A stretch of 7,298 nucleotides of DNA, taken from IMG/VR virus record IMGVR_UViG_2582580984_000004; one strand, 5' to 3'. The position numbers and the translations under genes are program-made. This DNA is from a virus. Its lineage: Duplodnaviria; Heunggongvirae; Uroviricota; Caudoviricetes. How positions within the stretch are numbered: position 1 is the stretch's first letter; each line of letters opens with the position of its first letter. Positions 1 to 7,298 of this stretch are shown in pieces. A model generated the notes under the pieces. It was given only the letters and a program-made list of their open reading frames with translations. It ran no database searches and had not been told where the DNA came from.

Positions 1-1
1 G

Positions 2-340
2 GCGTCTCCAGTAGAGTGGCTGACGGATAATGGTTCATGCTACCGGGCTAATGAAACACGGCAGTTTGCCCGGATGTTGGGGCTTGAACCGAAGAACACG
101 GCGGTGCGGAGTCCGGAGAGTAACGGCATAGCAGAGAGCTTCGTGAAAACGATAAAGCGTGACTACATCAGTATCATGCCTAAACCAGACGGGTTAACGG
201 CAGCAAAGAACCTTGCAGAGGCGTTCGAGCATTATAACGAATGGCATCCGCATAGTGCACTGGGTTATCGCTCGCCACGGGAATATCTGCGGCAGCAGGC
301 CAGTAATGGGTTAAGTGATAACAGGTGTCTGGAAATATAG
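2..340 (+). CDS. insD: IS2 transposase OrfB (InsD), C-terminal part; 5' end lies outside the window
   Basis: The frame is open from position 2 ([35 protein letters not shown]...) with no stop until TAG at 338-340. The ORF track shows only 74-340 because it starts at the first Met. The DDE-integrase C-terminal signature HPHSALGY is present. Confidence 0.9.
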
Positions 341-351
341 GGGCAAATCCA
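311..351. repeat. IS2 right terminal inverted repeat
   Basis: Terminal ~41 bp ending ...ggggcaaatcca at 351; base composition drops abruptly to AT-rich immediately after 351. Confidence 0.75.
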
Positions 352-574
352 GAGTATGACCAATGCTAATTAGTTCAATATTTCCGTTTATGATTGGGCT
401 AATGCATTTTTTTACAGCCCCTAAGTCATTGCAATATTTAGAGATCACTTCTATGAGTGATGGTGTCGTAATGGATAATTTGAATTGATCTATAGGGGAG
501 TTAATTATTTTTTGGTTTGTCGACAGACCAACTAGTGAGTAAAGAATATTTGTATCAATTATCATCCTGCTCAT
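352..574 (-). pseudogene. AT-rich gene fragment truncated by IS2; N-terminal 74 codons of a putative PIN-domain (VapC-like) protein
   Basis: ATG at 574-572 is preceded by AAAGGAG with ~7 nt spacing. Translation MSRMIIDTNILYSLVG...TTPSLIEVISKY has the PIN-like N-terminal IDTN motif (Asp7) and a Glu at ~42 in an S/T-x-L-x-E-hydrophobic context. The frame continues without a stop across the IS2 junction at 351 and ends inside the IS2 repeat at 311, so the last ~13 residues are IS-encoded. Low GC (~30%) versus ~50% elsewhere. Confidence 0.45.
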
Positions 575-773
575 ATAAATGCTCCTTTTTGAACGGTTGA
601 TTATTGTTATATCACATATCAATGCGCATTAGCATAGTGATTGTATTGTAACGTCCGCTTCTGGCACAAAGCGGACAACCACGCCAGATCTACCCTGTGC
701 CATGAAAAATGAGAATGTCAATTCACTCCTGAACTAATGCTTTTTAATCTAGTAACGTCTAAAATACCTAACA

Positions 774-1175
774 TTATCCCTGATAAAATGCCAGTATGCG
801 CTGCATAACTTCACTCATCCGGCACTCGCGACAGATTATGTTTAGGCGACTGTCGTAGCGACGTATTTCTCCATCAGGTAACGACCAGATAAGGTCCGGA
901 TCAACCACAGCTGTTTTCTTCACCTTTGCCCTCGATAGTTTTTTGCGGGCGTTTTGCCAGTCCTTACGCGCCTGTTCAGACGGGAATAACCCGTAGCCGG
1001 AGTTGTATACATCGCCACTGGCTACCAGCTCTCTGGCAAGAACGCTCATCAGATATCTAGTCGCACCTGTTTTAGCTTCCAGTTGCCGTAACGTCTCACG
1101 ACCGCTCTGGCGCACGAGTTCCACCACCTGCCCTTTAATTTTTTCCCGCTCTTCTTGTGTAAAAACTTTTGCCAC
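774..1175 (-). CDS. hypothetical protein, 133 aa, last gene of the minus-strand replication operon
   Basis: ORF-track entry; GTG start at 1175-1173 preceded by AAGGGGGA; 40-bp gap from the upstream initiator gene; no family recognised from sequence. Confidence 0.55.
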   Translation of the reverse strand: MAKVFTQEEREKIKGQVVELVRQSGRETLRQLEAKTGATRYLMSVLARELVASGDVYNSGYGLFPSEQARKDWQNARKKLSRAKVKKTAVVDPDLIWSLPDGEIRRYDSRLNIICRECRMSEVMQRILAFYQG

Positions 1176-1215
1176 AAGTCCCCCTTAAAATTACCTCATG
1201 ACCTGAAATCAAAAC

Positions 1216-2181
1216 TTATCCTCTGAAACCAGGCGGAATTTCTGTATCCGGTTCAGAAATATGATTCATACAACGCTGTACAGGTGAACGTCCCAGGCGG
1301 ATGACCAGTTCGTCCCATTTTTCGCGGAGTTTTGACGGGCTCATGATGTTTTTTACCCAGAATTGATCTCGCTGTACCCGACCAAACATTTCGCAAATTT
1401 GTCTGTGGCTTCTGCCATCCAGCATCCGCATTGTGCGCACGTCATTGGCCCAGGCTGTCCAGTTAGGCTCTTTTGGTCGCATGATCTCTCCATCGTCGCT
1501 GGCAGCCTGTTCGTAAAGGTTCACGATCCGCCCCCAAATCCACTGCGCACACGCCAAATCCTCCCTGCTACCCCACTGGCGTTTTTTCGCACTAAACACA
1601 ACCGCGTCGGGGTTCCGGGTTAAAAAATCCTGTTCAGCGGTCTGCGGGTCCGGTTGCGAAGCTTCCGGACGAAAAGTGTTTTTATTCTCTGTAGTAATCT
1701 CTGTTGTATTCTCTGTAAGATCATCAGGCCATTTTGACCCGATGACATTGGGTCGTTTTGAACCAATGGAGCGTTTCATTTTGACCTCTTCCATCGTGTC
1801 ATTTTGACCTGATGGAGCGGCGCATTTTAAACCGATGGATTCGCTCAATTTGCCACCATCTAAAAGCTCGCTCCCGTAGTTGATCGTGTAGAAATTGGTC
1901 ATATCGCGCTTTGATTTATTGAGCTTTTCACAACGCAAAAGCCCCAGCGTTTTCAGACTTGCAAACGCGCGCTTTAACGTTGACTCTGACCAGAATGGGA
2001 ACTGTTCCAGCCATTGTTCCGTTGTGTTGTAAATCCAGCGAACACCATCACATTCCATGCCGGAATTGGTATCTCTCAACCAGTAATGCAACTGCTGCAA
2101 CACAATGGCTTCATTTAAGCCAATCTTCATCGCAAGCTGTGTGTTTATAACCAGTGGGCGTTCAGCAAAAAGAAGGCTCAT
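1216..2181 (-). CDS. phage replication initiator (lambda O-like replisome organizer), 321 aa from ATG at 2181
   Basis: N-terminal winged-helix-like region (LNEAIVLQQLHYWL...IYNTTEQWLEQFPFWSESTLKRAFASLKTLGLL) typical of phage replisome organizers. The middle of the gene carries tandem iterons, as the lambda O gene carries ori-lambda. The ORF track starts at a TTG at 2235; the ATG at 2181 with a GGATGGAA upstream is the more plausible start. Confidence 0.7.
   Translation of the reverse strand: MSLLFAERPLVINTQLAMKIGLNEAIVLQQLHYWLRDTNSGMECDGVRWIYNTTEQWLEQFPFWSESTLKRAFASLKTLGLLRCEKLNKSKRDMTNFYTINYGSELLDGGKLSESIGLKCAAPSGQNDTMEEVKMKRSIGSKRPNVIGSKWPDDLTENTTEITTENKNTFRPEASQPDPQTAEQDFLTRNPDAVVFSAKKRQWGSREDLACAQWIWGRIVNLYEQAASDDGEIMRPKEPNWTAWANDVRTMRMLDGRSHRQICEMFGRVQRDQFWVKNIMSPSKLREKWDELVIRLGRSPVQRCMNHISEPDTEIPPGFRG
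1729..1842. repeat. five tandem ~22-bp iterons (consensus tcATTTTGACCnGATGGagcg) inside the initiator gene; putative prophage ori
   Basis: Repeat copies begin near 1729, 1754, 1776, 1799 and 1821; the third copy carries CCATC in place of GATGG. Adjacent at 1686-1721 are three 12-bp repeats (TCTCTGT-nnnnn) in an AT-richer stretch. Confidence 0.65.
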
Positions 2182-2683
2182 AATTCCATCCAGCTTTTTG
2201 TTGGTATTGCTGTCGATACGCAAGTTTGAAAGCAATTGCTTTTTCTATAAGTTCGTCAGTTTCACGATCCACTACGGCAGGATCAGCAAAAAGCAGTCCG
2301 GACTCCACCACATCGCCATATTCTTTGTTTAACCCGGCGATCATGTACGTGATGCTTTTTCCGTCACTAATTTCACGATACAACCTGAAATCATTAATCC
2401 GGATAGCCTCCATAATTGCAGGCACTAGCGCCGTGAACTTTTCACGCTTATCCCTAGTGTCGATAGCCTTCCAGCGTTCGAATATCTTCACTCGATTAAC
2501 GCCAAGCGCTCGCTGATCAACCGCGCCACCTTCATCTGTGACACGCTGAACATCGATGTTCGGGCGCTCTTTCAAAGCCCAGAATGCTTCAGTGATTAAT
2601 ATCGTCGCCTGCTCCTGTGTCATTCCTGGTCGACATATCCAGGCATCCAGAGCCTCACGAGCCTGTTCAGGAGTGATTTTCAT
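2162..2683 (-). CDS. hypothetical protein, 173 aa, between the Cro-like gene and the replication initiator (the position occupied by YdaT/CII-type genes in related prophages)
   Basis: ORF-track entry with ATG at 2683-2681; overlaps the end of the upstream gene by 17 nt and the start of the initiator by 20 nt, a compact operon layout; no family recognised from sequence. Confidence 0.55.
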   Translation of the reverse strand: MKITPEQAREALDAWICRPGMTQEQATILITEAFWALKERPNIDVQRVTDEGGAVDQRALGVNRVKIFERWKAIDTRDKREKFTALVPAIMEAIRINDFRLYREISDGKSITYMIAGLNKEYGDVVESGLLFADPAVVDRETDELIEKAIAFKLAYRQQYQQKAGWNYEPSFC

Positions 2684-2894
2684 TGTTCAACCGCCCCGCC
2701 CGCTTCGTCTTACGATATTCGTCATAAACCTTGGGATCATACAGAAGCTCGCCGCCAGATGCCTCCTGTAGACGCATCGCGCGACCTTCAGGAACCAGCT
2801 CTTGCCATTGAGAAACAGCAGATGGGTCAACGCCAGCAGCTTTCGCTACTTTGGCTTTCGTACCGTAAAAATTAATTACGTCTGATTTAAACAT
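2667..2894 (-). CDS. dicC: Cro-type small DNA-binding regulator (DicC/YdaS-like), 75 aa
   Basis: ATG at 2894-2892 preceded by a strong SD (GGAGGT, ~4 nt spacing). Divergent from the DicA-like repressor across a ~77-bp operator region. The ORF-track start at 2921 is a TTG extension and lacks an SD. The symbol is assigned from position and size, not from a confirmed sequence match. Confidence 0.7.
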   Translation of the reverse strand: MFKSDVINFYGTKAKVAKAAGVDPSAVSQWQELVPEGRAMRLQEASGGELLYDPKVYDEYRKTKRAGRLNNENHS

Positions 2895-2971
2895 CGCACC
2901 TCCAATATTGAGTTTTCTCAATGCTAATCACTCAAGGAATCTCAAGTCAAGGGTTATTAAGATATCTAAAT
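2895..2971. promoter_or_regulatory. divergent control region between the dicC-like and dicA-like genes, with operator-like repeats
   Basis: Inverted-repeat operator ATTGAG-tttt-CTCAAT at 2907-2922; CTCAAG direct repeats at 2931-2936 and 2941-2946, plus TCAAGG at 2947-2952; candidate -35 TTGACT (minus strand, 2950-2945) for the leftward promoter. Confidence 0.55.
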
Positions 2972-3379
2972 ATGAACGAGAAAACTTTAGGTCAACGCAT
3001 TAGAGAAAGACGTAAGCAGGTAGGCTTAAGTCAAAACGGTTTAAGCAAAGCTGCTGGCGTATCTGGCTCATCAATTTCATTATGGGAAAGTGACCATACA
3101 GCCCCGCGCGGGCAAAATTTGCATCGCCTCGCCGAGGTATTGCAATGTTCACCAACCTGGATACTGTTTGGCGACGAGGACAAAACACCAGCTCCCCCTG
3201 TTTCACTCGATAGTGCCTTAGACTTATCGGAAGATGAGTTAGAGATGCTGCGTTTGTATCGCGCACTTCCTAAATCAGAGCAACAAGCACAACTCAGCGA
3301 ACTCCGCGCCCGCGTTGAGAATTTTAATCGCCTGTTCACCGAGCTATTAGAGGCTCGCAAACGCAACAAGCATCAATAA
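2972..3379 (+). CDS. dicA: DicA-like HTH (XRE-family) prophage repressor, 135 aa
   Basis: Translation MNEKTLGQRIRERRKQVGLSQNGLSKAAGVSGSSISLWESD... has a classical XRE helix-turn-helix. It sits immediately upstream of a ydfA-dicF-dicB-ydfD array and divergent from a Cro-like gene. The ORF-track start at 2921 would leave no intergenic space, so the ATG at 2972 is preferred; no obvious SD precedes it. Confidence 0.8.
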   Translation: MNEKTLGQRIRERRKQVGLSQNGLSKAAGVSGSSISLWESDHTAPRGQNLHRLAEVLQCSPTWILFGDEDKTPAPPVSLDSALDLSEDELEMLRLYRALPKSEQQAQLSELRARVENFNRLFTELLEARKRNKHQ

Positions 3380-3417
3380 TCATCCCTTCACAAAATTTTA
3401 AAGCCTTACATTTCAAT

Positions 3418-3442
3418 GTATTGGCTTTATCTTGCGCCAATA
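3418..3442 (+). terminator. possible weak intrinsic terminator or attenuator hairpin downstream of the dicA-like gene
   Basis: Perfect 8-bp stem GTATTGGC/GCCAATAC with a 9-nt loop, followed by ttgagttttctc (U-rich but interrupted); it abuts operator copy O2. Confidence 0.3.
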
Positions 3443-3443
3443 C

Positions 3444-3495
3444 TTGAGTTTTCTCATCAAAAAACCTTGACGAAAAATAATGAGAAAACTAAATT
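3444..3495 (+). promoter_or_regulatory. putative repressor-controlled promoter of the dicB-type operon, flanked by two operator copies
   Basis: -35 TTGACG at 3467-3472, 17-bp spacer, -10 TAAATT at 3490-3495. Operator copy TTGAGTTTTCTCAT at 3444-3457 and an inverted copy aaTGAGAAAACTaaat at 3479-3494, both matching the 2907-2922 operator. Confidence 0.5.
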
Positions 3496-3571
3496 ACTTC
3501 CATCAAGACACCGCACGGTGTTCTCAGCAAACAGTTCCGCTACCCCGGCGTTAAGGGGAAATGAGGTCAGC

Positions 3572-3724
3572 ATGGATACTATCGATCTTGGCAACAGCGA
3601 ATCTCTGGTATGTGGCGTGTTCCCCAACCAGGACGGTACGTTCACCGCGATGACATATACCAAAAGCAAAACGTTTAAAACCGAATCTGGCGCGCGTTGC
3701 TGGTTAGCCAGAAACACTGACTGA
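3572..3724 (+). CDS. ydfA: small protein, 50 aa, YdfA-like (first gene of the dicB-type operon)
   Basis: ATG at 3572 preceded by GAGG with ~5 nt spacing; size and position match ydfA of the Qin dicB operon. The ORF-track start at 3416 is an unsupported upstream extension. Confidence 0.6.
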   Translation: MDTIDLGNSESLVCGVFPNQDGTFTAMTYTKSKTFKTESGARCWLARNTD

Positions 3725-3735
3725 TGAGGCTGACG

Positions 3736-4101
3736 ATGGAATTTAAAGATTTACCGTCTGATGTACAGAAAACAGCAGCTCATACATTGCATTCTGTGCT
3801 GCGAGAAATCGGGAAAGATATTGCAAGCGAGCCAGCAAAAGATCTGGCCCGGAAAATCAAGACCGCTTTCGTTGAGCTTTATAATGTTGGCACTGACTCT
3901 GAAACTGTCGAGACCAAGACCGTAAGTTCACCAATATTCTCACTTGAGCCAGGCGTATTATCAGGTGAAATATGCACCGAGATTTCCAGCGAACTGCTTC
4001 CGGTAATACGAGAAGCAATTTGCCGTCGCGGTTTGGATGGAAGTTACGATCATGACGTCCTGCAAGTTCTCAGGACAATGGTGACTTCACTGGGGATTTG
4101 A
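3736..4101 (+). CDS. hypothetical protein, 121 aa (the position of ydfB/ydfC in the Qin operon)
   Basis: ATG at 3736 preceded by GAGG (3726-3729, 6 nt spacing); an alternative ATG at 3724 overlaps the upstream stop (TGATG). Acidic protein; no family recognised. Confidence 0.6.
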   Translation: MEFKDLPSDVQKTAAHTLHSVLREIGKDIASEPAKDLARKIKTAFVELYNVGTDSETVETKTVSSPIFSLEPGVLSGEICTEISSELLPVIREAICRRGLDGSYDHDVLQVLRTMVTSLGI

Positions 4102-4270
4102 TCCCTGCGTCCTCTAACCTTTTGATATAGCGGTCCTCCAAGAAGCGGTAAATTTTGTCGAAATCATCTTTCCCCTCTGGTTTATTCAGAGGATTACAGG
4201 ACCCGTAAGTAGCGGCATACATTTCAACCGTTTTATCAAAAATATAAGAGACAAATTCTTCTTTAGTCAT
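4070..4270 (-). CDS. hypothetical small protein, 66 aa, convergent with and overlapping the 3' end of the 3736-4101 gene
   Basis: ATG at 4270-4268 preceded by AAGAAGGAAAT (SD-like, ~8 nt spacing). Translation MTKEEFVSYIFDKTVEMYAATYGSCNPLNKPEGKDDFDKIYRFLEDRYIKRLEDAGIKSPVKSPLS has a globular-protein-like composition. The plus strand has no ORF across 4102-4270. Confidence 0.45.
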   Translation of the reverse strand: MTKEEFVSYIFDKTVEMYAATYGSCNPLNKPEGKDDFDKIYRFLEDRYIKRLEDAGIKSPVKSPLS

Positions 4271-4545
4271 ATAGATTTCCTTCTTGGTTATTCGGGATAA
4301 GAAGGATACCACCTCGCCTGACGTGGTTAAAAGCAGGCATACAACACGAAAGCGCACGGCGAAGTTCGTCTCACTGTACGGTGTCGTTAAATTTAATTCG
4401 ACCGTGCGCTTCCGGTTGTGGCAACCCGCGAAATGGCGCGGCGGTAAGTATGGCGGGGTTATTCCTTCCCCGTTGAGGACACCGAGTTGTCAGGTTGACC
4501 ATACGCTTAAGTGACAACCCCGCTGCAACGCCCTCTGTTATCAAT

Positions 4546-4603
4546 TTTCTGGTGACGTTTGGCGGTATCAGTTTTACTCCGTGACTGCTCTGCCGCCCTT
4601 TTT
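4546..4603 (+). ncRNA. dicF: DicF small regulatory RNA (antisense regulator of ftsZ), about 53 nt plus U-tail
   Basis: Sequence tttctggtgacgtttggcggtatcagttttactccgtgactgctctgccgccc-ttttt matches DicF as I recall it; it lies just upstream of dicB as in Qin and ends in a GC-stem plus U-run terminator. Ends are approximate. Confidence 0.75.
4561..4603 (+). terminator. DicF 3' intrinsic terminator
   Basis: GGCGG (4561-4565) pairs with CCGCC (4593-4597), with an inner CAGT/ACTG pairing, followed by cTTTTT (4598-4603). Confidence 0.65.
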
Positions 4604-4772
4604 AAAGTGAATTTTGTGATGCGGTGAATGCGGCTGAGCGCACGCGGAACAGTTAAAACCAAAAACAGTGTTATGGGTGGATTCTCTGTATCCGGCGTTA
4701 ATTGTTAACTGGTTAACGTCACCTGGAGGCACCAGGCACCGCATCACAAAATTCATTGTTGAGGACGCGATA

Positions 4773-4961
4773 ATGGAAACGTTATTACCAAACGTTAATA
4801 CGTCTGAAGGTTGTTTTGAAATTGGTGTCACTATCAGTAACCCTGTATTTACTGAAGATGCCATTAACAAGAGAAAACACGAACGGAAGCTATTAAATAA
4901 AATATGCATTCTTTCAATGTTGGCCCGTTTACGTCCGATACAAAAAGGATGCTGGCAATGA
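4773..4961 (+). CDS. dicB: DicB cell-division inhibitor (MinC-dependent), 62 aa
   Basis: ATG at 4773 preceded by GAGGA (4761-4765, 7 nt spacing). Translation METLLPNVNTSEGCFEIGVTISNPVFTEDAINKRKHERKLLNKICILSMLARLRPIQKGCWQ matches DicB in length and, as far as I recall, in sequence. The ORF-track start at 4668 is an upstream extension. Confidence 0.8.
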   Translation: METLLPNVNTSEGCFEIGVTISNPVFTEDAINKRKHERKLLNKICILSMLARLRPIQKGCWQ

Positions 4962-5149
4962 ATACAGCATTTGCACTTGTTCTGACAGTTTTTCTTGTTT
5001 CCGGAGAGCCAGTTGATATTGCAGTCAGTGTTCACAGGACAATGCAGGAGTGTGTGACTGCAGCAACCGAACAGAAAATTCCCGGTAACTGTTACCCGGT
5101 CGATAAAGTTATTCACCAGGATAATAACGAAATCCCGGCAGGTCTTTAA
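4958..5149 (+). CDS. ydfD: YdfD-like small membrane protein, 63 aa
   Basis: ATG at 4958-4960 overlaps the dicB stop (ATGA, translational coupling); hydrophobic N-terminus MNTAFALVLTVFLVSG; size and position match ydfD of Qin. Confidence 0.7.
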   Translation: MNTAFALVLTVFLVSGEPVDIAVSVHRTMQECVTAATEQKIPGNCYPVDKVIHQDNNEIPAGL

Positions 5150-5241
5150 AACAGTTCCGTAATAAACATCCGATTTCATTCTTATATGCCAGCAATGGCA
5201 GGGATTTGTTCACCCTTAAATCTGTAATGAGGTAAAACAAA

Positions 5242-7298
5242 ATGAGTAAAGTCTTTATTTGCGCCGCCATTCCGGACGAACAGGCAATAAAGGAAGAAGG
5301 TGCCGTCGCTGTAGCCACTGCCATTGAAGCCGGTGATGAACGTCGCGCCCGCGCAAAATTTCACTGGCAATTCCTGGAGCATTATCCGGCTGCTCAGGAC
5401 TGCGCTTATAAATTTCTTGTCTGCGAGGATAAACCCGGTATACCCCGCCCTGCCCTCGATTCCTGGGATGCTGAATATATGCAGGAAAACCGCTGGGATG
5501 AGGCGTCTGCTTCCTTTGTCCCGGTCGAGACTGAATCCGATCCGATGAACGTCACTTTTGACAACCTAGCCCCTGAAGTACAGAACGCTGTCATGGTTAA
5601 GTTCGACACATGTGAAAACATCACCGTTGATATGGTTATTAGCGCACAGGAATTGTTGCAGGAAGACATGGCAACATTCGACGGACATATCGTTGAAGCG
5701 TTGATGAAAATGCCAGAAGTTAACGCCATGTATCCGGAGCTTAAGTTGCACGCCATTGGGTGGGTTAAGCATAAATGTAAGCCTGGTGCCAAATGGCCCG
5801 AAATTCAGGCAGAGATGCGCATCTGGAAAAAACGTCGCGAAGGTGAACGCAAGGAAGCCGGAAAATACACGTCTGTTGTTGATCTCGCCCGCGCCAGAGC
5901 CAATCAACAGCACACTGAAAATTCAACAGGAAAAATCAACCCGGTCATTGCTGCCATTCATCGCGAATACAAGCAGACATGGAAAACACTGGATGACGAA
6001 CTGGCCTACGCTCTCTGGCCTGGTGATGTGGATGCCGGAAACATTGACGGCAGCATCCATCGCTGGGCAAAAAATGAAGTTATCGACAACGACCGCGAAG
6101 ACTGGAAGCGTATCTCGGCATCAATGCGCAAACAGCCTGATGCCCTTCGCTACGACCGCCAGACTATTTTTGGCCTTGTCCGTGAACGTCCGATCGACAT
6201 TCACAAAGACCCTGTGGCACTGAACAAATACATTACTGAATACCTGACTACAAAGGGCGTGTTTGAAGATGAAGGAACAAATCAGAGCGCAACTGATACT
6301 CTCTCGTCGCCAGTACCAGAAACTGATGCAGTGGAAACGGCAATTCCGGGCAACGAAAAAACCGAATGCAAAGTGGAAGTCGAACCATCTGTAGAGCGTG
6401 AGGGGCCGTTCTACTTCCTCTTCACCGACAAGGATGGCGAAAAATACGGTCGCGCAAACAAACTTTCTGGTCTGGAAAAAGCACTAGCCTTGGGAGCTAC
6501 GGAAATCACAAAAGAGGAATACTTCGCACGTAAAAACGGCACGTACTCAGGTTCACAACAAAATACTGGTGCATCTGACACGACCGCACAACCAGAGCCG
6601 GTAAAAGTTACCGCTGACGAAGTAAACAAAATTATGCAGGCAGCCAATATCAGCCAGCCTGACGCCGATAAGTTGCTTGCTGCCTCTCGCGGAGAATTTG
6701 TTGCAGGGATTAGCGACCCGAATGATCCGAAATGGGTAAAGGGGATTGAAACCCGCGATTCTGTAAACCAGAACCAGCAAGAAACGGAACAGAACGACCA
6801 GAAAGCGGAACAAAACAGCCCAAATACGCAACAAAACGAGCCAGAAACGAAACAACCTGAGCCAGTAGCGCAACAGGAACCGGAAAAAGTCTGCACCGCC
6901 TGCGGTCAAAGCGGTGGCGGCAACTGCCCTGATTGTGGCGCGGTGATGGGTGACGCAACATACCAGGAAACATTCGATGAAGAGAATCAGGTTGAAGTTC
7001 AGGAAAATGATCCGAAGGAAATGGAAGGCGCTGAACATCCACACAAGGAGAATGCTGGTAGCGCTCAGGATCACGCCAGCGATAGTGAAACTGGCGAGAC
7101 GGCAGATCCCTTAATTACGATGAACGGTCATCACGTTATCACATCCACCAGCAGGACGTGTGACCATCTAATGATCGACCTTGAAACCATGGGAAAAAAT
7201 CCTGATGCCCCGATTATCTCAATAGGTGCAATATTTTTCGATCCGCAAACCGGAGATATGGGACCGGAATTTAGTAAGACTATCGATCATACCCCGCC
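5242..7298 (+). CDS. large RecE-like / YdfE-like prophage recombination-exonuclease protein, N-terminal 685 codons (3' end outside window)
   Basis: ATG at 5242 preceded by GAGGT (5228-5232); the frame is open to the window end. Contains a segment [31 protein letters not shown] that I associate with RecE-family N-terminal regions, a Q/E/N-rich low-complexity linker, a CxxC-x8-CxxC zinc ribbon (6883-6927), and at the end [10 protein letters not shown]...[10 protein letters not shown], resembling exonuclease motif I of DnaQ/DEDD 3'-5' exonucleases. Not in the ORF track because no stop occurs within the window. Confidence 0.8.
   Translation, partial: [685 protein letters not shown]

Follow-up and report, generated by a model that had tools for sequence, protein, structure and literature searches.

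An IS2 element interrupts the gene of the single-protein anti-phage defence system DS-3 in an Escherichia coli prophage

The window, that is, the whole 7,298-nucleotide stretch analysed here (IMG/VR virus record IMGVR_UViG_2582580984_000004), opens with the end of an IS2 element that is directly followed by a truncated gene on the minus strand. We conclude with high confidence that this gene fragment is the IS2-disrupted 5' stump of DS-3, a single-gene defence system. IS2 transposed into the DS-3 gene at codon 74/75, duplicating 5 bp. The gene is already published and validated, and the insertion of IS2 into a known gene is an ordinary event.

An IS2 end abuts a truncated AT-rich gene

The features around the insertion site, in window coordinates, are as follows.

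1-351, plus strand: right-hand 351 bp of IS2, with the 3' part of the transposase gene orfB and the terminal inverted repeat
311-352, minus strand: read-through tail of 13 codons from the IS2 terminal repeat and a TAA at 313-311, from the translation
352-356: one copy of the target-site duplication, GAGTA on the plus strand and TACTC on the gene strand
353-574, minus strand: native codons 1-74 of DS-3, covering PIN strands β1-β3 and identical to the intact allele (WP_022645725.1)
582-587, minus strand: Shine-Dalgarno sequence AAGGAG, read from the sequence, with a 7-nt spacer to the ATG
640-667, minus strand: candidate σ70 promoter GTGCCA-16-TACAAT, a consensus match only
653-676: intergenic inverted repeat GTCCGCTT-N8-AAGCGGAC, overlapping the promoter-like site
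774-1175, minus strand: DUF977 (YdaW-like) gene, PF06163, annotated, at the end of the prophage replication module

Positions 1-351 of the window were 100% identical to many E. coli copies annotated as IS3-family/IS2 transposase. The 3' portion of orfB corresponds to the ORF at 74-340, with Pfam rve_3 detected on the called gene, and the terminal repeat at window position 351 reads ...GGGGCAAATCCA. We take both terminal ends of the element to be those of IS2, in line with the annotation. In uninterrupted prophage alleles, homology to the window begins precisely at 352. Together with the identity to annotated copies, this confirms the IS2 end that the preliminary description had placed at 351.

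The GC content of positions 352-574 was 33.2%; the IS2 part has 52% and the remainder of the window 47%. The minus-strand ORF occupies 311-622, with its ATG at 574-572, and its product is MSRMIIDTNILYSLVG...SIGHT (74 native codons) followed by 13 IS2-derived residues. The same 87-aa product was called by the gene caller on the source scaffold. The codons of two catalytic residues lie in the window, those of D7 at 556-554 and of E42 at 451-449. The AT-rich segment, the Shine-Dalgarno sequence, the ATG at 574, the frame that stays open to the junction and the 13 codons read from IS2 had all been described beforehand, and all were borne out by the sequence. The site had also been placed beside the prophage replication module, and the DUF977 gene is indeed the last gene of that module; the candidate promoter is located within the 198-bp intergenic region after it.

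Both IS2 junctions carry the same 5-bp repeat

The source scaffold (GCA_000692515.1 KK736343.1, locus L002), recognised by an exact match to the 87-aa product, carries the other IS2 junction. In the parts that were compared, the gene and the IS2 end, the window is the reverse complement of L002, and from the gene coordinates it is expected at L002 3277-10574. The ends of IS2 in the scaffold are TGGATTTGCCCCTAT... and ...GGGGGCCAGTCTA. On the gene strand, ...GGTCATACTC is joined to TGGATTTGCCCC... at the proximal junction and ...GGGGGCCAGTCTA to TACTCCAATCTC... at the distal junction, and the uninterrupted allele reads GGTCATACTCCAATCTC at the insertion site. TACTC abuts both IS2 ends (L002 10219-10223 and 11679-11683) and was found once at the insertion position in the uninterrupted allele. 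This marks it as the target-site duplication, whose length of 5 bp is the one expected of IS2. Thus, the far junction and the duplication, whose recovery had been proposed as a check, were both found on the source scaffold. The terminal inverted repeats and the 5-bp duplication are shared with insertional inactivation by IS2 (IS3 family) in general, and nothing about this case is unusual.

The junction could instead be an artefact of assembly or scaffolding, with the gene intact in the organism. Position 1 of the window borders an assembly gap within IS2, the N run of the scaffold starts right beyond it (L002 10575-11406), and the exact IS2/gene junction was absent from the complete E. coli genomes in the collection. 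The continuity of the two IS2 ends is supported by the scaffolding and the matching 5-bp repeat, the interior of IS2 being represented by Ns. The IS2 span of 1455 bp in the scaffold is a gap estimate, compared to a length for IS2 that we take to be 1331 bp. However, in both contigs the unique sequence of the gene passes without a break into the correct terminal repeat of IS2, and a pentanucleotide present at both ends and single in the intact allele is the signature of a real IS2 transposition rather than a product of mis-assembly. An artefact is thus very unlikely, and we treat the insertion as genuine.

Removal of IS2 restores a 340-aa protein identical to DS-3

Joining the two flanks in silico had been suggested in the preliminary description. 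When IS2 and one copy of TACTC were removed, the flanks rejoined in frame to give a 340-aa protein identical to WP_022645725.1; the translation of the distal flank equals residues 76-340 of the intact protein with zero differences. WP_022645725.1 is DS-3 (working id PIN8) of the DefensePredictor paper (Science 2026, doi 10.1126/science.adv7924, PMC13092281). Residues 1-74, encoded in the window, and 76-340, encoded beyond IS2, match the 340-aa sequence in Table S8 of that paper. DS-3 is a validated one-protein anti-phage system that is active against T4, RB69 and Candy, with -log(EOP) values of 3.5, 5.6 and 4.7, respectively, in the screen (Table S7, PMC13092281), and its defence is abolished by the D7A or the E42A mutation (Table S11, PMC13092281). 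It has no cognate antitoxin, and the protein may be auto-inhibited until infection (PMC13092281). The fragment had been guessed to come from a moron or defence gene, and the intact protein is experimentally anti-phage and depends on these two acidic residues.

The window copy shares with DS-3 the 340-aa reconstruction, the split PIN domain, D7 and E42, and the lack of an antitoxin. It differs in that IS2 cuts it after codon 74, leaving 74 native residues encoded, and it is presumably inactive. A single intact ORF with both PIN halves is absent here, the product of the window being 87 aa. Judged by its sequence, the window copy is a disrupted allele of the DS-3 family and not a working member.

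The intact protein is predicted to be a PIN nuclease with a split catalytic domain

In the published HHpred analysis, residues 1-75 of DS-3 matched VapC20 (probability 0.91) and residues 276-327 matched PIN_VapC-like (PMC13092281). We modelled the intact protein with AlphaFold2 using 20 homologues (pLDDT 90.5, pTM 0.85). The model has four short strands (residues 3-6, 32-36, 67-69 and 309-312) amid helices, and a long all-helical region from residue 78 to ~290-305. One half of the PIN domain, β1-β3 with D7 and E42, falls in residues 1-77, and the other, with N293, D294, D297 and D315, in residues ~287-340. The predicted fold appears to be that of a PIN domain: an α/β/α arrangement around a parallel central sheet that can be superimposed on known PIN domains.

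Across 78 family members (16-49% identity), D7, E42, E108, N293 and D297 were invariant. T8, N9, Y12, Y170, D294 and D315 were at least 90% conserved, with D294 present in 75 and D315 in 76 of the 78. D7, E42, D294/D297 and D315 match the four acidic positions of PIN domains: D7 lies in the IDTN motif of β1, E42 in the xxE motif of the helix after β2, D294 and D297 in the KNDxxD motif at the start of the ND-helix, and D315 in the TLD motif after the last strand. The first two conserved acidic positions had already been recognised in the fragment; they are D7 and E42, both invariant and both required for defence (PMC13092281). The PIN fold and the acidic tetrad had been named as points to check in the reconstruction, and they were recovered as the AlphaFold2 fold, the invariant D7, E42 and D297, and the nearly invariant D294 and D315.

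Profile searches pointed in the same direction for part of the family. PF01850 was matched individually by 35 of the 78 diverse members (E ≤ 0.01, best 1.3e-7) and PIN_12 by six. When a profile of 35 members with the insertion deleted was compared with the PDB, eight of the nine matches at E ≤ 1 were PIN proteins (VapC toxins and PcrIIC1); the VapC structures were matched at E values of 0.0019-0.5, of which the best, 0.0019, is marginal but consistent. The E. coli protein gave nothing significant in Pfam, PADLOC, PHROGs and NCBIfam scans, PADLOC gave nothing meaningful on the 78 family members, and the full-length family profile gave only noise against PDB sequences. No significant Foldseek match was obtained in BFVD and the PDB, because the helical insertion splits the PIN core. 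Collectively, the model and the conserved residues support the assignment of the intact protein as a PIN nuclease whose catalytic domain would be split by a helical insertion of ~210-230 residues.

The helical insertion, which is not part of the canonical PIN core, contains the invariant residue E108 and the nearly invariant K104 and Y170 (alignment A2, WP_022645725.1 numbering). These residues could belong to a site that senses the phage or acts as a gate, and so controls the PIN active site, or could contribute an extra active-site residue.

The study that validated DS-3 did the same for DS-5 and PIN_12 (PF16289) defence proteins, which are PIN nucleases too (PMC13092281). DS-5 consists of two genes, has its PIN_12 domain contiguous at the N-terminus and is described as not closely related to DS-3 (PMC13092281). 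The six DS-3 family members that match PIN_12, the domain of DS-5, do so weakly.

DS-3 is not a VapBC module

The gene had been described as VapC-type. The PIN core in that description stands, by fold and acidic residues, whereas the toxin-antitoxin type does not, since the protein is 340 aa long with a split PIN domain and no antitoxin. VapC toxins (PF01850; for example Rickettsia felis VapC2, 3zvk; M. tuberculosis VapC26, 5x3t; and Shigella VapC) are ~130 aa, contiguous and paired with VapB. DS-3, unlike these, has a helical insertion between β3 and the ND-helix, in which E108 is an additional invariant residue, and it is not paired with another gene.

A reading of the fragment as an IS2-truncated toxin from a classical VapBC type II toxin-antitoxin module would account for its N-terminal M-x-IIDTN motif with D7 and E42, which is VapC-like, and for VapC toxins being the closest structures. 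However, with an insertion of ~210-230 residues that spans positions ~78-286 or beyond, the intact protein is far from a compact PIN-only toxin of ~130-150 aa. An antitoxin ORF is absent both upstream and downstream, and no adjacent co-oriented antitoxin gene was found. Positions 575-773 of the window hold no plausible ORF and none of at least 60 aa, only a 30-aa TTG ORF, in agreement with the earlier remark that no antitoxin-sized ORF lies upstream (623-773). The neighbours vary across all homologous loci examined, and the single gene gives defence with no cognate antitoxin (PMC13092281). A VapBC origin is thus most improbable, and the fragment is better explained as part of the stand-alone DS-3 gene.

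The disrupted allele is presumably null

In a Rac-like lambdoid prophage, DS-3 is AT-rich cargo carried immediately downstream of the replication module. The intact protein would be auto-inhibited, probably via its inserted helical domain, until infection by T-even-type phages, and the activated protein would then cleave RNA and stop phage growth. RNA is the substrate suggested by analogy with VapC, and we infer auto-inhibition or sensing as the role of the inserted helical domain. After the IS2 insertion, the gene encodes an 87-aa fragment without the C-terminal half of the active site, and the other 265 codons are parted from the promoter, D7 and E42. Neither fragment holds all of the active site, and a single substitution is enough to abolish defence, so that the IS2-disrupted allele is very probably null for defence.

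It may be argued that a functional product remains, with a role in defence or regulation: the N-terminal fragment of 87 aa or a C-terminal one started from IS2. Both fragment ORFs are open and were called as genes, the C-terminal one as 280 aa (L002 11641-12483). Yet the catalytic residues are divided between the two fragments, half in each, either D7A or E42A alone abolishes defence (PMC13092281), and the N-terminal fragment is without strands β4 onward and the whole insertion. We consider a residual function highly improbable and favour a null allele.

The source strain should count as DS-3-negative despite the presence of both gene halves, and the 87-aa and 280-aa 'hypothetical proteins' on its scaffold are insertion artefacts. 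The discovery value of the insertion is small: DS-3 is already described and validated, and IS disruption of prophage cargo is routine. The family survey provides context for work on the DS-3 mechanism through its ~154 clusters (50% identity) and the conservation of E108 and Y170, and also through carriage by P2-like, P4-like and Rac-like elements and recurrent inactivation.

Other inactivated DS-3 alleles

In E. coli 806883-9-2019 (L017, NZ_CP099754.1, 1694-2999), a different IS3-family element is inserted in DS-3 at codon 112/113. The ends of the element read TGAACCGCCCCGGG..., and it is accompanied by a 3-bp AGG duplication; we take its terminal repeats to be IS629/IS1203-like. As this IS3-family insertion is independent, DS-3 has been knocked out by an IS at least twice.

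In FUJ80154 (L018, NZ_AP024687.1), an A9 tract at gene nt 730-738 (codons 244-246) is shortened to A8, a frameshift by which the gene falls into two annotated CDSs. By annotation signature, two further complete genomes (H104 and H105) have a 1022-bp two-CDS pattern like that of FUJ80154. A related cluster (P0002) has a compensated double frameshift in the region of the A9 tract. The A8 allele could reflect real slipped-strand inactivation or a long-read homopolymer error, and the A9 tract could be a slipped-strand on/off switch. That DS-3 is costly or self-toxic, and is hence repeatedly switched off in E. coli lineages, is a doubtful if possible explanation.

Distribution and surroundings of the intact gene

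Of 5426 complete E. coli genomes, 72 have the DS-3 gene at ≥99.9% identity, in every case on the chromosome. The 5' gene segment of the window and the intergenic region were 100% identical in these 72 genomes, in most of which the gene is 1023 bp long, uninterrupted and annotated as encoding a hypothetical protein. Since the 5' segment recurs as the start of this 1023-bp gene, the truncated ORF is not a chance ORF. A search of related prophages for uninterrupted alleles had been advised, and these genomes supply them.

Three E. coli loci were examined (FDAARGOS_497, 806883-9-2019 and the source scaffold), and in each the gene lies between DUF977 and hokD-rem-ydfU-rusA-Q. The DUF977 gene at these loci belongs to a Rac/Qin-like early region.

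The family comprises 26 clusters at 90% identity in a set of 5.8 billion proteins. In a set of 1.84 billion clusters at 50% identity, 154 representatives matched at E ≤ 1e-3, and nearly all of these are full-length at ~340 aa. A search of GTDB species-representative genomes gave five loci only. With DS-3 as tblastn query, plasmids gave no match and phages matched only at a fragment of P2-EC48. The P2-EC48 Z-region ORF1 (AJ512681) is 62% identical over residues 22-340 and carries the annotation 'putative lysogenic conversion protein' in a 2003-era style. Its annotated start is later, the first ~21 residues were unmatched, and this Z/fun cargo occupies another mobile element and locus than the DS-3 copy. 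P2 Z/fun is a well-known variable site and defence hotspot, and variability at P2 and P4 loci has been described (PMC9122126). The homologues outside E. coli were located as follows.

Enterobacter hormaechei: P2-like prophage, within tail-fibre/invertase cargo, with a 1275-aa SIR2 protein encoded 3 kb away
Serratia liquefaciens: adjacent to a P4-like satellite with primase, AlpA, Ash and Ogr/Delta
Proteus terrae: adjoining a PRTase/NADAR pair and a Gabija-like AAA_15-TOPRIM/UvrD pair
Gilvimarinus: flanked by transposases
Chlorobiales MAG: adjoining an unrelated small PIN gene

No neighbour gene was conserved family-wide among the homologous loci examined. The P2-like, P4-like and Gabija-adjacent positions are typical defence hotspots.

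A convergent ORF of ~95 aa (MTSPELNAIGLISNILGVILIFFFGLPQP...) accompanies DS-3 in Enterobacter, Serratia and Proteus; its product has two hydrophobic segments that probably span the membrane. The copies are located at:

L010 1974-2261, L013 1597-1887 and L014 2844-3092, minus strand: ~95-aa convergent ORF
L001 4811-5100, plus strand, outside the window: remnant of this ORF in the E. coli prophage, frameshifted and stopped (pseudogene)

None was present among the ORFs listed at the distant homologue loci (Gilvimarinus and the Chlorobiales MAG). As a required partner of DS-3, this ORF was rejected: it is a pseudogene in E. coli, was not seen in the distant loci and is dispensable for defence (PMC13092281).

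In the E. coli prophage, hairpins of the form GTCCGCTT-N8/9-(A)AGCGGAC flank an AT-rich DS-3 cassette of ~1.7 kb on both sides. Similar hairpins are located at:

window 653-676: the intergenic inverted repeat listed above
L001 4595-4618: in uninterrupted alleles, on the far side of the DS-3 cassette
L001 6302-6325: a further similar hairpin

These hairpins may be terminators or recombination scars. They were also considered as general cassette boundaries and rejected, as Enterobacter has a single copy of GTCCGCTT...AAGCGGAC, ~3 kb away from DS-3, and no copy occurs at the other loci.

Other features of the window

The gene for the sRNA DicF lies at 4547-4598 on the plus strand (Rfam RF00039, 76.7 bits). 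It is followed downstream by dicB (~4773-4961) and a DUF1482 gene (~4958-5149), as placed from converted gene calls on the scaffold. Taken together, DicF, dicB and DUF1482 assign the early region of this prophage to the Qin/Rac dicB type.

At its right end, the window seems to break off within a called recE-like exonuclease gene (686 aa, ~5242-7298). Past position 7298, another exonuclease fragment was called separately, so that the exonuclease gene too may be interrupted, or left unassembled, at this point.

A YdaT-family 'toxin' gene (2162-2683, minus strand) and a Cro-like gene (~2667-2894, minus strand) are divergent from an HTH repressor gene (2921-3379, plus strand). The repressor is 152 aa here and annotated as 135 aa (408 bp) in reference genomes, so the assigned starts differ. 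Window positions 2162-3379 are a typical Rac ydaS/ydaT/racR-like immunity region.

Follow-up and report, generated by a model that had tools for sequence, protein, structure and literature searches.

A putative replication origin inside the initiator gene of a Qin/mEp460-type lambdoid prophage, and a 12-nucleotide motif that accompanies related initiator genes in many phyla

We propose that positions 1681-1860 of a 7,298-nucleotide stretch of viral DNA (IMG/VR record IMGVR_UViG_2582580984_000004; hereafter the window) are the cis-acting replication origin of a lambdoid prophage of the Qin/mEp460 type. We put the probability of this explanation as a whole, including the mechanism, at roughly 0.78. 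The putative origin falls inside its own initiator gene, in the middle part that codes for a linker. In the proposed mechanism, dimers of the initiator's N-terminal winged-helix domain would bind six dyad iterons that are spaced by 23 bp and would wrap them into an O-some-like complex. Judging from its position and from the analogy to ori-lambda, the neighboring 36 bp, which consist of three ACAGAGAnTAnn units, would then be opened by the stress of this complex, with help from transcription that starts at an upstream pR-like promoter. The initiator's C-terminal domain, which is similar to that of lambda O, would then recruit the host helicase. The 36-bp block is the least stable and the most purine-skewed stretch of the gene. 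The features that we will discuss are as follows (iteron sequences are in the register of the coding strand, which is the minus strand):

2921-2950, minus strand: match to a pR-like sigma-70 promoter, TTGACT-18-TAGCAT (from a consensus scan alone; 9 of 12 positions)
1216-2181, minus strand: O-like replication initiator gene, 321 amino acids (ATG at 2181, stop codon at 1216-1218; from the open reading frame and its translation)
1861-2181, minus strand: coding region of the predicted winged-helix N-terminal domain (amino acids 1-107), presumed to bind the iterons
1838-1860: iteron 1, degenerate, GATGGTGGCAAATTGAGCGAATC on the coding strand (15/23 to the consensus, placed by the 23-nt register)
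1815-1837: iteron 2, CATCGGTTTAAAATGCGCCGCTC (18/23 to the consensus; in repeat families D1/D2)
1792-1814: iteron 3, CATCAGGTCAAAATGACACGATG, a near-perfect dyad (20/23 to the consensus, 16/23 self-complementary; exact match to the core)
1769-1791: iteron 4, GAAGAGGTCAAAATGAAACGCTC, with degenerate outer arms (16/23 to the consensus; core with 1 mismatch)
1746-1768: iteron 5, CATTGGTTCAAAACGACCCAATG (18/23 to the consensus, 16/23 self-complementary)
1722-1744: iteron 6, CATCGGGTCAAAATGGCCTGATG, adjoining the 12-mers (20/23 to the consensus, 16/23 self-complementary)
1681-1716, minus strand: three 12-nt units, ACAGAGAATACA / ACAGAGATTACT / ACAGAGAATAAA, proposed as the unwinding and helicase-loading element; they encode TENTTEITTENK
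1297-1635, minus strand: coding region of the helical C-terminal domain (amino acids 183-295), homologous to the C-domain of lambda O
1219-1278, minus strand: DnaT-like tail, the last 20 codons (QRCMNHISEPDTEIPPGFRG), which resembles the extreme C-terminus of E. coli DnaT

The initiator gene matches phrog_391 ("replication initiation O-like", E = 1e-92), and matching records label it as "phage replication protein O" or "Primosomal protein I". It is 100% identical to the gene of mEp460_ev081, which is a deposited recombinant phage genome. Also, 632 of 5,426 complete E. coli genomes hold a place that covers at least 80% of the whole window. Pfam has no family for the whole initiator or for either half (neither Phage_rep_O nor RepA_N was found), and BLAST did not align the N-domain to residues 1-130 of lambda O. 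In an AlphaFold2 model of the initiator (mean pLDDT 58), the N-domain contains helices at residues 14-37, 54-60, and 66-78, and a beta-hairpin wing at 82-100. The best matches to this fold in the PDB, as found by Foldseek, are a Rep-DNA complex and initiator N-domains (5kbj, 4pql, and 4pt7), but these matches are weak (E = 0.02-0.07, TM scores of 0.5-0.56 on the target) and the model is of moderate confidence. We take these structures to be RepA from the staphylococcal plasmids pSK41 and pTZ2162. Residues 109-175, between the winged helix and the helical domain, are disordered in the model (pLDDT 23-30).

The C-domain is modeled as helices (pLDDT 65-85) and is 34% identical to lambda O over 148 amino acids (BLASTP, E = 3e-28). 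As for the tail, when we compared a query of 27 amino acids to PDB sequences with phmmer, the hits were to residues 160-179 of DnaT (6aep, 2ru8, and 9zbt_D; E = 2.5e-4 to 8e-4). The same match was found using the whole initiator as the query, and that search of PDB sequences gave nothing else. The N- and C-terminal domains of DnaT are not matched in the initiator. Since only the last 20 residues are similar to DnaT, the database label "Primosomal protein I" rests on the tail.

The window contains six internally palindromic 23-nt units at 1722-1860, five of them good and one degenerate, with the consensus CATCGGGTCAAAATGACCCGATC and the dyad layout CATCnGGTCA-AAA-TGACCnGATG. The good units match the consensus at 16-20 of 23 positions. 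We defined them by register alignment and autocorrelation, and a repeat search gave 23-nt-spaced families over 1722-1851. The iterons are real and non-random. The autocorrelation at lag 23 is 0.54 over 1722-1860, with a peak of 0.57; when the codons of the gene were shuffled it was 0.40 ± 0.017 (maximum 0.47), and none of 300 shuffles reached the observed value. Similarly, the core GGTCAAAATGAC has five matches in the window with up to two mismatches, four of them within 1728-1809, while shuffled sequences have 0.80 ± 0.94 matches and none of 200 reached five. Because 23 is not a multiple of 3, the period of the iterons excludes a peptide repeat. At the position of the degenerate iteron 1, mEp460_4F5 has a better copy, GAGGTCAAAGTGAAC. 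Iteron 6 is the most conserved unit across 68 homologous genes.

The 12-mers begin 5 nt after iteron 6. On the coding strand, the individual units are ACAGAGAATACA at 1705-1716, ACAGAGATTACT at 1693-1704, and ACAGAGAATAAA at 1681-1692. The repeat search that gave the 23-nt-spaced families also reported three copies at 1683-1718. The block has an A+T content of 69%, purines make up 72% of its coding strand, and 1680-1719 has the lowest G+C content of the initiator gene (0.30). Together, the iterons and 12-mers occupy nucleotides 322-501 of the gene, or amino acids 108-167, within the inter-domain linker. The promoter scan found nothing inside the 12-mers, and Rfam found no RNA family at the origin (the only hit, DicF, lies elsewhere in the window).

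An initial annotation of this DNA had described five iterons of about 22 bp at 1729-1842, followed by three AT-rich 12-bp repeats at 1686-1721. Both sets of repeats exist, but the iteron array is at 1722-1837 with a sixth, degenerate unit that extends it to 1860, its units are 23 nt long, and the exact span of the 12-mers is 1681-1716. The annotation had also singled out an inverted CCATC in the third iteron. We instead find that every unit is a dyad; the arm of the unit at 1769-1791 is degenerate, and the CATC belongs to its neighbor. The proposed check with Tandem Repeats Finder gave a mixed result: the 12-mers were detected (period 12, 2.7 copies, 1686-1717), and the iterons were not reported, as they are too diverged for its threshold.

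We compared conservation by codon position across the 68 homologous genes, which are distinct and encode proteins with 38-100% identity. For codon positions 1, 2, and 3, respectively, the conservation was:

N-domain: 0.86, 0.91, 0.69
Iterons: 0.86, 0.86, 0.84
12-mers: 0.995, 0.94, 0.99
C-part: 0.80, 0.84, 0.67

Conservation of the amino acids was 0.74 in the iteron region as compared to 0.84 in the N-domain. This comparison shows that the repeats are under selection as DNA rather than as protein. They also bear on the idea that the repeats might be absent from homologous initiators with a conserved linker, which had been offered as grounds for abandoning the origin: the homologs keep the repeats as DNA even where the linker peptide changes. 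Furthermore, the sequence of the iterons co-varies with the N-domain. Across 150 loci, the identity of the iterons and the identity of the N-domains are correlated (Spearman 0.71), and the identity of the iteron consensus drops to 0.47 for pairs whose N-domains have no BLAST hit, as compared to 0.91 where the N-domains are at least 90% identical.

The genes around the putative origin are in the order cro-like, cII-like, O-like, and ren-like. The gene after the initiator belongs to the DUF977 / Ren-like family (phrog_142, E = 1.9e-44). The promoter scan gave a single match on the strand of the gene, at 2950-2921, which is just upstream of the cro-like dicC (2667-2894); shuffled sequences have 2.6 ± 1.6 matches per region. 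A transcript from this putative pR-like promoter would cross the cro-like and cII-like genes and then the origin. The initial annotation had raised the concern that a nearby IS2 insertion affected the replication module. However, about 1.3 kb separates the IS2 end (1-371) from the repeats; the gene that it interrupts is another one, and both the initiator gene and the repeats are intact.

We found no gene for a P, DnaC-like, or DnaB-like protein next to the initiator gene in the window or in two matching records. We also looked at 29 related loci in which a lambda-like C-domain is combined with the DnaT-like tail, and none has a lambda-P homolog downstream. Such absences do not discriminate as to whether the tail takes the place of a P-type loader: neither a lambda-P homolog nor a Walker-A protein lies downstream where the tail is present, but most of the loci that have no tail lack them as well. 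We dropped the idea of a DnaA-dependent origin, as the window has no cluster of DnaA boxes and the sole match to a relaxed pattern is far from the origin and at the level expected by chance.

The 12-mers turned out to be far more widespread than this type of prophage. At least 120 viral contigs contain the motif as an exact 23-mer; its reading frame is the same in every case, and it lies 3' of at least 10 types of iteron arrays. This exact 23-mer joins at least 5 BLAST clusters of N-domains to at least 7 clusters of C-domains. More generally, the 12-mer motif lies just 3' of many unrelated sets of iterons that are spaced by about 23 bp. The phages and prophages concerned have hosts in more than ten bacterial phyla, among them Proteobacteria, Firmicutes, Bacteroidota, Cyanobacteria, and Chloroflexota. 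The motif is kept in contigs that range from 29 to 63% G+C. Other types of iterons include GGGCAAATTGCCC and GGACAATTTGTCC.

To examine the motif without regard to the peptide, we used a codon-agnostic scan, in which contexts were classified solely by upstream 23-bp repeats and by the geometry of the open reading frame. This gave at least 34 types of iterons. (The counts of viral motifs are of the matches listed, which are not random samples.) Among the matches listed, the third base of the first threonine codon is A in 100 of 102 and the third base of the glutamate codon is G in 102 of 102. The third codon, which is the variable one, ends in T in 65 of 68 of the matches listed, yet its non-synonymous middle base is free (A in 33, T in 23, C in 9, and G in 3). 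We define the origin cassette as at least two tandem copies of ACAGAGAnTACn that lie a few bases 3' of repeats with a spacing of about 23 bp, on the coding strand of an initiator reading frame of roughly 300 amino acids. The window has this layout, with three units, and so do 78 of 99 viral contexts of the ACAGAGA type, among the matches listed. In a collection with one genome per species that spans many phyla, the motif is present at 107 places, as compared to about 3e-4 expected by chance, and at 79 of the 107 the spacing upstream is about 23 or 46 bp. In 59% of 184 contexts, no other 36-nt window within 400 nt on either side is less stable than the 12-mer block (mean z = +1.6). The N-domains form one superfamily and the loci are related by descent, so these counts are not independent events. 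These comparisons show that the 12-mer block is a DNA motif with almost no variation, found together with this superfamily of initiators across many phyla.

The block also survives as a non-coding cassette. The Bacillus plasmid pBSG3 carries a copy of the iterons and 12-mers of phage PM1 in which the reading frame is broken. And in one related locus (L058), an N-domain and iterons of the Stx type are joined to a C-part of the window's type, with the switch inside the 12-mer block.

What might the 12-mers do? We read them as a candidate for a conserved element for unwinding and helicase loading. Because ease of melting does not require high conservation of the sequence, "unwinding element" by itself does not explain the 12-mers. 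Tentatively, and with somewhat less than an even chance of being right, we suggest that 2-5 tandem copies of ACAGAGAnTACn located 3' of iterons are an undescribed, sequence-specific core element of a widespread group of phage, prophage, and plasmid origins from more than ten phyla, and that this element is portable and has an invariant reader. The reader would be invariant because the 12-mer stays constant while the iterons, the recognition surface, and the helicase-recruiting domain all change. Candidates for the reader are a conserved surface of the winged-helix initiator, acting on single-stranded DNA, or a universal component of the host replisome (the replicative helicase or primase). More speculatively, each unit might provide a start site for primase (CTG on the template strand), 12 nt might correspond to the footprint of the DnaB hexamer, or the resemblance to the nick site of pMV158 (TACTACG) might be meaningful. 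In our search of the literature, we found no description of the 12-mer motif or of its peptide, but subscription journals were thinly covered, so an earlier description is possible.

We considered several other explanations for these repeats. The firing of the lambda origin needs nearby transcription, so the 12-mers might act via RNA: a purine-rich mRNA could form an R-loop on the pyrimidine-rich template, which would open the origin or become the primer, and this could account for the fixed sequence and orientation. The block's purine content is close to that of lambda's AT-rich tract (72% and 70%), it is always oriented like the initiator gene, and it lies downstream of the pR-like promoter match. 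But purine richness alone does not require an invariant ACAGAGA..TAC, and the cassette of pBSG3 has no evident gene or promoter context, so we consider this unlikely. Another explanation is that the block is kept mainly as a recombination joint between a specificity module (the N-domain and the iterons) and the C-domain, and is not an origin element. This would fit with one block joining so many clusters of N- and C-domains, and with the switch inside the block in L058. However, selection for evolvability is weak and would not fix synonymous sites across phyla and from 29 to 63% G+C. The block is at a fixed distance and orientation beside the last iteron, it takes the place of lambda's unwinding tract, and the non-coding plasmid cassette retains it with no C-domain to exchange. 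We therefore think that a role mainly in recombination is distinctly unlikely.

The initiator-binding repeats of iteron plasmids also serve in control, which raises the question of whether the iterons are mainly a site for regulation or competition (autoregulation, a transcription roadblock, or the titration and exclusion of related phages) rather than the start of replication. The orphan cassette of iterons and 12-mers on a plasmid could indeed titrate a phage initiator. But a control role is compatible with origin function, and the full layout, with a lambda-O C-domain, matches a proven type of origin; a mainly regulatory site seems very unlikely. Finally, the repeats could encode a mere disordered linker with no function in cis, with the origin elsewhere or with the element being a dead remnant left by a cryptic prophage. 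In favor of this, the 12-mers can be read in frame as TENTTEITTEN, the region is predicted to be disordered, defects are frequent among Qin-type prophages, and the window carries an IS2 end. This explanation is hard to reconcile with a 23-nt period, which cannot be a peptide repeat, or with iterons whose third codon positions are as conserved as the first and second while the encoded amino acids vary. In the 12-mers, synonymous sites are fixed and a non-synonymous site is free, and a non-coding copy of the cassette exists. Also, the initiator gene is intact, it is identical in a deposited phage genome, and most of the window recurs in hundreds of complete E. coli genomes. We regard a linker without a cis function as extremely improbable.

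A functional origin is our preferred reading, and ori-lambda is its closest parallel. The layout of lambdoid origins, with iterons and an AT-rich tract, and the role of this layout in unwinding have been described (PMC7466680). As the initial annotation recognized, the window has the same iterons-then-AT-rich architecture. It has repeats within the linker of an O-like gene, dyads spaced by about two turns, a low-G+C tract on the 3' side, and a lambda-O C-domain. As in lambda, the origin is in the inter-domain part of the initiator gene, the iterons are dyads with an A-rich center (TCCCTCAAAACGAGGGA in lambda versus GGTCAAAATGACC in the window), and the last iteron is followed on its 3' side by a tract that is AT-rich and purine-skewed. 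The annotated iterons in lambda O are spaced by 20-24 bp, as compared to 23 bp in the window. In the comparison with ori-lambda that the annotation had called for, iteron 6 lines up with the last iteron of lambda, and the 12-mers line up with its AT-rich tract. The C-domains are homologous, and the order of genes (cro, cII, O, ..., ren) is shared, with a putative pR-like promoter upstream of these genes in the window. The Stx phages 933W and P27 share origins with six iterons. On the other hand, the N-domain in the window is not detectably related to lambda's in sequence, the sequence of the iterons differs, and three conserved 12-mers replace the AT-rich tract (lambda has at most a degenerate remnant). 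Also, the window has no P gene after the initiator, and lambda O lacks the DnaT-like tail.

The predicted N-domain points, if weakly, to the RepA_N-type initiators of Gram-positive plasmids, which provide its best structural matches. In RepA_N-type initiators, the rep gene contains the iterons, and a conserved N-terminal winged helix is combined with a C-terminal domain that varies and is specific to the host. The replicons in question belong to plasmids rather than to phages, and the protein in the window does not match RepA_N in Pfam. The 13-mers of E. coli oriC and RK2 oriV are likewise short tandem repeats in a low-stability region beside the sites that bind the initiator. They are bound as single strands, in a strand-specific manner, by the initiator. 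The 13-mers (such as GATCTnTTnTTTT) differ from ACAGAGAnTACn in both period and sequence, and they are clade-specific, while the 12-mer is kept across phyla and alongside different iteron specificities. The DnaA-trio is another repeated and conserved element that adjoins initiator sites. It is strand-specific, it is widely kept beside the initiator boxes of bacterial chromosomal origins, and it marks the place where single-stranded DNA is engaged. It has a period of 3 nt and is read by the AAA+ domain of DnaA, whereas the repeat in the window is 12 nt long with another sequence, and the phage initiators considered here have no ATPase domain. As to the prophage itself, the window shares dicC, a dicA-like repressor, the DicF RNA, dicB, ydfD, a YdaT-family gene, and DUF977 with the cryptic prophages Qin/Kim and Rac. 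The Qin prophage of K-12 has presumably lost its replication genes; in the window, the initiator gene and the origin region are intact.

For a common type of E. coli prophage, these results provide a testable map of the origin, with six sites for the initiator, a site of opening, and an initiator without a partner loader. They bear more broadly on an open question about iteron origins: the way in which the strands are separated and the helicase is put in place. A motif that stays constant across phyla beside fast-evolving origins would offer a handle on a conserved step, and it would give a simple signature by which phage origins could be predicted in genomes and metagenomes. The motif would also account for the shuffling of the two halves of the initiator and for the borrowing of phage origins by plasmids. 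If the 12-mers are a core element, then the cassette would be portable and could be captured by plasmids, as in pBSG3.

The window represents the early region of an E. coli lambdoid prophage of the Qin/mEp460 type, and 632 complete E. coli genomes match positions 352-7288 at ~98.7% identity. The features that matter here are as follows; the genes are taken from the annotation of a matching record.

2667-2894, minus strand: cro-like dicC gene
2162-2683, minus strand: YdaT/cII-like gene
1216-2181, minus strand: initiator gene (321 amino acids)
774-1175, minus strand: DUF977/Ren-like gene
1-371: end of an IS2 (IS3-family) element

The same annotation places a dicA-like repressor, dicB, ydfD, and an exonuclease on the plus strand. 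A match to a pR-like promoter lies upstream of the origin, on the same strand as the initiator gene, and we found no cluster of DnaA boxes. The initial annotation suggested that the nearby IS2 may have affected the replication module. The IS2 end instead disrupts a gene for a 340-amino-acid hypothetical protein, which lies beyond the Ren-like gene and is intact in other E. coli strains. This IS2 end is separated from the initiator gene's end by ~850 bp and from the repeats by 1.3 kb, and it leaves the replication genes untouched. The insertion is irrelevant to the origin. Elsewhere in the window, the DicF small RNA (4547-4598, plus strand; Rfam RF00039, 76.7 bits) is expected in a Qin-type dicB region, and the start of dicB (4777-4801) contains 1.9 tandem copies of the 13-nt unit AAACGTTAATACC.

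On the coding strand of the initiator gene, we identified six 23-nt iterons in register, at 1860-1838 (degenerate), 1837-1815, 1814-1792, 1791-1769, 1768-1746, and 1744-1722. Their consensus is CATCGGGTCAAAATGACCCGATC, and the best units are self-complementary at 16 of 23 positions. Allowing up to two mismatches, the 12-nt core of the iteron has five matches in the window, four of them inside the array; shuffled sequences have 0.8 matches by chance, and none of 200 shuffles reached five. Similarly, the autocorrelation at a lag of 23 is 0.54-0.57, versus 0.40 ± 0.017 in codon shuffles of the gene (0/300 reached the observed value). Five iterons had been proposed originally, the third of them carrying an inverted CCATC. 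The repeats are real, but there are six, including the degenerate one. The inverted motif is also present, but it is not a peculiarity of the third unit: it is the left arm of the neighboring unit and a consequence of the units' dyad symmetry.

A 23-nt period cannot be a peptide repeat. In contrast, the RecE-like exonuclease gene contains five tandem copies of a 21-nt repeat (6772-6875, plus strand) that are in frame and encode a low-complexity stretch rich in Q, E, N, and P, so this is a repeat at the level of the peptide. To compare codon positions within the initiator gene, we used 68 distinct homologous genes, with protein identities of 38-100%.

Conservation at codon positions 1, 2, and 3 of the initiator gene
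N-domain: 0.86, 0.91, 0.69
Iterons: 0.86, 0.86, 0.84
12-mers: 0.995, 0.94, 0.99 (biased, as the loci were retrieved through the 12-mers; the bias affects this row only, not the iteron row)
C-part: 0.80, 0.84, 0.67

In the folded domains, position 3 is the least conserved, as is usual for coding sequence; the iteron region departs from this pattern. The encoded residues, too, vary more in the iteron region (conservation 0.74) than in the N-domain (0.84). As judged from these alignments, selection in the iteron region acts on the DNA rather than on the peptide. Across 150 loci, pairs whose N-domains are at least 90% identical have an identity of 0.91 between their iteron consensuses, and this drops to 0.47 for pairs without a BLAST hit (Spearman correlation of iteron and N-domain identity, 0.71). 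Relatives at ~40% N-domain identity keep the design of the iterons with different arms (GGTCAAAATGACC, GGGCAAATTGCCC, or GGACAATTTGTCC). Such co-variation is expected if the N-domain and the iterons form a specificity pair of protein and site.

The initiator gene is 100% identical to that of phage mEp460_ev081. The protein matches PHROG 391, "replication initiation O-like" (E = 1e-92), and a Pfam search matched no family. We modeled the protein with AlphaFold2 from a shallow alignment (mean pLDDT 58, 65-85 in the domains); the predicted structure has a winged helix at residues 12-100, disorder at 109-175, and a helical domain at 183-295. Residues 108-154 correspond to the iterons and residues 156-167 to the 12-mers; the origin DNA therefore lies exactly in the predicted linker. 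The best fold matches of the N-domain are Rep-DNA complex and initiator N-domains (5kbj, 4pql, and 4pt7), but these are weak (E = 0.02-0.07).

In lambda, the annotated iterons lie inside O at a spacing of 20-24 bp and are followed by an AT-rich tract. This is the layout of a lambdoid origin, and the AT-rich tract is needed for unwinding (PMC7466680). When the two are aligned, the last iteron of lambda falls on iteron 6 (1744-1722) and the AT-rich tract falls on the 12-mers; an intermediate locus, L010, has the 12-mers followed by lambda's own downstream sequence. The C-domain is 34% identical to that of lambda O over 148 amino acids (E = 3e-28), but the N-domain has no detectable similarity to lambda O. 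Also, the C-domain of lambda O pairs with P, yet the annotations of matching records show no P, DnaC-like, or DnaB-like gene after the initiator gene. The description of a lambda-style origin is supported by the layout, the C-domain, and the alignment, and does not extend to the N-domain or to a P gene. Origins with iterons and an opening element inside the initiator gene are already known. The origin of this prophage appears to be uncharacterized, and we found nothing about it in the literature searched on mEp460 and on origins.

The DUF977/Ren-like gene starts 40 nt after the initiator gene. The initiator ends in 20 residues, QRCMNHISEPDTEIPPGFRG (1219-1278, minus strand), that are a close match to those at the very C-terminus of E. 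coli DnaT. This similarity accounts for the name "Primosomal protein I" in the databases. DnaT itself is believed to bring in DnaB/DnaC when replication restarts (PMC13377028). Among related loci, the DnaT-like tail is common to two different types of C-domain. It may be a recruitment motif that mimics the host's. Loci with the tail have no lambda-P homologue or Walker-A protein downstream, and the same is true of most loci that lack it.

The most interesting part of the finding is the 12-mers, a minor detail in the initial annotation. The set of three AT-rich repeats after the iterons is real: the units are at 1705-1716, 1693-1704, and 1681-1692, with a 5-nt spacer between them and the iterons. 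G+C content around them is 0.30, the lowest in the gene. The block is 69% A+T and, on the coding strand, 72% purine (70% in lambda's AT-rich tract). A GATC (Dam) site marks the exact junction of the last iteron with the first 12-mer (1719-1722); many enterobacterial relatives have GATCTT or GATCCT 5' of the block, and other phyla do not.

At least 120 viral contigs contain the exact 23-mer ACAGAGAATACAACAGAGATTAC. Among the matches listed, its reading frame never changes, and it always lies within an ORF of ~300 amino acids, just 3' of an iteron array. These contexts include at least 10 unrelated types of iteron sequence and at least 5 N-domain and 7 C-domain BLAST clusters. In the viral contig L058, an N-domain and iterons of the Stx-phage type are fused to a C-part like the window's, with the switch inside the block; L058 is a natural recombinant. 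BLAST of the block against annotated phages gave 128-137 records, and almost all of the matching genes are named replication initiation O-like, DnaD-like, or replisome organizer. The hosts include Acinetobacter, Staphylococcus, Bacillus, Klebsiella, Escherichia, Pseudomonas, Vibrio, Erwinia, Burkholderia, Xanthomonas, Geobacillus, Lactobacillus, and Synechococcus. A collection in which each species has one genome contains ACAGAGAnTACnACAGAGAnTACnACAGAG at 107 places, versus ~3e-4 expected by chance (our own arithmetic, for 26 fixed bases in 596 Gb), and 79 of the 107 have upstream repeats spaced by ~23 or 46 bp. The carriers include Gammaproteobacteria, Desulfuromonas, Campylobacterota, Bacilli, Clostridia, Negativicutes, Halanaerobiales, Bacteroidota, Chloroflexota, Cyanobacteria, and a Gracilibacteria genome. 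Overall, the 12-mer ACAGAGAnTACn is found in 2-5 tandem copies directly 3' of unrelated arrays of ~23-bp-spaced iterons (loci L006-L327, and 1681-1716 in the window), within initiator genes that belong to phages and prophages of many bacterial phyla. By these matches, the 12-mers are far more widespread than the lambdoid phages. We found no description of the conserved 12-mer in the literature searched, whose coverage excludes most subscription journals.

To separate DNA-level from peptide-level conservation, we scanned viral contigs with a pattern that was fixed only at positions dictated by the amino acids T-E-x-T. Hits were classified by context alone (upstream repeats spaced by ~23 bp and the geometry of the ORF), and 34 distinct iteron types passed. 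Among these, the third base is A in 100/102 of the first Thr codons and G in 102/102 of the Glu codons. The variable (third) codon has A at its first base (68/68) and T at its third (65/68), while its middle base, where changes are non-synonymous, is free (A 33, T 23, C 9, G 3). Hits outside of iteron contexts use all codons. The motif is maintained in contigs from 29% to 63% G+C. Constraint on the peptide would produce the opposite of this pattern of fixed silent sites and a free replacement site.

Independent support comes from a non-coding copy. The Bacillus rolling-circle plasmid pBSG3 (NC_014104; L220), whose own Rep gene lies elsewhere, contains at ~746-840 three copies of CCTACAGGGAAA at 23-bp spacing and then three copies of ACAGAGATTACT, with no long ORF across them. 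This cassette aligns to the middle of the replication initiator gene of Bacillus phage PM1 (L328, 880-1060), with indels that break the reading frame. The plasmid may have captured a phage origin, with which it would either hitch-hike on the phage or titrate the phage's initiator. About five sibling Bacillus plasmids (8.4-8.9 kb) carry at least the 12-mer block.

We propose that the 12-mers would be a strand-opening and helicase-loading element, because of their low stability, their closeness to the last iteron (only a few bases), and their position where lambda has its unwinding tract. In 59% of 184 distinct contexts, the block is the least stable 36-nt window within ±400 nt (mean z = +1.6). 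Being easy to melt is not enough to account for an invariant sequence, and the 12-mers must therefore be read by something constant. One candidate is a conserved surface of the initiator that acts on single-stranded DNA. The carriers' N-domains form one homologous superfamily: 140/150 share a single BLAST cluster, and hhalign connects several of the other, small clusters to the main ones (93-96% probability). The other candidates are a universal component of the replisome and an R-loop role for the purine-rich transcript.

What the first reader, a model, noticed from the sequence alone, without database searches (positions are those of the whole stretch)
2907..3494. One 14-16 bp operator motif occurs three times: once in the dicA/dicC divergent region and twice around the putative dicB-operon promoter
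ATTGAGTTTTCTCAAT (2907-2922) recurs as TTGAGTTTTCTCAT (3444-3457) and, inverted, as aaTGAGAAAACTaaat (3479-3494). The latter two flank a -35-like TTGACG (3467-3472) and overlap the -10-like TAAATT (3490-3495). This is the layout expected if the DicA-like repressor (and/or the Cro-like protein) controls both the leftward replication operon and the rightward dicB/DicF operon from shared operators 0.5 kb apart, possibly by looping.
Basis: partly seen in the sequence, partly recalled or inferred. Interest (0 to 1): 0.5.

Follow-up and report, generated by a model that had tools for sequence, protein, structure and literature searches.

The report
Repressor operators of a DicA-type prophage switch
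The repeated 16-bp palindrome is almost certainly the binding site of this prophage's DicA-like repressor (probably also its Cro-like partner), placed over the two early promoters as in the well-studied E. coli K-12 Qin dicA/dicC/dicB locus, so it is an ordinary new-specificity version of a known switch.

Summary
ATTGAGTTTTCTCAAT (2907-2922) recurs at 3444-3457 and, inverted, at 3479-3494. With at most 1 mismatch there are 3 matches against 0.01 expected.

The window is an E. coli Qin-site prophage. Its immunity region is 100% identical to that of the temperate phage mEp460. The flanking proteins pass the NCBIfam DicA and DicC models.

Copy 1 overlaps the -10/+1 of the leftward dicC-like promoter. 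Copies 2 and 3 flank the -35 and cover the -10 of the rightward ydfA-DicF-dicB promoter. In K-12 Qin the experimentally bound DicA operator Oc (a different sequence) and its two dicBp look-alikes occupy the same positions.

The cores stay fixed in Buttiauxella homologues (74-76% protein identity) while the flanks diverge. Other DicA variants carry their own palindrome at the same three places.

The motif fits the 18-bp frame of the P22 c2 operator, and P22 c2 is the closest solved homologue.

Looping is untested, and no binding experiment exists for this allele.

Verdict: new member of a known kind, low to moderate interest.

The parts
2907..2922 (.). O_C: the strongest operator, ATTGAG-TTTT-CTCAAT, a perfect palindrome. 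It overlaps the last 2 nt of the -10 and the predicted start site of the leftward dicC-like promoter. It is the positional equivalent of K-12 Oc.
   Evidence: Its place matches K-12 Oc. The core TTGAGTTTTCTCAA is invariant in 14 E. coli/IMG-VR haplotypes. TGAGTTTTCTCAAT is invariant out to Buttiauxella.
2956..2971 (.). O_A: candidate weaker operator ATTAAG-ATAT-CTAAAT with the same 6-4-6 geometry. It abuts the dicA-like ATG and overlaps a -10-like TAAGAT (2958-2963). It is the positional equivalent of K-12 Oa and may be an OR3-like site.
   Evidence: (family D1). It lies in a 20-nt block that is invariant in all same-type loci, including Buttiauxella. Its role is inferred. K-12 Oa did not bind DicA in vivo (PMC3441716).
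3443..3458 (.). O_B1: operator CTTGAG-TTTT-CTCATC, ending 9 bp upstream of the -35 of the rightward promoter.
   Evidence: The core TGAGTTTTCTCA is invariant in window/L016/L017/L003/L005/L006.
3479..3494 (.). O_B2: operator AATGAG-AAAA-CTAAAT in inverted orientation. It covers the spacer and 5 of 6 bases of the -10 of the rightward promoter.
   Evidence: The core GAGAAAACTAA is invariant in the same six loci.
3467..3495 (+). P_B, the dicBp / lambda PL analogue: TTGACG-17-TAAATT. It drives ydfA-like, DicF, dicB and ydfD.
   Evidence: K-12 has the same layout, TTGACC between two Oc-like sites.
2921..2950 (-). P_C, the dicCp / lambda PR analogue: TTGACT-18-TAGCAT on the - strand. It drives the dicC-like, ydaT/CII-like and O-like replication genes.
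   Evidence: The -35 (AGTCAA on the + strand) is conserved in all immunity types.
2972..3379 (+). The dicA-like repressor gene (135 aa). It has an HTH_3 N-terminal domain homologous to the P22 c2 N-terminal domain. The recognition helix reads GSSISLWES against HVSVSQWER in K-12 DicA.
2667..2894 (-). The dicC/cro-like gene (75 aa, P22_Cro family). Its N-terminal DNA-binding part differs from K-12 DicC; its C-terminal part is nearly identical.
3572..4961 (+). The controlled rightward operon: ydfA-like DUF1391 (3572-3724), an ORF at 3736-4101, DicF sRNA (4547-4598) and dicB (4773-4961). ydfD-like follows at 4958-5149.
3399..3429 (+). Terminator-like hairpin followed by UAUCUU, lying between the dicA-like stop codon and O_B1. 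It probably ends the dicA-like transcript.
   Evidence: -11.3 kcal/mol, z = -3.26. The CTTTCAATGT.TTG block is conserved in L005/L006.

Best explanation
The repeats are the operators of a heteroimmune allele of the DicA/DicC prophage switch. This is the immunity type of temperate phage mEp460.

Inferred mechanism. A dimer of the 135-aa DicA-like repressor binds each site through its P22-c2-like helix-turn-helix domain. The two ATTGAG half-sites would be contacted directly (positions 2-7 and 12-17 of an 18-bp frame). The central TTTT would be read indirectly as a narrow-groove A-tract.

At the rightward promoter, O_B1 lies just upstream of the -35 and O_B2 covers the spacer and -10. Occupancy would therefore exclude RNA polymerase and silence the ydfA-DicF-dicB operon.

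At the divergent region, O_C spans the end of the -10 and the start site of the leftward promoter. Occupancy would therefore shut off the cro-like / CII-like / replication operon. By analogy with K-12, it would also stimulate dicA-like transcription.

The Cro-like protein, whose DNA-binding part belongs to the same exchanged module, probably uses the same sites. The weaker O_A, which overlaps the dicA-like -10 and ATG, is a candidate for shutting off repressor synthesis.

Shown here: the sequences, their positions, their conservation, their co-variation with the repressor type, and family membership. Inferred: binding, direction of regulation, and the roles of O_A and of the Cro-like protein.
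For: 1. Statistics and exclusivity: 3 matches against 0.01 expected. In a 45-kb phage genome with the same immunity region these are the only matches.

2. Promoter overlap: the only two sigma-70-like promoters found in 2800-3650 are the two that carry the sites.

3. Positional homology with K-12 Qin. Oc (TTGTTAGTCATAACTAACAA) lies 15 bp from the dicC ATG and overlaps the dicC -10. Two Oc-like sites flank the TTGACC of dicBp. DicA binding to Oc, loss of binding after one base change, repression of dicC and activation of dicA are published (PMC3441716). DicA represses dicBp 22-fold (PMC10448788).

4. Conservation. In Buttiauxella loci (74-76% protein identity) the cores are unchanged while the flanks diverge. 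Variable columns in the cores against outside them: 0/14 vs 14/63; 5/26 vs 37/94; with Buttiauxella added, 7/26 vs 67/94, p = 6e-5.

5. Co-variation. Eight or more DicA variants each carry their own palindrome at -66/-68 from the repressor ATG. In the seven loci where the automated pick recovered both sites, two copies lie 34-36 bp apart around the -35 of the downstream promoter; in K-12 the pair is seen by eye at 35 bp. O_C of the window type matches window-type downstream regions at 18-22 of 24 positions. It matches the K-12-like types L009, L010, L012 and L013 at 13-15, and L011 at 14-18.

6. Family membership: the DicA and DicC NCBIfam models are passed. The N-terminal 72 residues align without gaps to the P22 c2 N-terminal domain, E = 8e-16. 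P22 repressor contacts positions 2-7 and 12-17, does not contact the central 4 bp, and prefers an A-tract centre (PMC4267663).

7. The recognition helix differs between types exactly where the operators differ.
Against: No binding or reporter data exist for this allele; everything is comparative.

Within E. coli alone the depletion of polymorphism in the cores is only marginal (p about 0.04 for each region), and a few rare haplotypes carry changes inside O_B1 or O_B2.

The comparative data cannot say whether the DicA-like protein, the Cro-like protein, or both occupy each site.

In K-12 the Oa and Om look-alikes did not bind DicA in vivo (PMC3441716), so O_A may not be a DicA-like site.

The dicA-like promoter was not detected by the consensus scan.
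Confidence: 0.85

Rival explanations
1. The sites are used mainly by the Cro-like (DicC-like) protein, and the DicA-like repressor recognises something else.
For: The N-terminal DNA-binding part of the Cro-like protein is part of the same exchanged module and also tracks the operator type. L007 keeps a window-type Cro helix, the O_A block and one TTGAG half-site even though its DicA-like helix is different.
Against: In K-12 it is DicA that was shown to bind Oc and to repress dicBp (PMC3441716; PMC10448788). No other repeated or palindromic element is shared between the two promoter regions. The motif fits the operator frame of the P22 c2 fold, to which the DicA-like N-terminal domain belongs. 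In lambdoid switches both proteins share the operators, so this is more a refinement than an alternative.
Confidence: 0.08
2. Repression depends on a DNA loop: a DicA-like tetramer or octamer bridges O_C/O_A and O_B1/O_B2 across about 0.54 kb, as lambda CI bridges OR and OL.
For: There are two operator pairs 536-572 bp apart. Precedents exist in lambda CI and in the octameric PaaR2, which occupies the same genomic position in CP-933P (PMC8630535). The DicA C-terminal half is conserved across immunity types and could be an oligomerisation module.
Against: Nothing here tests it. O_C-to-O_B distances vary from 497 to 536 bp, with no conserved helical phase across types. DicA has no lambda/P22-type C-terminal domain; only the HTH domain is detected. 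Each promoter is already occluded by its local sites.
Confidence: 0.15
3. The repeat is a chance or duplication remnant, or a host-factor site, with no role in immunity.
For: An exact 13-mer repeated somewhere in 7.3 kb of AT-rich DNA is not by itself extraordinary. The loose 3-mismatch test is not significant.
Against: The palindromic form, three copies at promoter-defined positions, conservation against diverged flanks, type-specific co-variation, and absence from the rest of a 45-kb phage genome all argue against it.
Confidence: 0.02

Closest known systems
E. coli K-12 Qin prophage dicA-dicC-dicBp immunity locus (Bejar et al. 1986, 1988; Yun et al. 2012, PMC3441716; Ragunathan et al. 2023, PMC10448788)
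   Same: Same chromosomal prophage site next to rspB. Same gene order: dicC, then dicA, then ydfA-DicF-dicB-ydfD. The proteins pass the DicA and DicC models. One strong palindrome overlaps the dicC -10/+1, a weaker look-alike sits at the dicA ATG, and two sites flank the -35 of dicBp. The 135-aa repressor has no protease domain, and a rem antirepressor gene lies in the same prophage.
   Different: The operator sequence differs: half-site ATTGAG here against GTTAGT in K-12. The recognition helix differs: GSSISLWES against HVSVSQWER. DicA identity is only 55-57%. The exchanged module runs from the 5' part of dicC to the -10 of dicBp. This allele has had no experimental work. It is also carried by a functional phage, mEp460 (PMC10448788).
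Phage P22 immC: c2 repressor and Cro with OR and OL operators
   Same: The N-terminal domain is homologous over 72 residues without gaps. The symmetric operator fits the same 18-bp frame, with 6 contacted bases in each half and a 4-bp A/T centre (PMC4267663). T3, T4, A6 and G7 of the half-site are shared with what I recall as the P22 consensus ATTTAAG (from memory, not checked here). O_A (ATTAAG-ATAT-CTAAAT) is close to that consensus.
   Different: There is no S24/LexA-type C-terminal domain, so no RecA-mediated cleavage is expected. There are two sites per region, plus at most one weak site, rather than three. The half-site differs at positions 2 and 5.
CP-933P PaaR2 / YdaS / YdaT switch of E. 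coli O157:H7 (PMC8630535)
   Same: It has the same lambdoid position, a divergent Cro-like gene followed by a YdaT/CII-like gene, operators shared between a PR/PRM region and a PL-like promoter, and a leaderless repressor gene. Here too there is no Shine-Dalgarno sequence, and a -10-like hexamer lies 8 nt before the ATG.
   Different: PaaR2 is a different, octameric repressor followed by a toxin-antitoxin pair. Its operators are four 18-bp repeats with consensus GTTTAGTAA.
Lambda CI/Cro with OR1-3, OL1-3 and the OL-OR loop
   Same: The logic is the same: a bistable pair of repressors acts on a divergent PR/PRM region and on a second early promoter.
   Different: There is no sequence relationship beyond the HTH domain, there are fewer operators, the separation is 0.54 kb rather than 2.3 kb, and looping and cooperativity are unknown.

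Membership tests
DicA repressor family (NCBIfam NF007257) | Full-length match to the DicA profile above the curated cut-off | tested here: met
   239.4 bits against a cut-off of 101, covering residues 1-135 of 135. Pfam HTH_3, E = 2e-15.
DicA repressor family (NCBIfam NF007257) | Short repressor (about 135 aa) with no LexA/S24 autocleavage domain | tested here: met
   Only HTH families are detected. The protein aligns end to end with K-12 DicA.
DicC / P22-Cro family | Divergently transcribed gene of about 75 aa matching the DicC profile | tested here: met
   NF007282 scores 165.3 bits against a cut-off of 130. Pfam P22_Cro, E = 3e-16.
Qin-type dicA/dicC/dicB immunity locus | Gene order dicC, dicA, then ydfA ... 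DicF RNA ... dicB on the dicA strand | tested here: met
   DicF, 76.7 bits; DicB, E = 4e-37.
Qin-type dicA/dicC/dicB immunity locus | Inverted-repeat operator overlapping the dicC -10/+1, with related sites at the dicB promoter | tested here: met
   The positions are the same as in K-12, but the sequence is type-specific.
Qin-type dicA/dicC/dicB immunity locus | DicA binds the operator, represses dicC and dicB, and activates dicA | not testable with these tools
   Published only for the K-12 allele (PMC3441716, PMC10448788).
Classical lambdoid immunity region (lambda/P22 type) | Three tandem operators at each of OR and OL | tested here: not met
   There are two sites of full geometry at the divergent region (O_C, O_A) and two at P_B. 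The middle candidate, 2931-2946, has 4 of 6 palindromic pairs and is not conserved.
Classical lambdoid immunity region (lambda/P22 type) | RecA-cleavable repressor with a C-terminal S24 domain | tested here: not met
   No S24 domain is found. A rem antirepressor gene is present in the prophage instead.
P22 c2-type operator recognition | 18-bp symmetric site with contacted positions 2-7 and 12-17 and a non-contacted A/T centre | tested here: met
   tATTGAG-TTTT-CTCAATg fits this frame. The frame itself comes from PMC4267663. Actual contacts are inferred from homology.
Lambda-type long-range repression loop | Repressor tetramer or octamer bridging the two operator regions | not testable with these tools
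   Only the distances could be computed. There is no conserved phase.

The most novel reading that the evidence does not exclude
DicA-type switches may run on a minimal 2+2 operator set rather than the lambda 3+3. In this reading, one high-affinity palindrome (O_C) both represses the cro-like promoter and activates a leaderless dicA-like transcript. The weak O_A site at the ATG is the preferred target of the Cro-like protein. The conserved C-terminal half of DicA tetramerises to loop O_C/O_A onto O_B1/O_B2, 0.54 kb away. The natural allele series would then give a simple recognition code in the P22 c2 fold: residue 32 Gly/Asp against His pairs with base 2 A against G, and residue 37 Leu against Gln pairs with bases 5-7 GAG against AGT/AGA. 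L007 looks like a natural hybrid, with His32 + Leu37 pairing with GTTGAG.
Probability: 0.15. Interest if true: 0.45.

Novelty: new member of a known kind. Interest (0 to 1): 0.25.

Why it matters
[quoted passage not shown] This particular immunity region is common: 795 of 5426 complete E. coli genomes hold at least 80% of the 2600-3800 stretch. It is also the immunity region of a live gut phage, mEp460.

Knowing its operator sequence defines which prophages are homo-immune and which are hetero-immune. It predicts what a Rem-type antirepressor must release. It also adds a natural, orthogonal repressor/operator pair to a family whose closest structural model, P22 c2, is well understood.

The series of co-varying alleles collected here is a ready data set for studying specificity. 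None of this changes the accepted picture of how the locus works.

Tried and rejected
1. Motif scan with up to 3 mismatches: 6 matches against 3.17 expected, uninformative.

2. Fifth copy ACGAGAAAACTTTA at 2977-2990, inside dicA-like codons 2-6. It is identical in the E. coli loci but changed to ATGAAATGACGc/tTA in both Buttiauxella loci. It also does not fit TTNAG-N4-CTNA. Rejected as an operator.

3. Middle site 2931-2946 (CTCAAGGAATCTCAAG), considered as an Om analogue. Only 4 of 6 palindromic pairs form, and both CTCAA half-sites are lost in Buttiauxella. Not supported.

4. A third P_B site at 3513-3528 (GTGTTCTCAGCAAA resembles part of O_B1, family D5). This segment is identical in K-12-type loci with a different repressor, so it is not type-specific. 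Rejected.

5. A plain best-14-mer identity matrix between upstream and downstream regions. It is clear for the window type (13-14 of 14) but weak for types with variable operator centres, including K-12 where binding is proven. I replaced it with scoring of the 12 contacted positions in the P22 frame.

6. Helical-phase test for looping: inconclusive.

7. Literature search for the motif string: no paper in the library prints it. The library lacks most subscription journals, so this is weak evidence of absence.

8. Rfam: only DicF is found, and no RNA family covers the operator regions.

9. The IMG/VR scan returned only relatives with 96-100% protein identity. That is useful for polymorphism but not for divergence.

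Full report
**What is in the sequence**

- ATTGAGTTTTCTCAAT at 2907-2922 is a perfect ATTGAG-N4-CTCAAT palindrome.
- TTGAGTTTTCTCAT lies at 3444-3457.
- The inverted AATGAGAAAACTAAAT lies at 3479-3494.

The 13-bp core with at most one mismatch occurs 3 times in the window against 0.01 expected, and none of 200 shuffles reach 3. A looser 3-mismatch scan is uninformative.

An unbiased repeat search of 2850-3600 returns these copies as its top inverted pairs, I1 and I2. It also returns a related 17-mer, TATTAAGATATCTAAAT, at 2955-2971.

The degenerate pattern TTNAG-N4-CTNA hits only four places in 7.3 kb: the three copies and 2957-2970. Counting both strands that is 6 matches against 0.9 expected, and 0 of 200 shuffles reach 6.

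**Context**

The window is 100% identical to an E. coli chromosome (FDAARGOS_497). There it is a prophage lying between hokD/rem and an integrase next to rspB, which is the Qin site. The features in window coordinates are:

| Feature | Coordinates | Strand |
|---|---|---|
| cro/dicC-like | 2667-2894 | - |
| dicA-like | 2972-3379 | + |
| ydfA-like | 3572-3724 | + |
| DicF RNA (Rfam, 76.7 bits) | 4547-4598 | + |
| dicB | 4773-4961 | + |
| ydfD-like | from 4958 | + |
| exonuclease gene | from 5242 | + |

Leftward of dicC-like lie a YdaT/CII-like gene, a gene annotated as O-like replication initiator in phage HannyBb, and a DUF977 gene.

The two regulators pass the NCBIfam DicA model (239 bits, cut-off 101) and DicC model (165 bits, cut-off 130).

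The 854-bp immunity region is 100% identical in the temperate phage mEp460_ev081 and 99.5% identical in phage HannyBb. In HannyBb's whole 45-kb genome the motif with at most one mismatch occurs only at the three immunity sites.

**Relation to promoters**

The consensus scan finds just two sigma-70-like promoters in 2800-3650.
- On the + strand: TTGACG-17-TAAATT at 3467-3495.
- On the - strand: TTGACT-18-TAGCAT at 2950-2921.

O_B1 (3443-3458) ends 9 bp upstream of the rightward -35. O_B2 (3479-3494) covers the spacer and five of the six -10 bases. O_C (2907-2922) overlaps the last two bases of the leftward -10 and the expected start site.

The fourth site, O_A (2956-2971), abuts the dicA-like ATG, which has no Shine-Dalgarno sequence. 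It contains a -10-like TAAGAT eight bases before the ATG. That suggests a leaderless transcript, as described for lambda cI and paaR2 (PMC8630535). This last point is inference.

**Comparison with the known system**

In a K-12-type Qin locus (L002), the operator Oc, TTGTTAGTCATAACTAACAA, lies 15 bp from the dicC ATG. Two Oc-like sites flank TTGACC of dicBp, and the proximal one runs into the -10.

Yun et al. showed several things for Oc (PMC3441716):
- DicA binds Oc, by in vivo titration, an rpsL operator assay and a gel shift.
- A single base change abolishes binding.
- Oc overlaps the dicC -10.
- DicA at Oc represses dicC and activates dicA.
- The look-alikes Om and Oa did not bind DicA.

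Ragunathan et al. confirmed 22-fold repression of dicBp by DicA. They describe the locus as a CI/Cro-like bistable switch with operators in both intergenic regions, citing Bejar et al. 1988. They also note that mEp460 carries dicA, dicC, dicB, dicF and rem homologues (PMC10448788).

The window therefore has the same architecture at the same positions, but with a different operator sequence.

**Conservation within the type**

Two Buttiauxella loci (L005 and L006, 76% and 74% protein identity) and two diverged E. coli loci (L016, L017) were compared. They keep TGAGTTTTCTCAAT at O_C, TGAGTTTTCTCA at O_B1 and GAGAAAACTAA at O_B2 unchanged, while the sequence immediately around them is largely replaced.

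The counts of variable alignment columns are as follows.

| Set | Region | In operator cores | Outside cores | Fisher p |
|---|---|---|---|---|
| IMG/VR + E. coli haplotypes | upstream | 0 of 14 | 14 of 63 | 0.04 |
| IMG/VR + E. coli haplotypes | downstream | 5 of 26 | 37 of 94 | 0.04 |
| with Buttiauxella added | downstream | 7 of 26 | 67 of 94 | 6e-5 |

The 20-nt block containing O_A and the ATG is invariant in all of them. The look-alike inside codons 2-6 (2977-2990) is not conserved.

**Co-variation across types**

A scan of one genome per species gave 13 loci with DicA relatives of 44-100% identity.

In the P22-type 18-bp frame, the best palindrome upstream of the repressor gene sits at -66 or -68 from the ATG in five of the eleven loci scanned. 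It is the second- or third-ranked candidate at that position in two more (L006 and L007). Its half-site depends on the repressor variant:

| Loci | Half-site | Recognition helix |
|---|---|---|
| window, L005 | ATTGAG | S(G/D)SSISLWES |
| L007 | GTTGAG | SHATISLWES |
| K-12 type | GTTAGT | SHVSVSQWER |
| L011-L013 | GTTAGA-like | (S/A)HVTISQWE |

The half-sites are and the helices.

In seven of these loci the automated pick finds two further copies 34-36 bp apart around the -35 of the promoter downstream of the repressor gene; K-12's pair, 35 bp apart, was located by eye, and the pick failed for L011.

I scored the 12 contacted positions of each locus's O_C against the two best sites in each downstream region.
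- The window type matches its own type at 18-22 of 24.
- It matches the K-12-like types L009, L010, L012 and L013 at 13-15, and L011 at 14-18.
- K-12-type O_C (L009, L010) matches the K-12-like cluster (L009-L013) at 16-19, and window-type regions at 12-15.

**Structural frame**

Residues 1-72 align without gaps to the P22 c2 N-terminal domain (1adr, 2r1j; E = 8e-16). P22 repressor binds an 18-bp symmetric site as a dimer. It contacts positions 2-7 and 12-17, leaves the central four base pairs uncontacted, and binds best when that centre is an A-tract (PMC4267663).

The window motif is exactly positions 2-17 of such a site: six bases, TTTT, six bases. This supports dimer binding by the HTH domain with indirect readout of the centre. 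That is an inference from homology, not a measurement.

The DicA alignment shows that the types differ mainly at helix positions 32-34 and 37, while the C-terminal half is conserved. The Cro-like proteins likewise differ in their N-terminal DNA-binding part. The exchanged immunity module therefore runs from the 5' part of dicC-like to the -10 of P_B.

**Mechanism proposed**

The DicA-like dimers at O_B1 and O_B2 occlude P_B and keep ydfA-DicF-dicB silent. At O_C they block P_C, silencing the cro-like, CII-like and replication genes, and probably stimulate dicA-like transcription as in K-12.

The Cro-like protein probably competes for the same sites. O_A, over the dicA-like -10 and ATG, is a candidate OR3-like site.

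Release is expected through the Rem antirepressor encoded in the same prophage (PMC10448788), not through RecA cleavage, because no S24 domain is present.

Shown here: sequences, positions, statistics, conservation, co-variation and family membership. Inferred: binding, the sign of regulation, the role of O_A, and the leaderless transcript.

**Looping**

The two operator pairs are 536-572 bp apart. Across types the O_C-to-O_B1 distance ranges from 497 to 536 bp, with no common helical phase. The K-12 frame used in that call is one base off, so the correct values are 511 and 546 bp. Nothing else bears on looping, and it remains a possibility with precedents in lambda CI and PaaR2.

**Novelty**

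The kind of system and its logic have been known since 1986-1988 and were re-examined in 2012 and 2023. What is added here:
- the operator sequence of this widespread allele, which no paper in the searchable library prints;
- the fourth site, O_A;
- comparative evidence that DicA-type loci use a 2+2 layout (two strong sites plus at most a weak middle site at the divergent region) rather than three operators per side;
- a small natural series linking helix residues to half-site bases.

This makes it a new member of a known kind, of low to moderate interest.

Noticed in passing
window 2956-2971: A fourth operator-like palindrome, ATTAAG-ATAT-CTAAAT, lies directly before the dicA-like ATG. It sits in a 20-nt block that is invariant in E. 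coli and Buttiauxella and nearly so in Citrobacter L007, whose main operators differ. It resembles what I recall as the P22 operator consensus, and it overlaps a -10-like TAAGAT with no Shine-Dalgarno sequence, which suggests a leaderless dicA-like mRNA.
   Followed up: partly
window 3399-3429: A terminator-like hairpin (-11.3 kcal/mol, z = -3.26) followed by UAUCUU lies between the dicA-like stop codon and O_B1. Its core is conserved in Buttiauxella. L014 has a clearer GC-rich version at the same place.
   Followed up: partly
window 3500-3545: The leader of the rightward transcript, CCATCAAGACACCGCACGGTGTTCTCAGCAAACAGTTCCGCTACCCC, contains a short hairpin. It is conserved across different immunity types, including K-12. 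It is therefore not a type-specific operator; it may be a nut-like, processing or translational element.
   Followed up: no
window 2977-2990: A further look-alike, ACGAGAAAACTTTA, lies inside dicA-like codons 2-6. It is identical in the E. coli loci but not conserved in Buttiauxella, so it is probably coincidental.
   Followed up: yes
L018 5255-5713 (phage HannyBb) = window 2921-3379: The HannyBb record annotates the repressor as 152 aa, starting at the ATG at window 2921 inside O_C. RefSeq, the full-length NCBIfam DicA profile (1-135 of 135) and all homologues support the 135-aa start at 2972. The phage annotation probably has the start codon wrong.
   Followed up: partly
L003, L004, L008: Metagenome-assembled genomes labelled Bacillota, Veillonella parvula and Collinsella carry E. 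coli-type DicA loci. L003 and L004 encode a protein 100% identical to the window's; L008 encodes a K-12-type DicA. They lie on short contigs and are most likely mis-binned Enterobacteriaceae prophage DNA.
   Followed up: no
window 74-337 (+): This is a C-terminal fragment of an IS transposase (Pfam rve_3, E = 1.5e-19) at the left end of the window. RefSeq annotates a 340-aa hypothetical protein on the opposite strand there.
   Followed up: no
L007 (Citrobacter braakii) 1433-1450 and 1943-1996: This locus looks like a natural hybrid. Its repressor helix, SHATISLWES, combines His32 (as in K-12-like types, whose half-sites start with G) with Leu37 (as in the window type, whose half-sites end in GAG). 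Its operator half-site is GTTGAG. This hints at a simple residue-to-base code.
   Followed up: partly

Follow-up and report, generated by a model that had tools for sequence, protein, structure and literature searches.

A 66-codon gene antisense to a dicBF-type prophage operon: selection on its protein, co-inheritance with a convergent domain, and a slot shared with other antisense cargoes

Classical morons carry their own promoter and their own terminator. In pore-forming colicin operons, a small immunity gene lies on the opposite strand directly after the toxin's variable C-terminal domain; it is constitutive while the main operon is repressed, and its product is a membrane protein. Slots comparable to the one described here have time and again been found to store functions that act against phages or modulate the host. 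In phage lambda, sieB (34482-35036, plus strand) is encoded on the opposite strand within the pL operon and converges on N (35037-35438, minus strand). For P22, control of sieB by the antisense RNA sas and by a self-protection product, Esc, has been described (PMC12197685, PMC7067206). The small RNA DicF, in turn, is processed from a polycistronic dicBp transcript (PMC10448788).

We analyzed a minus-strand open reading frame (ORF) of 66 codons in a 7,298-nucleotide stretch of caudoviricete DNA (IMG/VR record IMGVR_UViG_2582580984_000004), referred to here in its entirety as the window. The DNA comes from a lambdoid prophage of the Qin/mEp460 type and covers its immunity and early-left region. 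A first-pass annotation, made from the letters alone, had placed the ORF inside a dicB-type operon, and this label is correct because DicF, DicB, and YdfD/DUF1482 all follow. The features, in gene order, are listed below.

First in the gene order, minus strand: Cro-like gene and YdaT-like gene
2921-3379, plus strand: DicA-like repressor gene
3467..3495, plus strand: promoter-like site TTGACG-17-TAAATT, downstream of the DicA-like repressor gene
Between the DicA-like repressor gene and the 125/121-aa gene: DUF1391/YdfA gene
3724/3736-4101, plus strand: 125/121-aa gene, from the ORF listing
3736..3939, plus strand: backbone part of the 121-aa gene, encoding the N-terminal domain (MEFKDLP...AFVELY) and the linker
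3940..4101, plus strand: partner domain, residues 73-125 of ORF 3724-4101, the predicted C-terminal helical hairpin of the 121-aa protein
4070..4101, both strands: dual-coding overlap of 32 nt, in which KSPVKSP (66-aa protein tail) is antisense to MVTSLGI (partner)
4070..4270, minus strand: 66-aa coding sequence, ATG 4270-4268, stop 4072-4070
4278..4306, minus strand: leader hairpin 1, with 5' arm TCCTTCTT (4306-4299), 13-nt loop, and 3' arm AAGAAGGA (4285-4278)
4303..4338, minus strand: conserved junction element, common to all cargo types
4547-4598, plus strand: DicF small RNA (Rfam RF00039, 76.7 bits), downstream in the same plus-strand operon
4773-4961, after DicF: DicB
After DicB, last in the gene order: YdfD/DUF1482

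The promoter-like site at 3467..3495 is likely the equivalent of dicBp. A transcript from this site must traverse the antisense of the 66-aa gene (4070-4306) before it reaches dicF, and no terminator was predicted on either strand within 3300-4800. DicF was the sole Rfam match in the window, and the Rfam search did not find it near the divergent homologues L003, L005, L006, L011, L067, and L074. Upstream of DicF, window positions 4348-4359 and 4402-4413 (plus strand) form a long stem, GAAAGCGCACGG ... CCGTGCGCTTCC, located where the RNase III cut for the 190-nt DicF species is expected (~4409); compensatory changes preserve its pairing in L011 (CACTCC/GGAGTG) and L067 (GCACAC/GTGTGC). Between dicF and dicB, a minus-strand promoter-like sequence, TTAACA-16-GAGAAT (9/12; 4708-4681), points antisense to DicF, and a transcript from it would complement DicF and head toward the 66-aa gene.

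The minus-strand ORF with a Shine-Dalgarno motif and an ATG start was confirmed as annotated, running from 4270 to 4070, with AAGGA at 4282-4278, 7 nt from the ATG; its product is MTKEEFVSYIFDKTVEMYAATYGSCNPLNKPEGKDDFDKIYRFLEDRYIKRLEDAGIKSPVKSPLS. Its overlap with the plus-strand gene, put at ~30 nt in the first-pass annotation, is 32 nt (4070-4101), since the 125/121-aa ORF ends at 4101. Because this overlap is dual-coding, conservation within it is not assignable to either strand. Beside the gene, the plus strand is indeed free of ORFs, with none of ≥30 aa in 4102-4270. The ORF listing extends the minus-strand frame to 4070..4357 (95 aa, counted from a GTG at 4357). This longer form was ruled out: the ATG at 4270 is the conserved start, used by the homologues, RefSeq, and the PHROG profile alike, with MT(K/N)EEF as the opening residues, and the added upstream part is a conserved noncoding leader.

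RefSeq carries the protein at the same place in strain GPEC1035 as a "hypothetical protein" (WP_000159335.1), and it matches PHROG 34441 (phrog_34441) end to end (E value 1.5e-50, residues 1-66 of 66), a family with no function assigned. The functional phage mEp460_ev081 has an identical copy of the gene. The first-pass annotation did not recognize the protein, rightly in that no relative was found in Pfam, NCBIfam, PADLOC, or solved folds. What it missed are these existing hypothetical entries, the strict linkage to the C-terminal domain of the overlapped gene, and the place of the gene among many alternative cargoes of a sieB-type antisense slot. In the literature searched, no paper mentioned the protein accessions or ECs_2282. 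An ArcA-regulated "sRNA-17" of mEp460-like prophages has been published (PMC7719688); it was rejected as the mRNA of the 66-aa gene, as its sequence (primer table, supplement) is absent from the window.

Length alone is no evidence that the ORF is coding, because the six frames of the window contain 32 ORFs of ≥60 aa, most of them spurious. Conservation is more informative. Full-length homologues were retrieved at 91, 88, 73, 57, and 54% identity, together with a 73-aa relative at about 40 to 47%. The family forms 19 clusters among 5.8 billion proteins and gives 13 matches among 1.84 billion representatives in a profile search, and every member resides in an Enterobacterales prophage. All divergent pairs gave dN/dS values of 0.08 to 0.33 (Nei-Gojobori) and a third-position excess; the window and Cedecea, for instance, show 12, 14, and 28 differences at codon positions 1, 2, and 3, respectively. 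Synonymous changes also occur within the invariant N-terminal motif. In a six-frame control, the annotated frame alone was stop-free, with 2 to 10 stops in each of the others; its pN/pS was among the lowest in all pairs and, in the two pairs that diverge most, clearly below that of every other frame. One frame, the mirror frame that shares third positions, came close and was slightly lower in one pair but contains 4 to 6 stops. In Cedecea, an ORF reads through the region in antisense; it was rejected as coding because the most variable sites fall at its second codon position. Among near-identical Escherichia coli alleles, approximately eight nonsynonymous versus three synonymous changes were counted, which is close to neutral. 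Judged by these sequence comparisons, the reverse-strand ORF of 66 codons is a genuine protein-coding prophage gene maintained by selection, one of the two possibilities raised in the first-pass annotation.

That annotation would have abandoned the gene if the ORF were broken in closely related prophages while the plus strand was conserved. Across 33 distinct sequence contexts, the ORF is broken in 4 or 5, by IS1, by IS2, by a frameshift (one 1-nt deletion), or by an early stop two codons before the end, and these disruptions, as ordinary decay in cryptic prophages, do not refute the gene. At least two of the broken contexts have IS1 at nt 46-47 of the ORF, and IS2 interrupts it once (L007). 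The IS1 copies lie at the same point, equivalent to window 4224-4225, in several independent contigs, among them L068 (4018), L069/L070 (~nt 46-47), and H1 (NZ_AP028869.1), so that nt 46-47 looks like a local insertion hotspot. In L002 (strain 500010), where the gene is unannotated, a 1-nt deletion in a TTT run (alignment A1, column 323) shifts the frame; either a true mutation or a sequencing error in the homopolymer would explain it.

The 66-aa protein is predicted to be a small, soluble two-helix hairpin with a disordered tail. AlphaFold2, given a seven-sequence alignment, returned a model with a pLDDT of 82.8 in which helices 3-22 and 31-54 are joined by a loop and followed by a low-confidence tail. 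The protein has a single cysteine and no hydrophobic segment. Scans of the protein and its partners against Pfam, NCBIfam, and PADLOC gave nothing above threshold, and Foldseek against the PDB found no match to the model with an E value below 4, which is expected for a bare helical hairpin. Across Pfam, NCBIfam, PADLOC, and Foldseek, the protein showed no similarity to defense, toxin, or regulator families. Membership in Zn_ribbon_16 (PF21957) was rejected (14.3 bits versus a cutoff of 27, E value 0.04; one cysteine), as was membership in the SieB family (PF14163), for which there was no Pfam profile match and which does not suit a predicted soluble protein lacking a hydrophobic segment.

The gene does not travel alone. 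Wherever both are detectable, every 66-aa homologue adjoins the ~50-aa partner domain, encoded convergently, which in the window forms the C terminus of the 121-aa protein. AlphaFold models this protein (pLDDT of 58) as two helical hairpins, 8-49 and 77-118, separated by a disordered linker, and its N-terminal ~50 residues are also found with other C termini and other cargoes. In Cedecea, the partner is a stand-alone ORF flanked by cro and a cII-like gene (60% identity, E value 7e-20), and in two metagenomic prophages it is the C terminus of a 129-aa protein whose gene immediately follows that of an S24-type repressor (L005 versus the window partner, 36% identity, E value 5e-7). In all, the same convergent arrangement recurs in four contexts, with 3' ends overlapping by 29 to 56 nt across loci; without exception, the partner is encoded in the direction of the early operon around it, with the 66-aa gene on the opposite strand. 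In L074, the most distant relative, this geometry is kept with a 63-aa convergent gene, for which homology to the partner domain was not detectable.

Linkage between the two parts is strict, as would be expected of a toxin-antitoxin or immunity pair. Partner searches were carried out by tblastn against phages, by local tblastn, and with the full 121-aa protein; the 53-aa domain used as the sole query in a word-index search returned no match. In local tblastn, all partner-bearing loci (83/83) also had the 66-aa gene, and loci with the 66-aa gene alone were either disrupted by insertion sequences or too diverged for partner detection. Of 50,697 phage records, the single one to contain either part, mEp460_ev081, contains both. 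Selection also acts on the partner domain, whose pN/pS is 0.30. Together, the 66-aa gene and this domain form a two-part cassette, co-inherited wherever both are detectable.

Upstream of the 66-aa gene, the leader of the window folds into two hairpins with the Shine-Dalgarno motif paired (-20.7 kcal/mol, z score of -1.96). The 3' arm of hairpin 1 contains this motif, and hairpin 2 (ACCAC 4308-4312/GTGGT 4323-4327) lies within the junction element. Across cassettes, the 5' arm of hairpin 1 opens with T(A/T)TCC and the 3' arm ends with GGAA(A), while the inner stem varies yet stays complementary, as expected of covariation: TCCTTCTT/AAGAAGGA, ATCCTTAAAAT/GTTTTAAGGAT, TCCTTTTAAGT/ACTTGAAAGGA, TCCTCT/AGAGGA, and TTCTCGT/GCGAGAA. 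Two leader types can be distinguished. In type A, represented by the window, the 3' arm is the Shine-Dalgarno sequence and the ATG follows at +38-40; in type B, a TATAAT box and a second copy of the loop sequence lie in between. Both place a -10-like hexamer (TATCCT or TATAAT) ~32 nt before the ATG. In type B leaders (L077, L094, L106, L109, L122, L134, and others), the hairpin precedes TATAAT and a direct repeat of the hairpin-loop sequence flanks the -10 (e.g., TTCCCCAAC.., TTCCACAGTCAA, and ACCCCTACAG); this repeat could be operator-like or a recombination scar.

A promoter-like pair, TTAACC (4330-4325) and TATCCT (4308-4303) separated by 16 nt, matches 8 of 12 consensus positions, which is below the scanner threshold; a promoter scan of 3300-4800 reported no minus-strand promoter in the stretch of the 66-aa gene. 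We regard this pair as a candidate weak promoter of the gene. Transcription starting after TATCCT would leave the 5' arm of hairpin 1 outside the mRNA.

In megablast, the sequence rightward from 4302 is common to 4319 of 5426 complete E. coli genomes, whereas the 66-aa cassette to the left of it is present in 386, which is the variable presence among close relatives that characterizes morons. The 30-nt element 4309-4338, sought as an exact match in viral contigs, was present at >120 loci, in which the element (minus strand) is followed immediately by different minus-strand ORFs in different prophages. The cargoes, all on the minus strand, are as follows.

66-aa gene of the window
106-aa three-helix membrane ORF, L076 2147-2467 (E. 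coli E24377A, NC_009801.1)
66-aa zinc ribbon of the ECs_2282 family (WP_001092153.1)
SieB homologue (PF14163, 49.9 bits; phrog_1301/6399)
Coiled-coil zinc-ribbon proteins of 136-167 aa
ORFs of 42-148 aa

The 11 cargoes examined, the 66-aa gene included, fell into ten distinct family assignments, and SieB alone has a known function. As such, the slot holds at least 10 unrelated minus-strand genes behind a conserved two-hairpin leader (4278-4338). Relatives in Serratia, Enterobacter, and a metagenome have the same N-domain gene with other C termini, each with another convergent small ORF (3'-end overlaps of 26, 77, and 131 nt), and at least the Serratia and metagenome loci have the same leader. 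K-12 Qin has ydfB and ydfC instead, and the conserved junction element is absent from it.

Among described systems, sieB offers the closest positional match. Like lambda sieB, the 66-aa gene is antisense and converges on an early gene, here the second early-left gene, and in other prophages this very slot, preceded by the same leader, is filled by a true SieB (PF14163). The sas and Esc products of P22 provide a precedent both for antisense control and for a phage-encoded self-protection factor (PMC12197685, PMC7067206). The complementarity typical of cis-antisense regulation of the sas/OOP kind is present here, between the 66-aa gene and the dicBp transcript (4070-4306). However, SieB is a membrane protein of ~180 to 190 aa, whereas the 66-aa protein is a predicted soluble helical hairpin with no similarity to it in sequence or fold, and the putative self-protection partner is a separate convergent domain rather than an in-frame truncated product. 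The exclusion phenotype belongs to SieB, and the 66-aa gene is likened to it by position alone; by analogy, SieB in the same slot is a weak guide to function.

Other comparisons are similarly partial. The cassette resembles a moron in its variable presence among otherwise near-identical prophages (386 versus 4319 of 5426 E. coli genomes), in its orientation opposite to the surrounding lytic operon, and in adjoining the immunity region. It differs in being two-part, in having only a weak, shared promoter-like site (8/12), and in that no terminator was found. The ECs_2282-family gene (WP_001092153.1) shares slot, strand, leader, and length (201 nt), with its ATG 38 to 39 nt past the conserved element. 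Its product is a Cys4 zinc ribbon of unrelated sequence, in contrast to the cysteine-poor helical hairpin, and no partner domain lies beside it. Relative to the colicin arrangement, the 66-aa protein is predicted to be soluble, the context is a phage rather than a plasmid, and the 121-aa protein has no known toxin activity. At best, by such analogies, the 66-aa gene would be a sieB-slot moron that stands outside SieB and any named family.

Taken as a whole, the observations are best explained by a moron-type gene in the sieB slot that is expressed in the lysogen, has a protective or host-modulating role, and is both silenced and countered by the early-lytic transcript encoding its partner, a reading to which we assign a probability of roughly 55%. 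The sequence context suggests that the prophage probably expresses the 66-aa gene, whose partner would be an early-lytic product. In the repressed prophage, the gene would be transcribed independently from the weak junction promoter TTAACC-16-TATCCT, and the leader hairpin that pairs with the Shine-Dalgarno motif may modulate translation. The 66-aa protein would then act as a protective or host-modulating factor of the lysogen, of the exclusion or abortive-infection kind. Once the DicA-type repressor is lifted, the dicBp transcript, the source of DicF and DicB, would cross the complement of the entire 66-aa gene. It would thereby form a perfect duplex with the 66-aa mRNA and shut the gene off, much as sas RNA acts on P22 sieB, while also serving as the message from which the partner domain is made. 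When the phage itself grows lytically, the partner might neutralize or redirect the 66-aa protein, plausibly through a four-helix heterodimer of the two; any such interaction is conjectural.

Three other readings were weighed. The roles within the pair may be reversed, such that the variable C-domain of the 121-aa protein is an effector and the 66-aa protein a constitutive inhibitor, as in an antidote/immunity or toxin-antitoxin-like pair, following the logic of the pore-forming colicin operons. The strict co-inheritance of both parts suits this arrangement, as do the predicted helical hairpins of both the 66-aa protein and the partner domain, and a plus-strand gene that combines a constant N-domain with hypervariable C termini, each overlapped by a different convergent small ORF, is what such a pair would lead one to expect. 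We nevertheless consider it unlikely: no toxin-like motif was seen and PADLOC, Pfam, and NCBIfam gave no match, and since the plus-strand gene of several other cassettes stops after the N-domain, the variable C terminus is not a general effector. Rather improbable, in our estimate, is that the antisense transcript itself is the conserved function and the peptide secondary, with convergent transcription from the junction either dampening a leaky dicBp or triggering RNase III decay of the dicBF precursor, keeping the toxic DicF and DicB silent in lysogens. All cargoes do share an orientation and a conserved leader, the 66-aa gene is fully complementary to the operon transcript crossing it, and RNase III already processes the dicBF precursor (PMC10448788). 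Yet interference needs no cargo diversity, K-12 Qin controls dicBF with neither an antisense gene nor the junction element, and purifying selection acts on the amino acid sequence while synonymous sites turn over. Because the protein sequence is under selection, transcriptional interference, which the first-pass annotation had offered as its other possibility, is not the whole story.

The third reading is that the ORF arose by chance or is a shadow of plus-strand coding and not a gene. Many spurious ORFs of similar size occur in the window, the plus-sense partner ORF of Cedecea reads through the whole region in antisense, and recent polymorphism is near neutral, all of which would fit. Against this, the ORF has stayed open at about 40 to 91% identity in several genera, with dN/dS of 0.08 to 0.33 and 2 to 10 stops in each other frame, and the Cedecea read-through frame has the most variable sites at its codon position 2; this reading is effectively refuted.

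The 66-aa ORF itself is a minor hypothetical gene already present in databases, and its context is more useful. The slot is compact and easily recognized, adjoins the immunity region of Qin/mEp460-type prophages, is present in some form in ~80% of complete E. coli genomes, and is a place through which prophages exchange small lysogen-oriented genes. Its cargoes are small enough for annotation to miss, as with the 106-aa membrane ORF in E24377A. Since the antisense gene lies inside the DicF precursor, cargo expression could influence DicF and DicB output in carrier strains, which are many, unlike K-12, where dicBF regulation was worked out. In the literature searched, we found no description of three features, all of them computational: the invariable pairing of the gene with a convergently encoded domain, the leader shared among cassettes, and the range of cargoes at this slot in dicBF-type prophages. 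A bolder generalization, which we hold only tentatively and think doubtful, is that the junction at 4278-4338 is a plug-and-play platform, an undescribed hotspot of at least 10 to 17 antisense cargoes silenced upon induction by operon read-through, with the 66-aa protein and the 121-aa C-domain as an exclusion/self-immunity pair. If true, this hotspot would be a property of dicBF-type lambdoid prophages of Enterobacterales, with SieB as one cargo and small zinc-ribbon, coiled-coil, and membrane proteins as the remainder.

Several further observations concern the slot and its surroundings. The 106-aa ORF, with three hydrophobic helices, has the same leader (10- to 11-bp hairpin) in ~30 viral contigs; it is not annotated in RefSeq (E24377A) and is overlapped by a plus-strand ORF of 205 aa. 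A fragment encoding the C-terminal part of an IS2/IS3-family transposase (74-340, plus strand) is located at the window's left edge, beside prophage replication genes. ydfC behaves as a separate plus-strand insert of ~365 nt, with the conserved junction element on one side and the RNase III stem on the other (L073 2540-2905; L072 2106-2324); ESY002 and K-12 have it, and the window lacks it. Finally, the Serratia locus L198 has tandem antisense cargoes at 2769-3014 and 3100-3291 (minus strand), a 63-aa zinc ribbon and an 81-aa protein, each with its own Shine-Dalgarno-pairing hairpin; the slot can therefore hold more than one cargo.

What the first reader, a model, noticed from the sequence alone, without database searches (positions are those of the whole stretch)
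4608..4755. Perfect 19-bp long-range inverted repeat encloses the ~110-nt spacer between the DicF terminator and the dicB ribosome-binding site
tgaattttgtgatgcggtg (4608-4626) is the exact reverse complement of caccgcatcacaaaattca (4737-4755). In the operon transcript this would form a ~19-21 bp duplex beginning a few nt after the DicF U-tail and ending ~6 nt before the dicB SD (GAGGA 4761-4765). A duplex this long is an RNase III-type substrate and could couple DicF 3'-end maturation to dicB expression. The enclosed loop contains two GTTAAC palindromes (4703-4718).
Basis: seen in the sequence. Interest (0 to 1): 0.55.

Follow-up and report, generated by a model that had tools for sequence, protein, structure and literature searches.

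The report
RNase III stem between dicF and dicB
The 19-base inverted repeat is real and forms a long RNA stem that RNase III was already reported to cut in the E. coli dicF-dicB prophage operon; the new point is that the stem closes a conserved folded phage RNA, not a plain spacer.

Summary
Arms 4608-4626 and 4737-4755 are perfectly complementary, and the RNA helix extends to 21 bp (4606-4626 with 4737-4757).

In 40 related prophage and phage loci the helix is 98% paired. Twelve of its 21 pairs show compensatory changes. G-U outnumbers A-C by 66 to 6, so the constraint acts on the + strand RNA and not on DNA.

The RNase III reading matches published K-12 work. RNase III processing of read-through dicBF RNA gives a 72-nt DicF, whose 3' end maps to about 4617-4622, inside the left arm. 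An rnc-mutant RNA-seq study lists a dicF-dicB site marked as known. The core of the finding is therefore already known.

What I add:
- The enclosed 110 nt is a pseudoknotted domain related to the prophage sRNA family STnc100/PasD (Rfam RF02076: 40.1 bits, below the 47-bit cutoff, E 2.9e-7; detection is reciprocal).
- Stand-alone family members close with only 5-9 bp.
- Copies placed just upstream of dicB, kilR and other small early-operon genes have a closing stem of about 21 bp, roughly two helical turns.
- The two GTTAAC motifs are one strand of a stem and one strand of the pseudoknot.

Any effect on dicB expression remains untested.

The parts
4347..4414 (+). Upstream hairpin (arms 4347-4359 and 4402-4414). 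It probably carries the other RNase III site, the one that creates the 5' end of the 190-nt DicF precursor.
   Evidence: Inverted repeat I3. Ragunathan 2023 shows that RNase III makes the 5' end of the 190-nt DicF; 190 nt back from the terminator is about 4410-4414. The mapping is my inference.
4546..4603 (+). DicF sRNA with its intrinsic terminator hairpin and U-tail (4599-4603).
   Evidence: Rfam RF00039 at 4547-4598, 76.7 bits. The K-12 dicF annotation 1649382-1649434 aligns to 4546-4598.
4599..4605 (+). 5' strand of the weak outer extension: the U-tail plus AA, pairing with 4759-4765.
   Evidence: 83.5% of cells paired in 40 homologues, 5 of 7 pairs with changes on both sides. Weak and not universal.
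4606..4626 (+). 5' strand of closing helix P1. The reported RNase III 3' end of the 72-nt DicF falls here, at about 4617-4622.
   Evidence: Literature. Coordinate mapping.
4630..4645 (+). P2 hairpin (GCGGC...GC.CGC), following the conserved AAU junction at 4627-4629.
   Evidence: 99% paired in A2. 100% paired with 3 of 5 compensatory pairs in the family-wide alignment A4.
4650..4656 (+). 5' strand of the pseudoknot (CAGUUAA), pairing with 4705-4711.
   Evidence: 98.9% paired in A2. Other family members carry different complementary pairs at the same place, e.g. ATCAGCG/TGCTGGT, CTGGTGT/ACACCGG, AATGAC/GTCATT.
4657..4693 (+). Variable insert of the domain. Its length differs between homologues by amounts that are not multiples of three.
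   Evidence: The distance between arms is 101, 110, 111, 115, 116, 118, 119, 123 or 124 nt in different loci.
4694..4720 (+). P4 hairpin: 8-bp stem 4694-4701 with 4713-4720, and loop 4702-4712, which contains the pseudoknot 3' strand UUAACUG (4705-4711). The two GTTAAC motifs lie here.
   Evidence: 93.8% paired with 5 of 8 compensatory pairs in A2; 7 of 8 compensatory in A4.
4722..4736 (+). P5 hairpin CCUGG-AGGCA-CCAGG, the most conserved motif of the family.
   Evidence: 100% paired in A2 and A4. It served as the search pattern for the family.
4737..4757 (+). 3' strand of closing helix P1.
4759..4765 (+). 3' strand of the outer extension, including the dicB Shine-Dalgarno GAGGA (4761-4765).
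4773..4961 (+). dicB (62 aa), the first gene downstream of the element.
   Evidence: ORF list. RefSeq annotation of the 100%-identical hit as 'cell division inhibition protein DicB'.

Best explanation
The two arms are the 5' and 3' strands of helix P1. P1 closes a 110-nt pseudoknotted RNA domain lying in the dicBF operon transcript between the DicF terminator and the dicB ribosome-binding site. The domain is a diverged relative of the prophage sRNA family STnc100/PasD.

Free-standing family members have a P1 of only 5-9 bp. In this subtype, placed directly upstream of small early-left-operon genes (dicB, kilR and others), P1 is lengthened to about 21 bp, roughly two turns of A-form helix, the size I recall RNase III needing.

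In transcripts that read through the DicF terminator, the helix forms and RNase III cuts within it. The cut produces the 72-nt form of DicF and separates the dicB-ydfD mRNA, and presumably the enclosed domain, from the upstream RNA.

Shown here: the helix, its covariation, its strand specificity and the family relationship. Taken from the literature on K-12: the RNase III dependence and the 72-nt product. Inferred: the exact cut positions in this window and every consequence for dicB.
For: - The helix is present in the MFE and centroid folds, z = -5.3.
- In 40 homologues P1 is 98.0% paired. Twelve of 21 pairs change on both sides, there are 20 distinct arm pairs, slid controls give 35-42% pairing and 0 of 500 shuffles reach the observed values.
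- P1 cells are WC 756, G-U 66, A-C 6, which means an RNA constraint on the + strand. The CM scores 191.5 bits on + against 40 bits on -.
- P1 length is bimodal. About 77 unique family members have 5-9 bp, and 57 of those have a terminator within 110 nt. Forty members of this subtype have about 20-22 bp, none has a downstream terminator, and all are followed by an ORF that starts 30-70 nt after the right arm begins.
- Family link: Rfam STnc100 scores 40.1 bits, E 2.9e-7, and its consensus outer helix coincides with the arms. A CM built only from dicB-type copies finds Rfam-certified STnc100 copies at 46-59 bits. The family-wide alignment supports P1, P2, P4 and P5, and the pseudoknot covaries.
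- RNase III evidence: the 72-nt DicF, mapped through; the rnc-dependent site in dicF-dicB flagged as known; and a review listing the dicA-dicF-dicB intergenic regions as RNase III substrates.
Against: - I could not read Faubladier et al. 1990. The cut position rests on the figure '72 nt' quoted by later papers and on the annotated DicF 5' end, giving about +/-5 nt of uncertainty.
- The Gordon 2017 coordinate (window 4634) is a coverage-ratio peak, not a mapped end, and it lies just inside the enclosed domain rather than in the arm.
- Embedded copies with a short or irregular P1 exist: P7/D6 upstream of tciA (8 bp) and the Arsenophonus copies (9-10 bp). A long stem is therefore not obligatory for embedded copies.
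- One homologue (L030) has an A-C mismatch in the helix.
- Nothing here or in the literature I could read shows any effect on DicB synthesis.
Confidence: 0.8

Rival explanations
1. P1 is simply the closing stem needed to fold the STnc100-like domain, and the domain's own, still unknown, activity is the point. RNase III cleavage would then be an incidental consequence of stem length with no selected role.
For: The same fold exists with a short P1 in many stand-alone copies. All inner helices and the pseudoknot are conserved. Embedded copies with a short P1 also exist.
Against: Five to nine base pairs suffice to close the fold in 77 unique members. Several independent sequence versions of this subtype nevertheless keep about 20-22 bp through compensatory changes, which argues that length itself is selected.
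Confidence: 0.12
2. The helix plus its U-tail:SD extension acts as a translational operator. It masks the dicB ribosome-binding site in read-through RNA until cleavage or unfolding.
For: The MFE structure pairs CUUU (4598-4601) with GAGG of the SD. The outer extension is 83.5% paired across homologues.
Against: The modelled unpaired probability of the SD is 0.13-0.21 both before and after the modelled cut, so no switch is predicted. In kilR-type loci the U-tail pairs with an A-run upstream of the SD, and other subtypes have no U-tail at all. The pairs are mostly U-G or U-A and weak.
Confidence: 0.06
3. The repeat is a DNA-level feature: terminal inverted repeats of a small mobile element, a recombination or protein-binding palindrome, or cruciform DNA. 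On this view the GTTAAC sites are DNA palindromes.
For: The repeat is perfect, lies in a prophage, and is AT-rich at its outer ends. The element occurs in several prophage contexts.
Against: Substitutions are strand-asymmetric, G-U 66 against A-C 6. No direct repeats flank the arms. Copies lie at homologous positions upstream of genes, not dispersed. The interior is a covarying RNA fold. The GTTAAC motifs are explained by P4 and the pseudoknot, and they vary in homologues while pairing is kept.
Confidence: 0.02

Closest known systems
RNase III processing site downstream of DicF in the E. coli K-12 Qin dicBF operon (Faubladier, Cam & Bouche 1990, as cited in PMC5069750, PMC9438474, PMC2777011 and PMC5371410)
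   Same: It is the same locus in another strain. The K-12 sequence aligns base for base (96% mean column identity across the 474-column alignment). RNase III-dependent processing of read-through RNA gives a 72-nt DicF whose end maps into the left arm.
   Different: K-12 has two adjacent G-U pairs (GAUGUGGUG with CACUGCAUC) where this window is perfectly Watson-Crick. I could not check whether the 1990 paper drew this long-range helix.
Rfam RF02076 STnc100 and the related PasD prophage sRNAs (Hfq-associated; found in the late regions of lambdoid and Stx prophages)
   Same: Same architecture: closing helix, AAU junction, P2, a pseudoknot between the segment after P2 and the P4 loop, the P5 motif CCNGG-AGGCA-CCNGG, and then the 3' strand of P1. 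Detection by covariance models is reciprocal.
   Different: The Rfam score of 40.1 bits is below the 47-bit cutoff. P1 is 21 bp rather than 5-9 bp. The copy has no promoter or terminator of its own and sits inside an early-left operon immediately upstream of a start codon. P2 has a different sequence.
RNase III stems that bracket structured RNAs or separate cistrons: the rRNA precursor stems around 16S and 23S, the phage T7 early-mRNA R sites, the lambda N-leader site, and metY-nusA
   Same: A helix of about two turns in a polycistronic transcript is cut to release or separate functional RNAs. As with the rRNA stems, the two strands lie far apart and enclose a folded RNA. This comparison rests on general knowledge, and for the list of substrates.
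   Different: The T7, lambda N and metY sites are local hairpins. Here the enclosed RNA is only 110 nt, and its fate after cleavage is unknown.
KilS-kilR leader of the Rac prophage (K-12 b4833; Bar et al. 2021, PMC8175672)
   Same: The module order is the same: upstream hairpin, an sRNA ending at a terminator (KilS in place of DicF), the same STnc100-like element (160.7 bits with my CM), and then a small FtsZ-inhibitor gene.
   Different: P1 carries a one-base bulge after the inner 9 bp. The sRNA seed differs. The only rnc-dependent signal listed for Rac (1418510) maps to the upstream hairpin, not to P1.

Membership tests
RNase III processing site | A largely uninterrupted dsRNA helix of about two helical turns (about 20-22 bp) | tested here: met
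   A 21-bp helix, 4606-4626 with 4737-4757, of which 19 are Watson-Crick in a row. The length of about 20-22 bp is kept in several sequence versions.
RNase III processing site | rnc-dependent RNA ends that map inside the helix in vivo or in vitro | not testable with these tools
   Literature on the K-12 orthologue only: the 72-nt DicF produced by RNase III, mapped to about 4617-4622, and the coverage-ratio peak at window 4634 in the rnc mutant.
RNase III processing site | Staggered cuts on both strands leaving 2-nt 3' overhangs | not tested
   No data are available for the 3' strand. I only modelled a dicB mRNA 5' end at about 4745-4749.
Rfam RF02076 STnc100 | Covariance-model score at or above the curated gathering score (47 bits) | tested here: not met
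   40.1 bits, E 2.9e-7, over model positions 1-206. There was no hit at the gathering threshold.
Rfam RF02076 STnc100 | The family's consensus secondary structure is present and maintained by covariation | tested here: met
   The Rfam consensus outer helix aligns to the two arms. P1, P2, P4 and P5 are 93-100% paired with many compensatory changes. The pseudoknot covaries.
Rfam RF02076 STnc100 | Reciprocal detection: a model built from this subtype finds certified family members | tested here: met
   Model R1 hits copies that Rfam calls STnc100 at 69-147 bits. The R1 scores are L013 59 bits, L014 58, L008 54 and L005 46.
Rfam RF02076 STnc100 | Expressed as a discrete, Hfq-associated small RNA | not testable with these tools
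   No expression data for the enclosed domain were accessible. Per-base coverage at window 4634 is 0 in wild type and 26 in the rnc mutant, from libraries whose retention of small RNAs I did not check.
DicF (Rfam RF00039), as context | Score above the gathering threshold immediately upstream of the helix | tested here: met
   76.7 bits against a 48-bit cutoff at 4547-4598.
MITE or IS terminal inverted repeats | Flanking target-site duplication, dispersed copies, and symmetric (DNA-level) conservation of the two arms | tested here: not met
   No direct repeat flanks the arms. Copies lie at homologous gene-proximal positions. G-U outnumbers A-C 66 to 6.
Intrinsic terminator or attenuator | A GC-rich stem followed directly by a U-run | tested here: not met
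   The helix is followed by UUGUUGAGGA. The terminator scan found nothing there, and 0 of 40 copies of this subtype have a terminator within 110 nt downstream.
HK022 put-type antiterminator RNA | About 70 nt forming two adjacent stem-loops with no closing helix, located just downstream of an early promoter | tested here: not met
   The architecture here is a closed multi-helix junction with a pseudoknot, located after a terminator deep inside the operon. The put description comes from PMC9378689. No put model exists in Rfam for a sequence test.

The most novel reading that the evidence does not exclude
The dicF-dicB 'spacer', and its twin between kilS and kilR in Rac, would be an operon-embedded gene for an STnc100/PasD-type RNA. 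The 12 or so extra base pairs added to P1 would act as an excision adaptor that replaces the promoter and terminator of the stand-alone copies.

One RNase III cut at the reported position would then give three products:
- the 72-nt DicF;
- a pseudoknotted RNA of about 128 nt (about 4619-4746) left with a P1 of roughly 5-9 bp, the canonical length for the family;
- a dicB mRNA with a leader of about 26 nt.

The released RNA might act in trans. One weak lead is that 4715-4723 is perfectly complementary to the DicF seed GGUGACGUU.
Probability: 0.3. Interest if true: 0.6.

Novelty: already known. Interest (0 to 1): 0.3.

Why it matters
DicF and DicB are toxic cell-division inhibitors made from a single prophage transcript, so how that transcript is cut decides how much of each is produced. 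RNase III was already known to cut just downstream of DicF.

This analysis supplies the structure behind that cut. It is a covarying helix of about 21 bp, and it closes a conserved pseudoknotted RNA related to the prophage sRNAs STnc100 and PasD. The same module precedes kilR and other small early-operon genes in several enterobacterial genera.

This turns an old observation into specific experiments: does RNase III release a third functional RNA from the dicBF and Rac kil operons, and does the stem set the level of DicB or KilR? If the answer to both is no, the feature is an ordinary and already catalogued processing site.

Tried and rejected
- **Primary papers not held.** Faubladier 1990, Faubladier & Bouche 1994, Cam 1988 and Murashko 2017 were unavailable. 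The supplements of Altuvia 2018 and Melamed 2016 are also not held. The cut position is therefore second-hand.
- **Over-degenerate genome scan.** The genome-contig scan with AATGCGGCTNNGCGCNCGNGG was too degenerate for 596 Gb. Most of the 120 loci were chance hits in GC-rich genomes, and only 15 were real.
- **Rfam at gathering threshold.** It finds nothing in the spacer. Only the E-value mode shows STnc100.
- **DicF seed with dicB codons 2-5.** This pairing appears in the MFE fold but is not significant: 110 of 500 shuffles do as well.
- **An SD accessibility switch on cleavage.** The partition-function model does not support it.
- **HK022 put-like antiterminator.** Rejected on architecture and position.
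- **A coding reading.** The 97-aa ORF from GTG 4668, in frame with dicB, is rejected because homologues differ in this region by indels that are not multiples of three.
- **The rnc-dependent 'kilR-sieB' site in Rac.** It looked like support for P1 cleavage there, but it maps to the upstream hairpin near the KilS 5' end.
- **My terminator regex.** It missed the interrupted DicF terminator upstream of the element, so I relied on Rfam and direct reading instead.

Full report
**1. The observation**

The window carries the Qin-type dicBF region of an E. coli prophage. Window 4400-4960 is 100% identical to strain FDAARGOS_497, and window 4599-4773 is 100% identical to phage mEp460_ev081. Rfam places DicF at 4547-4598 (76.7 bits). 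dicB runs from 4773 to 4961, with its GAGGA Shine-Dalgarno at 4761-4765.

The repeat finder reports arms 4608-4626 and 4737-4755: 19 nt, 100% complementary, 110 nt apart. This is the longest perfect inverted repeat within 400 nt in the window. By arithmetic, only about 1e-5 such repeats are expected by chance.

Read as RNA, the helix gains G4607-U4756 and A4606-U4757, giving 21 bp. After a bulged G4758, seven weak pairs can form between the DicF U-tail (4599-4605) and 4759-4765. RNAfold of 4540-4790 forms the helix in both the MFE and the centroid structure (z = -5.3).

**2. Is the helix real in evolution?**

I collected relatives without conditioning on the arms. One scan of viral contigs used the inner hairpin motif. 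One scan of genome contigs used the P2 motif, and most of its hits were chance matches.

Forty distinct copies of this subtype were aligned (A2). On the structure I specified, P1 is 98.0% paired, and 12 of its 21 pairs change on both sides. Sliding the 3' partner gives 35-42% pairing, and no shuffle reaches the observed values.

There are 20 distinct arm pairs. Several have entirely different outer sequences:
- CAGACCTTGCAATGCAGTG with CACTGCATTGCAAGGTCTG
- GCAGGTTTTAAGGTGTGGTG with CACCACACCTTAAAGCCTGC
- GCGAATTTTGTGGTGTGGTG with CACCGCACCAACAAAATTCGC

Mismatch types are strongly asymmetric, with G-U 66 against A-C 6. The covariance model scores 191.5 bits on the + strand and 40 bits on the - strand. 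The constraint is therefore on the + strand RNA, not on the DNA.

**3. What the arms enclose**

The 110 nt between the arms are not a spacer. A permissive Rfam scan matches RF02076 STnc100 over 4596-4805 at 40.1 bits. That is below the 47-bit cutoff but has E = 2.9e-7, and the family's outer helix falls on the two arms.

A model built only from dicB-type copies (R1) finds copies that Rfam itself certifies as STnc100 at 69-147 bits. The shared architecture, in order, is:
- P1;
- an AAU junction;
- hairpin P2 (4630-4645);
- a pseudoknot strand (4650-4656);
- a variable insert;
- hairpin P4 (4694-4720), whose loop carries the other pseudoknot strand (4705-4711);
- hairpin P5, CCUGG-AGGCA-CCAGG (4722-4736);
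- the 3' strand of P1.

All of these helices are supported by compensatory changes within the subtype and across the family (that alignment is model-fitted, so it leans towards the structure). The pseudoknot uses at least a dozen different complementary sequence pairs.

STnc100 and its relative PasD are described as Hfq-associated prophage sRNAs.

**4. Why the stem is long here**

Closing-helix length is bimodal. About 77 unique family members close with 5-9 bp, and 57 of them have an intrinsic terminator within 110 nt. Thirteen have a promoter-like site just upstream. Several lie next to phage tRNA genes or occur in tandem arrays.

The 40 members of this subtype have about 20-22 bp, sometimes with one bulge after the inner 9 bp, and no downstream terminator. 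Each is followed by an ORF that starts 30-70 nt after the right arm begins. The ORFs include DicB, KilR, small Cys-rich proteins and small membrane peptides. Many copies are preceded by DicF or a DicF-like sRNA terminator.

Keeping about two helical turns through compensatory change, when 5-9 bp are enough to close the fold, points to selection on length. From general knowledge, about two helical turns is the substrate size RNase III needs.

There are exceptions. The P7/D6 copy upstream of tciA has an 8-bp P1, and the Arsenophonus copies have 9-10 bp.

**5. RNase III**

Two papers citing Faubladier et al. [quoted passage not shown] A review lists the dicA-dicF-dicB intergenic regions among RNase III substrates.

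The K-12 annotation (dicF 1649382-1649434) aligns to window 4546-4598. A 72-nt species therefore ends at about 4617-4618, or as far as 4622 if the 53-nt form includes the U-tail. Every one of these positions lies in the left arm.

Gordon et al. 2017, Table S1, lists a site 'dicF-dicB' at 1649470 (window 4634). Per-base coverage there is 0 in both wild-type replicates and 26 in the rnc mutant, and the site is flagged as known. Ragunathan et al. 2023 confirm the other RNase III site, the one that makes the 5' end of the 190-nt DicF. I place that site in the hairpin 4347-4414.

I could not read the 1990 paper, so the exact nucleotide is second-hand, and I do not know whether the helix was drawn there.

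**6. Consequences (inference)**

With a cut after about 4617/4618 and a 2-nt 3' overhang, the dicB mRNA would start near 4747, giving a 26-nt leader. The excised RNA (about 4619-4746, 128 nt) would keep an 8-9-bp P1 (fewer, down to about 5, if the cut lies nearer 4622), the length seen in stand-alone family members. Its predicted fold retains P2, P4 and P5.

The remaining lower duplex is weak (-12 kcal/mol). The modelled SD accessibility is 0.13-0.21 both before and after the cut, so I see no computed basis for a translational switch. Whether DicB output changes is open.

**7. Verdict**

The additions are:
- formal covariation support for the helix;
- its identity as the extended closing stem of an STnc100/PasD-like pseudoknotted domain;
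- the recurrence of the same module upstream of kilR (after the sRNA KilS) and upstream of other small genes in Citrobacter, Lelliottia, E. albertii, Shigella and others.

The most novel reading still open is that RNase III releases the domain as a third functional RNA.

Noticed in passing
window 4347-4414: Hairpin upstream of DicF (arms 4347-4359 and 4402-4414). Counting 190 nt back from the DicF terminator lands in its 3' arm, so it is probably the RNase III site that makes the 190-nt DicF precursor. DicF would then be flanked by two RNase III-type helices.
   Followed up: partly
L246 (K-12 NC_000913.3 1417700-1419500), minus strand 539-803: In the Rac prophage the annotated sRNA KilS (b4833) occupies the position DicF has in Qin. 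It is followed by the same STnc100-like element (160.7 bits) and then by kilR. The KilS 5' end lies in the 3' arm of a hairpin homologous to window 4347-4414, next to the rnc-dependent site 1418510 of Gordon 2017.
   Followed up: partly
window 4551-4559 versus 4715-4723: The DicF seed GGUGACGUU is perfectly complementary to AACGUCACC at the P4/P5 boundary of the downstream element. The duplex is -16.9 kcal/mol, the best on the + strand of the window, and 18 of 1000 shuffles do as well. There is no co-variation in loci whose upstream sRNA has a different seed. It could be seed masking, a sponge, or chance.
   Followed up: partly
L026 457-980; L046 1810-2333; L013 2265-3380: STnc100-type elements occur as tandem arrays, three copies at a 253-nt period in L026 and L046 and five Rfam-called copies in L013, next to phage tRNA genes. 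This suggests repeated duplication of the RNA gene.
   Followed up: no
L003 (phage P7) 2490-2631; L004 (phage D6) 2490-2636: P1-like plasmid prophages carry a copy of this subtype's core with only an 8-bp closing stem. It sits just upstream of terB/tciA in the ban operon, downstream of tRNA genes.
   Followed up: partly
window 74-340: An 88-aa ORF matching only the C-terminal integrase-core domain (rve_3). It is a truncated transposase fragment at the left edge of the prophage segment.
   Followed up: no
window 2162-3379: The immunity region differs from K-12 Qin. It has a 152-aa HTH_3 repressor (2921-3379) that, from memory of the K-12 protein, looks clearly diverged from DicA. Divergently transcribed from it are a P22_Cro/YdaS-like gene (2667-2921) and a YdaT-like gene (2162-2683), which by my reading resembles the Rac arrangement. 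The prophage therefore looks mosaic.
   Followed up: no
window 4668-4961: A 97-aa ORF from GTG 4668 runs in frame into dicB across P4, P5 and the right arm. Homologues differ here by indels that are not multiples of three, so the extension is not coding.
   Followed up: yes
hit H54, Aeromonas phage AP1 MT713136 249969-250143: A 254-kb Aeromonas phage record carries a 98.9% identical copy of the E. coli dicB leader close to its end. An Actinobacillus phage record has an 87% copy. The Aeromonas case looks like assembly contamination.
   Followed up: no
one search hit list (phages mEp460_ev081, Tritos, HannyBb, vB_EcoS-689R5 and others): Sequenced Escherichia phage records carry the element, and many of them annotate a dicB-type cell division inhibition gene under the match. 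This contrasts with the 2016 statement that phage databases lacked DicB and DicF homologues.
   Followed up: no

Follow-up and report, generated by a model that had tools for sequence, protein, structure and literature searches.

The window analyzed here, a 7298-nucleotide stretch of DNA from a tailed phage, ends inside a large open reading frame with RecE-like features, which raises the question of which kind of nuclease the gene encodes. Canonical RecE carries a PD-(D/E)XK core that acts 5'-3', while an earlier note on this DNA had proposed, from a single motif at the window edge, that a DnaQ-type (DEDD) 3'-5' exonuclease domain stands in its place. The frame is open from 5242 to 7298 on the plus strand in an ORF scan, spanning 685 codons with no stop up to the window end; its ATG at 5242 is preceded by an in-frame stop at 5233 and by a GAGG 8 nt upstream. 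Over 5242-7288, the window shares 99.4% nucleotide identity with an 823-aa coding sequence annotated "exonuclease" or "3'-5' exonuclease", and phrog_2082 (PHROG 2082) matches the protein end to end. We identify the ORF as the large "exonuclease" gene that Qin/mEp460-type lambdoid prophages of E. coli carry. The E. coli prophage proteins annotated "exonuclease" or "3'-5' exoribonuclease" (823–826 aa; WP_201525305.1, and VUF53467.1 of mEp460) are the same protein: over the 682 residues that can be compared, they are 98 to 99% identical, and they lie in the same order of dicB, ydfD, exonuclease, xis, and int, although the window stops after codon 685 and the last three of its codons diverge. The NCBI name for the protein is "3'-5' exonuclease", and its homologs are listed under Pfam families PF27430 and PF27432. 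The features of the window that bear on the question are as follows.

4547-4598, plus strand: dicF small RNA (Rfam DicF, 76.7 bits)
4773-4961, plus strand: dicB (from the ORF list)
4958-5149, plus strand: ydfD/DUF1482 (from the ORF list)
5242-7298, plus strand: prophage "exonuclease" gene, 5' 83% (685 of 823 codons), open at the window end
5242-6009, plus strand: YdfE-type N-terminal region, residues 1–256, 98% identical to K-12 YdfE
6025-7119, plus strand: RecE-like middle region, residues 262–626, homologous to RecE 278–592
6667-6747, plus strand: conserved motif of 27 residues, common to RecE and to relatives with other C-terminal domains
6748-6891, plus strand: Q/E/N-rich low-complexity linker, by composition; predicted to be disordered
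6892-6939, plus strand: C4 zinc ribbon, C551-x2-C554-x7-C562-x2-C565; RecE has one too
6940-7164, plus strand: acidic linker between zinc ribbon and nuclease domain, by sequence alignment to RecE
7165-7288, plus strand: start of a DEDDh (Rv2179c/DexA-like) 3'-5' exonuclease domain, first 41 residues (Pfam PF16473; D646 and E648)
7289-7298, plus strand: ten bases without homology to any relative (breakpoint, insertion, or assembly edge)

Pairwise comparison with the two K-12 proteins, which the earlier note had recommended, divided the ORF cleanly. Residues 1–256 correspond to K-12 YdfE (250 of 256 identical), show no similarity to RecE 1–277 or to Pfam Exonuc_VIII, and have no match in the local Pfam library. 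Residues 262–626 correspond to RecE 278–592 (BLASTP, E = 3e-63), the sole region in which the ORF and RecE align, and K-12 recE is 77% identical at the nucleotide level to window positions 6666-7115. Consequently, the claim that the ORF starts like RecE does not hold for residues 1–256, which are YdfE-like, and is correct only for residues 262–626. Within this middle region lies the RecE-like segment that had been pointed out, at 6667-6747, consisting of a 12-residue piece (6667-6702) and a 14-residue piece (6706-6747) just where the note placed them. The Q/E/N-rich linker was likewise confirmed by composition (11 Q, 8 E, and 6 N among the 47 residues 501–547). The zinc ribbon exists, but at 6892-6939 rather than 6883-6927 and with a central spacing of x7 rather than x8. 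All four of its cysteines are invariant across 21 homologs, and the ribbon would be expected to bind metal; the Pfam DZR match is weak (E about 0.1). Similarity to RecE ends near residue 626 (nt 7119), which therefore marks a domain-swap boundary.

Beyond that boundary, the Exo I stretch consists of 10 residues encoded at 7165-7194, KNPDAP at 7195-7212, and 10 further residues at 7213-7242. The 42 in-window residues matched Pfam PF16473 (Rv2179c-like DEDD exonuclease) across profile positions 2–43 with E = 1e-14 and 55 bits, the cutoff being 27; judged by this profile, the resemblance to Exo I is far above chance, and the motif seen at the window edge is genuine. In a full-length 823-aa homolog, the same family matched over profile positions 2–177 of 177 (E = 3e-63, 213 bits versus a cutoff of 27). 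The 823-aa homologs, which are 98 to 99% identical to the window ORF, carry the DEDDh residues D646, E648, D746, H796, and D801, with Exo II at D746 (NFD, in GANFD) and Exo III at H796-x4-D801 (HNALDD); D746, H796, and D801 are read only from these full-length homologs, as they lie beyond the window, whose homology stops at 7288. Across 40 diverse homologs (38–50% identity), D646 and E648 are invariant, and the Exo II and Exo III residues D746, H796, and D801 are invariant or at least 90% conserved.

A full-length AlphaFold model built on an alignment of 21 near-identical sequences gave a mean pLDDT of 36.8, and a rerun that drew on 119 diverse stand-alone homologs was confident for the DEDDh domain only. 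Residues 640–820 reached a pLDDT of about 90 to 96, while residues 1–640 (the YdfE and RecE-like regions) were mostly below 50, with no fold readable in this model. The best Foldseek match of the modeled domain was T4 DexA (8KEL; E = 4e-12, TM-target 0.64–0.73), with RNase T, Orn, and REXO2 coming next, and a PDB sequence search with the domain also returned DexA. The domain is thus predicted, from the model, to have the RNase H-like DEDD fold. Together, the PF16473 match of the full-length homologs and the DexA-like fold support the proposal that a DnaQ-type domain replaces the PD-(D/E)XK core: where the earlier note had asked which set of motifs lay downstream, the homologs contain Exo II and Exo III and lack PD-(D/E)XK. 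We conclude that the protein is a three-part mosaic of a YdfE-type N terminus, a RecE-type middle, and a C-terminal DEDDh (Rv2179c/DexA) domain, and we regard the identity and fold of the prophage exonuclease as close to certain.

The reading most directly displaced by this architecture is that the protein is RecE itself (exonuclease VIII), a 5'-3' PD-(D/E)XK double-stranded DNA exonuclease partnered with RecT. Some phage records do annotate it as "exodeoxyribonuclease VIII", and its middle region matches NCBIfam PRK09709. That match, however, places residues 246–626 on model positions 271–603 only and scores 283 bits, far short of the equivalog cutoff of 1269. K-12 RecE carries PF06630 Exonuc_VIII (residues 2–178, E = 6e-98) and DUF3799/PDDEXK (615–850), whereas in Pfam searches PF06630 had no match in the window ORF or the full-length homolog and DUF3799/PD-(D/E)XK was absent from the full-length homolog, which does not align past RecE residue 592. 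Domain content, equivalog score, the C-terminal DEDDh domain, and the missing recT rule out a canonical RecE identity, leaving it next to no probability. RecE of the Rac prophage (866 aa; the structure of its nuclease domain is known) nevertheless remains the natural comparison: it shares the middle region, including the conserved motif with KWVKGI, the acidic linker, and the C4 zinc ribbon, and its gene, too, lies upstream of xis and int, at the corresponding point of the early-left operon. It differs in its N terminus (Exonuc_VIII in RecE, YdfE-type in the prophage exonuclease), in having a RecT partner, and in its nuclease domain; because the latter is DEDDh instead of PD-(D/E)XK, the polarity is expected to be opposite to that of RecE.

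The gene neighborhood agrees with this picture. Upstream, the order dicF-dicB-ydfD is identical in L001, mEp460, K-12 Qin, and FDAARGOS_497. Directly 3' of the exonuclease gene in L001, mEp460, vB_EcoS-640R1, and FDAARGOS_497 lie xis and int, and in none of these four does recT, bet, or erf follow, which answers the earlier note's question about a downstream recombination partner. A promoter and terminator scan of the gap between ydfD and the exonuclease gene returned counts at chance level, with no sign of a separate transcription unit. The gene is the last of a repressor-controlled early-left operon comprising the repressor, a ydfA-like gene, dicF, dicB, ydfD, the exonuclease gene, xis, and int. 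The viable phage mEp460 is 98.6% identical to the window across 6.6 kb.

Whether the copy in this window is itself intact is a separate matter. The window loses homology to all relatives at nt 7288, its codons from there on reading H-T-P in place of L-E-T, and 3844 complete genomes carry a different, conserved sequence after the matching position. The intact gene reads ...actatcgat|ctggaaactgct across this point, within its 823 codons. Because homology is lost at 7288, the window's gene copy may be disrupted or nonfunctional: in the source genome, the gene could be a pseudogene, or an insertion, deletion, or rearrangement could break it at codon 682, so that Exo I alone would be encoded. The exactness with which homology to all relatives stops, set against the 3844 genomes that continue otherwise, speaks for such a lesion, as do the left end of the window, where an IS2 copy truncates a neighboring ORF, and the K-12 copy (ydfE), which is likewise cut by IS2. 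Conversely, the divergent stretch is just 10 bases long, is unlike the IS2 end at the left of the window, and could be an artifact of assembly or extraction. None of the complete E. coli genomes matches the window beyond 7288, and exact junction patterns had no match in genome, metagenome, or viral contig collections. We therefore treat an interrupted copy as a minority possibility, though one to be taken seriously.

For the intact protein, we favor a 3'-5' DNA exonuclease that depends on Mg2+ and is expressed from the early-left operon; sequence comparison makes this the probable reading overall. D646, E648, D746, and D801 would hold two Mg2+ ions, H796 would act as the general base, and the domain would take nucleotides off singly from free 3' ends, giving it a polarity opposite to that of RecE. 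DNA is the most likely substrate because the nearest solved relative, T4 DexA, acts on DNA, and by this analogy we consider DNA rather than RNA likely, with slightly more confidence than we place in the reading as a whole. DexA (PDB 8KEL/8KEN) is the closest solved structure by both sequence and fold, and its DEDDh catalytic residues align with those of the prophage domain (PMC12153337). It is, however, a stand-alone protein of 227 aa with extra loops and only ~23% identity to the prophage domain, and its roles in scavenging host DNA and in the homing of introns are those of a virulent phage.

The alternative substrate is RNA: the protein would be an exoribonuclease, as NCBI's name has it, trimming the 3' ends of phage or host transcripts or of the DicF precursor. 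PF16473 is named for M. tuberculosis Rv2179c, which was reportedly described as an exoribonuclease in 2014; the next-best structural neighbors are RNase T, oligoribonuclease, and REXO2, and dicF shares the operon. RNase T also acts on DNA, however, and the module to which the domain is joined is one that otherwise belongs to the DNA exonuclease RecE. Stand-alone homologs lie between SSB and Abc2; one that is 57% identical is the exonuclease of a recombination module in the order Rad52-like annealase, SSB, exonuclease, Abc2. With the closest solved relative DexA a DNase, and the E. coli protein EcD a 3'-5' DNA exonuclease as well (PMC12153337), we judge a dedicated role on RNA distinctly improbable.

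EcD itself suggests a different function on DNA, that of an HREX-type anti-phage (superinfection-exclusion) nuclease degrading, from 3' ends, the 5hmC DNA of incoming T-even phages but leaving unmodified host DNA intact. This stand-alone E. coli DexA homolog (the "HREX" anti-T4 exonuclease, HAK9828821.1) belongs to the same Rv2179c/DexA-like family, degrades T4 DNA, and confers protection against T4 (PMC12153337). An EcD-like 189-aa IMG/VR protein is 37% identical to the prophage DEDDh domain. Prophages often bear defense genes. We inferred the EcD sequence from its primers (MIDTET start); the 189-aa protein has A78, as stated in PMC12153337, and its C terminus is one base off the EcD reverse primer, so that its identification as EcD is probable. 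At the position of DexA D90, EcD has Ala whereas the prophage exonuclease has Asp718, so the D90 contact of the DexA tetramer would not be lost, an alignment at 23 to 37% identity being weak evidence on this point. At the 5hmC-recognition site, DexA W152 corresponds to Trp in EcD and in the family consensus, as in most homologs, but to Tyr766 in the prophage exonuclease, and D169 falls in a variable loop. In addition, the gene lies in a repressed early-left operon, not a lysogenically expressed position; PADLOC yields only a generic Cas-associated DEDDh match (E = 1.5e-5); and the same domain is found within recombination modules. A defense role is thus unlikely.

We return to the preferred reading, that of a 3'-5' DNA exonuclease of the early-left operon. 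The enzyme would be made on prophage induction, together with DicB and DicF, and might trim 3' DNA ends during replication and recombination of a phage lacking its own annealing protein, with the RecE-type region serving as a tether or scaffold. We put the chance of such a recombination or DNA-end-processing role at a little under even. In the available part of PMC12315714, 3'-5' exonucleases are described as usually inhibiting recombination, and DnaQ-type genes adjoining int are explicitly not counted as members of the recombination module. Residues 1–640 mostly fall below a pLDDT of 50, and domain shuffling is therefore the sole basis of the scaffold idea.

Such shuffling is evident among the relatives. 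In one (P0123), an Exonuc_VIII N terminus is joined to DEDDh, and in another (P0141), a YdfE-type N terminus is joined to PDDEXK; fusion of the RecE-type region to nucleases of either polarity suggests an independent, portable module. A third type of C-terminal domain (P0137, P0151, and P0154) gave a sub-threshold Rad52-like Pfam match (E = 0.032) and no match in a PDB profile search, and a Rad52-like annealase is possibly a third effector fused to the RecE/YdfE-type region. We offer, as a speculation that we think doubtful, that the N-terminal and middle regions constitute a portable targeting module whose effectors include PD-(D/E)XK, DEDDh, and possibly a Rad52-like annealase. The RecE region matching the middle of the prophage exonuclease has no known function (PMC11611040). 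If all effectors were brought to one site or partner, the function of the first ~560 residues of RecE would be explained, and Chi-rich lambdoid phages classed as having "no Rec module" would gain a previously uncounted recombination factor. In either case, the attachment of a RecE scaffold to a 3'-5' nuclease offers a handle on the role of RecE's large N-terminal region.

The architecture is neither rare nor new, contrary to what the earlier note implied. Of 5426 complete E. coli genomes, 4093 (about three quarters) carry DNA encoding the DEDDh domain, compared with 1736 for the RecE nuclease domain; in E. coli, the RecE-type scaffold thus bears a 3'-5' nuclease more often than the 5'-3' nuclease of RecE. 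Our literature search found no paper on the prophage exonuclease protein or on ydfE as an exonuclease, but the gene class is in print: lambdoid Rec modules with DnaQ-like 3'-5' nucleases, and sporadic nucleases of this kind adjoining int, were reported in 2025 in Genome Res (PMC12315714). As far as the available part of that paper goes, the nucleases beside int sit exactly where the prophage exonuclease gene does, no fusion to a RecE/YdfE-type region is described, and the int-adjacent DnaQ genes are not treated as recombination genes. As a discovery the protein matters little, being annotated in thousands of genomes, with its domain in Pfam and its class already published; its use lies in correcting records that name it "exodeoxyribonuclease VIII" and in showing K-12 ydfE to be a truncated DEDDh exonuclease gene. 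K-12 YdfE, a Qin pseudogene product, is the remnant of this gene: IS2E cuts the K-12 copy after codon 256, and YdfE therefore lacks the RecE-like and DEDDh parts.

The open reading frame starts with an ATG at 5242 (in-frame stop at 5233, GAGG 8 nt upstream) and runs for 685 codons, open up to the final base of the window. The elements on which the earlier note had built its reading, namely a listed segment, a Q/E/N-rich linker, a four-cysteine motif, and an Exo I-like stretch, were all found in the frame, with the cysteine motif at a corrected position and spacing (6883–6927 and x8 in that note).

6667–6747, plus strand: listed segment of 12 and 14 residues
6892–6939, plus strand: four-cysteine motif, CxxC-x7-CxxC
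7165–7242, plus strand: 26-residue Exo I-like stretch

Judged by its sequence, the Exo I resemblance at the window edge is a non-chance match: 42 residues match Pfam PF16473 (Rv2179c-like 3'-5' exonuclease domain) with E = 1e-14. The homologous CDS in strain MSB1_8B has 823 codons, and its product matches PF16473 over the entire profile (residues 642–813, E = 3e-63); the same Pfam scan gave a weak RNase_T match and no PD-(D/E)XK domain. PHROG 2082 ("exonuclease," 823 positions) matches this product end to end, and a PDB sequence search returned a sole match, the 227-aa exodeoxyribonuclease 8KEL/8KEN, which is T4 DexA. When 39 stand-alone homologs (38–50% identity) were added to the conservation alignment, D646, E648, D746, H796, and D801 were among the invariant or nearly invariant positions and form a complete DEDDh set, the last three supplying the Exo II and Exo III residues that had been posed against a PD-(D/E)XK core. 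AlphaFold gave no usable model from near-identical sequences only; with the alignment deepened by 119 diverse homologs, residues 640–820 were modeled with pLDDT about 90–96, and the top Foldseek match for it in the PDB was T4 DexA (E = 4e-12, TM-target up to 0.73); RNase T, oligoribonucleases, and REXO2 came next. Because the full PF16473 profile, the DEDDh set, and the DexA-like predicted fold agree, the central proposal of the earlier note, that the truncated C terminus is the start of a DEDD exonuclease, is correct. We conclude that this family has a complete DEDDh catalytic set and fold, joined in the prophage protein to a RecE-type region that includes a zinc ribbon.

The copy in the window may itself be interrupted. 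Homology to every relative stops exactly at 7288, none of the relatives has an equivalent of the final ten bases (7289–7298, cataccccgc c), and the junction at 7288 was not found in any collection searched. At the left end, an IS2 copy cuts short a hypothetical ORF of roughly 340 aa, which is intact in FDAARGOS_497.

1–351: right end of the IS2 copy, 100% identical to the IS2 of locus L001
74–340: C terminus of IS2 orfB, within the IS2 copy
311–622, minus strand: remnant of the IS2-truncated hypothetical ORF

Given these observations, the source genome may carry a gene broken off after 41 residues of the nuclease domain, or bases 7289–7298 may be an assembly artefact. Inserted DNA, a rearrangement, or the edge of an assembly inside the exonuclease gene would each be a possible cause.

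The earlier note had the frame starting like the RecE family, which did not hold. In BLASTP against K-12 RecE, only residues 262–626 align, to RecE 278–592 (E = 3e-63), near-identically from a 12-residue segment via the zinc ribbon to ...ETADP, and the NCBIfam exonuclease VIII equivalog covers this stretch only (283 bits; cutoff, 1269 bits). K-12 RecE carries Pfam Exonuc_VIII at 2–178 and the PDDEXK-like DUF3799 at 615–850, neither of which was found in the prophage exonuclease; thus, the two proteins share a homologous middle region but differ at both ends, RecE joining an Exonuc_VIII N terminus to PDDEXK and the prophage protein a YdfE-type N terminus to DEDDh. Compared as DNA, this shared segment and recE are 77% identical, which indicates conserved homology rather than very recent exchange. 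The N-terminal part of RecE is without known function, and full-length RecE improves linear-linear recombination (2023 review, PMC11611040). Residues 1–256 are 98% identical to K-12 YdfE, and IS2E cuts K-12 ydfE (Qin prophage, L003:6079–6999) exactly after codon 256; the sequence comparison therefore identifies the ydfE pseudogene as the stump, the first 256 codons, of a DEDDh exonuclease gene. Our literature search found no paper making this identification, or on the fused protein or ydfE as an exonuclease.

When 1.8 billion cluster representatives were searched and the relatives scanned with Pfam and PHROG, N-terminal types and C-terminal domains proved to be mixed around the same middle region (P0123, P0129, P0137, P0141, P0151, and P0154).

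Domain combinations among relatives
Exonuc_VIII N terminus with DEDDh: P0123 (805 aa), a canonical RecE N terminus with a DEDDh C terminus
YdfE-type N terminus with DEDDh: the prophage exonuclease
YdfE-type N terminus with PDDEXK: P0141
YdfE-type N terminus with other C-terminal domains: includes P0137, P0151, and P0154

The C-terminal ~220 residues of P0137, P0151, and P0154 bear a Rad52-like signature, EAQKKSLTDAxKKALSLLGFSADVWLGLYD. Because the Pfam Rad52_Rad22 match is sub-threshold (E = 0.032) and a PDB profile search with this domain gave no match, we treat the Rad52-like reading as a lead only; these proteins may be the "RecE-2" proteins without nuclease domain of PMC12315714. One idea worth keeping is that the RecE/YdfE-type region behaves as a portable module bearing nucleases of either polarity, and perhaps also an annealase.

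The gene is very common and already annotated, and published work has noted genes like it. By Megablast, 4710 of the 5426 complete E. coli genomes contain it; matches are at best 99.4% identical, and these carry the annotation "exonuclease" or "3'-5' exonuclease." DNA of the DEDDh domain occurs in 4093 of these genomes (8163 places) and that of the RecE PD-(D/E)XK domain in 1736 (1827 places); a protein search with the DEDDh domain alone matched 678 phage records. In NCBI records the protein is called "3'-5' exoribonuclease" or "exonuclease," with precomputed Pfam annotations PF27430, PF16473, and PF27432. Phage records including ON470612.1, PQ793805.1, and KY883655.1 label DEDDh-domain proteins "exodeoxyribonuclease VIII." For the nuclease domain this name is wrong; it seems to have been transferred from the RecE-like middle region or applied by habit. 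PMC12315714 (Genome Res 2025) describes DnaQ-like 3'-5' nucleases in lambdoid Rec modules and sporadic ones beside int; the latter are not counted there as recombination genes, and the paper adds that recombination is usually inhibited by such nucleases.

Over 650–7288 the window shares 98.6% identity with mEp460_ev081, a viable lambdoid phage, and 352–7288 matches intact prophages at the rspB locus (Qin site) at 98.7%. Four loci share the gene order repressor, DUF1391, hypothetical, dicF, dicB, ydfD, exonuclease, xis, int; asked whether recT, bet, or erf follows, we found none of them in these loci. Rac has recE-recT in the corresponding position. The same-strand DicF, dicB, and ydfD genes upstream are placed as in the K-12 Qin dicBF operon, and 2162–3379 is a Rac/Qin-type switch, in which a YdaT-family gene overlaps downstream of the Cro-like gene.

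2667–2921, minus strand: YdaS/Cro-like gene
2921–3379, plus strand: repressor gene, divergent from the Cro-like gene
4547–4598, plus strand: DicF sRNA (Rfam, 76.7 bits)
4773–4961, plus strand: dicB
4958–5149, plus strand: ydfD/DUF1482, directly upstream of the exonuclease

The exonuclease gene ends a repressor-controlled early-left operon. The protein would be expressed on induction, its DEDDh domain would act by two-metal 3'-5' exonucleolysis, and it could trim 3' ends in phage DNA replication or recombination. DNA is the probable substrate, as opposed to the rival reading of an RNase, since the closest characterised homologs are DNases and its partner modules serve DNA transactions. Another rival reading is a defence role like that of EcD, a stand-alone E. 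coli homolog that degrades 5hmC DNA and confers protection against T4, described with the T4 DexA structure (PMC12153337, NAR 2025); a 189-aa protein that fits the EcD primers and has A78 as reported, hence probably EcD, is 37% identical to the DEDDh domain. We consider this role less likely, given the operon position, the apparently differing residues aligned with positions tied to EcD behaviour (Asp718, Tyr766), and a PADLOC result of only a generic Cas-associated DEDDh match.

In mEp460 (whole genome), Chi sites number 7 on the top and 2 on the bottom strand (~0.9 per strand expected), one lying inside the exonuclease gene (window 7145, minus strand). With this excess, and with neither an annealase nor an anti-RecBCD gene in its early-left operon, mEp460 matches what PMC12315714 describes as the "no Rec module, Chi-rich" class of lambdoid phages. 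The stand-alone DEDDh homolog P0275 (182 aa, 57% identical, 1286 member sequences) lies in a recombination module of cIII, kil, Rad52-like annealase, SSB, a 159-aa ORF, DEDDh exonuclease, and Abc2 (L034–L037, 4322–6859), Abc2 being anti-RecBCD. One source names P0275 "ATPase," which looks wrong.
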